DNA from: Clostridium sp. CAG:628
GTDB taxonomy: Bacteria > Bacillota_I > Bacilli_A > RF39 > UBA660
Assembly (NCBI GenBank): GCA_000438415.1
Contig: FR902241.1
Coordinates: 2,330-66,329, forward strand
Direction of reading: 5' to 3'
Length of the DNA stretch: 64,000 bases
Position numbers and translations under genes: made by a program. The notes under the pieces are model-generated. The model was not told the origin of the DNA and ran no database searches. It worked only from the letters and a program-made list of their open reading frames with translations. Shown one piece after another: positions 1 to 64,000 of this stretch. Numbering within the stretch: position 1 is the stretch's first letter; each line of letters opens with the position of its first letter.

Positions 1-9209: not shown

Positions 9210-10667
9210 ATGGCTACAGAGTTTGGAATTATCTTAAATACTAAAAAAGAACAAAATTTTATTAAAATAAATGTAGAAAACATATTTTTTGCTGAAAATA
9301 AGGTTATTAAAACAGGTGAATATAAAAATTTTGAATATACTAAATTACCTAAAAGGTACGTATACTATGAAAATTATAATATACCTTGTTATATATACAA
9401 AGATGGAAATAAAATAATAATTAATAAGAAATTTGATTACAATTTAGGAATAGATGCCAACATAGATGTTCTAGCTAAAACGTGTATTGTATTTCTTAAA
9501 TGTTATTTGGTTCTTGATAACGAATATAATTATTCATTATCACTTTCTAAAACCATAACTTTATCAAATGATGAAGAACACCAGGCATATGAATATTATG
9601 AAGACTGGATATTATCACAATTTAAGGAATATGAATTATTAAATAATAAAGAATTAATTAATGAAGAAATTAAAAATGAACAAATAAGTAAAAATATAGA
9701 TGTTTTAAATATAATTAATAGTTTAAAAGAAAAGATTAAAGGTCAAAACGAAGCAATATATACTCTTGTACCAAATATTGTTTTAAATCAAAAACTAGTT
9801 ACAACTAATAACATAGATTTAATAAAAACAAGTAAAAATAATATATTAATTGATGGTAGTACGGGTACAGGAAAAACCCTTTTAACAACTGAAATAGGAA
9901 AACTACTTAACGTTCCATATATAGTAAGAAGTTCAACTAACTATAGTGGTGTCGGTTATGTCGGTGAAGATTTAAAGTCTCTTTTAGTAGACTTACTAAG
10001 AATTACGAACGGAGATCTTGAAAAAGCAAAAAGAGGAATTATATGTTTAGATGAAATAGACAAACTTGCAGATACAACTTTAGAAATAAGAAAAGGTATT
10101 AGTCAAGAACTTCTAACATGGATAACAGGCACTAATATTAAATTAGTATATAATAAAAAAGAATACAATTTTGATACTAGCTTGCTTACATTTATATTTA
10201 TGGGTGCTTTTTCTAAAATGAGAACAAAAAAGAAAAATAATTCTATTGGCTTTAAAAGTGATATACCAAAAGAAGAATACTTAACAAAAGACTATGTAAG
10301 TTTTGGAATGAATCCAGAGTTCATGGGAAGAATGAGTACTATTGTAACACTAAGAGACTTAGAATTAAAAGATTATAGTGATATATTAGTTAATTCCTCA
10401 ATTAGTCCATTAAAAGCACTTATAGACATAGGAAATTTATATAATGTAGAAATAACTTACACTGAAGAATTTATTGACTTAGTAACAAATAATGCACTAA
10501 ATAATGCTATTGGAGCAAGAGGTCTTCAAAGAGAAATTAATAAAGTAAGAAGCAAAATACTAATACCTATAATGACTAATCAAGTTAAAAGTATTACTTT
10601 AACAAGTGAGATGTTAAACGATAATTATATATTTGAAAAAGAAAAGACTTTAGAACTAAATCTATAA
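9210..10667 (+). CDS. ClpX-like AAA+ unfoldase with a non-canonical N-terminal domain (no C4 zinc-binding domain)
   Basis: Walker A GSTGTGKTLL, pore-1 loop GYVG, Walker B IICLDEIDK, an IGF-like loop (NNSIGFKSD), and sensor/arginine finger regions (PEFMGRMS, ARGLQREI). The sequence aligns along the whole ClpX ATPase module. The N-terminal ~190 aa show no resemblance to the ClpX zinc-binding domain. Confidence 0.65.
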   Translation: MATEFGIILNTKKEQNFIKINVENIFFAENKVIKTGEYKNFEYTKLPKRYVYYENYNIPCYIYKDGNKIIINKKFDYNLGIDANIDVLAKTCIVFLKCYLVLDNEYNYSLSLSKTITLSNDEEHQAYEYYEDWILSQFKEYELLNNKELINEEIKNEQISKNIDVLNIINSLKEKIKGQNEAIYTLVPNIVLNQKLVTTNNIDLIKTSKNNILIDGSTGTGKTLLTTEIGKLLNVPYIVRSSTNYSGVGYVGEDLKSLLVDLLRITNGDLEKAKRGIICLDEIDKLADTTLEIRKGISQELLTWITGTNIKLVYNKKEYNFDTSLLTFIFMGAFSKMRTKKKNNSIGFKSDIPKEEYLTKDYVSFGMNPEFMGRMSTIVTLRDLELKDYSDILVNSSISPLKALIDIGNLYNVEITYTEEFIDLVTNNALNNAIGARGLQREINKVRSKILIPIMTNQVKSITLTSEMLNDNYIFEKEKTLELNL

Positions 10668-10674
10668 GTCTTTT

Positions 10675-11370
10675 TTATTTATAAAGTAACTCTTTTAATT
10701 TTTTATCTCTATTTTTAACATAAAACTCTCTATCAGTTAAAAGAACAATTATATCCATAAAAGGTAAAAGTTCTTTCTTATTAAGTTTTTGATACTTTAT
10801 TTGCTTAATACTCTTTTTCTTATAATCACACAAAGTTAAAACATCTAAACAAATCATAATACCTACTAAAATATAATTTATTCCTAAGTTATTATGTATA
10901 ATAAAATTTGCAAACTTATTTGGTAAATAATTTATATAAATATCACTTCCTAAAAGTAAATACATAACTATTATAGAAATATCTTGCAAAATTGTTTTTG
11001 CTCTTCCTAAACTACTAGTTTTAATATTCTTGTTATCTTTAAAACTAAGTGTATTAATTACAAATATTGTAAATTCTAAAAATAATACTATTAGAATGAC
11101 TGGATAATAATATGTGAGAAGTCCAAGTAAAACAAAAGCAAAAAGTTTATCACTCACAGCATCCATTAATCCACCCAAAAACGTTTCAACTTTTAATTTT
11201 CTAGAAAGGAATCCATCTAACATATCAGTTAAAAATAATATTAGTATTAATAAGCCAAGAGATTTAACTCCATACTTAAAATAGATTATAGGTATTAATA
11301 TAGAACCTATAAATCTACTAAAAGTTATCAAATTAACAAGCACTAGTTTTAAATAATATATCTTTTTCAT
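10675..11370 (-). CDS. CDP-alcohol phosphatidyltransferase family protein (PgsA-like)
   Basis: Multi-TM protein with DG..SR....G...D...D (LTDMLDGFLSRKLKVETFLGGLMDAVSDK). Confidence 0.6.
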   Translation of the reverse strand: MKKIYYLKLVLVNLITFSRFIGSILIPIIYFKYGVKSLGLLILILFLTDMLDGFLSRKLKVETFLGGLMDAVSDKLFAFVLLGLLTYYYPVILIVLFLEFTIFVINTLSFKDNKNIKTSSLGRAKTILQDISIIVMYLLLGSDIYINYLPNKFANFIIHNNLGINYILVGIMICLDVLTLCDYKKKSIKQIKYQKLNKKELLPFMDIIVLLTDREFYVKNRDKKLKELLYK

Positions 11371-11407
11371 AACTAAATTATAACAAATATTTACTTTTAT
11401 GTAAACA

Positions 11408-12559
11408 CTATCTAAAACTATAATACTTTGTTTTATTTTCTAAAGTATACCCTTTACTACTTGCTAGTTCACTAACAGTTGTAACGGTATATCCCATTTC
11501 TTTTAATTCAGGTAAGACTTTCTTTAAAGCCTCCAAACTCGTTATATACACATCATGCATTAAAACAATACTACCATCTTTAATATTATTAATAATATTT
11601 TTATAGACTATTTCTTCATCTTTATACAGCCAGTCATACGAATCAATATCCCACATAATAATAGGATAATTTATTCTATCTAGTATATTCTTTTCTAAGT
11701 TACCATATGGTGGTCTAAATAATTTAATAGATTCTTTAGTTATTTCATTAAAAATAATACTTGTACTATTAACTTCACTATCAATTTCCTTATCACCTAA
11801 AATATTTAAATTCTTATGACTATATGAGTGAGAAGCCACCTCCATTCCATTATTTAACAAATACTCCACTACACCTTGATTATATTTTATTCTATTTCCT
11901 AGTTCAAAAAAAGTAGCTTTAAACCCATACTCATTTAAAGTATTTACAAAGTCTTTTGTATATATGCTTGGTCCATCATCAAAAGTAAAAGCAACCATTT
12001 TTTTATTAATAAGTTCACTATTTGTTTCTATAGTATCATTTAATACTATATATACTTCATACTTAGTATTAACACATCCAAAATAAATAAAAATATTATC
12101 TTCACAAATTTTTAAATATGTACTATTAAACTTATCATTTAGTATACTTTCATAAATAGTATTACTATATTTATTCCTAATTTTATTAAGTATTAAATCA
12201 TTTAACAAATCATAATTAATTATCTCATTATTATTAATTAACTCTCTTTTTCTAATATTATAGTTAATACTCTTATAATAATAATTTTTATTTTTCTTAA
12301 GACAAATAAACACATTAACCAAATCATTAATCTGATAAACACTATATTGAATAGAATATTCCCCTTTAAAATTATTTAAAAAATTTTTTATTTCTTTATT
12401 AATTACTTTATTATTAAAATATGGATATTCTATTTTATTGTAACTTTTAATTTCATAACTAATACTTTCTATTTCTTCTTGAAACATAAATCTTTTAATT
12501 ATAATTATTATTAAAAATAATGTAATAATACCAATTATATAACACATAATTTTCTTCAT
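11408..12559 (-). CDS. polysaccharide deacetylase (NodB-homology domain) with N-terminal TM anchor
   Basis: NodB motifs FTFDDGP and HSYSH. Single N-terminal TM helix. Confidence 0.7.
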   Translation of the reverse strand: MKKIMCYIIGIITLFLIIIIIKRFMFQEEIESISYEIKSYNKIEYPYFNNKVINKEIKNFLNNFKGEYSIQYSVYQINDLVNVFICLKKNKNYYYKSINYNIRKRELINNNEIINYDLLNDLILNKIRNKYSNTIYESILNDKFNSTYLKICEDNIFIYFGCVNTKYEVYIVLNDTIETNSELINKKMVAFTFDDGPSIYTKDFVNTLNEYGFKATFFELGNRIKYNQGVVEYLLNNGMEVASHSYSHKNLNILGDKEIDSEVNSTSIIFNEITKESIKLFRPPYGNLEKNILDRINYPIIMWDIDSYDWLYKDEEIVYKNIINNIKDGSIVLMHDVYITSLEALKKVLPELKEMGYTVTTVSELASSKGYTLENKTKYYSFR

Positions 12560-12580
12560 ACCAAATTATATGAAAAAAAG

Positions 12581-13000
12581 TTACTTCTTAGTAACCTTCT
12601 TCTTTGTAGTTTTATCAGTTTTTAATAAATCTCTTATTTCACTTAATAATATAACTTCTTCACTAGGTGTTTTAATTTTTTCTTTATTTTCATTCTTTTC
12701 TTGTTTCTTCTTAAATCTATTAATTATCTTAATAACTGTAAACAAACAAAATGCTACAATCAAGAAATCTACTACATTCTGTAAGAAACTTCCATACATA
12801 ATTTTAGCATTACCCACTTTAATACTTAGATTAGTAAAGTCATGTCCCCCAATTATTATACCTATTAAAGGCATCATTACATCATTTACTAAACTAGATA
12901 CTATTTTAGAAAATGCTCCACCTATAATAACACCAACTGCCATATCAAGTACATTACCTTTACTAATAAACTCTTTAAACTCACTAATAAACTTCTTCAT
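12581..13000 (-). CDS. mscL: large-conductance mechanosensitive channel MscL
   Basis: 139 aa. Starts [30 protein letters not shown].., with two TM helices and a charged C-terminal tail. Confidence 0.85.
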
Positions 13001-13098
13001 TACTCACATGTAAATCCAGTTTTTGGACCCTCCTTTTTTTACTCTCCTCATTTTCTAATAACATTGTATCAAAAATAATTAATCAGGTAAAGTGTTTT

Positions 13099-13896
13099 CT
13101 AAAAAATATGACTATTAAAACATTTTTTATTTCTAGCAATATATTTGTCATAATCAAACTCGAATTTCTTATCAAATAATTCCGAAATATAATATCTAGA
13201 TATTTTAAAAACCATATTCTTGTTCTGTTGTCTACCAATTCTTTCTCCACTTCTTGCCACTCTTCCACATAGATTAATAGATATTTTCCCGTCTTCAAGT
13301 AAACACAAGAATTTTTCAAAAGATTTAATTCTATAAATTGAAATTTTATAATACCTAAAAAACAGATTTCCATATTCTTTCTTTTTACTAGCACAAACAA
13401 AACACAAATTTGTAAGTTTTGCTAAAATTCTTTTTTTTAATGAATAAAAATTAACATATGATATCTTTTCAATTATGTTTTTATTCTTGTCATATATAAG
13501 TAAATATATTTTTTTATCTTTTCTATTTACATCAAATTGAAAATAGTTTTCATAAATTAAAGTCATCTTATTTGCATATACATTTCCTTGTAATAAATAT
13601 TTACTTTTAAACTCACTATCAGGTTTTCCATAAGTCAAAAGCAATCTTCTCATTTCAAAATCTGTGGGTCCATCAAATGATTTTGCAAATAAAGAGATTG
13701 GAAATCTGCTAAATCTAGTTTTGCATTTAATTTCTATATTTTTATAGTCTGGCAAAAATGAACTATCAGGACTCTTTCCTAGTTCATCTTCAAAAGTGAG
13801 ACCAACAGAATTATCACTATTATTTATACCCTTTATATATCCTTTTTCCGCTATTTTTAAAAATTTAGTAATTAATTTCTTTTCTATTTTTTCCAT
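13099..13896 (-). CDS. MvaI/BcnI-family type II restriction endonuclease-like protein (solitary)
   Basis: 265 aa. N-terminal block GYIKGINNSDNSVGLTFEDELGKSPDSSFLPDYKNIEIKCKT matches the recalled MvaI/BcnI catalytic region (G..G..LE..LG...N....D.....E.K). C-terminal ...ISINLCGRVARSGERIGRQQNKNMVFKI.. resembles the MvaI recognition lobe. No methyltransferase lies within 5 kb. Confidence 0.55.
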   Translation of the reverse strand: MEKIEKKLITKFLKIAEKGYIKGINNSDNSVGLTFEDELGKSPDSSFLPDYKNIEIKCKTRFSRFPISLFAKSFDGPTDFEMRRLLLTYGKPDSEFKSKYLLQGNVYANKMTLIYENYFQFDVNRKDKKIYLLIYDKNKNIIEKISYVNFYSLKKRILAKLTNLCFVCASKKKEYGNLFFRYYKISIYRIKSFEKFLCLLEDGKISINLCGRVARSGERIGRQQNKNMVFKISRYYISELFDKKFEFDYDKYIARNKKCFNSHIF

Positions 13897-14158
13897 ATTT
13901 ATTCTATTATATGTTTTTTATGAATTGATAAAAATAGTAAGGATACTATATATAATATCATTTTTTAATTAATATTTCTAGTATTTTTTAACATTTATTT
14001 AACATTTATAATATAAAACTAAAAATTATTAAGTCTTACATTTTTTAATATTTTATTAGCTTTGCTTTGTTTACAGCAAATCTTCAGTTGGTTATTTAAT
14101 GTAAAGAATAAATACTTATTAAAACAAACTTTTTGTTAGCTTAAAAAGGGCGGCCACC

Positions 14159-14193
14159 AAAAAAAAGAACTCCAAAGAGTTCCGATTTTTTTC
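14159..14193. terminator. bidirectional Rho-independent terminator (A8-hairpin-T7) ending the tRNA transcript
   Basis: GAACTC-CAAA-GAGTTC stem flanked by an A-run on one side and a T-run on the other. Confidence 0.6.
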
Positions 14194-14194
14194 T

Positions 14195-14279
14195 TGGTGC
14201 GCGCGAAGGGACTTGAACCCCCATGGATTTCTCCGCTAGATCCTAAGTCTAGTGCGTCTGCCAATTTCGCCACGCGCGC
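14195..14279 (-). tRNA. tRNA-Leu (anticodon TAG), class II with long variable arm, encoded CCA
   Basis: Reverse complement gives GCGCGCG TG GCGAAATTGGCAGACGC A CTAGA-CTTAGGA-TCTAG variable arm GGGGGTTCAAGTCCCTT CGCGCGC A CCA. The 7-bp acceptor stem and anticodon loop CU-UAG-GA are clear. Confidence 0.85.
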
Positions 14280-14283
14280 GCAC

Positions 14284-14360
14284 TGGTGGACCCTGCAGGA
14301 CTCGAACCTGCGACCGCCCGGTTATGAGCCGGATGCTCTAACCAACTGAGCTAAGGGTCC
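14284..14360 (-). tRNA. tRNA with CAT anticodon (elongator Met or lysidine Ile2; sequence resembles Bacillus tRNA-Ile2 LAU)
   Basis: Reverse complement GGACCCTTAGCTCAGTTGGTTAGAGCATCCGGCTCATAACCGGGCGGTCGCAGGTTCGAGTCCTGCAGGGTCCACCA has a perfect cloverleaf with anticodon loop CU-CAU-AA. Confidence 0.85.
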
Positions 14361-14372
14361 AACGACTATTTA

Positions 14373-14401
14373 ATCATACAATAAATTTTTTAAAAATGCA
14401 A
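14373..14401 (-). promoter_or_regulatory. promoter TTGCAT-17-TATGAT driving the tRNA pair
   Basis: Minus-strand TTGCAT (plus 14396-14401) and TATGAT (plus 14373-14378), about 10 nt before the first tRNA. Confidence 0.5.
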
Positions 14402-14443
14402 GTACTTTTTAACAAAAAGTATAGAAAAATAAAAAAAGAGGAA

Positions 14444-14881
14444 TTATTTATCCTCTAATCTACTTAATAAATCAATTTTAAACATTTCTTTTTGAGCATT
14501 TGCTTTAGAAATCATAATACCCTTATAAGCAGTTAACTCAGATTTATGTCCATCCATTAAAATATCTTTTGGTTCAAGTCCAGTTAACATAACAACGTTT
14601 TGATCTTTATAAACAGTATAACTTAACTTAACTTTACCATACACTTTAACAAATAAATTATCTGTAGGTAATTGTAACTCATAATTTTCAGTTTGATCAT
14701 GTTTATTAATTCCAACTAATTCTCCTAAAAATTCACCTTTTCTTAAACTTGGATAAAAATCAAACATCAATTTCTTATAAGCCATCATGTTATATTTTTT
14801 TAAACTTCTTTCTAATTTTTTAAAATTATTTTCATCTAAATAATCTAATAAATATCTACCTTTCATTTTTTCTACCCCCAT
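14444..14881 (-). CDS. hypothetical protein (145 aa), family not recognised
   Basis: Clean ORF. Terminator hairpin GAGGATAAATAATTCCTC plus T-run at its 3' end. Confidence 0.4.
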   Translation of the reverse strand: MGVEKMKGRYLLDYLDENNFKKLERSLKKYNMMAYKKLMFDFYPSLRKGEFLGELVGINKHDQTENYELQLPTDNLFVKVYGKVKLSYTVYKDQNVVMLTGLEPKDILMDGHKSELTAYKGIMISKANAQKEMFKIDLLSRLEDK

Positions 14882-15021
14882 TTACTGATATAATTATACC
14901 AAATTAAATACATTTTGTCAACACTTTTGTATCATTTTAAATACAACTAGATATTAAACATTATATTATCTTAATCAAATGCAATTAAACCATATTTAGT
15001 ACATTTAATAAATATAAATGG

Positions 15022-15222
15022 TTAACCTCTGTTAACCACTATACCTTCCTCTATCTCATTATACTTTAGTCTTTCAGTATTTATAAGTCCATTAAGTTCA
15101 ATAATTCTCTTTTTAATACCTCTAATTTCTTCTGCACTTTTTGCTCTTTTCAAACTTTTATTTAAAAGTTGCTTTTCTCTAACATACTCATTTATTTTAC
15201 TATCAATATCTCTTAAATTCAT
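15022..15222 (-). CDS. small coiled-coil hypothetical protein (66 aa) downstream of dnaI
   Basis: ORF immediately after the dnaI stop. K/E-rich and predicted helical. Confidence 0.3.
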   Translation of the reverse strand: MNLRDIDSKINEYVREKQLLNKSLKRAKSAEEIRGIKKRIIELNGLINTERLKYNEIEEGIVVNRG

Positions 15223-15224
15223 AA

Positions 15225-16133
15225 CTAGCTCCTATTTCTTTTGCTTTCACCAATTAAACTTATAGGCACACAAAGTTCTTTTATTCTTTCAATTATTCTC
15301 CTAGCCTTTATTTTATCAATACCACTACTAGTTTCACTTAAATGTTGTTCAAGTTCATCTAACGAGAAATTAGAAGTAAAGAATGTAGTTTTCTTATTAT
15401 CCATTCTACTTTGAAGTAAACTACCAAGTACCTCATCTCTTGCCCAAGGTGTATTATTTTCAGCACCAATATCATCAATTAAAAGTACATCACACATCTC
15501 AAGTTCATTATACATTTGTTCAAAAGACTCATTTTTACTATTAAAAGAATCCTTAAGTCTCTTAAGTAAATTTGGATAATAAACACTCACACATTTATAA
15601 TTTTTTCTACTAAGTTCATTAAGCACAGCATTCATTATATAACTTTTACCACTTCCAAACGAACCATTCAAATATATACCTTTTTTATTTTTAGGATCAC
15701 TCATAAATTCCTTGACATATTTAAGAAGTGTAGTTCTAGCATTATCATCTATATAAATATCTTTCATTCTAGCTTCCTTTAACTTAGAAGAAGTTTCATA
15801 ATAAACAACATTACTTTTATATTTATCATGTTCTTTTTTATATTTACAAGGAGTATAAGAAAAAATAAGAGCATCACCCTTTTTTGAAGGAAAATTAACA
15901 TACCCACATACATCATTCAAACAAGTTTTCAAATTCTTACAATTTTTACAATTCTTAAGTTCTCTAACTGTACTTTCTAACTTAGTTGTATATTTAACAA
16001 TTTCTTCTTTTGGCATATCTAATCTATAAACTAAATTAGCAAATTCCTTATCTTCCATAGCAATATTAAAATTCTTCAAATTCAAACTCTTAACATCATT
16101 ACTAATTTTAAAAAGATTATTTATATTATTCAT
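15225..16133 (-). CDS. dnaI: primosomal helicase loader DnaI (IstB-like AAA+)
   Basis: N-terminal zinc-binding Cys cluster (CKNCKNLKTC...C), Walker A GSFGSGKSYIMNA and Walker B VLLIDDIGAE. Overlaps the upstream dnaB-type gene by 4 nt. Confidence 0.85.
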   Translation of the reverse strand: MNNINNLFKISNDVKSLNLKNFNIAMEDKEFANLVYRLDMPKEEIVKYTTKLESTVRELKNCKNCKNLKTCLNDVCGYVNFPSKKGDALIFSYTPCKYKKEHDKYKSNVVYYETSSKLKEARMKDIYIDDNARTTLLKYVKEFMSDPKNKKGIYLNGSFGSGKSYIMNAVLNELSRKNYKCVSVYYPNLLKRLKDSFNSKNESFEQMYNELEMCDVLLIDDIGAENNTPWARDEVLGSLLQSRMDNKKTTFFTSNFSLDELEQHLSETSSGIDKIKARRIIERIKELCVPISLIGESKRNRS

Positions 16134-17419
16134 ACATACTCCTTCAAAAAGTCTTCTAATTCCTCTTTAGTTTCACTACTAAGTTCTTCTTTTTCTAAAT
16201 TTTTATTAAACCAGTCAGGTGTAGTTTCTTCTTTCTTAGTCTTAACCGGTTTTATTTTCTTAAATTTCTTATGGCTTTTTTCTGCATATTCCATAGCCTC
16301 TTTAGCAGTTTCCAAATTAGCCCTTTTCCACTCACCAGCGACTACTTCTACATAGCTTTTAACTAGTCTATTATTTTGAGTTTTTAAAATATAATCAATA
16401 AGAACATTACATACTGCAGGATTAAACTTCAAATCCACAATAAGCATTTCAAGTATTTTCATATCTCTTTCAGTAGGTCTAACACCTTTATATTTACTCT
16501 TTAAAAAATCATAAGGCTTAGTCGTTTCAAACACTTTAATAATTCTCCCCTTTAAGGAATTATCTCCCACTGGACTTCTTAAATAATCAGGCTGACTTTT
16601 AAATATTAAACTAGGTAATCTTCCATCATGATTAAATTCATAATATTTTCTAACATTAGTTTTAAGTTCTTCCCTATCAATTAAACCTTTTTCATTTATT
16701 GAAATTTTAATAATATCCCCCATTTTAAGTGGATCAAGTTCATACAAAAAAGCTAAATTCGTAATAAGTTCTTTAATAGATTTAGTTAATGCTTTTTCAT
16801 TTAAAAAGTTTTTAGGTATCCCACTTAACAGAGCATCAAAATCAAACATCGTATCATATTCAAGATTTCTTTTAACTTTACAAGCTATCTCGTCATCATT
16901 AGTAAGCTCAAGATTTGTATAACTTCTACTTTTAAATGTCATATCAAAAGGACTAGTTATATCTTTATAGCCAGACAAGTTTAAAGAAGGAATTTTGAAA
17001 TAAGATTTAATTCTTAAATATTCTTCTTTTCCAACATTATTATATAAAACCATATTAAATATTGGATGATTAAAGAATTCACTTACACTTAAAGGACTAA
17101 ATAATTCATACACATATGAGTTAACACTGCCTTCTTTAACATAAGTTTTAACAAGTCCCACACCTTCTAACTTAATTCTAGCCTCTTTAATATTATCTAA
17201 TGTATCACCTAAATTAGTCATTAAATGATGATGAGTTAATTCTGTACTAACATAATTATTAGCCTTAAGTTCATTATAAAGTGTATTATAAAGTGTTATA
17301 CTAGTATTACCTATTATAGGCATATAAAGCATGTTTAAAACAAGTTTATCACTTTCATTTAATAAACTTTTATTAACAACTTGATATATATCTGCAGGTA
17401 ACAAAGTAACACTATTCAT
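16130..17419 (-). CDS. dnaB: replication initiation and membrane attachment protein (Bacillus-type DnaB, DnaD-like domains)
   Basis: About 430 aa with DnaD/DnaB-2 domain pattern. Immediately upstream of, and overlapping, dnaI as in the Firmicute dnaB-dnaI operon. Start placed at ATG 17419 (GGTGG RBS). Confidence 0.7.
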   Translation of the reverse strand: MNSVTLLPADIYQVVNKSLLNESDKLVLNMLYMPIIGNTSITLYNTLYNELKANNYVSTELTHHHLMTNLGDTLDNIKEARIKLEGVGLVKTYVKEGSVNSYVYELFSPLSVSEFFNHPIFNMVLYNNVGKEEYLRIKSYFKIPSLNLSGYKDITSPFDMTFKSRSYTNLELTNDDEIACKVKRNLEYDTMFDFDALLSGIPKNFLNEKALTKSIKELITNLAFLYELDPLKMGDIIKISINEKGLIDREELKTNVRKYYEFNHDGRLPSLIFKSQPDYLRSPVGDNSLKGRIIKVFETTKPYDFLKSKYKGVRPTERDMKILEMLIVDLKFNPAVCNVLIDYILKTQNNRLVKSYVEVVAGEWKRANLETAKEAMEYAEKSHKKFKKIKPVKTKKEETTPDWFNKNLEKEELSSETKEELEDFLKEYV

Positions 17420-17564
17420 AATAACCACCATATGTATATTTTATATTAAAGAAGTAAATAAAACAAGTGATTTTTAACTTATTTTTTAATTAATTATAAA
17501 GTGTATTTTTATAAATACAAAAGAGAAAAATTTAATTAATTTTAAATCTTTCTCTTAAAATCAG

Positions 17565-18035
17565 TTATTTATTTAATTCATTTAACATCTTTTCTTTTAA
17601 TGTATCTATATCAGCAAAGAATAAATTAACGCCTTCTTTTTTCATGGCTAACAAAGAATTAAAATCTTCAAGTATTTTATCTTTTAAATTGTCAGCAACT
17701 CTAACTGGAGCACCATTTATAGTATGTACGTGATCTATATATTTTTCCAATGTAGGAAATGCATTTTGAAGTAAAATTACCGACTTTTTACTTGCAATCC
17801 GACCTATTAAAATAGACTTACAACTTCCATACTTTTTAATTTTTTTATCAATTATAGGCTGATATTTTTGTACCTTGCTACTTAGTGGTATAAACCATAA
17901 AATGTCATTATCACGAATAGTAAAATATGTAGGTCTTGTTTTACCATTCTCATGATTTATAATTAGTCCTTTATCATTTACAACATCAAAAAACTCGTCT
18001 TTAATATGGTAAATGTAGCCTGTTTGTACTTGCAT
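17565..18035 (-). CDS. ToxN/AbiQ-like endoribonuclease toxin (candidate type III TA toxin)
   Basis: 156 aa. ...RPTYFTIRDNDILWFIPLSSKVQKY... corresponds to the ToxN/AbiQ ...RP..G.....YYAPLSSPK.. core. Perfect AGGAGG RBS. Preceded by a repeat array and a terminator on the same strand. Confidence 0.5.
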   Translation of the reverse strand: MQVQTGYIYHIKDEFFDVVNDKGLIINHENGKTRPTYFTIRDNDILWFIPLSSKVQKYQPIIDKKIKKYGSCKSILIGRIASKKSVILLQNAFPTLEKYIDHVHTINGAPVRVADNLKDKILEDFNSLLAMKKEGVNLFFADIDTLKEKMLNELNK

Positions 18036-18064
18036 ATTATCGCCTCCTAAAATTATTTTATCAT

Positions 18065-18100
18065 AATCAAAAAGAAAACTCCATCAAATATAGGAGTTTT
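18065..18100 (-). terminator. Rho-independent terminator between the repeat array and the toxin gene (attenuating terminator typical of toxIN loci)
   Basis: Minus-strand AAAACUCC-UAUAUUUGAU-GGAGUUUU followed by CUUUUUG. Confidence 0.55.
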
Positions 18101-18102
18101 CA

Positions 18103-18208
18103 AACATTTTCAACCGAGATCATTTATAACTCGCACCACTCGGAAGCGACTAACATTTCGCGATTGGACTCATTTATAACCCGCGCCATCCATAAGCGGC
18201 AAACATTT
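18103..18208 (-). ncRNA. candidate type III antitoxin RNA: two tandem 49-50-nt direct repeats (ToxI/AntiQ-like)
   Basis: Plus-strand aacattt occurs at 18103, 18152 and 18202, so the minus strand has AAAUGUU boundaries. Each unit contains UUAUAAAUGA and a hairpin whose stem differs by compensatory changes between units (CCGC/GCGG versus UCGC/GCGA). About 50% GC in a ~26% GC genome. Confidence 0.5.
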
Positions 18209-18231
18209 ACACACTTTCTCAGTGCACCATA

Positions 18232-18260
18232 AGTATACTATATTTTTACAAAAATGTCAA
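18232..18260 (-). promoter_or_regulatory. consensus sigma-A promoter TTGACA-17-TATACT driving repeats plus toxin
   Basis: Minus-strand TTGACA (plus 18255-18260) and TATACT (plus 18232-18237) with a 17-nt spacer. Confidence 0.6.
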
Positions 18261-18321
18261 ATAGCATACATTCATAGTATATTCAAAAGTTACATTTTTA
18301 TTACTTTAAAAATAGAATAAT

Positions 18322-20940
18322 TTATTCATTTCGAAGAGCAGCTTGCGCAGCACTAAGCCTTGCTATTGGAACACGGTAAGGGCTACAAGAAACATAGTCT
18401 AAGCCAACATTATGACAAAACTCTACACTTGCTGGATCTCCTCCATGCTCTCCACATATTCCTAAATGTATGTTAGGATTTGCCTCCCTTCCTAAAGTAC
18501 TAGCCATCTTAACAAGTTTTCCAACACCTTTTTGGTCTAGTTTAGCAAACGGATCATTCTCATAAATCTTTTTATCATAATAGTCAGTTAAGAATTTACC
18601 TGCATCATCTCTTGAAAAACCAAATGTCATTTGAGTTAAATCATTAGTACCAAAACTGAAGAAATCTGCTTCTTTTGCTATCTCATCTGCAGTTAAGGCA
18701 GCACGTGGAATTTCTATCATTGTACCAACATGATAAATCATATCTATATTAGCATTTTTAATAATCTCGTCTGCTGTTTTAGTTACTATATTTTTAACAT
18801 ATTTTAATTCTTTAACTTCTCCAACTAAAGGTATCATTATTTCAGGAGTTATCATTTTACCAGTTCTCTTACTAACTTCAATTGCAGCTTTTATAACAGC
18901 TTTAGTTTGCATTTCAGCTATTTCAGGGAACGTAACAGCAAGACGGCAACCACGGTGTCCCATCATTGGGTTAAATTCATGAAGAGAAGCAATAATATTT
19001 TTAACTTGTTCTACACTTTTTCCTTGAGTATCAGCAAGAAGTTTAATGTCTTCTTCTGTAGTAGGCACAAATTCATGTAGTGGTGGGTCTAAGTATCTAA
19101 TTGTAACACTATATCCTTCCATTGCTTCATAAAGTGCTTCAAAGTCTTTTTGTTGCATTGGTTCAATTTTAGCCAAAGCAGATTTTCTTTCTTCTACAGT
19201 ATCAGAAACTATCATTTCTCTAATTGCAGCGATTCTATCTTTTTCAAAGAACATATGCTCTGTACGGCAAAGTCCTATTCCTTCTGCACCAAGTTCTCTT
19301 GCTTTTAATGCATCTTTTGGTGTATCAGCATTAGTTCTTACCCCAAGACGTCTATACTTATCAGCCCAAGCCATAATACGACCAAACTCTCCAGTAATAG
19401 TTGCATCTACCTTATTAATAAGTCCTTTATAAATTTTACCAGTAGAACCATCTATTGAAATTTCATCTCCTTCATGGAAAGTATAACCACCTAATGTGAA
19501 GACTTTGTTTTCTTCATCCATCACAATACTAGAGCATCCACTTACACAGCATGAGCCCATTCCACGAGCCACTACAGCAGCGTGAGAAGTCATTCCACCT
19601 CTTACAGTTAGAATTCCTTCACTCGATTTCATTCCTTCAATATCTTCAGGAGATGTTTCTAGTCTTACAAGCACTACTTTTTCTCCACTTTCATGCATTT
19701 TTTTAGCATCGTTTGCAGTAAATACAACTTTTCCACTAGCAGCCCCTGGTGATGCAGCCAAACCTTTTCCTATTTCTATAGAATTCTTTAACTCAACTGG
19801 ATCAAATGTTGGGTGAAGTAAAGTATCTAAGTTTCTTGGGTCTATCATTAAAACAGCTTCCTTATCAGTAATTTTTCCTTCATCTACTAAATCACATGCA
19901 ATTTTTAATGCAGCCCTAGCAGTTCTTTTACCATTTCTAGTTTGTAGCATATATAAATGTTTATCTTCTATAGTAAACTCCATATCTTGCATATCATGAT
20001 AATGGTTTTCTAGTTTTTCACAAATACCAACAAATTCTTCATATACTTCTGGCATTACATCTTTTAAGTGACTAATAGGTTCAGGTGTACGAACTCCCGC
20101 TACTACGTCTTCTCCTTGAGCATTCATTAAGAATTCTCCCATTAAATGTTTTTCACCAGTTGCTGGATCTCTCGTAAATGCAACACCTGTACCAGAAGTT
20201 TCTCCCATATTACCGAATGCCATCATTTGAACATTTACAGCAGTTCCCCAAGAATATGGTATGTCATTATCTCTTCTATACACATTTGCTCTTGGATTAT
20301 CCCAACTACGGAATACTGCTTTTACTGCACCCATTAATTGCTCTACTGGGTCTGTTGGGAAATCACTTCCTACTTTGCTTTTATATTCAGCTTTAAACAT
20401 ATTAGCAAGTTCTTTTAAATCTTCACTAGTTAACTCAGTATCTAGTTTAACACCTTTACTCTCCTTCATTTTATCTATTAATACTTCAAAGTATTTCTTT
20501 CCAACTTCCATTACAACATCAGAATACATTTGAATAAATCTTCTATATGAGTCCCATGCCCATCTAGCATTTCCACTTTTTTCTGCTAGAGTTTCTACAA
20601 CGCTTTCATTTAGTCCTAAATTTAGTATTGTGTCCATCATACCAGGCATACTTGCTCTTGCACCACTTCTAACACTAACTAAAAGTGGATTTGTTGTACT
20701 ACCAAAACTCTTTCCAGTAATACTTTCCAATTTTTTAATGTTTTCTAGTATTTCATTTTCTATTTCTTTACTTATAACTTCTCCATCTTCATAATATTTT
20801 GTACAAGCTTCAGTTGTTATAGTAAAACCTTGTGGAACAGGTAAACCTAGTTTAGTCATTTCTGCTAAGTTCGCACCTTTTCCTCCAAGTAAATTTTTCA
20901 TATCTTTATTTCCTTCACTAAACAAATAAACATATTTCAT
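18322..20940 (-). CDS. ppdK: pyruvate, phosphate dikinase
   Basis: 872 aa. N-terminus KYVYLFSEGNKDMKNLLGGKGANLAEM, phosphohistidine domain (TSHAAVVARGMG) and PEP-utilising C-terminal domain. Confidence 0.95.
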   Translation of the reverse strand: MKYVYLFSEGNKDMKNLLGGKGANLAEMTKLGLPVPQGFTITTEACTKYYEDGEVISKEIENEILENIKKLESITGKSFGSTTNPLLVSVRSGARASMPGMMDTILNLGLNESVVETLAEKSGNARWAWDSYRRFIQMYSDVVMEVGKKYFEVLIDKMKESKGVKLDTELTSEDLKELANMFKAEYKSKVGSDFPTDPVEQLMGAVKAVFRSWDNPRANVYRRDNDIPYSWGTAVNVQMMAFGNMGETSGTGVAFTRDPATGEKHLMGEFLMNAQGEDVVAGVRTPEPISHLKDVMPEVYEEFVGICEKLENHYHDMQDMEFTIEDKHLYMLQTRNGKRTARAALKIACDLVDEGKITDKEAVLMIDPRNLDTLLHPTFDPVELKNSIEIGKGLAASPGAASGKVVFTANDAKKMHESGEKVVLVRLETSPEDIEGMKSSEGILTVRGGMTSHAAVVARGMGSCCVSGCSSIVMDEENKVFTLGGYTFHEGDEISIDGSTGKIYKGLINKVDATITGEFGRIMAWADKYRRLGVRTNADTPKDALKARELGAEGIGLCRTEHMFFEKDRIAAIREMIVSDTVEERKSALAKIEPMQQKDFEALYEAMEGYSVTIRYLDPPLHEFVPTTEEDIKLLADTQGKSVEQVKNIIASLHEFNPMMGHRGCRLAVTFPEIAEMQTKAVIKAAIEVSKRTGKMITPEIMIPLVGEVKELKYVKNIVTKTADEIIKNANIDMIYHVGTMIEIPRAALTADEIAKEADFFSFGTNDLTQMTFGFSRDDAGKFLTDYYDKKIYENDPFAKLDQKGVGKLVKMASTLGREANPNIHLGICGEHGGDPASVEFCHNVGLDYVSCSPYRVPIARLSAAQAALRNE

Positions 20941-20943
20941 AAG

Positions 20944-21531
20944 TTAATCCCATCCTTTCATTTTTCTAACTTTCTTTAAGTAACATTCTCCACACAAGCT
21001 CTCATATTCTACATCCCCATCAATTGCAACTTGTCCACCTTCTAAAGTAAATTCTCCATTTACTATTCTTGCATTAAATCTAGCCCTTTTACCACATCTA
21101 CATATAGTATAAAGTTCCTCTATCTCATCAGCAAGTTCAAAAAGTCTTTTACTTCCTGGAAACAAATTAGTTCTAAAGTCACATCTTAAACCAAAACATA
21201 TTACTGGAATATTTTTAATTTTTGCAAATACAAAAAGTTCATCAACTTGGCTTTCAGTTAAAAACTGTGCTTCATCAACTAATACACAACTAACAAAGTT
21301 ATCAGAAACAAAATTTAAGTACCCTTTTAATGACTCATCAGGACTAACTAAATAATCAACTTTTCTTTCTACTCCAATTCTACTAGACACTCTATCTTCA
21401 GCCTTAGTATCTATACTCGGTTTAATTAAAACCACTTTCATTCCTCTTTCTTCATAATTATGTGCAACTTGTAGTAAACTAGTTGTTTTCCCACAGTTCA
21501 TCGCACCATATCTAAAATACAATTTACTCAT
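20944..21531 (-). CDS. tdk: thymidine kinase
   Basis: 195 aa. P-loop GAMNCGKTTSLL and C-terminal zinc ribbon CxxC...CxxC. Confidence 0.9.
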   Translation of the reverse strand: MSKLYFRYGAMNCGKTTSLLQVAHNYEERGMKVVLIKPSIDTKAEDRVSSRIGVERKVDYLVSPDESLKGYLNFVSDNFVSCVLVDEAQFLTESQVDELFVFAKIKNIPVICFGLRCDFRTNLFPGSKRLFELADEIEELYTICRCGKRARFNARIVNGEFTLEGGQVAIDGDVEYESLCGECYLKKVRKMKGWD

Positions 21532-22406
21532 TTAAACCTCCCTCTAGGGTGACTCTTAAAATATACATCTTTTAATCTTTCACTAGTGACATGAGTATAT
21601 ACTTCAGTTGTATTAATATTCTTATGTCCAAGAAGTTCTTGTACACTTCTTAAATCACACCCATTATCAAGTAAATGTGTTGCAAAGGTATGTCTTAAAG
21701 TATGTGGACTTACCTTAGTTTTAACTTCGGTCTCACTAACAATTTTATCAATTATTTTTGCAATACCCCTAGTAGTAATATTATTACCATTTTTATTAAG
21801 AAACAAGTACTCACTTTCCTTACCATTTAAAAGTTTTTTTCTTAAACCATGCATATATTTAAAAATAGCATCTCTTGCATATTCTCCAAAATAAACAGTT
21901 CTCATATAAGAACCTTTTCCAAGTATTCTAATACTATTAGTTTCAAAATCAATATCATCAAGTTTAATATTAACCAGTTCACTAACTCTTACTCCAGTTG
22001 CATACATAAGTTCAATAATTAAGTCATCTCTTTCATAAAAAGTACCTTTTTTAGTAGCATTTATCATACTCTCTAACTCATTATAAGGAACAAAATTAGG
22101 TAGTTTCTTATCTGCTTTAGGATATTTAATACTTAACGCCGGACTAAACTTTATAACATCATTTTCTTTTAAATACTTGTAAAAACTTTTAAGAGTACTT
22201 ATCTTTCTACTAACGGTTCTATTACTATTATCTTTGTCAAATAGGTATTTTAAGTATGATTTAATATCTTCCTTCTTAACTCTAGTTAAGTCTTTCTTTA
22301 TATAAATACTAAACTCAGTTAAATCATTGTAATAGTTTTTAATTGTTAACTCACTATAATTTTTATACACTTTTAAATAATTTAAAAAACTTTTTACATT
22401 ATCCAT
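21528..22406 (-). CDS. xerD: tyrosine site-specific recombinase, XerD/XerC family
   Basis: 292 aa. Catalytic box RHTFATHLLDNGCDLRSVQELLGHKNINTTEVYTHV, and the right size for XerD. There are no phage genes around it, so it is probably chromosomal dimer resolution. Confidence 0.7.
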   Translation of the reverse strand: MDNVKSFLNYLKVYKNYSELTIKNYYNDLTEFSIYIKKDLTRVKKEDIKSYLKYLFDKDNSNRTVSRKISTLKSFYKYLKENDVIKFSPALSIKYPKADKKLPNFVPYNELESMINATKKGTFYERDDLIIELMYATGVRVSELVNIKLDDIDFETNSIRILGKGSYMRTVYFGEYARDAIFKYMHGLRKKLLNGKESEYLFLNKNGNNITTRGIAKIIDKIVSETEVKTKVSPHTLRHTFATHLLDNGCDLRSVQELLGHKNINTTEVYTHVTSERLKDVYFKSHPRGRFK

Positions 22407-22767
22407 TTATACTAGAAACAACTTCTCCATCAATAAATTTTAAACAAATACTTACATTATTCATAGATTTATTATTTTTAGGATTAATCATTTGATAACC
22501 AGTTTCATCATCAGCACTCAAATACTTTAACCTAATAAGAGTACCAATTGTAACATTAGTACATTCACTATTTGATAGTGTATCGATATTATCAATTCCA
22601 TACTTATAAGACGCCCCTAGTGCCTTCTCAATTTTAGCATTATACATCTTAACTTTAGTTTTAGAATCCATATCAGTTATTCTAGGAATTACTAGTACTG
22701 CCACTATTCCAATAAGCGCTATTACAGCCAAGATCTCAATTATAGTAAAACCTTTTTTATTAATCAT
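22399..22767 (-). CDS. type IV pilin / pseudopilin
   Basis: The leader MINKKGFTIIEILAVIALIGIVAVLVI begins at ATG 22767 (GGTGGGAGA RBS). The ORF-track MCKVGGR extension is probably spurious. Confidence 0.75.
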   Translation of the reverse strand: MINKKGFTIIEILAVIALIGIVAVLVIPRITDMDSKTKVKMYNAKIEKALGASYKYGIDNIDTLSNSECTNVTIGTLIRLKYLSADDETGYQMINPKNNKSMNNVSICLKFIDGEVVSSING

Positions 22768-22893
22768 TCTCCCACCTACTTTACACATTTAATTTTACTA
22801 ATACTTTTACAATATGTCAATAAATATTATAATTTGTTCTTTATTTTTAAATATATTTATTGTATAATATTTATAGAATAGAGAGGGAAACAT

Positions 22894-24246
22894 ATGAAGG
22901 AATTTAATTTTGAAAAATTACCTATAGTTGAAATTGCAAATGAAATTATAATGGACGCTGTAAATAAGGGTGCTAGTGATATTCACTTTGATCCTTCTCA
23001 AGATAGTTTAAAGATAAGATTTAGAATAGATGGTATACTAAGTGACTATAGTATTATACCTTCTAAATATAAAAGAAATATGATAAGTCGTATCAAAATG
23101 ATAGCTGGAATGAATATCATGGAAACTCGTCTTCCTCAAGATGGTGCTATTAAAAGTAAAATTGGAGAAAGATTTCTTGATCTTCGTGTAAGTAGCCTTC
23201 CAACTAATAATGCAGAAAAAATAGTTATAAGAATACTTGACTATTCAATGAGTTTAGCTGGACTTGATAACTTAGGTTTCAGTGAAGATGCAATGGAAAA
23301 AATCAATAGATTAATTAAGATACCTAATGGAATCATACTAGTAACAGGTGCTACTGGTACAGGTAAAAGTACTACACTTTATTCAATTCTACAAAAACTT
23401 AATACAGAAGAAGTTAACATTATTACAGTTGAAGATCCAGTAGAAATGGATATTGAAGGAATTAACCAAGTACAAACTCAAAGTGAAATTGGTCTAACTT
23501 TTGCAACTATTTTAAGAAGCATATTAAGACAAGACCCTAATATCATAATGATCGGAGAAATTCGTGATGATGAAACAGCAAGAATCGCAGTTCGTGCTTC
23601 AATTACAGGACATTTAGTACTTAGTTCACTACACACTAATAATAGTTTAAACACAATCGAAAGACTTACAGATATGGATGTAGAAAGATACTTACTTGGA
23701 AGTTCGCTTGAAGGAATAATAAGTCAAAGACTTGCTAGAAAAGTATGTCCCGAATGTTCTATCAAACGTCCTACTACTGATTATGAACGTCAAGTATTTA
23801 AAACAGTTTTAGGAAAAGATGTGTTAGAAATGGTTGTTGCTAATAAAGAAGGTTGCCCTAAATGTACACATGGATATAAAGGAAGACTTGCTATTCTAGA
23901 AGTATTAGTTATGAATGAAAAAATAAAAGATGCTATTACAAATGGTGCTAACAAAAATACATTAAGAGAATTAGTTTATACAGGTGATGTTGTTACACTT
24001 TTACAAGATGGTCTAAATAAAGTTGTACTTGGAGAAACTACTTTTGAAGAAATATTAAAAATAGTAGATTTAGAAAATGATATGACTCAGTATAACGATG
24101 ATAACCTAAAAACTAACCTAATCATGGCTCAGCAAGCACATAAAGTTGACAATAAAACTAATGATAAACCTATTACAAGTAATATATCTAGTGAATTTAA
24201 AATAGAAAAAACAAATAATGAAAATATAGAAACTGTGGAATTCTAA
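22894..24246 (+). CDS. pilB: type IV pilus assembly ATPase PilB / GspE family
   Basis: Walker A VTGATGTGKSTT, Asp/His boxes, and the tetracysteine motif CPECS...CPKCTHGY characteristic of GspE/PilB. Divergent from the pilin gene. Confidence 0.85.
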   Translation: MKEFNFEKLPIVEIANEIIMDAVNKGASDIHFDPSQDSLKIRFRIDGILSDYSIIPSKYKRNMISRIKMIAGMNIMETRLPQDGAIKSKIGERFLDLRVSSLPTNNAEKIVIRILDYSMSLAGLDNLGFSEDAMEKINRLIKIPNGIILVTGATGTGKSTTLYSILQKLNTEEVNIITVEDPVEMDIEGINQVQTQSEIGLTFATILRSILRQDPNIIMIGEIRDDETARIAVRASITGHLVLSSLHTNNSLNTIERLTDMDVERYLLGSSLEGIISQRLARKVCPECSIKRPTTDYERQVFKTVLGKDVLEMVVANKEGCPKCTHGYKGRLAILEVLVMNEKIKDAITNGANKNTLRELVYTGDVVTLLQDGLNKVVLGETTFEEILKIVDLENDMTQYNDDNLKTNLIMAQQAHKVDNKTNDKPITSNISSEFKIEKTNNENIETVEF

Positions 24247-24261
24247 TCCACTTTTTTTATA

Positions 24262-24293
24262 CATAAAAAAAGAGTACTTAAGTACTCTATTTA
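24262..24293. terminator. bidirectional terminator shared by pilB and tig
   Basis: Palindrome AGAGTACTTAAGTACTCT flanked by A and T runs. Confidence 0.5.
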
Positions 24294-25531
24294 GTTATAA
24301 TTTCAATAGCCTTTCTAACTTCAAGATCATACTTTAAGAATTCTTTACCACCAATTTGACTTAAGAATTCACTTTCATCTACTCCATATTTTTTAGCCAT
24401 TTCTTTAGAATAATCATCTACTTCTTTATCATTAACCTTAATATCTTCAGCCTTAACAACTTGTTCAATAACTAATCTATATTTAACTCTCTTTTCTGCT
24501 TCTGGTTTAAAATTAGCCTTAAAAGTATCAATATCAGTATTAAGCATCTTCAAATAAGTATCAATATTCATTCCTTGATAACTTAATCTTTGACTAAATT
24601 CATTAGTAATTCTATCAACTTCTTCATTAATCATTTCTTCTGGAACATCCATCTTAGCTTCTTCACTAACTTTATTTAAACATTCATCAAAATATTTATC
24701 TTCAATTTCAGCAGTCTTATGTCCCTTAATATGTTCCATAACATTATTTTTAAGAGATTCATAGTCAGTTACACCTTCCATATTTAAATCCTTAAAAAAT
24801 TCTTCATTATATTCAGGTAATATTCTCTCTTTAATAGAATTAACTTTAACTTTAAATACAACTTTAGCACCCTTTAACTCTTCACTATGATAGTTTTCTG
24901 GAAATGTTAAATCAATATCTTTTTCCTCATTAACTTGCATTCCAATAAGAGCATCCTCAAATCCAGGAATAAAAGTATTACTTCCAATAACTAATGAATA
25001 GTTTTCACCTTTTCCACCATCAAAAGCCTTTCCATTTTTAAATCCTTCAAAGTTAATATTAACTTCATCACCCTTTTCTACTTTACCACTCTTATCTTTC
25101 ATTTCAACATAATGTTCTCTTAAATGTTCAATTTCATGATCAATTTCTTCATCACTTACTGAAGCTTCTTCTTTTTTAATACCTAAATTCTTATATTTAC
25201 CCAACTTAACTTCAGGTTTCATAGTAACATGAAAAACTATTTCTAATCCATCATTACTAATACTTTTTACATCAACTTCAGGACGACATGCCATATTGAA
25301 AGTTAAGTCAGTATTTTCTTCTAACATTTTATCATATAACTCAGGTAATGCATGATCAACTGCATCCATATATAAACTTTCTAATCCAAAATTCTTAACA
25401 TAAATATCATATGGAACTTGACCCTTTCTAAAACCATCAACTTTAACTTCATTCTTCTTGTGTTCATACACATGAGTTAAAAGTTTACCCCACTCATCTT
25501 TTTCCATTTTTACAATATAATCTTTTTTCAT
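24287..25531 (-). CDS. tig: trigger factor
   Basis: Ribosome-binding N-domain (GFRKGQVP), FKBP-type PPIase middle domain and C-terminal arm. Start at MKKDYIV. Confidence 0.9.
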   Translation of the reverse strand: MKKDYIVKMEKDEWGKLLTHVYEHKKNEVKVDGFRKGQVPYDIYVKNFGLESLYMDAVDHALPELYDKMLEENTDLTFNMACRPEVDVKSISNDGLEIVFHVTMKPEVKLGKYKNLGIKKEEASVSDEEIDHEIEHLREHYVEMKDKSGKVEKGDEVNINFEGFKNGKAFDGGKGENYSLVIGSNTFIPGFEDALIGMQVNEEKDIDLTFPENYHSEELKGAKVVFKVKVNSIKERILPEYNEEFFKDLNMEGVTDYESLKNNVMEHIKGHKTAEIEDKYFDECLNKVSEEAKMDVPEEMINEEVDRITNEFSQRLSYQGMNIDTYLKMLNTDIDTFKANFKPEAEKRVKYRLVIEQVVKAEDIKVNDKEVDDYSKEMAKKYGVDESEFLSQIGGKEFLKYDLEVRKAIEIITK

Positions 25532-25544
25532 AAATATTCCCTCC

Positions 25545-26018
25545 TTATTGAACACTTACTATCTTAACATTATAAACACCCTGCGGACTATTAACTTCAA
25601 CAGTTTGTCCCACTTTTTTATTTAAAATTGCAGCAGCAATTGGGCTTTCATTACTTATCTTATTATTAAATGGATCTGCTTCTTGACTACCAACTATTCT
25701 ATATTCTTCTACTTCATCATCACCTTCATATTGAAGAGTAACAGTACATCCAATATTAACAACATCTTTATCATTACCACCATCATCTATAATAGTAGCA
25801 TGCTCTAAAATATATTCAACTTCTTTAATTCTTGCTTCTAACTTTCCTTGTTCTTCACGAGCACTATCATATTCTGCATTCTCACTCAAATCCCCTAAAG
25901 CACGAGCTTCCTTTAAAGAAGATAAAACTTCTTTTCTCTTATCAGTTTTTAAATAGTTTAGTTCAGTTTCTAATTCTAGATAACCTTCACTAGTTAAAAA
26001 AAATTCTTTTTGTCTCAT
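25545..26018 (-). CDS. greA: transcription elongation factor GreA
   Basis: Begins MRQKEFFLTSEGYLELETELNYLK...RALGDLSENAEYDSAREEQ. About 157 aa from ATG 26018. Confidence 0.9.
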   Translation of the reverse strand: MRQKEFFLTSEGYLELETELNYLKTDKRKEVLSSLKEARALGDLSENAEYDSAREEQGKLEARIKEVEYILEHATIIDDGGNDKDVVNIGCTVTLQYEGDDEVEEYRIVGSQEADPFNNKISNESPIAAAILNKKVGQTVEVNSPQGVYNVKIVSVQ

Positions 26019-26074
26019 TTTTTCATTTCTCCTTAACAGTTTATAATAATACCAAAAAATACTCATTTTGTCAA

Positions 26075-27238
26075 CTAAATTGGTACTCTTAATATATCAT
26101 TTTCCTTTACTTCAAATGGTATTTTTACAAATAATTTTTCTTCCGGATGATTAGCAACCATCACACTCTCATTTTTTTCATTTATAATACTTTCAATAGT
26201 AAACCTTTGAATAGGTGTACTAGGCCCAAAAACTTCTACCTCATCACCTACTTTAAAATAGTTTCTTTGTAAAATAGTAGCTACTCCATTATCATAACTA
26301 GACACTACTCCCAAAAAATCTTGATTAGAAACTTCTTTTCTACCTAAATAATACTGATCATTAAAGTCAGTTTCTTTATTAAAAAATTGTGGTTTATTTT
26401 CTCTATTAGATACCCTATTTAATACTTTCTTATAATAATTTAACACTTCATCAGTTAAAGTATTATTAAAATAACTTTCTACTATACTTTTATATGCATT
26501 TACAACAGTTGCTATATAATAACTACTTCTCATTCTTCCTTCTATTTTTAAGGAAGAAACACCTATTTTAATTAACTCTGGTATATAATCTATCATTGAT
26601 AAATCCTTACTAGCTATTTGAAAGTCGTCAAACTCACCCATATTAAATACAAATCTACATACCTGACTACATCCCCCACGATTAGAGTCTCTTTTAGTTA
26701 CATAGTTAGATAAAACACATCTACCACTATAACTAGTACACATTGCTCCATGAATAAAAACTTCAAGTTCACTATTACAGTTTTCATGAATATTAATAAT
26801 ATCTTCTTTAGAACATTCTCTACCTAAAACCACTCTAGTAGCACCAAGTTTTTCCCAAAACTTTACTGTTAAATAGTTTACACTAGATTCTTGTGTACTA
26901 ATATGTATTTCAGGCTTCAATTTAAGTTCATTTATCCTTTTTATAACAGCCATATCACTTACAATATATGCATCTATTCCAATATCACTAAGTTCTTTTA
27001 AATACCCACTTAATCCTTCCAAATCTTTATTATGAAATAAAATATTAACTGTTACATAAACTTTCTTATTTAATTCATGCGCTATCTTAACTGCATCTTT
27101 AATTTCTTTCATACTAAAATTATTAGCATTAGCCCTTAAACTATAGTTATATCCTCCAATATAAACTGCATCAGCCCCATACATTAATGCCCATTTAAGT
27201 CTAGTTAAATCTCCAGCTGGACACAATACTTCTATCAC
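26075..27238 (-). CDS. peptidase U32 family protein (YrrO-like)
   Basis: Begins MIEVLCPAGDLTRLKWALMYGADAVYIGG.., with the Cys-rich U32 core. Confidence 0.8.
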   Translation of the reverse strand: MIEVLCPAGDLTRLKWALMYGADAVYIGGYNYSLRANANNFSMKEIKDAVKIAHELNKKVYVTVNILFHNKDLEGLSGYLKELSDIGIDAYIVSDMAVIKRINELKLKPEIHISTQESSVNYLTVKFWEKLGATRVVLGRECSKEDIINIHENCNSELEVFIHGAMCTSYSGRCVLSNYVTKRDSNRGGCSQVCRFVFNMGEFDDFQIASKDLSMIDYIPELIKIGVSSLKIEGRMRSSYYIATVVNAYKSIVESYFNNTLTDEVLNYYKKVLNRVSNRENKPQFFNKETDFNDQYYLGRKEVSNQDFLGVVSSYDNGVATILQRNYFKVGDEVEVFGPSTPIQRFTIESIINEKNESVMVANHPEEKLFVKIPFEVKENDILRVPI

Positions 27239-28026
27239 TTAATATCACCCACCTTATAAGGTATAACATTATCTAAAAAATAATCATCTATTTCTATATA
27301 ATCACTCAAATTAACTTTATCCATATATTTTAAAATAGTCTTAGTTTCAAATTCATCCATATTACTTAAATTAACTATCTTATTCACACTACTTAATTCA
27401 CTTATATACTTATTTCCTGCAAAAATACGTTTATTAAATATACAAGTACCACACTTTTCTTCTTTAATAATAAGTTTATGATTACTAACTTTTTCAGTAA
27501 TAACTTCTTTTTTTGAAATATCATTATTTTTATAATTACTAAATGCAGTTAATAATCTTCTCTTACTATACATTAAATTATTTTTACTTATAAAATACAT
27601 AAACAAATTACTAGAAGTTTTACTAATTATTTCCTTTAACTCATTTATAGTTAAATCATTATTAACAAGAATATTACTATATCCTAATGATTTAAAATAA
27701 TTAATACTATCATAATTATTAATAATATGATTTTGACTAACAACCACTTTATTATTATCTAATAAACTAACTAGTCCTAAGTCTTCTACAAATATATACT
27801 TTATATTATCTATTTCTAACTCATTAATTATATTAATAATATTCTTAATATCTTCTTTATGTAAAAATTTATTAATAATAACACTTATATTTAATTTTTT
27901 ACTAAGACTATTTATTTCACTCACTGTATAATAAACATCAAATCCAATACTATAATCCTTTAATGGAAGTATTAAATTATTAAAAACAACATCTTTATTA
28001 TTAGGTATTACATAAAAATCATTCAT
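27235..28026 (-). CDS. U32-family-associated protein (YrrN-like), lacking the catalytic core
   Basis: Lies in conserved synteny with mltG, the O-methyltransferase and the U32 peptidase, as in the Bacillus yrrL-yrrM-yrrN-yrrO block. Confidence 0.45.
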   Translation of the reverse strand: MNDFYVIPNNKDVVFNNLILPLKDYSIGFDVYYTVSEINSLSKKLNISVIINKFLHKEDIKNIINIINELEIDNIKYIFVEDLGLVSLLDNNKVVVSQNHIINNYDSINYFKSLGYSNILVNNDLTINELKEIISKTSSNLFMYFISKNNLMYSKRRLLTAFSNYKNNDISKKEVITEKVSNHKLIIKEEKCGTCIFNKRIFAGNKYISELSSVNKIVNLSNMDEFETKTILKYMDKVNLSDYIEIDDYFLDNVIPYKVGDIK

Positions 28027-28606
28027 TATTATTCCTTTCTAATAGATATAACCCATCACCTACATCTATTTTAGTTACTTTAAATTCACTTTGATTATCT
28101 AAATACTGAATAAACTTTTCTATTTTTCTAACTAAACTTCTTAAATTTCTAGATTTAATACTTGAAGAATTACCAACTAACCCATGAAATCCCATATTAT
28201 CTATAAATATTACTCCCTTTTCTCTTAAGTTATTCTTATATTTATTAATAAAGTCTAAGTTTTTCCCCTTAGCAGCATCAATAAATATCATATCGTACTC
28301 ACCAGTAATATTTGCTTCTAATGCATCTATATTAATTAAGGTAATATTATCTAAATTAGAAAGACTAACATTTTTTAAAGCAACATTATATCTTTCTTCA
28401 TCTCTTTCAATACTAGTAATACTTCTAGAACAACTTCTAAGTATAATTGTAGAATACCCAATTGCTGTTCCTATTTCTAATATATCATTAATTTTATTAG
28501 TATTAACATATTGTTTTAAATAATTTATTCCTTCTTTTTGCATAATAGGAACGTTTTTCTCTTTAGCAAAATGTTCCATATCTTCTATTAAACTAGTCAA
28601 TCTCAT
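28019..28606 (-). CDS. class I SAM-dependent O-methyltransferase (YrrM-like)
   Basis: SAM-binding motif ILEIGTAIGYSTI.. Confidence 0.75.
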   Translation of the reverse strand: MRLTSLIEDMEHFAKEKNVPIMQKEGINYLKQYVNTNKINDILEIGTAIGYSTIILRSCSRSITSIERDEERYNVALKNVSLSNLDNITLINIDALEANITGEYDMIFIDAAKGKNLDFINKYKNNLREKGVIFIDNMGFHGLVGNSSSIKSRNLRSLVRKIEKFIQYLDNQSEFKVTKIDVGDGLYLLERNNNE

Positions 28607-48420: not shown

Positions 48421-49554
48421 TTATCTATTCATTTTATCAAATTTCTTAAAAGCATCATTATTAGTTAAATCAGTTTTACTAAGTGCTTCAAACAAATCTT
48501 TTTGTTCTCTAGTTAATTTATTAGGTAAAACTAAATTAAGTACAATATAAAGGTCTCCTATTTTTCCAGTTCTAGCATTTTTTATACCTTTACCCTTAGC
48601 CCTTAACACATCACCTGTTTGACTTCCAGAAGGTATTTTAAGTTCTATCTCACCATCAATAGTTTTAATAGTTCTCTTTCCACCTAATATTAGTTCAGTA
48701 ACAGTAACAGGTAAATCTATATACAGATCATCTTTTTCACGCTTATAGAATGAACTAGGGCTAACTGTAAACTCAATATATAAGTCACCATTACTTGCAC
48801 CATTTATTCCAGCTTCACCTTTACCACTCATACGAACTCTGTCTCCCGTATCAACTCCTCTTGGAACTTCTACAGTATAAGTTTTTCTTTGTTTAATTTT
48901 ACCACGCCCAGAACAAGTTCTACACTTAGTTTTAAAACTATATCCACTTCCTACACAATTTGAGCAAGTTACTCTAGATCTTATTGCACCAAATATTGTA
49001 TTTTGAGTTTTCTCTGTAACACCTCTACCATTACAATAAGGACAAGTTTCTTTATCAAATCCACCAAGTCCATTACAGTCTGGACAGCTTTCTACAACAT
49101 CTAAAGTAATATCTTTCTTAGTACCAAGTGCTGCTTCCATAAAGTCAATTTTCATTTCATATAATAAGTCTGAACCACGTCTAGAAGAAGTACCTTTTGA
49201 TTGTCTACCACCAAATAAGTCTCCCCAACTAAATGAAGAAAAATCATTTCCTCCAAACATATCTTCAAACATATCTGAAAAATCAAATCCACTAAAGTCG
49301 TATCCTCCACGACCTCCATTAGCACCTGGATTATCAAATGCATCAAATCCATATTTATCGTATTTTGCTCTTTCTGTAGGATTACTTAATACTGCATAAG
49401 CCTCTTGTGCTTCTTTAAACTTTTCAGCACCACCTTCTTCTTTACATACATCTGGATGGTACTTTTTTGCAAGACGTCTAAAAGCACTTTTAATTTCATC
49501 AGCACTAGCACTCTTACTAACACCTAATACTTCATAGTAATCTCTCTTATTCAT
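48421..49554 (-). CDS. dnaJ: molecular chaperone DnaJ
   Basis: J-domain with HPD, a G/F-rich region and four CxxCxGxG zinc motifs. Start at [11 protein letters not shown] (AAAGGAG RBS). Confidence 0.95.
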
Positions 49555-49614
49555 AGTTACTCCTTTATCTAAGAACAAGTAGACTAGTTACTTTACTAGC
49601 CTACTTTTTAATAA

Positions 49615-51447
49615 TTATTTTTCTTCAAAGTTTGCTTCTTTTACATTATCATCACTACTTGTATTTTCATTAGTTGTTTGTTCCTCTTTAGAACTATTTT
49701 GTGCTTGTTGTGCTTTTGCTGCTTCTTCATATACTCTAGAACTTAATGCCATAGCCTTTTCAGCAAGCTTATCTTTTGCAGATTTAATCTCTTCAATGTT
49801 ATTTTCTTCCATTGCTTTCTTAGCTTTATCAATTAACTCATTAATTTCAGTTTTTTCACTTTCAGTTACTTTGTCACCTAAATCTTTGATAGCTTTTTCA
49901 GCAGTAAATATCATTTGTTCAGTTTCATTTTTAACTTCAGCTTCTTCTTTTCTCTTAGCATCTGCTTCTTTATTTGCTTCAGCTTCTTTCATCATCTTAT
50001 CTATTTCTTCTTCAGTAAGGTTAGTACTTGAAGTAATAGTTATCTTTTGTTCTTTATTTGTACCTAAATCTTTTGCTTTAACATTAACTATTCCATTAGC
50101 ATCTATATCAAAAGATACTTCAATTTGTGGTACTCCTCTTGGTGCTGGTGGAATATCTGAAAGTTGGAATCTTCCAAGAGTCTTATTGTCAGCTGCCATT
50201 GGTCTTTCACCTTGTAAGATATGAATATCTACTGCAGGTTGATTATCTACGGCTGTACTAAATACCTGACTCTTTGTTGTTGGAATTGTTGTATTTCTTG
50301 GAATTAATACAGTCATTACGTTACCAAGTGTTTCAATACCTAAACTTAGTGGTGTAACATCAAGTAGTACTAAATCTTCAACTTCTCCAGTTAAAACTCC
50401 ACCTTGAATAGCAGCACCCATTGCAACTACTTCGTCTGGATTAACTTCTTTACTTGGTTCTTTACCAGTTTCACGTTTAACAAGTTCTTGTACACATGGA
50501 ATACGTGTTGATCCACCTACAAGCAATACTTTATCTAAGTCACTTGAACTAAGGTTAGCTTCTTTTAAAGCATCTTTTACTTGTTTAGTTGTGCTTTCTA
50601 CTAAATCTCTAATTAAATCTTCAAATTTAGCTCTTGTTAATGTAACATCTAAGTGAAGTGGACCATTAGTGCCTTGTGTAATAAATGGTAAACTAATATT
50701 AGTTGTAACAGCACTACTTAAATCTTTCTTAGCTTTTTCTGCAGCATCTTTTAATCTTTGAAGAGCTAGTTTGTCTGTACTTAAATCTATACCATTTTGC
50801 TTTTTAAATTCTTCTACTAAGTAATCGATTATTCTTTGATCGAAATCATCTCCTCCTAGTTTATTGTTACCAGCTGTAGCAAGTACTTCATACACTCCAT
50901 CACCTATTTCTAGAACAGATACATCGAATGTTCCTCCACCTAAATCATATACTAATATTTTTTGATTCTTGTCTTGTTTATCAATACCATAAGCAATTGC
51001 TGCAGCAGTAGGTTCATTTATTATTCTTTCTACTTCTAAGCCTGCTACTTTACCAGCATCTTTTGTAGCTTGTCTTTGTGCATCATTAAAGTATGCTGGA
51101 ACAGTAATAACTGCTTTTGTAACTTTATCATTTAAATAAGCTTCAGCATCTTTCTTTAACTTCATAAGAATTTGGGCACTTACTTCAACAGATGTTACGT
51201 CTTTTCCATTAACATGGAATTTATGATCAGTACCAATATATCTCTTGTTACTTCTTACAACGTCACTACTAGTAATAGCTTCGTTTTTAGCAACAGTACC
51301 TACTTTAATTTCTCCATTCTTATAACTTACTACACTTGGTGTAGTTCTCTCTCCTTCAGCGTTTGTAATAACGCTTGCTTTACCACCTTCTAATACTGCA
51401 ACACATGAGTTTGTAGTACCAAGGTCTATTCCTATAATTTTACTCAT
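49615..51447 (-). CDS. dnaK: molecular chaperone DnaK (Hsp70)
   Basis: Begins [14 protein letters not shown].., followed by DLGGGTFD and an EEVD-less Gram-positive C-terminus. Confidence 0.95.
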
Positions 51448-51449
51448 AA

Positions 51450-51737
51450 TTAATCATTCCTCTCTTTTCTATATATTATTTTTAAATTTTTTATCGCGTC
51501 TTTCTTTAAAAAGTCGCTTTCATCACTCTTAAAGTCTTTTAATGGAAAACATTCTTCAATAAGTTTAAGTATTTCATCCATAGTATATCCGTTACTTTTA
51601 AGTTCTCTCATTTCAAGAACTAATCCTATACTCATGTCTCTTACTACTTCTTTATTTAAGTAGTATAACTCTTCTATACTCATTGTATAAGGACCAATCA
51701 TACCACCAAACAATAAAAACTTATAAATATTATCCAT
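51450..51737 (-). CDS. hypothetical small acidic protein (95 aa) inserted between grpE and dnaK
   Basis: Translationally coupled: its stop lies 4 nt before the dnaK ATG, and it has an AAGAGG RBS. Confidence 0.45.
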
Positions 51738-51740
51738 AAA

Positions 51741-52025
51741 CTACCTCTTAAGTGTTTTTAATGTACTTTTAATTAAGTTAGTTCTAGTTAATTCATCTAA
51801 ACCATTAAAATGTTTACTCTTATTATAACTAGTTACTTCTTCTATTATTTCTTCATATGTTTTACCATCATTTTCTAAGCTTACAACATACAACATTAAA
51901 TCTAACTTTGCATTATTATATAACTTATCAAAATCAACACATTCTTTTTTAACTTCTTCAATTAAATAAGAATTTTTAACAAACTCAGGAAACAACAGAG
52001 TTCTCATAACATCTTTTTTGCTCAT
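51741..52025 (-). CDS. hypothetical small protein (94 aa) inserted between grpE and dnaK
   Basis: Its start ATG overlaps the grpE stop (TAATGA). Confidence 0.45.
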   Translation of the reverse strand: MSKKDVMRTLLFPEFVKNSYLIEEVKKECVDFDKLYNNAKLDLMLYVVSLENDGKTYEEIIEEVTSYNKSKHFNGLDELTRTNLIKSTLKTLKR

Positions 52026-52546
52026 TACTTATTTACCTTTACCATTGCTGGCCTTACAAGTTTATCCTTATAAGTATATCCTTTCTTTAATACTTCTAAA
52101 ACTACATTTTCAGGTTTAGTTTCATCATGTTCAGTTAGTACTGCTTCAGAAATACTAGGGTCAAACTCTTTACCTTCAACATCAATTGGTTTTACTTCCA
52201 TTTCATCTAGTAAACCAATAAGTCTTGTATAAATCATTTTAAAACCTTTTAAGAAATTACTTACTTCATCAGATAAATCATTATCATCCATCATTATTGC
52301 TCGTTCAAAGTCATCAGTTACATCTAAGATCTTTTTGATTAGCTTTTCTCCATCATATTTTAAAAGACTAGCTTTTTCTTTATCAGTTCTTGCCATATAA
52401 TTAATGAATTCTGCTTGAGTTCTTTTATTTTTATCTTCTAATAAACTAATCTTTTCTTTAAGCTCATTTATTTCATTATACAGTTTTTCACTTTTATTTT
52501 CTTTTTTAGGTTTATTCTTCTTATTTTCGTCACTCACCACTATCAC
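52025..52546 (-). CDS. grpE: nucleotide exchange factor GrpE
   Basis: Coiled-coil N-terminus and GrpE fold. Lies in the hrcA-grpE-dnaK order. Confidence 0.9.
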   Translation of the reverse strand: MIVVSDENKKNKPKKENKSEKLYNEINELKEKISLLEDKNKRTQAEFINYMARTDKEKASLLKYDGEKLIKKILDVTDDFERAIMMDDNDLSDEVSNFLKGFKMIYTRLIGLLDEMEVKPIDVEGKEFDPSISEAVLTEHDETKPENVVLEVLKKGYTYKDKLVRPAMVKVNK

Positions 52547-53537
52547 CTTTCTTTTCTATCTCACTTTTAATATATTCAAGTAAGTTCAAAACTCTTTCAT
52601 AGTCCATTCTCTTAGGCCCTATTATTGCAAGAGTTCCTTCTTTACCAAGTGCTTTATATTTAGTTTTAATAACAGTTACGTTATCATCAAGTGAAGTCTC
52701 TTTTCCAATATATACCTTAACCTCATCTGTACTCTCTTCAATTTTACTAACTAAATCTTTGTTTTCAAATTTACTTATAATATTTTTAATATCATCAACT
52801 GTACTGAATTCTGGTTGTTTTAATATATTGCTTTTTCCTTCCCAATGAACATCTTTTTCACTTTGAAAGTTACTTAATGCCTCATAGAAAGCATTATAGA
52901 GAACCTCATAGTTTTTAACATAATTACCTATTATTGGTTTAATCTCAAACTCTAGTTTAGCACTAACATCATTTATTGGAGTCCCTTTAAGCATCTTGTT
53001 AAGAAGTTCACTAGTTTTACTAACTTCTCTAGCCTCAACAGACTTTTCTAAATTAATAGTCTTGTTTTCAACATGACCCTTATCAGTTACTACTATAGCC
53101 ACAAGTTTGTTTTCATTAATTGGTATTACTTCTACTTTCTCAAGATTATTCTCTTTAGAAGCACTACCTAAAACTACTGAAGTATAATTAGTAATATCAC
53201 TAATTATCTCTAAGCTCTTAGTAATTGCATCATTTAAATCTAATTCCCTATTAGAAAATATAGTTTGAAGTTTTAACATATCACTTCCACTTATTTTCTT
53301 AGGTTCCATTAAATGATCTACATAATACCTATATCCCTTTTCACTAGGAATACGTCCAGAAGAAATATGTTGTTTTTCTAAGTATCCCATATTTTCTAAA
53401 AGAAGCATATCGTTTCTTAAAGTTGCACTAGAACACTTAAACTTCTTAGTAAGTGCTTTACTTCCAATAGGATGAGCAGTTTTAATATATTCATTACATA
53501 TTGTTTTTAATAATTCACTAAGACGTTCACTTAACAT
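52530..53537 (-). CDS. hrcA: heat-inducible transcription repressor HrcA
   Basis: Winged-helix N-terminus. CIRCE element immediately upstream. Confidence 0.9.
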   Translation of the reverse strand: MLSERLSELLKTICNEYIKTAHPIGSKALTKKFKCSSATLRNDMLLLENMGYLEKQHISSGRIPSEKGYRYYVDHLMEPKKISGSDMLKLQTIFSNRELDLNDAITKSLEIISDITNYTSVVLGSASKENNLEKVEVIPINENKLVAIVVTDKGHVENKTINLEKSVEAREVSKTSELLNKMLKGTPINDVSAKLEFEIKPIIGNYVKNYEVLYNAFYEALSNFQSEKDVHWEGKSNILKQPEFSTVDDIKNIISKFENKDLVSKIEESTDEVKVYIGKETSLDDNVTVIKTKYKALGKEGTLAIIGPKRMDYERVLNLLEYIKSEIEKKGDSGE

Positions 53538-53547
53538 ATTTACCTCC

Positions 53548-53574
53548 TTAGCACTCTTTTCTTACAAGTGCTAA
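53548..53574 (-). promoter_or_regulatory. CIRCE operator (TTAGCACTC-N9-GAGTGCTAA, one mismatch) downstream of the hrcA promoter
   Basis: Minus-strand TTAGCACTTGTAAGAAAAGAGTGCTAA. Promoter TTGACT-17-TATAAT at 53579-53607 (minus strand). Confidence 0.8.
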
Positions 53575-53682
53575 CACTATTATACTATGCATAATTAGCA
53601 AAGTCAATACCTAAGTGCTAATTATTTTGTGAAATTTACGTGAACTTTTGTCAAAGAAAAAAGATACTTTTTTCAAGTATCA

Positions 53683-54075
53683 TTACATAGTTTTTGTTAA
53701 ACTTTTCCCTTTAATAGCTTTTTCTACATCTAAAGTGTATTCTTCCATAGTTATACCAAACTCGCTCTTTATATAATCTTTATTCTTAGTATCTACTATA
53801 CCATAAGCATAATTGTAAGTTAAAGTTGTGATAATTGTATCACCAAATTCGTTTGATATACTAAGTATTTTGTTATCTTTAGTTAGTGTAATGTATGCTG
53901 TTTTACCTAGTTTTAATTTCTTTGATGCACCAAAAGCATTTGACATAAAGTCACATTCTCTTGAATAGTTTACTACACTGAAAGCATAACCTTTAGTGCA
54001 GTCTACCATAAATGCATAAGTTATACAATTATCTGATGAGTATATTTTTTGTATCTTAGTTTCAATAAGTTCCAT
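53683..54075 (-). CDS. hypothetical protein (~130 aa)
   Basis: ORF with a GGGAGGGGAG RBS before MELIETK. Confidence 0.4.
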   Translation of the reverse strand: MELIETKIQKIYSSDNCITYAFMVDCTKGYAFSVVNYSRECDFMSNAFGASKKLKLGKTAYITLTKDNKILSISNEFGDTIITTLTYNYAYGIVDTKNKDYIKSEFGITMEEYTLDVEKAIKGKSLTKTM

Positions 54076-54095
54076 AAACTCCCCTCCCTTCAATA

Positions 54096-55478
54096 TTAAT
54101 ATTCACAATTTCCTGGTGTTCTAGGGTATGGTATAACATCCCTAATATTTTCTACACCAGTGATATATATAAGTAATCTTTCAAATCCCATTCCAAAACC
54201 TGAATGAACACATCCTCCAAATCTTCTAAGATTTAAATACCACTTCATGTCTTCTTCTTTCATACCTAGTTCAGTCATTCTTCTAACTAGTTTAGTATAG
54301 TCTTCTTCTCTTTGACTTCCACCCATTAATTCTCCTGCTCCAGGTACTTCTAGATCAACTGCTGCAACAGTTTTATTGTCATCATTTTGTTTCATATAGA
54401 ATGCTTTTATATCTTTAGGCCAATTAGTAATAAATACTGGTCCATTAAAGTATTCTGTTATATATTTTTCATGTTCTTTTGCAATATCTTCTCCGTATTC
54501 AGGAGTAAACTCCCATTTAACATTAGCCTGTTTTAAAATAGTTATTACTTCTTCATGTGTAATTCTAGTAAAATGACTATTTACTAATTTATTTAATTTT
54601 TCAATTAATCCTTTTTCAACAAATTTATCAAAGAAAGCCATTTCATCTTTAGCGTTTTCTAATACATATTTAACAACATATTTTAGCATACTCTCCATTA
54701 CATCCATATCATCATTTAAATCCATAAATGCCATTTCAGGTTCTATCATCCAAAATTCATTAGCATGTGTTTTAGTGTTCGAGTTTTCAGCTCTGAAAGT
54801 TGGTCCAAAAGTATAAACTTTCTTATATGCAAGTGCAAAAGTCTCAGCTTCAAGTTGTCCTGATACTGTAAGGTTAGCTTGCTTACCAAAGAAATCTTTA
54901 GAGTAGTCTACTTTACCAGTACTCGCTACTTTATTTAAGTCAAGTGTAGTTACTTGAAACATTTCTCCAGCTCCTTCACAGTCACTTGCTGTTATAAGTG
55001 GTGCATGAAAGTAAACAAACCCTCTTTCTTGAAAATATTTATGTATAGCAAAAGCAGCTATACTCCTTACCCTAAAAACAGCATTAAATAAGTTTGTTCT
55101 AGGTCTTAAATAAGCAATTTCTCTTAAAAACTCTCTAGTAGGTCTACCCTTACTTTGTAATGGATAGTCTGTATCTACATCTCCTAAAACAGTTATTCCA
55201 ATTAACTTAATTTCATACTCCTGACCAGCACCTTCACTAAGTATAACAGTACCTTTTACTTCTATACTACTTCCTACTTGTACTTTAGAAGCAACTTGAT
55301 AAATATCATCATCGCTAGTATAAACAACTTGTACTCCTTTAAAACTAGTTCCATCATTTAAATCAATAAAACCTAACGTTGACTGATCTCTATTACTCCT
55401 AACCCAACCATCAATTATAACTTCAGTATCTAATAATTCTTTATATTTTAAATTTAACTCTTTTACATCAATTTTCAC
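54096..55478 (-). CDS. asnS: asparagine--tRNA ligase
   Basis: 460 aa class IIb synthetase with N-terminal OB fold, motif 2 FRAENSNTKTHANEFWMIEPE and motif 3 GFGMGFERL. Confidence 0.85.
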   Translation of the reverse strand: MKIDVKELNLKYKELLDTEVIIDGWVRSNRDQSTLGFIDLNDGTSFKGVQVVYTSDDDIYQVASKVQVGSSIEVKGTVILSEGAGQEYEIKLIGITVLGDVDTDYPLQSKGRPTREFLREIAYLRPRTNLFNAVFRVRSIAAFAIHKYFQERGFVYFHAPLITASDCEGAGEMFQVTTLDLNKVASTGKVDYSKDFFGKQANLTVSGQLEAETFALAYKKVYTFGPTFRAENSNTKTHANEFWMIEPEMAFMDLNDDMDVMESMLKYVVKYVLENAKDEMAFFDKFVEKGLIEKLNKLVNSHFTRITHEEVITILKQANVKWEFTPEYGEDIAKEHEKYITEYFNGPVFITNWPKDIKAFYMKQNDDNKTVAAVDLEVPGAGELMGGSQREEDYTKLVRRMTELGMKEEDMKWYLNLRRFGGCVHSGFGMGFERLLIYITGVENIRDVIPYPRTPGNCEY

Positions 55479-56128
55479 AATTTTCTCTTCCTTTCTTGAT
55501 CTAACTCAATTATATCTCCTATAATTCTTCTTAAATACTTATATTCTCTTTCTTTCTCATAAATATCTGACTCAAAAGCCGAAGCAACGAGTGCATCTCT
55601 CATATATTTATAAGTGTTTTCATGTTTAAAGAAATTAACATCAAACTTAATATCATAACTATTTAAATAAGTTCTTAAAAATACTAAACAAGTTCTAGTA
55701 TTACCTTTTCTAAAAGGATGTACTTTCCATAAATCACTTATTAAGGAAGTTACAAAATCTTTCTGCATTTCAATATCTAAACTAAGTAAATCAGTATTTC
55801 TAAGTATTTCAAATATCTCATTTAATTGGTAATCAATTTCACTTGGTTTAGCATATTCTACAGATTCATAAGCAAGTACTCTTTCTTGTTTATATATTTC
55901 TATAGTCCTATATTTACCTGCAAAAGAATATACATCGCTAAATAAATATTTATGTAATTCTAAAAAATAATCTTTACTACTTTCAAAATACATATTTTTA
56001 AATATTTCATGTATTCTAGTAATAACTATATCACTCTCTGCTTGCTTTAATTTATTATTATCTTTAATATTTAACAAATTTTTAAGCACTCCTGTATTAC
56101 TGTCAATATATGGATCACTCTTCTCCAT
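55475..56128 (-). CDS. Fic-fold protein with degenerate active-site motif (HPFRKGNTRTCL), E. coli Fic/class I-like N-terminus
   Basis: The DPYIDSNTGVLKNLLNI N-terminus resembles E. coli-type Fic proteins, and the motif deviates from HxFx(D/E)GNGRxxR at three positions. Its stop overlaps the asnS start. Confidence 0.6.
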   Translation of the reverse strand: MEKSDPYIDSNTGVLKNLLNIKDNNKLKQAESDIVITRIHEIFKNMYFESSKDYFLELHKYLFSDVYSFAGKYRTIEIYKQERVLAYESVEYAKPSEIDYQLNEIFEILRNTDLLSLDIEMQKDFVTSLISDLWKVHPFRKGNTRTCLVFLRTYLNSYDIKFDVNFFKHENTYKYMRDALVASAFESDIYEKEREYKYLRRIIGDIIELDQERKRKL

Positions 56129-56306
56129 AGTACTCCTTTAATTTTTCTACAATTTCCTCTTCAGTAATTAATCCTTTTCTTTGTTCTTCTATAAGTTCCC
56201 TTAAAAAACAACTTCCAGAACATCCATCACATTTATTAATCTCTTCACTAACAATCCATTCTAAATCATTAAAATTGTTATTATTATCATTATTATCGTC
56301 TGGCAT
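56115..56306 (-). CDS. small acidic Cys-rich protein (CDGCSGSC) overlapping the start of the Fic-like gene; possible FicA/YhfG-like partner
   Basis: 63 aa from ATG 56306 (AAGGAAG RBS). Overlaps the fic-like gene by 14 nt. Confidence 0.4.
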   Translation of the reverse strand: MPDDNNDNNNNFNDLEWIVSEEINKCDGCSGSCFLRELIEEQRKGLITEEEIVEKLKEYYGEE

Positions 56307-56422
56307 ACTAGTCACTTCCTTTAATGATAATATTATACTACATTTTCATAAAAGAAAAAAGAGTTAATTTTCATAAGTTTTTAACGTATTTTTAAATAAT
56401 TTACAAAATAAAAAAAGAAACA

Positions 56423-56833
56423 TTACTTTTTAATGTATCTTAAAATTTGACTATTAGTCTCATCTATCATTTCTAATAAATATTCATGAGTTATACCACA
56501 TTCAAACCTTTGTTGTACACCAAGTTTTTCTTTTATAATATGAAAGTATTCTTTATCAATTTCATTAATATGAGTAGCAACTTCTTTAAAAAGTTCTTCT
56601 CCCACATAATTCTTTTTAACTGTTTCTTCAAGCATAATTGGTCCATATATATAATAGAAATCATTTACTAACCAATCTAAATATGTTACATCATATTCTT
56701 TTAAATCACTATTTAATAAATACATATACTTATCTTTAGTTAAATTATAGGCATACACAAAATTATTTACTAAGCCATTTTTCATTGTTATATTTTCACA
56801 TTTATATATAAATAATTTTTCCACCAAAACCAC
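56423..56833 (-). CDS. hypothetical protein (~135 aa)
   Basis: ORF with GTG/ATG start ambiguity. No recognisable motif. Confidence 0.35.
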   Translation of the reverse strand: MVLVEKLFIYKCENITMKNGLVNNFVYAYNLTKDKYMYLLNSDLKEYDVTYLDWLVNDFYYIYGPIMLEETVKKNYVGEELFKEVATHINEIDKEYFHIIKEKLGVQQRFECGITHEYLLEMIDETNSQILRYIKK

Positions 56834-56865
56834 TTCCTAGATAAATTATAGCATAAGAAAAGTGT

Positions 56866-57153
56866 TTATTCAACAACATAAACACTTACTTTTTTCTTAT
56901 CTTTTCCTAATCTTTCATATTTAACTATTCCATCAACTAATGCAAATAATGTATGATCTTTACCCATTCCACAGTTAGTACCTGGATAAATTCTAGTACC
57001 TCTTTGTCTATAAATAATAGAACCAGCAGTAGCCTTTTGACCATCAGCTAATTTAGCACCAAGTCTTCTACCAGCAGAGTCACGTCCATTTTTAGTTGAA
57101 CCAACACCTTTATGGGATGCGAATAGTTGTAAATCTAATTTTAAAAATTTCAC
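56866..57153 (-). CDS. rpmA: 50S ribosomal protein L27 with Prp-cleavable N-terminal propeptide
   Basis: [26 protein letters not shown]..; the LQLFA|SHKG region is the Prp cleavage site. Confidence 0.9.
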
Positions 57154-57156
57154 TAT

Positions 57157-57471
57157 TTATTCCTCCTTAATTGTAATGTTTTTCTTGTAGTCACTTTCTA
57201 TATCTTTAAGAGTTCTAACTAAGTTTTCTAGTAATTTATTAGTTATTTCACTTTCATTTATATTAGTTAATATAAATGGGTCACTCTCGTTATAAGTAAT
57301 GCTTTCTTTATCAAAAGATAAACAAGCATTGATAGTTACAGTAAGCGACGTACTTACTCCCGCACATACAATGTCTTTGCCGTATTCATCATACTTTGCA
57401 TGTCCAGATAATATTATTTCTTTTATAAAATTATTTTTTCTTTTAACATTAACTTTAATCATACTAACCAA
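57157..57471 (-). CDS. prp: ribosomal-processing cysteine protease Prp (YsxB)
   Basis: [19 protein letters not shown] motif. Sits between rplU and rpmA. Confidence 0.85.
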
Positions 57472-57766
57472 CTATTTTCTTAATTTCTATTTTAGTGTAT
57501 GGTTGTCTATGACCTTTAGTTACTCTAGAAGATTTAGTTTTATTTTTATATTTAAATACTCTTATCTTCTTTTGTTTTCCATGTTTTAAAACTGTTGCAG
57601 TAACACTTGCACCTTTAACAGTAGGTGTACCAACTTTTCCATCAACATATAATACTTCATTAAATGTAACATCAGAATTAACTTCATTATCAAGTTTTTC
57701 TACATATAAAGTATCTCCTTCAGTAACTAAATATTGTTTACCACCAGTTACGATAATTGCTTTCAC
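57464..57766 (-). CDS. rplU: 50S ribosomal protein L21
   Basis: GTG start at 57766 gives [14 protein letters not shown].., with an AAGGAGG RBS 8 nt upstream. The ORF-track extension MKEVCK is the RBS region. Confidence 0.85.
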
Positions 57767-57784
57767 TTTACATACCTCCTTCAT

Positions 57785-57880
57785 TTTTAAGACGCGCCAT
57801 TTAGGTAAGTATCACACTTTTGTTAACCTATTCTGTGCGGTTTACAAGGAAAGACTTCTTACAAACGAATTTATTGTACC
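57785..57880 (-). ncRNA. candidate L21 ribosomal-protein leader (autoregulatory 5' UTR)
   Basis: About 100-nt GC-enriched untranslated leader upstream of rplU with the stem GACGCGCC...GGCGCGTC in part. Firmicute rplU operons are known to carry an L21 leader. It was not folded in detail here. Confidence 0.25.
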
Positions 57881-57951
57881 ATAGATAACTAAGAAATGCA
57901 AGTAAAAAGCAATGATTAGGCCATTTTTAAATTAAAAATTCAAAAAATAAG

Positions 57952-58062
57952 TTTACTTTATAAGCAAAATATGTTATTATTAGTACATAAATTAATTAAC
58001 GCACGCAAGTATGCGCCGATATTTATTATCTAGCGTTGACGCGGGGTTAATTGATTTTTTTT
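57952..58062 (+). ncRNA. promoter (TTTACT-17-TATTAT) plus ~76-nt structured small RNA with terminator, copy 1
   Basis: -35 at 57952-57957 and -10 at 57975-57980. The transcript begins around 57987. Outer stem UUAAUUAAC...GUUAAUUGA, inner hairpin CGCA-AGUA-UGCG, then a U8 run ending near 58062. Confidence 0.4.
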
Positions 58063-58088
58063 ATTTTAAGAAAAATTCAATTTTATTA

Positions 58089-58200
58089 TTTACAAAAGAA
58101 ATAAAATATGGTACTATTAGTACATAAATTAATTAACGCACGCAAAACTTGCCCCGATATTTATATCTAGGGTTCAGACGCGGGGTTAATTAATTTTTTT
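58089..58200 (+). ncRNA. promoter (TTTACA-17-TACTAT) plus ~77-nt structured small RNA with terminator, copy 2; antisense to the 3' end of the gene at 58167-58736
   Basis: Same architecture as copy 1, with the inner hairpin changed to GCAA-AAC-UUGC (covariation). Outer stem UUAAUUAAC/GUUAAUUAA followed by a U7 run. Overlaps the last 34 nt of the convergent ORF. Confidence 0.4.

Positions 58201-64000: not shown

Follow-up and report, generated by a model that had tools for sequence, protein, structure and literature searches.

The closest described relatives of the nuclease gene considered here are the Type IIP restriction endonucleases R.MvaI (CC^WGG; PDB 2OA9/2OAA) and R.BcnI (CC^SGG; PDB 2ODH/2ODI), each of which belongs to a restriction-modification (R-M) pair, that of MvaI being mobile and including a cognate N4-cytosine methyltransferase (MTase). 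Plasmid-borne systems of the same protein family, such as that on pL11827-3 of Liquorilactobacillus nagelii, join a restriction endonuclease (REase) to a divergent SPPY-type DNA methyltransferase and an HTH controller. A further monomeric PD-(D/E)XK relative, the core repair protein MutH, is a GATC nickase that works with Dam, a methylase encoded at an unlinked locus. When its methylase is missing, a Type II restriction enzyme should be lethal. Nevertheless, solitary Type II REases that are full-length and have no nearby MTase have been surveyed (Ershova et al. 2012, PMC3488263), including PacI and a Bacteroides HpaII-like group, in which no cognate MTase was found for 6 of 11 orthologues and a possible change of function was suggested; the survey describes no MvaI-family clade, fixed tRNA-linked position or altered recognition loop. 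Enzymes of Type IIM/IV (DpnI, McrBC, Mrr) also stand alone, work without a methylase and do no harm to a host whose DNA is unmodified, yet their folds or domain sets differ from those of the protein described here, and they provide a functional analogy only.

The present gene lies in a 64-kb window (the whole stretch of DNA that was analysed). Its product resembles R.MvaI in full-length sequence and two-lobe fold, and shares its Pfam family and fold with R.BcnI and its family, at 23-29% identity, with the plasmid-borne enzymes. However, it is solitary, and whereas MvaI is part of a mobile pair, it occupies a chromosomal single-gene accessory cassette behind a pair of tRNA genes.

The nuclease and its recognition loop

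The features that concern the protein are as follows.
13099..13896, minus strand: gene for an MvaI-fold PD-(D/E)XK endonuclease of 265 aa (ORF, Pfam, alignment and AF2 model)
13789-13791, 13747-13749, 13732-13734 and 13726-13728, minus strand: catalytic codons E36, D50, E55 and K57, respectively (alignment to MvaI)
~13204-13236, minus strand: clade-specific recognition loop G221-R-Q-Q-N-K-N-M-V-F-K231 (alignment)

The open reading frame runs from an ATG at 13896 to 13099 and includes the strings KGINNSDNSVGLTFEDELGKSPDSSFLPDYKNIEIKCKT and NLCGRVARSGERIGRQQNKN. Its product gives a full-length match to PF15515 (MvaI_BcnI), in which residues 9-241 cover profile positions 1-227 of 227 (E=5e-35; 122 bits, the Pfam cutoff being 25 bits), and this domain is present in all 83 database homologs. 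R.MvaI is the best PDB match by sequence (E=3e-17 for the single sequence) and is also matched by a profile (E=9e-37), while profile similarity to BcnI is marginal (E=0.018). An AF2 model of the protein (pLDDT 88.9) superposes on the MvaI-DNA complex 2oaa with TM 0.86/0.92 and an rmsd of 1.7 A, and on BcnI with TM 0.62-0.72 (E ~5e-11; both Foldseek), indicating the two-lobe fold of these enzymes, and its similarity in size to R.MvaI (249 aa) implies a monomer with one active site. Residues E36, D50, E55 and K57, which form the catalytic pattern E...D-X4-E-X-K, are the same residues at the same positions as in MvaI, unchanged in 21 of 21 aligned homologs and in all 76 of a larger set. The initial annotation had placed the protein in the MvaI/BcnI family, while allowing that it might prove to have a different fold or to have lost its D/E/K active site; the full-length Pfam match, the fold and the intact catalytic residues bear the assignment out. 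On sequence and model, it is nearly certain that the gene product is an intact two-lobed, monomer-type PD-(D/E)XK DNA endonuclease of this family.

The residues that would contact bases are a different matter. In its DNA complex, MvaI reads bases through H223, D224, H225, R209, D207, R230, T68 and T102 (PMC1874612), at which the window protein has Q, N, K, C, N, K, S and N, respectively, retaining only the hydroxyl at position 68. Across the clade, the residues at H223, D224, H225, R209, D207, R230 and T102 are Q/R/K, N, K, C/V/I, variable, K/Q and variable, such that a consensus (R/K)-N-K replaces H223-D224-H225. Within the clade N225, K226 and N227 are at least 90% conserved, and the wider loop, G-(R/K)-(Q/Y)-(R/K)-N-K-N, is strongly conserved across homologs. 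The base-reading residues are consequently not those of an MvaI isospecific enzyme (CC^WGG), and because most of the MvaI readers have been replaced, the target is probably something other than plain CCWGG. An altered specificity had been among the possibilities raised initially, together with the argument that an unpartnered enzyme would be toxic to its host; the CCAGG site at 7183 on which the latter drew is real, but the CCWGG/CCSGG specificity behind it cannot be assumed. The constancy of the loop over ~50 species would fit modification-directed or fixed-function enzymes, and not the diversifying specificities of R-M systems.

Attempts to recover a recognition site from motif avoidance failed. 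The window holds 18 CCWGG and 3 CCSGG sites, approximately the number predicted from base composition, and in gene-positive DNA neither the 4-6-mers nor the 32 pseudo-palindromic 5-mers include any that has been purged or is specifically depleted. GATC, the most avoided palindrome, is alone in being modestly lower in gene-positive loci (observed/expected 0.44, versus 0.57 in gene-negative loci), a difference that is confounded by lineage, avoidance being strong in gene-negative loci too.

Sparing of the host without a linked methyltransferase

The solitary state of the gene, first noted from its immediate surroundings, extends throughout the window. Neither amino-MTase (D/N/S)PP(Y/F/W) nor m5C PCQxFS motifs occur in its ORFs of at least 90 aa over the whole 64 kb, and two MTases of the cognate type, taken from MvaI/BcnI systems on plasmids, gave no tblastn match there or in ~2.2 Mb (2.25 Mb) of related loci. 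The motif scan, which picks up the MTases of the plasmid-borne systems as a positive control, also found none in 1,272 flanking ORFs, taken from 10 kb either side of the gene in 80 genomes, and the Pfam-annotated contexts of three homologs contain housekeeping genes only. Homologs occur in 80 species of uncultured low-GC gut Bacilli, none of which has an adjacent cognate MTase. Comparison of related loci had been suggested as a means of detecting the loss of such a gene, yet none of the 80 shows an MTase or a relic of one. Unlike systems of the pL11827-3 type, the window gene and its 80 relatives also have no HTH controller, nor any other partner gene.

Our best reading of this pattern, which we advance tentatively, is that the protein acts alone in restriction or defence, as a nuclease that spares its own host and that may be modification-dependent in the manner of Type IIM/IV enzymes. 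By analogy with MvaI, one monomer would clamp duplex DNA between its catalytic and recognition lobes, the former presumably employing E36, D50, E55 and K57 with two metal ions, and the latter inserting the loop G-(R/K)-(Q/Y)-(R/K)-N-K-N into the major groove, where Arg/Lys could read guanines. Because host DNA lacks no short motif, and because no methylase is linked to the gene, the host chromosome would be spared through the enzyme's own substrate requirement, most likely a dependence on base modification or on some other feature of invading DNA. Secondary safeguards may be nicking or a very low level of expression, the window copy having no Shine-Dalgarno sequence. MvaI is itself described as tolerating modifications and as nicking C5-methylated CCSGG sites (PMC3001055); our searches found no Type IIM/IV enzyme of the MvaI fold. 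The explanation available for PacI, a genome without sites, is not supported here for 4-6-bp motifs.

Three observations sit less comfortably with this reading. Defence genes tend to have a more rapid turnover than is suggested by long-term vertical retention at one locus over ~50 species, the neighbours are mostly housekeeping genes, and the lower GATC frequency of gene-positive loci fits ordinary restriction of an unmethylated site better than modification dependence.

A serious rival is that the gene is the R half of a separated R-M system, in which an MTase encoded elsewhere, perhaps a lineage-wide orphan of Dam or Dcm type, protects the chromosome while the enzyme cuts unmethylated invaders at a short site. 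In the survey of solitary REases (Ershova et al. 2012, PMC3488263), 57 of 272 were predicted to have a distant MTase, and orphan MTases are noted as able to protect against the REases that match them. Moreover, the gene appears from its sequence to be active and under selection, host DNA contains GATC, CCWGG and other short motifs, so that some protection would be required, and GATC is the palindrome most avoided. However, the GATC contrast is compromised by lineage as above, and with no linked MTase or relic in 80 species, the separation would have to be both ancient and stable. The gene is also lost cleanly as a single unit, and the 64-kb window is devoid of any MTase. We consider a separated R-M system rather unlikely, its standing as a competitor notwithstanding.

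A single-gene cassette behind a tRNA pair

The surroundings of the gene comprise the following features.
12581-13000, minus strand: mscL, flanking the nuclease gene
13124..14030, no strand assigned: variable segment of ~0.9 kb with its own promoter region and nearly the whole ORF (boundaries approximate, the junctions being AT-rich)
13952..13980, minus strand: promoter-like site (TAGAAA, 17 nt, TATTAT, TG-extended -10), 56 nt upstream of the ATG; a consensus match only, of a kind no commoner than in shuffled sequence
14084..14159, plus strand: degenerate inverted copy of the adjacent tRNA(CAT)
14166..14183, no strand assigned: intrinsic terminator, bidirectional (GGAACTC-TTTG-GAGTTC, preceded by an A-run and followed by a T-run), at the end of the tRNA operon
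14195..14279, minus strand: tRNA-Leu(TAG), which anchors the module immediately upstream
14284..14360, minus strand: tRNA(CAT), Met according to ARAGORN, with a possible resemblance in sequence to tRNA-Ile2/lysidine; source of the inverted pseudo-copy

The gene is flanked by mscL on one side and by tRNA-Leu(TAG) and tRNA(CAT) on the other, as initially described, and in most homologs the order is tRNA(CAT), tRNA-Leu(TAG), terminator, inverted degenerate tRNA(CAT) copy and nuclease gene. The inverted copy is far better preserved in other species than in the window, where its recognisable remnants are TGGTGGCCGCCC (minus-strand reading of 14159-14148), which is complementary to the 3' end of the tRNA, and TAACCAACTGA (14094-14084), complementary to the D-arm. 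Co-transcription with the tRNAs is not supported, given an intrinsic terminator right after tRNA-Leu in nearly every locus; the spacer that follows tRNA-Leu has a median length of 188 nt across loci, and in the window the bidirectional terminator and a separate promoter-like site both lie between the tRNAs and the nuclease gene. The only Rfam matches are the two tRNAs themselves, and a known structured RNA in the spacer, such as a T-box, was accordingly discarded. P140 (14444-14881) occurs within 6 kb of the nuclease gene in 32 of 80 loci, and was considered as a functional partner, but it is equally common beside the tRNA pair in nuclease-less loci and so is a neighbour of the tRNAs, not of the nuclease. 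The neighbourhood is mostly housekeeping in character, the only defence-type gene nearby being a CptIN type III toxin-antitoxin 3.7 kb away.

Presence of the gene is highly variable. Of 51 metagenomic loci that have this tRNA pair, only 5 carry it and 46 do not. One near-identical strain (L119, flanks 95-99% identical at the nucleotide level) lacks the ~0.9-kb segment and has ~300 nt of unrelated AT-rich DNA in its place; the first ~1,070 nt of this contig are a GC-rich assembly chimera joined within the tRNA T-arm, and it was used from the tRNA onward only. In a second comparison (L168 vs L025), exactly 859 nt are missing from the former between flanks that are 96-98% identical. A further candidate empty site, L106, was rejected, as the adjoining ORF is the tyrosine integrase of an element inserted at tRNA-Leu(TAG), which it abuts, and the contig ends there. 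This element, and other cargo at the same position elsewhere, support the earlier suggestion of a tRNA-linked hot spot.

Where present, the ORF is intact in 79 of 80 species, with a dN/dS of 0.05-0.19 (~0.1), equal to that of its neighbours, and a similar dS. We had first read the contrast between P140 (96% identical) or xth (97%) and the nuclease (50-58%) as allelic replacement or diversifying selection. This reading was rejected because per-gene comparison shows ordinary neighbours to diverge like the nuclease, P140 and xth being ultra-conserved, and because its dN/dS and dS match those of its neighbours; coefficients relating nuclease to neighbour identities over all pairs (0.17-0.82) are mixed and uninformative. 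A phage origin was likewise rejected, with a single match of 28% in 50,697 phage records. The nuclease gene is, we are nearly certain, a single-gene accessory cassette of ~0.9 kb at a variable spot downstream of tRNA(CAT)-tRNA-Leu(TAG), and it is with near certainty inherited with its flanks, under purifying selection while present, and often lost.

The association with tRNA genes invites another explanation, namely that the nuclease is selfish and homing-like, or the last cargo of an integrated element, with a cut site in or near the conserved tRNA(CAT) gene, at which repair or recombination made the inverted pseudo-tRNA and local inversions and kept the gene by the tRNA pair. Endonucleases are known from tRNA contexts in both free-standing and intron-borne form (T4 SegB; I-Ssp6803I, a PD-(D/E)XK enzyme). 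In most loci of clade A the nuclease adjoins tRNA(CAT)-tRNA-Leu(TAG) whatever the outer flanks, clade B genes also lie among tRNA genes, and the inverted pseudo-tRNA(CAT) accompanies 43 of 50 gene-positive loci as against 3 of 46 gene-negative ones. The unit, or the tRNA pair alone, has been inverted in place (L016 vs L029; L013, L014, L055, L070), and the presence/absence polymorphism and the integrase in L106 point in the same direction. Yet the dS of the nuclease equals that of its neighbours and its identities track theirs, so that nothing points to its having moved horizontally in recent times; phages almost entirely lack the gene, and it has no flanking integrase, repeats or att-type direct repeat. 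Furthermore, the host's essential tRNA(CAT) would be a target as well, and purifying selection in 79 of 80 species suggests a benefit to the host. A homing-like origin consequently appears improbable.

More improbable still is that a restriction enzyme has been recruited as a nickase for DNA repair or housekeeping, in the manner of MutH or Vsr; a MutH-like repair function had also been proposed at the outset. MutH has its monomeric architecture in common with MvaI and BcnI (PMC1874612). Foldseek ranks MutH third (probability 0.77), an xth-like exonuclease III gene forms a divergent pair with the nuclease at 11 clade B loci, and housekeeping genes are frequent neighbours. However, whereas MutH is encoded by a core gene, this gene is accessory: most loci that share the tRNA pair do without it, as do near-identical strains. 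MutH is not detected by sequence or profile, the structural match is marginal (TM 0.33-0.38), and mutS, mutL, dam, dcm and vsr are absent from every neighbourhood examined.

Finally, a leftover that is inactive or as good as silent, and is tolerated because no protein is made or because the protein cannot cut, could be argued from the missing Shine-Dalgarno sequence (as in 17 of 79 homologs), from a promoter match of chance frequency and from documented REase homologs without detectable activity (PMC3488263), but we give it scarcely any credence in view of a catalytic tetrad invariant in 76 of 76 homologs, a strongly conserved recognition loop, a Shine-Dalgarno core of 4-5 nt in 58 of 79 homologs and a dN/dS like that of neighbouring genes, and the intactness of the ORF, the tetrad and the same dN/dS contradict the initial idea of a decayed R-M remnant.

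What the clade may represent

Solitary REase genes that are intact have long been a puzzle (Ershova et al. 2012), and the present case is not a one-off, but a clade that purifying selection maintains in uncultured, poorly known Bacilli of the gut, over at least 80 species. Relative to the initial annotation, the lineage-wide clade, its fixed place behind the tRNA pair and the inverted pseudo-tRNA are new, and the position behind tRNA(CAT)-tRNA-Leu(TAG), together with the pseudo-tRNA, provides a clear case, from nature, of a minimal accessory cassette in a variable site linked to tRNA genes. The combination of an untouched active site and a rebuilt DNA-reading loop makes the protein a candidate for an enzyme of new specificity, or one that is modification-dependent or nicking; built on a monomeric scaffold that is well understood, an enzyme of this kind could serve as a reagent and may be informative on how restriction enzymes are repurposed. 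It is conceivable, though we hold it with some doubt, that the (R/K)-N-K clade constitutes a new functional class on the MvaI scaffold, either a stand-alone endonuclease, independent of any methylase, for modified or otherwise non-self DNA or an enzyme acting on the tRNA(CAT) locus. In the first case, the MvaI/BcnI/MutH fold group would gain its first member of Type IIM/IV-like character, while the second would account for the conserved inverted pseudo-tRNA and the flip-flop inversions.

Family, fold and active site of the nuclease

The gene that the initial annotation placed in the MvaI/BcnI family proves to be a genuine ATG-initiated ORF, and both of the sequence strings quoted for it are present.

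13099-13896, minus strand: nuclease ORF, ATG start, 265 aa

Its product matches PF15515 (MvaI_BcnI) across the whole Pfam profile (E=5e-35, 122 bits, cutoff 25); no NCBIfam model matches, and PADLOC assigns it to generic Type II REase models only. R.MvaI is the sole convincing PDB sequence match (E=3e-17 in a single-sequence search, E=9e-37 with a profile built from 21 sequences), with BcnI only marginal and both MutH and Sau3AI undetected. An AlphaFold2 model built on the 21-sequence alignment is confident (pLDDT 88.9, pTM 0.83) and overlays the MvaI-DNA complex 2oaa with TM scores of 0.86/0.92 and an rmsd of 1.7 A over 246 columns; BcnI ranks next in structural comparison, and MutH is marginal. 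The profile match and the overlay on 2oaa therefore confirm family and fold, and the different fold that had been raised as grounds for reclassification was not found.

In MvaI, the active site is formed by Glu36, Asp50, Glu55 and Lys57, and CCWGG is read in the major groove by the eight residues tabulated below (PMC1874612). The four catalytic residues are identical and identically placed in the window protein, and are invariant in 21/21 aligned homologs and in 76/76 full-length genomic homologs.

Major-groove readers of MvaI and their counterparts in the window protein
His223: Q (R/K in most relatives)
Asp224: N
His225: K
Arg209: C (C/V/I in relatives)
Asp207: N
Arg230: K
Thr102: N
Thr68: S (hydroxyl kept)

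The replacement loop, G-(R/K)-(Q/Y)-(R/K)-N-K-N, is strongly conserved in the homolog alignment (N225 invariant, K226 and N227 at least 90%), and the more distant homologs of clade B (33-39% identity) keep H-D-H and have mostly lost R209, D207 and R230. The whole family in the searched library comprises 1,456 clusters at 50% identity (E<=1e-3); among the 129 full-length sequences within the best 150 family representatives, E-D-E-K is kept in 123 and the (R/K)-N-K loop is confined to the top ~12. With its catalytic residues kept and the MvaI readers replaced, the nuclease looks catalytically competent as judged from sequence, yet it cannot be presumed to recognise CCWGG or CCSGG. A small third loop type, N-R-S-K-N, includes L072, the one genome in which two adjoining MvaI-like ORFs (241 and 201 aa, about 1196-2600) follow the tRNA pair; these may have arisen by tandem duplication or may be a second copy that has been split.

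Absence of a methyltransferase and motif use in host DNA

Immediately around the nuclease lie mscL, the genes of a polysaccharide deacetylase, of a CDP-alcohol phosphatidyltransferase and of a ClpX-like ATPase, the tRNA pair, and the genes of P140 (an unknown protein of 139-145 aa), DnaI and a DnaB/DnaD-type initiator. A 147-aa ORF at 12570-13013(+) is almost certainly spurious, being antisense to and wholly inside the mscL gene region.

12581-13000: mscL (Pfam MscL, E=6.5e-44)

No signature motifs of amino- or m5C-methyltransferases (MTases) occur in ORFs of at least 90 aa across the 64 kb window. Around three distant homologs on long contigs, precomputed Pfam annotations show genes for aminoacyl-tRNA synthetases, ribosomal proteins and cell division and, up to 8 kb away, no MTase. 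Scanning one genome per GTDB species yielded 80 loci, nearly all from uncultured gut Bacilli or "Tenericutes"-type MAGs and including the window's own species (Bacilli bacterium HGM10825, 99% identity). MTase motifs are absent among the 1,272 ORFs flanking the nuclease in these loci, and tblastn with two cognate-type MTases as queries found no match in 2.25 Mb (window plus loci). Plasmid-borne family members, in which a divergent methyltransferase, an HTH controller and the REase are arranged canonically, served as positive control for the motif scan; it detected their MTases, which carry SPPY and DPFxGSG. The solitary state first noted in the window is thus upheld and, given that the control MTases are detectable, is a property of the whole clade rather than an accident of one genome.

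The window contains 18 CCWGG and 3 CCSGG sites, about the number predicted from composition. In 831 kb of gene-positive DNA there is no purged 4-, 5- or 6-mer. The 32 pseudo-palindromic 5-mers show neither purging nor specific depletion when 530 kb of gene-negative DNA serve as the reference.

Observed/expected ratios of selected motifs
CCWGG: 0.76 gene-positive, 0.67 gene-negative
CASTG: 0.46 gene-positive, 0.53 gene-negative
GATC: 0.44 gene-positive, 0.57 gene-negative

GATC is the sole motif modestly more avoided in gene-positive DNA, a contrast confounded by lineage, and it is still present there about once per kb. Since no short motif is purged, the data do not support, for short sites, the PacI-type explanation that the genome lacks them; these being present in host DNA, the chromosome must be protected or intrinsically a non-substrate. 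Separately, GATC is the most under-represented palindrome over the window, L010-L088 (831 kb) and L092-L171 (o/e 0.44-0.57), GGATCC stands at 0.31 and CASTG at about 0.5 in all sets, which suggests that the lineage is under pressure from GATC- and CASTG-specific restriction systems, independent of the nuclease.

The tRNA-linked variable site

The order tRNA(CAT), tRNA-Leu(TAG), nuclease on one strand is found in 46/80 genomes and also in the window (minus strand). Outer flanks of this unit vary (cysS, P140, mscL, others), and several further loci have the same tRNA pair nearby in rearranged order or orientation. Clade B differs from clade A in its tRNA context: there the nuclease lies between a divergent xth-like gene and convergent tRNA-Pro(TGG)/tRNA-Arg(ACG). 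This partner, in L058, L063, L066, L068, L074, L075, L078, L079, L083, L086 and L087, is a highly conserved 252-aa gene, assigned to xth by N-terminal sequence only.

14284-14360, minus strand: tRNA with anticodon CAT, called 'Met' by ARAGORN
14166-14183: bidirectional terminator
13980-13952: TG-extended -10 promoter-like site

The tRNA(CAT) is nearly invariant across 44 species, and that of the window (GGACCCTTAGCTCAGTTGGTTAGAGC...CTCATAACCGG...) presumably resembles Bacillus tRNA-Ile2, the lysidine-modified tRNA reading AUA, more than elongator or initiator tRNA-Met. An intrinsic terminator ends the tRNA operon in nearly every locus (median spacer to the nuclease 188 nt) and, together with the separate promoter-like site, makes simple co-transcription of the nuclease with the tRNAs unlikely.

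Rfam matched only the two tRNAs in the spacer region. Within the spacer lies an inverted and degenerate copy of the neighbouring tRNA(CAT): spacers aligned locally to the reverse complement of the tRNA(CAT) of their own locus score 28.2 on average, whereas controls (forward tRNA(CAT), tRNA-Leu in either orientation, shuffles) all average about 13. Eight spacers contain 14-25-nt matches at 96-100% identity, every one inverted and to tRNA(CAT). Positions 31-60 of the tRNA, from anticodon loop to T loop, are best preserved, and the window copy is reduced to TGGTGGCCGCCC (14159-14148) and TAACCAACTGA (14094-14084). In four genomes (L013, L014, L055, L070) the tRNA pair is flipped, with the intact tRNA(CAT) inverted and adjoining the nuclease and a degenerate forward copy beyond tRNA-Leu; between L016 and L029 the whole tRNA(CAT)-tRNA-Leu-nuclease unit is inverted between the same flanks. 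Intact and degenerate copies thus exchange places in flip-flop inversions, as expected if recombination between the two inverted copies generates these states, and gene conversion may keep the pseudo-tRNA recognisable.

Metagenomes were scanned with a pattern that covers the tRNA(CAT)/tRNA-Leu(TAG) junction; of the 80 loci obtained, 51 extend at least 1.2 kb downstream. The nuclease is present in 5/51, in each case on the same strand and immediately downstream, and absent in 46/51. The inverted pseudo-tRNA occurs in 43/50 gene-positive versus 3/46 gene-negative loci (Fisher p=3e-16, the loci not being phylogenetically independent). Between L168 and L025, whose flanks are 96-98% identical, exactly 859 nt with the ORF are missing from L168; the empty site retains the pseudo-tRNA, and a short TTGTAT(A/T) repeat stands at both junctions of the segment in L025. 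From the tRNA onward, L119 matches the window collinearly (95-99% identity) and lacks about 0.9 kb (window ~14030-13124), with about 300 nt of unrelated sequence there instead; its first ~1,070 nt were left out as an assembly chimera (1-1070, GC-rich and foreign, with the junction in the conserved T-arm of tRNA(CAT)). The cassette comprises one gene only and leaves no space for a partner.

In syntenic loci of other species, the tRNA pair is followed directly by P140, by genes that elsewhere follow the nuclease, or by unrelated cargo, for example HD, NUDIX, RelA/SpoT-like and ABC-type ATPase genes. In L106 (oriented with the tRNA pair on the plus strand), a tyrosine integrase C-terminal domain (PF00589, E=1e-27, 11156-11776) abuts the 3' end of tRNA-Leu(TAG), and similarity to L012, 97.8% at the nucleotide level upstream, stops exactly at that end. 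This is direct evidence that an integrative element uses tRNA-Leu(TAG) as its attachment site, and it bears out the suggested integration hot spot.

Nearby, the window also encodes a CptN toxin, which with the repeats upstream appears to form an intact type III toxin-antitoxin (abortive infection) system; neither Pfam nor PADLOC recognised it in the window.

17565-18035, minus strand: CptN toxin ORF (NCBIfam NF047359, 155 bits, cutoff 90; PDB 4rmo, E=2e-17)
18120-18208: likely cptI antitoxin RNA, two ~39-nt direct repeats, 50 nt apart, just upstream of the CptN ORF

Selection and possible roles

The nuclease ORF is intact in 79/80 species, with dN/dS of 0.05-0.19 in 16 close pairs; its mean of 0.10 compares with 0.12 (mean of medians) for neighbouring genes in the same genome pairs. 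A decayed R-M remnant, one of the possibilities originally offered, is at odds with these values. Allelic replacement was suspected, as P140 and xth are 96-97% identical and the nuclease 50-58%, and was ruled out: those two genes are ultra-conserved, and ordinary neighbours, at 51-75%, have diverged in the same way as the nuclease (56%), which is inherited together with its flanks. P140 itself (window 14444-14881, minus strand; true start likely the second ATG, giving 139-140 aa) has no match in Pfam or NCBIfam, shows 95-100% identity between genomes that share 50-75% in their other proteins, and often adjoins the tRNA pair with or without the nuclease.

We tentatively favour, as a possible reading, a stand-alone, self-sparing nuclease for restriction or defence, in the simplest case one that depends on a DNA modification or another non-self feature, because the gene is solitary in every species examined and dispensable, and because its recognition loop stays constant over about 50 species, whereas R-M specificities usually diversify. 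The same reading draws on the known action of MvaI on modified sites (PMC3001055). A separated R-M system, its methylase encoded elsewhere, was the explanation reached by Ershova et al. for 57/272 solitary REases (PMC3488263), and here is an unlikely but serious alternative. Adjacency to tRNAs, the pseudo-tRNA and the inversions would suit a role at the tRNA locus that is homing-like or linked to recombination, which is improbable given that nuclease dS is similar to that of neighbouring genes in the same genome pairs. A single-gene accessory cassette argues against the core MutH-like repair function initially entertained, MutH being undetected by sequence, and a repair nickase is accordingly very improbable. 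That the gene is silent, as the lack of an SD sequence in the window copy might imply, is hardly credible with one in 58/79 homologs.

The MvaI/BcnI family is already known, NCBI labels the MAG copies MvaI/BcnI family proteins, and solitary REases have been described; we found no literature description of this clade and its lack of a methylase, of the altered loop, or of the tRNA/pseudo-tRNA-linked cassette. We conclude with high confidence that the element is a single-gene accessory cassette for an intact MvaI-fold endonuclease under selection, that it has a rebuilt recognition loop and no methylase and, again with high confidence, that its place in uncultured gut Bacilli is a variable site linked to tRNAs.

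Follow-up and report, generated by a model that had tools for sequence, protein, structure and literature searches.

Type III toxin-antitoxin systems fall into three families, which are defined by the sequence similarity of their toxins (PMC3401426). One of them, CptIN, was represented in 2012 by 33 cptIN loci with repeat units of 40 to 48 nt (mean, 44.8 nt), and Blower et al. 2012 reported that the CptI sequences within the family could not be aligned (PMC3401426). Toxicity, rescue by the cognate repeat, self-processing to a 2',3'-cyclic phosphate, and assembly into a heterotetramer have been described for the CptIN systems of Eubacterium rectale, R. torques, and C. catus (PMC3401426, PMC4627078), the E. 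rectale complex being made of two proteins and two RNAs (PMC4627078). The nuclease fold of CptN and the logic of its active site are related to those of ToxN; in the E. rectale protein (CptN_Er) the active site is a Ser-Ser/Thr-Arg triad, and Asp81, Ser85, and Tyr104 read the scissile adenine (PMC4627078). Plasmid stabilization has been shown for other CptIN systems (PMC3401426, PMC4627078), and phage protection has not yet been shown by any of them (PMC4627078). A survey of 2025 described toxIN and cptIN repeats as nearly identical and non-identical repeats as a feature of tenpIN (PMC12283969).

Here, we describe a locus found in a 64,000-nucleotide stretch of DNA (hereafter, the window) from the human-gut bacterium Clostridium sp. 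CAG:628, which, judging from its sequence, is very probably a chromosomal cptIN-family type III toxin-antitoxin locus.

Layout of the locus

The elements follow each other on the minus strand in the order promoter, two direct repeats, terminator, AGGAGG, and a 156-aa open reading frame (ORF). The features, in window positions, are as follows.

18232 to 18260, minus strand, sigma-70-type promoter (TTGACA at 18260-18255, 17-nt spacer, TATACT at 18237-18232), matching 11 of 12 consensus positions
18209 to 18231, minus strand, 5' leader with a 5-bp hairpin (GCACU 18225-18221 with AGUGU 18215-18211), preceding repeat 1, from sequence reading
18159 to 18208, minus strand, putative CptI-like antitoxin repeat unit 1, 50 nt (repeat, covariation, and a covariance-model match of 53.6 bits)
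18110 to 18158, minus strand, putative CptI-like antitoxin repeat unit 2, 49 nt (repeat, covariation, and a covariance-model match of 78.4 bits)
18103 to 18109, minus strand, third copy of the AAAUGUU boundary, closing unit 2, predicted 3' processing site
18068 to 18101, minus strand, intrinsic terminator with a 9-bp stem (18101-18093 with 18082-18074), a 10-nt loop, and CUUUUU (18073-18068)
18043 to 18048, minus strand, ribosome-binding site AGGAGG, 7 nt 5' of the ATG, from sequence reading
17565 to 18035, minus strand, cptN toxin gene, 156 aa, ATG at 18035, predicted endoribonuclease (matches to NF047359 and 4RMO, and dN/dS)

[quoted passage not shown] Promoter, repeats, terminator, and ribosome-binding site are all carried by a 286-nt spacer that separates the ORF from the ppdK side (ppdK stop at 18322).

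The promoter is the top-scoring promoter-like site of the region, and 67 of 75 related loci (see below) have the pattern TTGAC[AT]-N16-18-TAnnnT ahead of their first repeat. The same number of these loci (67/75) have a hairpin followed by a U-tract at the terminator, with stem sequences that differ between loci. The terminator of the window has a fold energy of -11.9 kcal/mol (z = -4.3), which none of 200 shuffled sequences equaled. At the position of the leader, small hairpins judged by eye to be comparable were seen in relatives. Tandem Repeats Finder made no call on the two-copy array, nor did a simple terminator scanner on the terminator, the stem of which is A/U-rich; both misses are due to the thresholds of the tools rather than to the sequence. 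The layout is not a product of chance, since it recurs in the 75 related loci. In an Rfam scan of the locus, matches were at chance level only, and no riboswitch or leader family was among them.

The toxin

The ORF matches the NCBIfam equivalog NF047359 ("type III toxin-antitoxin system CptIN family toxin") over model positions 1 to 150 of 150, with 155 bits (E value of 1.2e-45), i.e., 65 bits above the curated cutoff of 90 bits. A sequence search of the PDB retrieved the crystallized CptN of E. rectale (4RMO) with an E value of 2e-17 across residues 6 to 139. A PADLOC scan of the ORF gave no match, CptIN being the sole model matched in NCBIfam and PADLOC together, and a Pfam scan returned nothing at an E value of ≤1, the ToxN/AbiQ family model included. 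The initial annotation had described a ToxN/AbiQ-like core and pointed to profiles of both the ToxN/AbiQ (PF13958) and the CptN/TenpN type; the ToxN/AbiQ model in Pfam is unmatched whereas the CptIN model is matched, and the likeness to ToxN survives at the level of fold and active site that has been described for CptN (PMC4627078). As judged from these database matches, the ORF is a CptIN-family toxin, with the toxin similarity by which membership in the family is defined. The database entry for the identical protein, which occurs on 91 contigs, is CDE99498.1, "putative uncharacterized protein [Clostridium sp. CAG:628]."

We aligned 77 proteins (76 relatives and the ORF) and placed CptN_Er alongside. 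R34, Y37, S52, and K57 are invariant in the 77 proteins, position 53 is S or T (Ser in the ORF), and position 54 is K or R (Lys in the ORF, Arg53 in CptN_Er). These six positions align to the active-site region of CptN_Er, and the putative catalytic residues are thus conserved. Ser85 is mostly kept, an invariant His takes the place of Tyr104 of CptN_Er, and Asp81 aligns to a variable position. Since two of the three adenine-reading residues thus differ, the cleavage specificity may not be that of CptN_Er. The dN/dS ratio to the nearest relative is 0.076 (dN of 0.041 and dS of 0.533), with a median of 0.09 over 19 pairs, and the toxin gene is under strong purifying selection. An AlphaFold2 model of the protein alone, built on an alignment of 37 sequences of ≥78% identity, had a pLDDT of 41 and was too poor for use.

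The two putative antitoxin repeats and their boundaries

AAAUGUU begins at 18208, 18158, and 18109 on the minus strand (AACATTT on the plus strand at 18202, 18152, and 18103), delimiting units of 50 and 49 nt. Their GC content is 45%, somewhat below the initial estimate of about 50%, versus 27.2% for the whole window. In unit 1, stem 1 is formed by CCGC (18199-18196) and GCGG (18184-18181), stem 2 by UGGA (18192-18189) and UCCA (18168-18165), and the A-rich loop reads GUUAUAAAUGAG. The corresponding parts of unit 2 are UCGC (18149-18146) with GCGA (18134-18131), CCGAG (18143-18139) with CUCGG (18118-18114), and the loop GUUAUAAAUGAU.

The two units of the window are 79% identical in a 39-nt core and 68% identical globally; the mean global identity between unit 1 and unit 2 over the 75 related loci is 80%. 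Repeat types are kept by position: the first unit of the window is closer to the first unit of the other locus in 62 of 74 loci, and its second unit to the other second unit in 69 of 74. Unit 1 and unit 2 have their single-stranded motifs in common; most of the differences between them are compensated changes in the stems or fall in the 3' tail. This pattern suggests that both units are functional, and divergent stems might reduce mispairing between the repeats or their deletion by recombination.

Comparison of the boundaries across related loci showed strong conservation of AUGUU, the 5' tail of the unit, at the first boundary and at the middle one; at the last one, only GAAAAU is conserved, and the bases that follow are variable. 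The boundary comparison supports a processing site within the A run. By alignment to the E. rectale repeat RNA (CptI_Er; see below), cleavage is predicted within (G)A|A|AUGUU, the exact bond being ambiguous by 1 to 2 nt.

Covariation of two interleaved stems

Stem 1 covaries between the units of the window (CCGC/GCGG versus UCGC/GCGA), as had been pointed out initially, and a second, interleaved stem covaries as well (AUGGA/UCCAA versus CCGAG/CUCGG). We scored the pairing of both stems in an alignment of 107 distinct repeat units from related loci. Paired cells made up 89.4% of the observed alignment versus 78.6% after shuffling, and none of 500 shuffles reached the observed value; in a control in which the 3' partner was slid by 1 to 3 columns, only 24 to 49% of the cells were paired. 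Stem 1 consists of CGC/GCG plus one variable pair (columns 13-33), which is U-A in 60 units, C-G in 47, and unpaired in none. All five pairs of stem 2 have changes on both sides among the 107 units. Its pair 20-49 is C-G in 58, U-A in 48, and U-G in 1, and its pair 23-46 is A-U in 71 and G-C in 36, with no unit unpaired at either position; compensatory variants also occur at pairs 21-48 and 22-47. A fifth pair of stem 1 (columns 12-34) was considered and dropped, as 76 of the 107 units are unpaired there.

The order of the elements is stem 1 5' arm, a 2-nt loop, stem 2 5' arm, a UGGY junction, stem 1 3' arm, an A-rich loop of about 12 nt, and stem 2 3' arm. Covariation therefore supports, for the repeat RNA, a putative H-type pseudoknot whose A-rich loop contains UAUAAAUG, and the initial expectations that the repeats fold as pseudoknots and that they are conserved with covariation in related genomes are supported by the 107 distinct units and the 75 loci, respectively. 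The most conserved parts are the unpaired ones, namely, the 5' AAUGUU, the UGG of the junction, and A35, A37, A38, and A42 of the loop GUUAUAAAUGA. Conservation is also evident in the comparison of the window with related locus L001, where a single nucleotide of 99 in the repeats differs while the synonymous sites of the toxin are at a dS of 0.53. When single units were folded by nested minimum free energy, the result did not exceed that of shuffled sequences (z = +0.4 and -0.1), as expected for a pseudoknot, so that folding gives no independent support. The 4-nt UGGY junction counts against the model, being longer than usual among coaxially stacked H-type pseudoknots.

Homology to CptI

For comparison with CptI, we retrieved E. 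rectale-type cptIN loci from metagenome contigs. Their repeat is 45 nt long and present in two copies, with a terminator after them. The nucleotides of CptI_Er named by number in Rao et al. 2015 (PMC4627078) could be located on it: U4, G13, G22, U23, G24, A27, A29, U30, A31, A33, G35, G44, and A45 fit 5'-AAGUUUACCACUGACCGAUAUGUGGUAUAUAAAUGGUCGGGUUGA-3', and C6 alone misfits. Since the numbering fits the recovered 45-nt repeat, the E. rectale toxin cuts at UUGA|AAGU. A covariance model made from the gut Bacilli units placed the CptI repeats correctly in 11 of 11 E. rectale-type loci searched; these matches were full length, each of them weak (13 to 19 bits, E values of 0.03 to 0.95 in 91 kb) and with rough calibration. 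By this alignment the repeat RNA is homologous to CptI. Two variant E. rectale-type loci (L158 and L160) have CCGC/GCGG as stem 1, as in unit 1 of the window.

Relatives and genomic context

At the level of protein clusters, the toxin has 2,640 homologues, and in a collection with one genome per species at least 353 stretches encode a relative of it. We examined the best 80 of these 353 loci, with 62 to 91% amino acid identity to the toxin of the window, and all of them come from uncultured gut Bacilli, "Tenericutes," or Clostridium sp. CAG bins. In 75 loci, the number of units is exactly two and their period is 48 to 51 nt (49 to 51 nt in 73 of 75). No relative of the toxin was found in the phage collection, and distant ones (32 to 39% identity) are present on 16 plasmids, mostly from Clostridium perfringens.

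In the window, ppdK and then a thymidine kinase gene lie upstream, and genes for a DnaB_2-domain replication protein and a DnaI-like ATPase lie downstream. About 32 of the 80 related loci have ppdK upstream at a distance of at most 4 kb, and the closest relative is the only one of the 80 in which dnaB_2 comes next. The segment that separates ppdK from the locus is not constant, with a 1.6-kb insert of small ORFs in L001 and other genes in L012. The surroundings had been called an otherwise core region, which is true in part but does not extend to this segment downstream of ppdK, variable among relatives.

Proposed working and alternative explanations

We infer nuclease activity, self-processing, stoichiometry, and the role of the terminator from the characterized members of the CptIN family. 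By this analogy, a strong constitutive promoter would give a transcript of two tandem CptI-like repeats, and the terminator would stop most transcripts, with occasional read-through into cptN mRNA, leaving the antitoxin RNA in excess. [quoted passage not shown] Were transcription to stop or the RNA to be degraded, free CptN would cleave cellular RNA and growth would be arrested. The biological role, again by analogy with the family, may be addiction or stabilization, or else phage defense.

That the locus represents a new type III family, with a toxin distantly similar to ToxN/AbiQ and a new antitoxin RNA of about 50 nt, was the suggestion of the initial annotation, which took the length of the unit as a sign of novelty. 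We regard this as highly improbable and, on sequence grounds, as already refuted. The lack of matches in Pfam, PADLOC, and Rfam scans and the deposited name "putative uncharacterized protein" are in its favor, and a unit of 49 to 50 nt is indeed just outside the range of 40 to 48 nt of cptIN, but only by 1 to 2 nt (PMC3401426). Toxin similarity is what defines type III families (PMC3401426), and the toxin scores 155 bits against a CptIN equivalog cutoff of 90 and matches 4RMO at 2e-17; moreover, the RNA can be aligned to CptI and has its architecture and the UAUAAAUG loop motif in common with CptI_Er. The repeats might, instead of being an antitoxin, act in cis as a leader (an attenuator or a ligand-sensing element) or encode small peptides, an explanation that we find scarcely credible. 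Each unit does contain a 10-codon ATG...TAA mini-ORF (starts at 18206 and 18156; MFAAYGWRGL and MLVASEWCEL), and the position of the terminator directly after the repeats is attenuator-like. However, neither ATG has a Shine-Dalgarno sequence, the two peptides agree at only 4 of 10 residues, a 2-nt insertion in some units shifts the frame, and the substitutions between units are compensatory in the RNA but non-conservative in the peptide. The ATG and TAA fall in the boundary and A-rich loop motifs that are common to CptI_Er, the cloned antitoxin sequences of which act as RNA, no translatable ORF being predicted in them (PMC3401426), and riboswitch and leader families in Rfam were unmatched.

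Among the relatives, truncated toxins of 72 to 133 aa are found in L054, L058, L076, L072, and L036, both repeats have been lost in L045, and one has been lost in L042. The window could hold an inactive remnant, a layout kept by inertia after its toxin or its antitoxin had ceased to work, and the difference from CptN_Er in a residue that reads the scissile adenine might be taken in this sense. We consider this very unlikely, as the ORF of the window is full length, dN/dS is 0.076 to 0.09, R34, Y37, S52, and K57 do not vary and S53 and K54 hardly do, the repeats have changed far less than synonymous sites, compensatory change keeps both stems, and promoter and terminator are of consensus quality. 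A cptIN-family toxin-antitoxin locus is the explanation that we retain. Within it, a more specific proposal, which we think unlikely, is that the two non-identical pseudoknots are both required and form a hetero-RNA complex (two CptN molecules plus one RNA of each type), that the changes at His104 and Asp81 alter cleavage specificity, and that the locus is an anciently retained module recurring beside ppdK with a housekeeping-linked role in stress or stabilization rather than in phage defense. If true, the hetero-RNA complex would be an assembly mode undescribed for CptIN.

With this assignment, a protein deposited as "uncharacterized" from an abundant, uncultured bacterium of the gut would be connected to a structurally characterized toxin-antitoxin family, and an RNA gene without an Rfam match would be annotated. 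The large clade of relatives offers clean compensatory changes in the two stems of a CptI-type pseudoknot, and the alignment of units could seed a covariance model for the discovery of further CptI RNAs. It also singles out the stems, the UAUAAAUG loop, the UGG junction, and His104 as targets for mutants. The understanding of how type III systems work is left unchanged.

Comparison with described type III systems

The TenpIN systems (PMC12283969) resemble the locus of the window in having two non-identical repeats of about 50 nt and a conserved run of adenosines, but their toxins belong to another family, and CptIN is the only type III model of NCBIfam and PADLOC matched by the toxin of the window. 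With ToxIN of Pectobacterium atrosepticum and Bacillus thuringiensis and AbiQ/antiQ of Lactococcus, the likeness is in the proposed working, i.e., repeats processed by the toxin at A-rich sites, inhibitory pseudoknots, a closed inhibited complex, and a terminator that would set the ratio of antitoxin to toxin. The toxin of the window, in contrast, has no similarity to theirs detectable with Pfam, and the phage-abortion phenotype has been demonstrated for ToxIN/AbiQ and not for any CptIN. ToxIN/AbiQ repeats are 34 to 36 nt long and present in 2.8 to 5.5 near-identical copies, and their pseudoknots contain triplexes and assemble with the toxin into 3:3 heterohexamers.

The closest system is CptIN of E. 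rectale. Both loci are chromosomal, belong to gut Firmicutes, and consist of a promoter, two tandem repeats, a terminator, and a gene for a toxin of about 155 aa, and the toxins can be aligned over about 134 residues with conservation of the RP.Y and PLSS(K/R)..KY motifs. Like CptI_Er, the predicted RNA of the window is an H-type pseudoknot whose two stems are short and come in the same order and whose long A-rich loop has UAUAAAUG; the AA(U)GUU 5' tail and the GA|AA unit boundary are shared as well. In CptI-type RNAs, the first loop is very short and the second one is long, A-rich, and part of an A-minor twist; the window has a short and a long A-rich loop in this order, and the adenines of the latter are invariant. 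The differences are a unit of 49 to 50 nt instead of 45 nt, a junction between the stem 2 5' arm and the stem 1 3' arm of 4 nt (invariant UGG plus Y) instead of 2, an A-rich loop of about 12 nt instead of 9, and a stem 1 of 4 bp (three of them invariant) instead of 5 to 6. In addition, the repeats of the window are 68 to 79% identical with their types kept by position, whereas those of described cptIN loci are near identical, and the toxin departs from CptN_Er in the invariant His at Tyr104 and the variable position at Asp81. On the basis of these alignments, the locus is a previously unannotated member of CptIN, and the modest departures in RNA and active site are variation within the family rather than marks of a new system.

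Spacer length and small elements of the cptIN locus

Among the related cptIN loci of uncultured gut Bacilli (the 80 best of at least 353 stretches), one subgroup (L010, L012-L017, L022, L027, L030, L033, L034, L036, L038 and L053) had an insert of about 55 nt downstream of the terminator, ahead of the toxin gene. The distance from the last boundary, which closes the second repeat unit, to the start codon was 125 to 138 nt in these loci versus 71 to 83 nt in the others. The insert lies about 110 to 135 nt before the toxin start (position 4001), and as it contains a promoter-like sequence (TTGCAAAC...TATATT) together with a ribosome-binding site (GGGGGTG), its sequence suggests a separate promoter for the toxin in the long-spacer loci.

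The smaller features of the window locus and of the region beyond it are as follows.

18211-18225, minus strand: 5' leader hairpin (GCACU/AGUGU), downstream of the promoter and ahead of repeat 1
18206-18174 and 18156-18124, minus strand: mini-ORFs in the repeats, ATG...TAA, 10 codons each
17521-17556, minus strand: A/U-rich inverted repeat AAGAGAAA ... TTTCTCTT, then TTGTATTT, directly past the toxin stop codon
15022-15222 and 14444-14881, minus strand: ORFs of 66 and 145 aa, respectively, downstream of the DnaI-like gene
14195-14360, minus strand: two tRNA genes, tRNA-Leu(TAG) and tRNA-Met(CAT)

The leader hairpin may stabilize the 5' end of the transcript, and comparable hairpins of different sequence were seen in the relatives. 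The mini-ORFs, one per repeat (MFAAYGWRGL and MLVASEWCEL), lack a Shine-Dalgarno sequence in both repeats and are probably incidental, since their ATG and TAA coincide with conserved RNA motifs. Past the toxin, the inverted repeat may act as a weak terminator insulating the dnaB_2 replication gene. Farther downstream, the 145- and 66-aa ORFs had no match in Pfam, and the short ORFs called over the tRNA genes are translations of those genes.

Missing and additional repeats among relatives

Both repeats were absent from L045 (2585-2723), where the order is the end of ppdK, the leader and GAAAATGT|AGGAAAAC; the leader and terminator are retained and the toxin (154 aa) looks intact. Only one repeat was found in L042 (about 3780-4000). 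An imbalance of the toxin-antitoxin system would be expected in either case, and these loci may be true deletion variants or assembly artifacts. In three other loci (L026, L041 and L043), the main pair of repeat-core matches is preceded, at a distance of about 195 nt, by another pair (about 350 to 410 nt upstream of the toxin) that may be left over from a second array.

Genomic setting, paralogs and known systems

In the closest relative, L001 (2182-4000), with a PpdK 98% identical to that of the window, a 1.6-kb insert with three small ORFs separates ppdK from the cptIN promoter, indicating that the site downstream of ppdK is variable. The second of these ORFs has a ParB-like motif at its N terminus, as judged by eye. 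Distant CptN-like ORFs (32 to 39% identity), annotated as hypothetical, were carried by 16 plasmids, the matches (H1-H10) including NZ_CP048628.1 of Megamonas funiformis and NZ_CP075965.1 of Clostridium perfringens; in the 2012 survey (PMC3401426), cptIN was chromosomal only.

Two paralogous cptIN loci occurred within single metagenome-assembled genomes (L010 and L057, L015 and L063, L017 and L059, L053 and L065). The toxins of these pairs are about 79% and about 66% identical to the window toxin, and their repeats are unlike in sequence; one such difference is a junction insertion of 2 nt (UGGCUAGCG). In L054, L058, L076, L072 and L036 the toxin ORF is shortened to 72 to 133 aa with the repeats still present, and these truncated toxins resemble the short “toxins” of Blower et al. 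2012 (PMC3401426).

Follow-up and report, generated by a model that had tools for sequence, protein, structure and literature searches.

A family of tandem, separately promoted small RNA genes linked to a convergent LPD3-like gene in gut Bacilli: a candidate antisense-controlled module

Introduction

The toxins of classical type I toxin–antitoxin systems are hydrophobic peptides of fewer than 60 aa. In the par locus of the Enterococcus plasmid pAD1 (Fst RNA I/RNA II), toxin mRNA and antitoxin RNA run toward each other into a shared bidirectional intrinsic terminator, and the sharing of this terminator makes their terminator stem-loops mutually complementary. Fst is a 33-aa membrane peptide, and RNA II also pairs through 5' direct repeats with the translation initiation region. 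Type III systems (ToxIN, CptIN and TenpIN) are built differently, with repeats of 34–45 nt that lie upstream on the same strand, are transcribed as one RNA and are cut out by the toxin. In the type I systems of Bacillus (txpA/RatA, bsrG/SR4 and yonT/as-yonT; PMC3531473, PMC3834814, PMC6562991), the 3' part of a convergent RNA gene reaches into the protein gene at the latter's 3' end, and two of these 3'-overlapping antitoxin RNAs, RatA on txpA and SR4 on bsrG, act by silencing through RNase III (PMC3531473, PMC3834814). The LPD3 domain, which enters the comparison below, was defined in the polyvalent proteins of phages and conjugative elements, in a description that gives it no function and is silent on any RNA partner (Iyer et al. 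2017, PMC5512222).

The locus described here lies in a 64,000-nt stretch of DNA from Clostridium sp. CAG:628, referred to throughout as the window. It resembles the Bacillus type I systems in its convergent RNA gene, whose 3' part overlaps the 3' end of a protein gene, in a strong promoter for each partner, in the lack of a protein antitoxin, in its low-GC Firmicute host and in its portability among varied chromosomal sites. The separately promoted antisense RNA overlapping a protein gene that defines type I is present at the sequence level and is conserved across the family. The differences are nonetheless considerable. In place of a hydrophobic peptide of fewer than 60 aa, the putative toxin is a soluble LPD3-like domain of 189 aa. 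The RNA, at ~75 nt, is far shorter than the Bacillus antitoxin RNAs and amounts in essence to a single terminator-hairpin. Its genes come in tandem arrays of one to four, each copy with its own promoter, and sometimes a copy also lies upstream of the ORF; the guaranteed overlap is only 15–34 nt. With par the locus shares convergence on a shared terminator, but no 5' complementarity was found. With type III systems it shares a protein of ~170–190 aa accompanied by tandem structured small RNA, the lack of a protein antitoxin and a common occurrence in gut Firmicutes. In contrast to those systems, its units are 103–160 bp long, have a promoter and a terminator each and lie downstream on the opposite strand, and the protein has no ToxN-like sequence or fold match. 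Finally, its protein is like the LPD3 domain of polyvalent proteins (PF18798; PMC5512222) in profile homology, with E values down to 1e-60, and in predicted fold, whereas here the domain is stand-alone, chromosomal and coupled to a putative antisense RNA.

A full-text literature search (LPD3, polyvalent proteins, antitoxin, antisense) returned no description of an RNA–LPD3 module. On the comparisons presented below, the RNAs form a new family and their strictly conserved protein partner is likewise new; the layout resembles known antisense-controlled toxin modules. It differs from those modules in the type of protein, in its self-contained tandem RNA units and in its minimal, terminator-sized RNA.

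Anatomy of the locus

Two direct repeat copies, at 57952–58062 and 58089–58200, follow each other with a period of 137 nt and are 88% identical over the aligned unit (Table 1). Each is made up of a promoter of the form TTTAC(T/A)-17-TGnTAnnAT, a ~75-nt irregular hairpin and a run of U8 or U7 at the end of the unit. The conserved 15-mers TTAATTAACGCACGC and GACGCGGGGTTAATT occur at these two sites only within the 64-kb window. The minimum free energies of copies 1 and 2 are −23.9 and −22.5 kcal/mol, with z-scores of −3.9 and −4.0 against dinucleotide shuffles.

The initial annotation of this DNA, made from its letters, had described near-consensus promoters, an outer stem enclosing the transcript, an overlap between copy 2 and the last 34 nt of the ORF, and a position divergent from the rplU-prp-rpmA operon. 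All of these hold. Both promoters additionally carry a TGn extended −10 element, and the outer stem, 12 bp long, closes around the full transcript in both copies. The coordinates and the position of the stop codon confirm the overlap with the convergent 189-aa ORF, which flanks the units on one side. On the other side stands the divergent operon, with an L21 leader at 57780–57851 on the minus strand (score 34.8 bits; gathering score 36). The ORF has a promoter and a Shine-Dalgarno sequence of its own, and in related loci TTGACAAACAAA...TATGCTAAT is found upstream of the ORFs. Many human-gut metagenome contigs encode exactly this ORF protein; they keep the gene order and both RNA copies, and the RNA copies differ by a handful of substitutions only.

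Table 1. Coordinates of the RNA units and the convergent gene, numbered from the first position of the window.
Feature	Position	Strand	Details
sRNA copy 1, promoter	57952..57980	+	−35 TTTACT 57952-57957; 17-nt spacer; TG 57972-57973; −10 TATTAT 57975-57980
sRNA copy 1, ~77 nt	57986..58062	+	start predicted from −10 position
sRNA copy 1, helices	P1 57989-58000/58046-58057; P2 58004-58006/58041-58043; P3 58013-58016/58033-58036; P4 58018-58021/58027-58030	+	
sRNA copy 1, variable loop	58007-58012	+	
sRNA copy 1, U-run	58055-58062	+	
sRNA copy 2, promoter	58089..58117	+	−35 TTTACA 58089-58094; 17-nt spacer; TG 58109-58110; −10 TACTAT 58112-58117
sRNA copy 2, ~78 nt	58123..58200	+	
sRNA copy 2, helices	P1 58126-58137/58185-58196; P2 58141-58143/58180-58182; P3 58151-58154/58170-58173; P4 58156-58159/58164-58167	+	
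sRNA copy 2, variable loop	58144-58150	+	
sRNA copy 2, U-run	58194-58200	+	
sRNA copy 2, stretch antisense to ORF	58167-58200	+	faces last 11 codons and stop of ORF 58167-58736
Stand-alone LPD3-like protein, 189 aa, putative effector/toxin	58167..58736	-	stop TAG = complement of 58167-58169
LPD3-like ORF, promoter	58761..58789	-	TTGAAA-17-TATAAT (11/12 matches), then Shine-Dalgarno GAAGGGUGG

A structured RNA family with conserved promoters

The RNAs had not been assigned to a known family, and the database searches matched none. With Rfam 15, the full window contained three tRNAs only at the gathering score, a 701-nt region searched at E ≤ 10 gave only the L21_leader and one chance match, and 18 related loci searched at E ≤ 1 gave no match on the sRNAs. 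A search for tRNA and tmRNA with ARAGORN found none at the sRNA site. Copy 1 contains an ATG-initiated frame of 39 codons, and a small coding gene was rejected because copy 2 has no ATG there.

The family falls into two sequence classes, the second of which is described with its loci below. Folded singly, 26 class-1 copies all adopt one common hairpin of four helices (P1–P4). P1, of 9–14 bp, closes the molecule and is followed by the U-run, while P2, of 3–5 bp, has internal loops on both sides (P1/P2 and P2/P3). The 5' side of the P2/P3 loop, 5–7 nt long, is the most variable segment of the molecule, and its final base is always U. P3 consists of 4 bp and leads through a 1-nt bulge into P4, the distal hairpin.

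Covariation supports this fold. The alignment was assembled helix by helix by hand and padded with N, and it leans toward structure because it was built from the individual folds; in it, canonical pairs occupy 96.8% of cells and compensatory changes occur at 24 of 29 pairs, counts that are conservative because MAFFT moved two rows (L063 and L070) out of register. The covariation score is 0.61, against at most 0.11 for controls in which the partners were slid by 1–3 columns, and none of 500 shuffles matched the observed value. A bias of the alignment toward the fold cannot produce the many distinct pair types that are found at single positions. RNAalifold, run on a plain MAFFT alignment, recovered P3 alone because the outer stems are misaligned there. 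The two window copies themselves differ by a true compensatory change in P3 (GCGC/GCGU versus GCCC/GGGU). In class-2 RNA the outer stem overlaps coding sequence and is nearly invariant for that reason, so its covariation is uninformative.

A different internal hairpin, CGCA-AGUA-UGCG in one copy and GCAA-AAC-UUGC in the other, had at first been taken for the covarying element. It is not a conserved helix; it is weak, at −0.5 to −3.7 kcal/mol, and some family members are unable to form it. Since it is built from the 5' strands of P2 and P3, it excludes the conserved helices. It was considered as an alternative conformer and rejected, as the trend was weak and inconsistent (mean z −1.1).

The promoters are conserved along with the fold. 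Among the class-1 copies, 50 distinct upstream regions were compared, and in every one a −35/−10 pair stands at a fixed distance from P1, with a spacing of 17 nt in 49 and a TGn in 48. This conservation favours the earlier proposal of independently transcribed small RNAs: the units look like small RNA genes transcribed each on its own. Both repeats are best described as genuine ~75-nt genes for a structured RNA, each with its own promoter, and as members of a family not previously catalogued.

Linkage of the RNA units to the convergent gene

Further copies outside the window were found beside homologues of the ORF, in unrelated chromosomal contexts. An exact-pattern scan of 185,579 species genomes for AACGCACGC-N20-50-GACGCGGGGTT gave about 40 chance matches in GC-rich genomes and five true matches, at four loci in three low-GC Bacilli MAGs. 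At every one of these loci a 187–207-aa homologue of the ORF adjoins the RNA, in neighbourhoods that include rnhC/ftsZ, rnhC/mutS, a surface-protein region and an IS4-like transposase with rpsD. The same loci hold copies that the exact pattern missed, among them an outer-stem variant UUGAUUGGC/GUCAAUCAG and a second sequence type whose helices have changed in a compensatory manner (CGC:GCG to CAC:GUG and GCCC:GGGU to GUCU:GGAC). Two modules, L029 and L033, come from one MAG.

Approached from the protein, the linkage is the same. A protein search gave 106 homologues of the ORF, all about 180–200 aa long, and nine diverse ones (40–50% identity) all have one to four convergent promoter–RNA–terminator units at the 3' end of the ORF, next to unrelated neighbours such as tsaD, an NrtR-like gene, tuf, RNase J and ftsH. 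A metagenome scan with the protein alignment added 80 loci, 36 close and 44 distant. The RNA profile detected one to four copies in 35 of the close loci, on the opposite strand and abutting the ORF stop; in the remaining one (L104) a diverged copy was spotted by eye, and here the RNA gene lies antisense within a large LPD3-containing ORF. In 43 of the 44 distant loci (35–42% protein identity, 33–53% GC), a class-2 unit of different sequence occupies the same position. Its promoter is TTGACA-17-TAnnnT, and its RNA of ~65 nt, AAGARAUGGGUUUUYAC...GCUGCUCGUUUCU7, has the same long-hairpin layout. The RNA sequence class changes together with the protein subfamily. With 19 others added to the metagenome loci, nearly all stand-alone homologue loci that were fetched carry one to four opposite-strand units, and several have an additional RNA copy upstream of the ORF.

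The converse also holds. Every RNA copy in the genome and metagenome scans lies beside a homologue of the ORF, and the RNA family profile found no other match in 536 kb comprising the rest of the window and unrelated loci. Dispersed palindromes of the REP/MITE kind were rejected on these grounds, as the window contains exactly two copies and copies were found only next to ORF homologues. No conserved third gene, such as one for a protein antitoxin, recurs across the loci, where the neighbours are unrelated housekeeping genes; at class-2 loci no extra "ORFs" recur apart from antisense frames that cover the LPD3 gene. A class-2 protein matched nothing in plasmid records and one unannotated faecal phage contig in phage records. 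The units are specifically tied to the convergent gene, as the initial annotation's suggestion of a cis-antisense, type-I-like arrangement predicts, and the RNA with its LPD3-like gene looks like a portable two-gene module of the toxin–antitoxin kind.

The protein is an LPD3-like domain

The C-terminus of the ORF had been read as RelE/ParE-like, a claim for which Pfam, PDB sequence and profile searches and Foldseek gave no support. A RelE/ParE (BECR-fold) protein was rejected: the window protein has no Pfam match at E ≤ 1, LPD3 included, and nothing in NCBIfam; its homologues match LPD3 only; no similarity to solved structures was found; and no conserved protein antitoxin gene is adjacent. Searches with the ORF protein against PADLOC defence models, PHROGs, NCBIfam and PDB returned no meaningful match, and PDB sequence, profile and fold searches gave no match to ToxN, CptN or AbiQ.

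The relationship to LPD3 emerges from the homologues. Against the Pfam LPD3 model (PF18798; gathering score 27 bits), homologues of 42–48% identity score 26.6–29.8 bits over residues ~45–170, and distant homologues score 18–23 bits. An exhaustive profile search with the ORF family gave 839 matches, many of them proteins of 2000–4100 aa that align over profile positions ~15–184 with E values of 1e-60 to 1e-27 and also carry ART-PolyVal, LPD38, LPD1 or LPD3. The AF2 model of the ORF protein (pLDDT 83, pTM 0.77) is a soluble alpha/beta fold. Its best Foldseek matches in BFVD are phage proteins named LPD3 or PolyVal (E 1e-7 to 1e-3, TMq up to 0.64), and Foldseek against solved structures gave no match. 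By profile homology and predicted fold, the ORF is a stand-alone LPD3-like domain homologous to internal modules of phage polyvalent proteins. The polar residues R36, E86, S90, H131, K136, E154, R164, N165, K171 and D175 are invariant in the alignment, a suggestion of an enzyme. In some homologues (L135), an XRE-type HTH precedes the domain at the N-terminus.

The 3' overlap is itself conserved

The U-run of the RNA lies opposite the conserved C-terminal codons ...YLYD(I/L)LxIKK in every subfamily, and in the window protein it is the conserved end ...KKYLYDILDIKK that faces the sRNA U-run. The protein tails past IKK are antisense readings of the RNA, namely IN, LINPASEP, INQVSLKEYFQTT and KETSSPLE, each followed by a stop; LINPASEP is the tail of the window protein. 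Because the U-run always faces IKK, while the tails are non-conserved and merely read the RNA in antisense, the overlap itself is the conserved feature. The A-run of the window is 1 base shorter than that of relatives ending in KKIN and a stop; the frame is therefore shifted and the ORF extended by 7 codons into the RNA, whose P4/P3 junction supplies the TAG stop. The guaranteed overlap is 34 nt in the window and about 15 nt in the relatives ending in KKIN. The proximal copy alone overlaps the ORF, and pairing of the sRNAs with the 5' UTR, ribosome-binding region or start of their own ORF showed no excess over shuffles.

Models for the function of the module

Several features of the locus were computed directly: its anatomy, the conservation of promoters and terminators, the covariation of the structure, the strict gene linkage and the LPD3 homology. 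The best explanation for them, offered tentatively and at slightly less than an even chance, is a type-I-like cis-antisense RNA, tandemly amplified, that silences a potentially toxic LPD3 protein. In this model a strongly promoted LPD3-like gene faces, tail to tail, an array of small RNA genes, two in the window and one to four in relatives. Each RNA gene would produce, from its own extended −10 promoter, a ~75-nt four-helix hairpin that doubles as its intrinsic terminator. In its 3' part, the last RNA complements the closing codons of the LPD3 mRNA together with the mRNA's 3' end, and an LPD3 mRNA that reads through would be complementary to the entire array. Abundant antisense RNA could then pair in vivo with the 3' end of the mRNA, and the resulting duplex would lay it open to cleavage specific for double strands and to decay from the 3' end, destabilising it and keeping LPD3 protein low, in the way that the 3'-overlapping antitoxin RNAs RatA and SR4 of Bacillus act (PMC3531473, PMC3834814). 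Tandem copies would raise the dose of the RNA. Were synthesis of the RNA to stop, the LPD3 protein would accumulate and act, putatively as a toxin.

The conserved convergent overlap, the lack of a protein partner, the mobility of the module and the relation of the protein to an effector domain all count for this antisense model. Against it count the shortness of the overlap and its restriction to the proximal copy, the size of the 189-aa soluble protein, which is atypically large for a type I toxin, and the lack of excess pairing to the ribosome-binding region. So do the HTH-fused homologues, which would fit a regulator as well as a toxin. RNA copies upstream of the ORF cannot be cis-antisense to it and hint at action in trans. 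Moreover, a four-helix fold kept by compensation even in distal copies, together with the conserved U 5' of P3, exceeds the need of a plain antisense RNA or terminator.

These last features are what a type-III-like arrangement would account for. Here the structured RNA would directly bind, neutralise or otherwise control the LPD3-like protein, with the tandem, separately promoted copies supplying a stoichiometric excess of RNA and the overlap doing no more than sharing a bidirectional terminator. The fold and specific unpaired nucleotides are maintained in proximal and distal copies alike, the sequence class of the RNA follows the protein subfamily, and multi-copy RNA arrays are a hallmark of type III antitoxins. 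In all type III systems known to us, however, the repeats are upstream, on the same strand and processed by the toxin, whereas these units are downstream on the opposite strand, each with its own promoter and U-run. The protein matches ToxN, CptN and AbiQ in neither sequence nor fold, and a protein-binding RNA gives no reason for a convergent 3' overlap that is still conserved at 35–42% protein identity. As the main rival to the antisense model, a type-III-like arrangement is possible but rather unlikely. The narrower proposal that the ~75-nt four-helix RNA is a dedicated, directly binding partner of the LPD3 fold, as antitoxin or regulator, is a little more doubtful still.

The strict genetic linkage without a third component would equally suit a ribonucleoprotein outside toxin–antitoxin biology. 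The RNA might serve an RNA-acting LPD3 enzyme as its substrate, cofactor, decoy or guide, or the protein might be a dedicated chaperone or processing factor of the sRNA. Enzyme-like invariant polar residues point the same way, as does the HTH-fused variant, which suggests that in some lineages the protein regulates rather than kills, and the RNA gene embedded antisense in the large LPD3-containing ORF of L104. The protein, however, has no recognisable RNA-binding or RNA-modifying domain, and the varied sites between housekeeping genes and the multiplicity within one genome (L029 and L033) fit a selfish or defence module better. Such a ribonucleoprotein is distinctly improbable.

Less credible again are trans-acting sRNAs whose targets are other genes, reached for instance by way of the P2/P3 variable loop, and whose link to the ORF is merely physical. 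This variable 5–7-nt segment 5' of P3 does differ most between copies, and some copies are not antisense to the ORF; but the segment is short and enclosed in an internal loop, and an unrelated regulon would not require linkage and 3' overlap to be kept across deep divergence. Least probable of all, and scarcely tenable, are long bidirectional terminators, insulators or REP/MITE-like palindromes with fortuitous promoter-like hexamers: every unit is indeed a hairpin with a U-run, −10-like hexamers are common in DNA of ~26% GC, and a generic promoter scan of the window gave fewer matches than its shuffles, but the −35/−10 pair keeps its spacing, its TGn and its distance from P1 throughout the class-1 copies, TTGACA-17-TAnnnT persists in relatives of 38–53% GC, copies lie beside the LPD3-like gene only and at no other terminator in the window or the 536 kb searched, and up to four terminators in tandem would have no obvious use.

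Significance

The LPD3 domain of phage and plasmid polyvalent effector proteins appears here tied to a specific, conserved small RNA, which provides a first experimental handle on the domain. The RNA family itself, which is absent from Rfam, is well supported by strong covariation, by conserved promoters and by more than 90 loci. Genome-reduced Bacilli of the gut and other gut Firmicutes commonly carry the module, and systems of this sort have hardly been charted in them.

Should the module prove to be a toxin–antitoxin or defence system, antisense control of the type I kind, as in the preferred model, would extend to a large, enzymatic-looking protein, and tandem self-contained promoter–RNA–terminator units would represent a new mode of dosing an RNA. 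If the RNA instead binds the protein directly, the module would be a new class of RNA–protein toxin–antitoxin or defence system, with separately promoted arrays on the antisense strand. The LPD3 domain of polyvalent proteins would then be an RNA-recognising or RNA-targeting effector, and the copy embedded in L104 would place phage-type proteins under the same control.

Regulatory signals and repeats outside the module

The gene for the LPD3-like protein (the ORF) converges with the two small RNA copies, and on its strand a generic terminator scan made a single terminator-like call (see table). This site is the complement of the small hairpin, CGCA-AGUA-UGCG, that the initial annotation had proposed within copy 1, and reads GGCGCAUACUUGCGUGCGUU followed by AAUUAAUUUA. 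Read-through mRNA of the ORF could end here.

A ribosomal protein L21 leader lies nearby and scores 34.8 bits against a gathering score of 36, so that a default Rfam scan overlooks it. Among the distant loci, L119 carries a match resembling the c-di-GMP-I-GGC riboswitch (44.9 bits; gathering score 59) a few hundred bases from its module, which is of class 2, the type with an sRNA of different sequence.

Elsewhere in the window, an acidic 66-aa ORF (56115-56315) overlaps the start of a Fic/DOC-family gene, which encodes a product of 217 aa. The reading frame of this Fic gene is broken (59+178 aa, 74+96 aa) or shortened (121 aa, 182 aa) among sister strains, differences that suggest ongoing pseudogenisation or phase-like variation. 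The coding repeats include tandem units of 156 nt, 91 nt and 100 nt, and two genes 21.9 kb apart share a segment of about 450 nt at 78-89% identity; these are probably paralogous repetitive, perhaps surface, proteins.

Coordinates of features in the window and in related loci (L-numbers)
Feature	Location	Strand	Remarks
L21 leader (RF00559)	window 57780-57851	-	upstream of rplU
Terminator-like site	window 58017-57998	- (ORF strand)	generic terminator scan
Fic/DOC-family gene and overlapping ORF	window 55475-56315	-	Pfam Fic, E 5e-11
Coding repeats	window 41553-42380, 42810-42990, 63464-64000		
c-di-GMP-I-GGC riboswitch-like match	L119 2315-2410	+	
LPD3-like domain within long ORF	L104 1-2037		metagenome contig Ga0256407_10017515
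HTH-LPD3-like fusion	L135 979-1911		near-identical in L136-L140, L144, L149
Extra upstream sRNA copy	L033 6672-6747		
Extra upstream sRNA copy	L047 7675-7749		
Extra upstream sRNA copy	L062 2338-2413		
Extra upstream sRNA copy	L066 1839-1909		
Extra upstream sRNA copy	L077 1300-1375		

Variant architectures of the module

The protein partner is not always a stand-alone LPD3-like gene. In the metagenome locus L104 the domain is part of an ORF of at least 679 aa that stays open over the entire 2-kb locus, and a class-1-like sRNA lies antisense within it, immediately past the KKYLYDILDVK motif. This sRNA has the promoter TTGACA-17-TATATT (TGn), folds into a hairpin (-29.3 kcal/mol) and carries a run of nine U; its complement is read by the ORF as protein (...KPKKKLVSLPLVASNSNKSSAI...). 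In L135, which belongs to a distant subgroup, a 310-aa protein fuses an N-terminal Cro/C1-type HTH (HTH_26/HTH_3, E 1e-11) to the LPD3-like domain, and the convergent class-2 sRNA is retained at the 3' end of the gene.

The module also varies in number. The metagenome-assembled genome CAKORV01 holds at least two complete modules at separate sites (L029 and L033), differing in both protein and RNA array: one array has three A-type copies, the other a B-type and an A-type copy with a further A-type copy upstream. Five loci carry an extra sRNA upstream of the ORF; it shares its strand with the copies downstream, so that its transcription is directed away from the ORF. Still further upstream, L062 has in addition a truncated ORF start (MYYDIRMSLSQLYAN*), which suggests that the whole module was once duplicated in tandem and that one copy has decayed.
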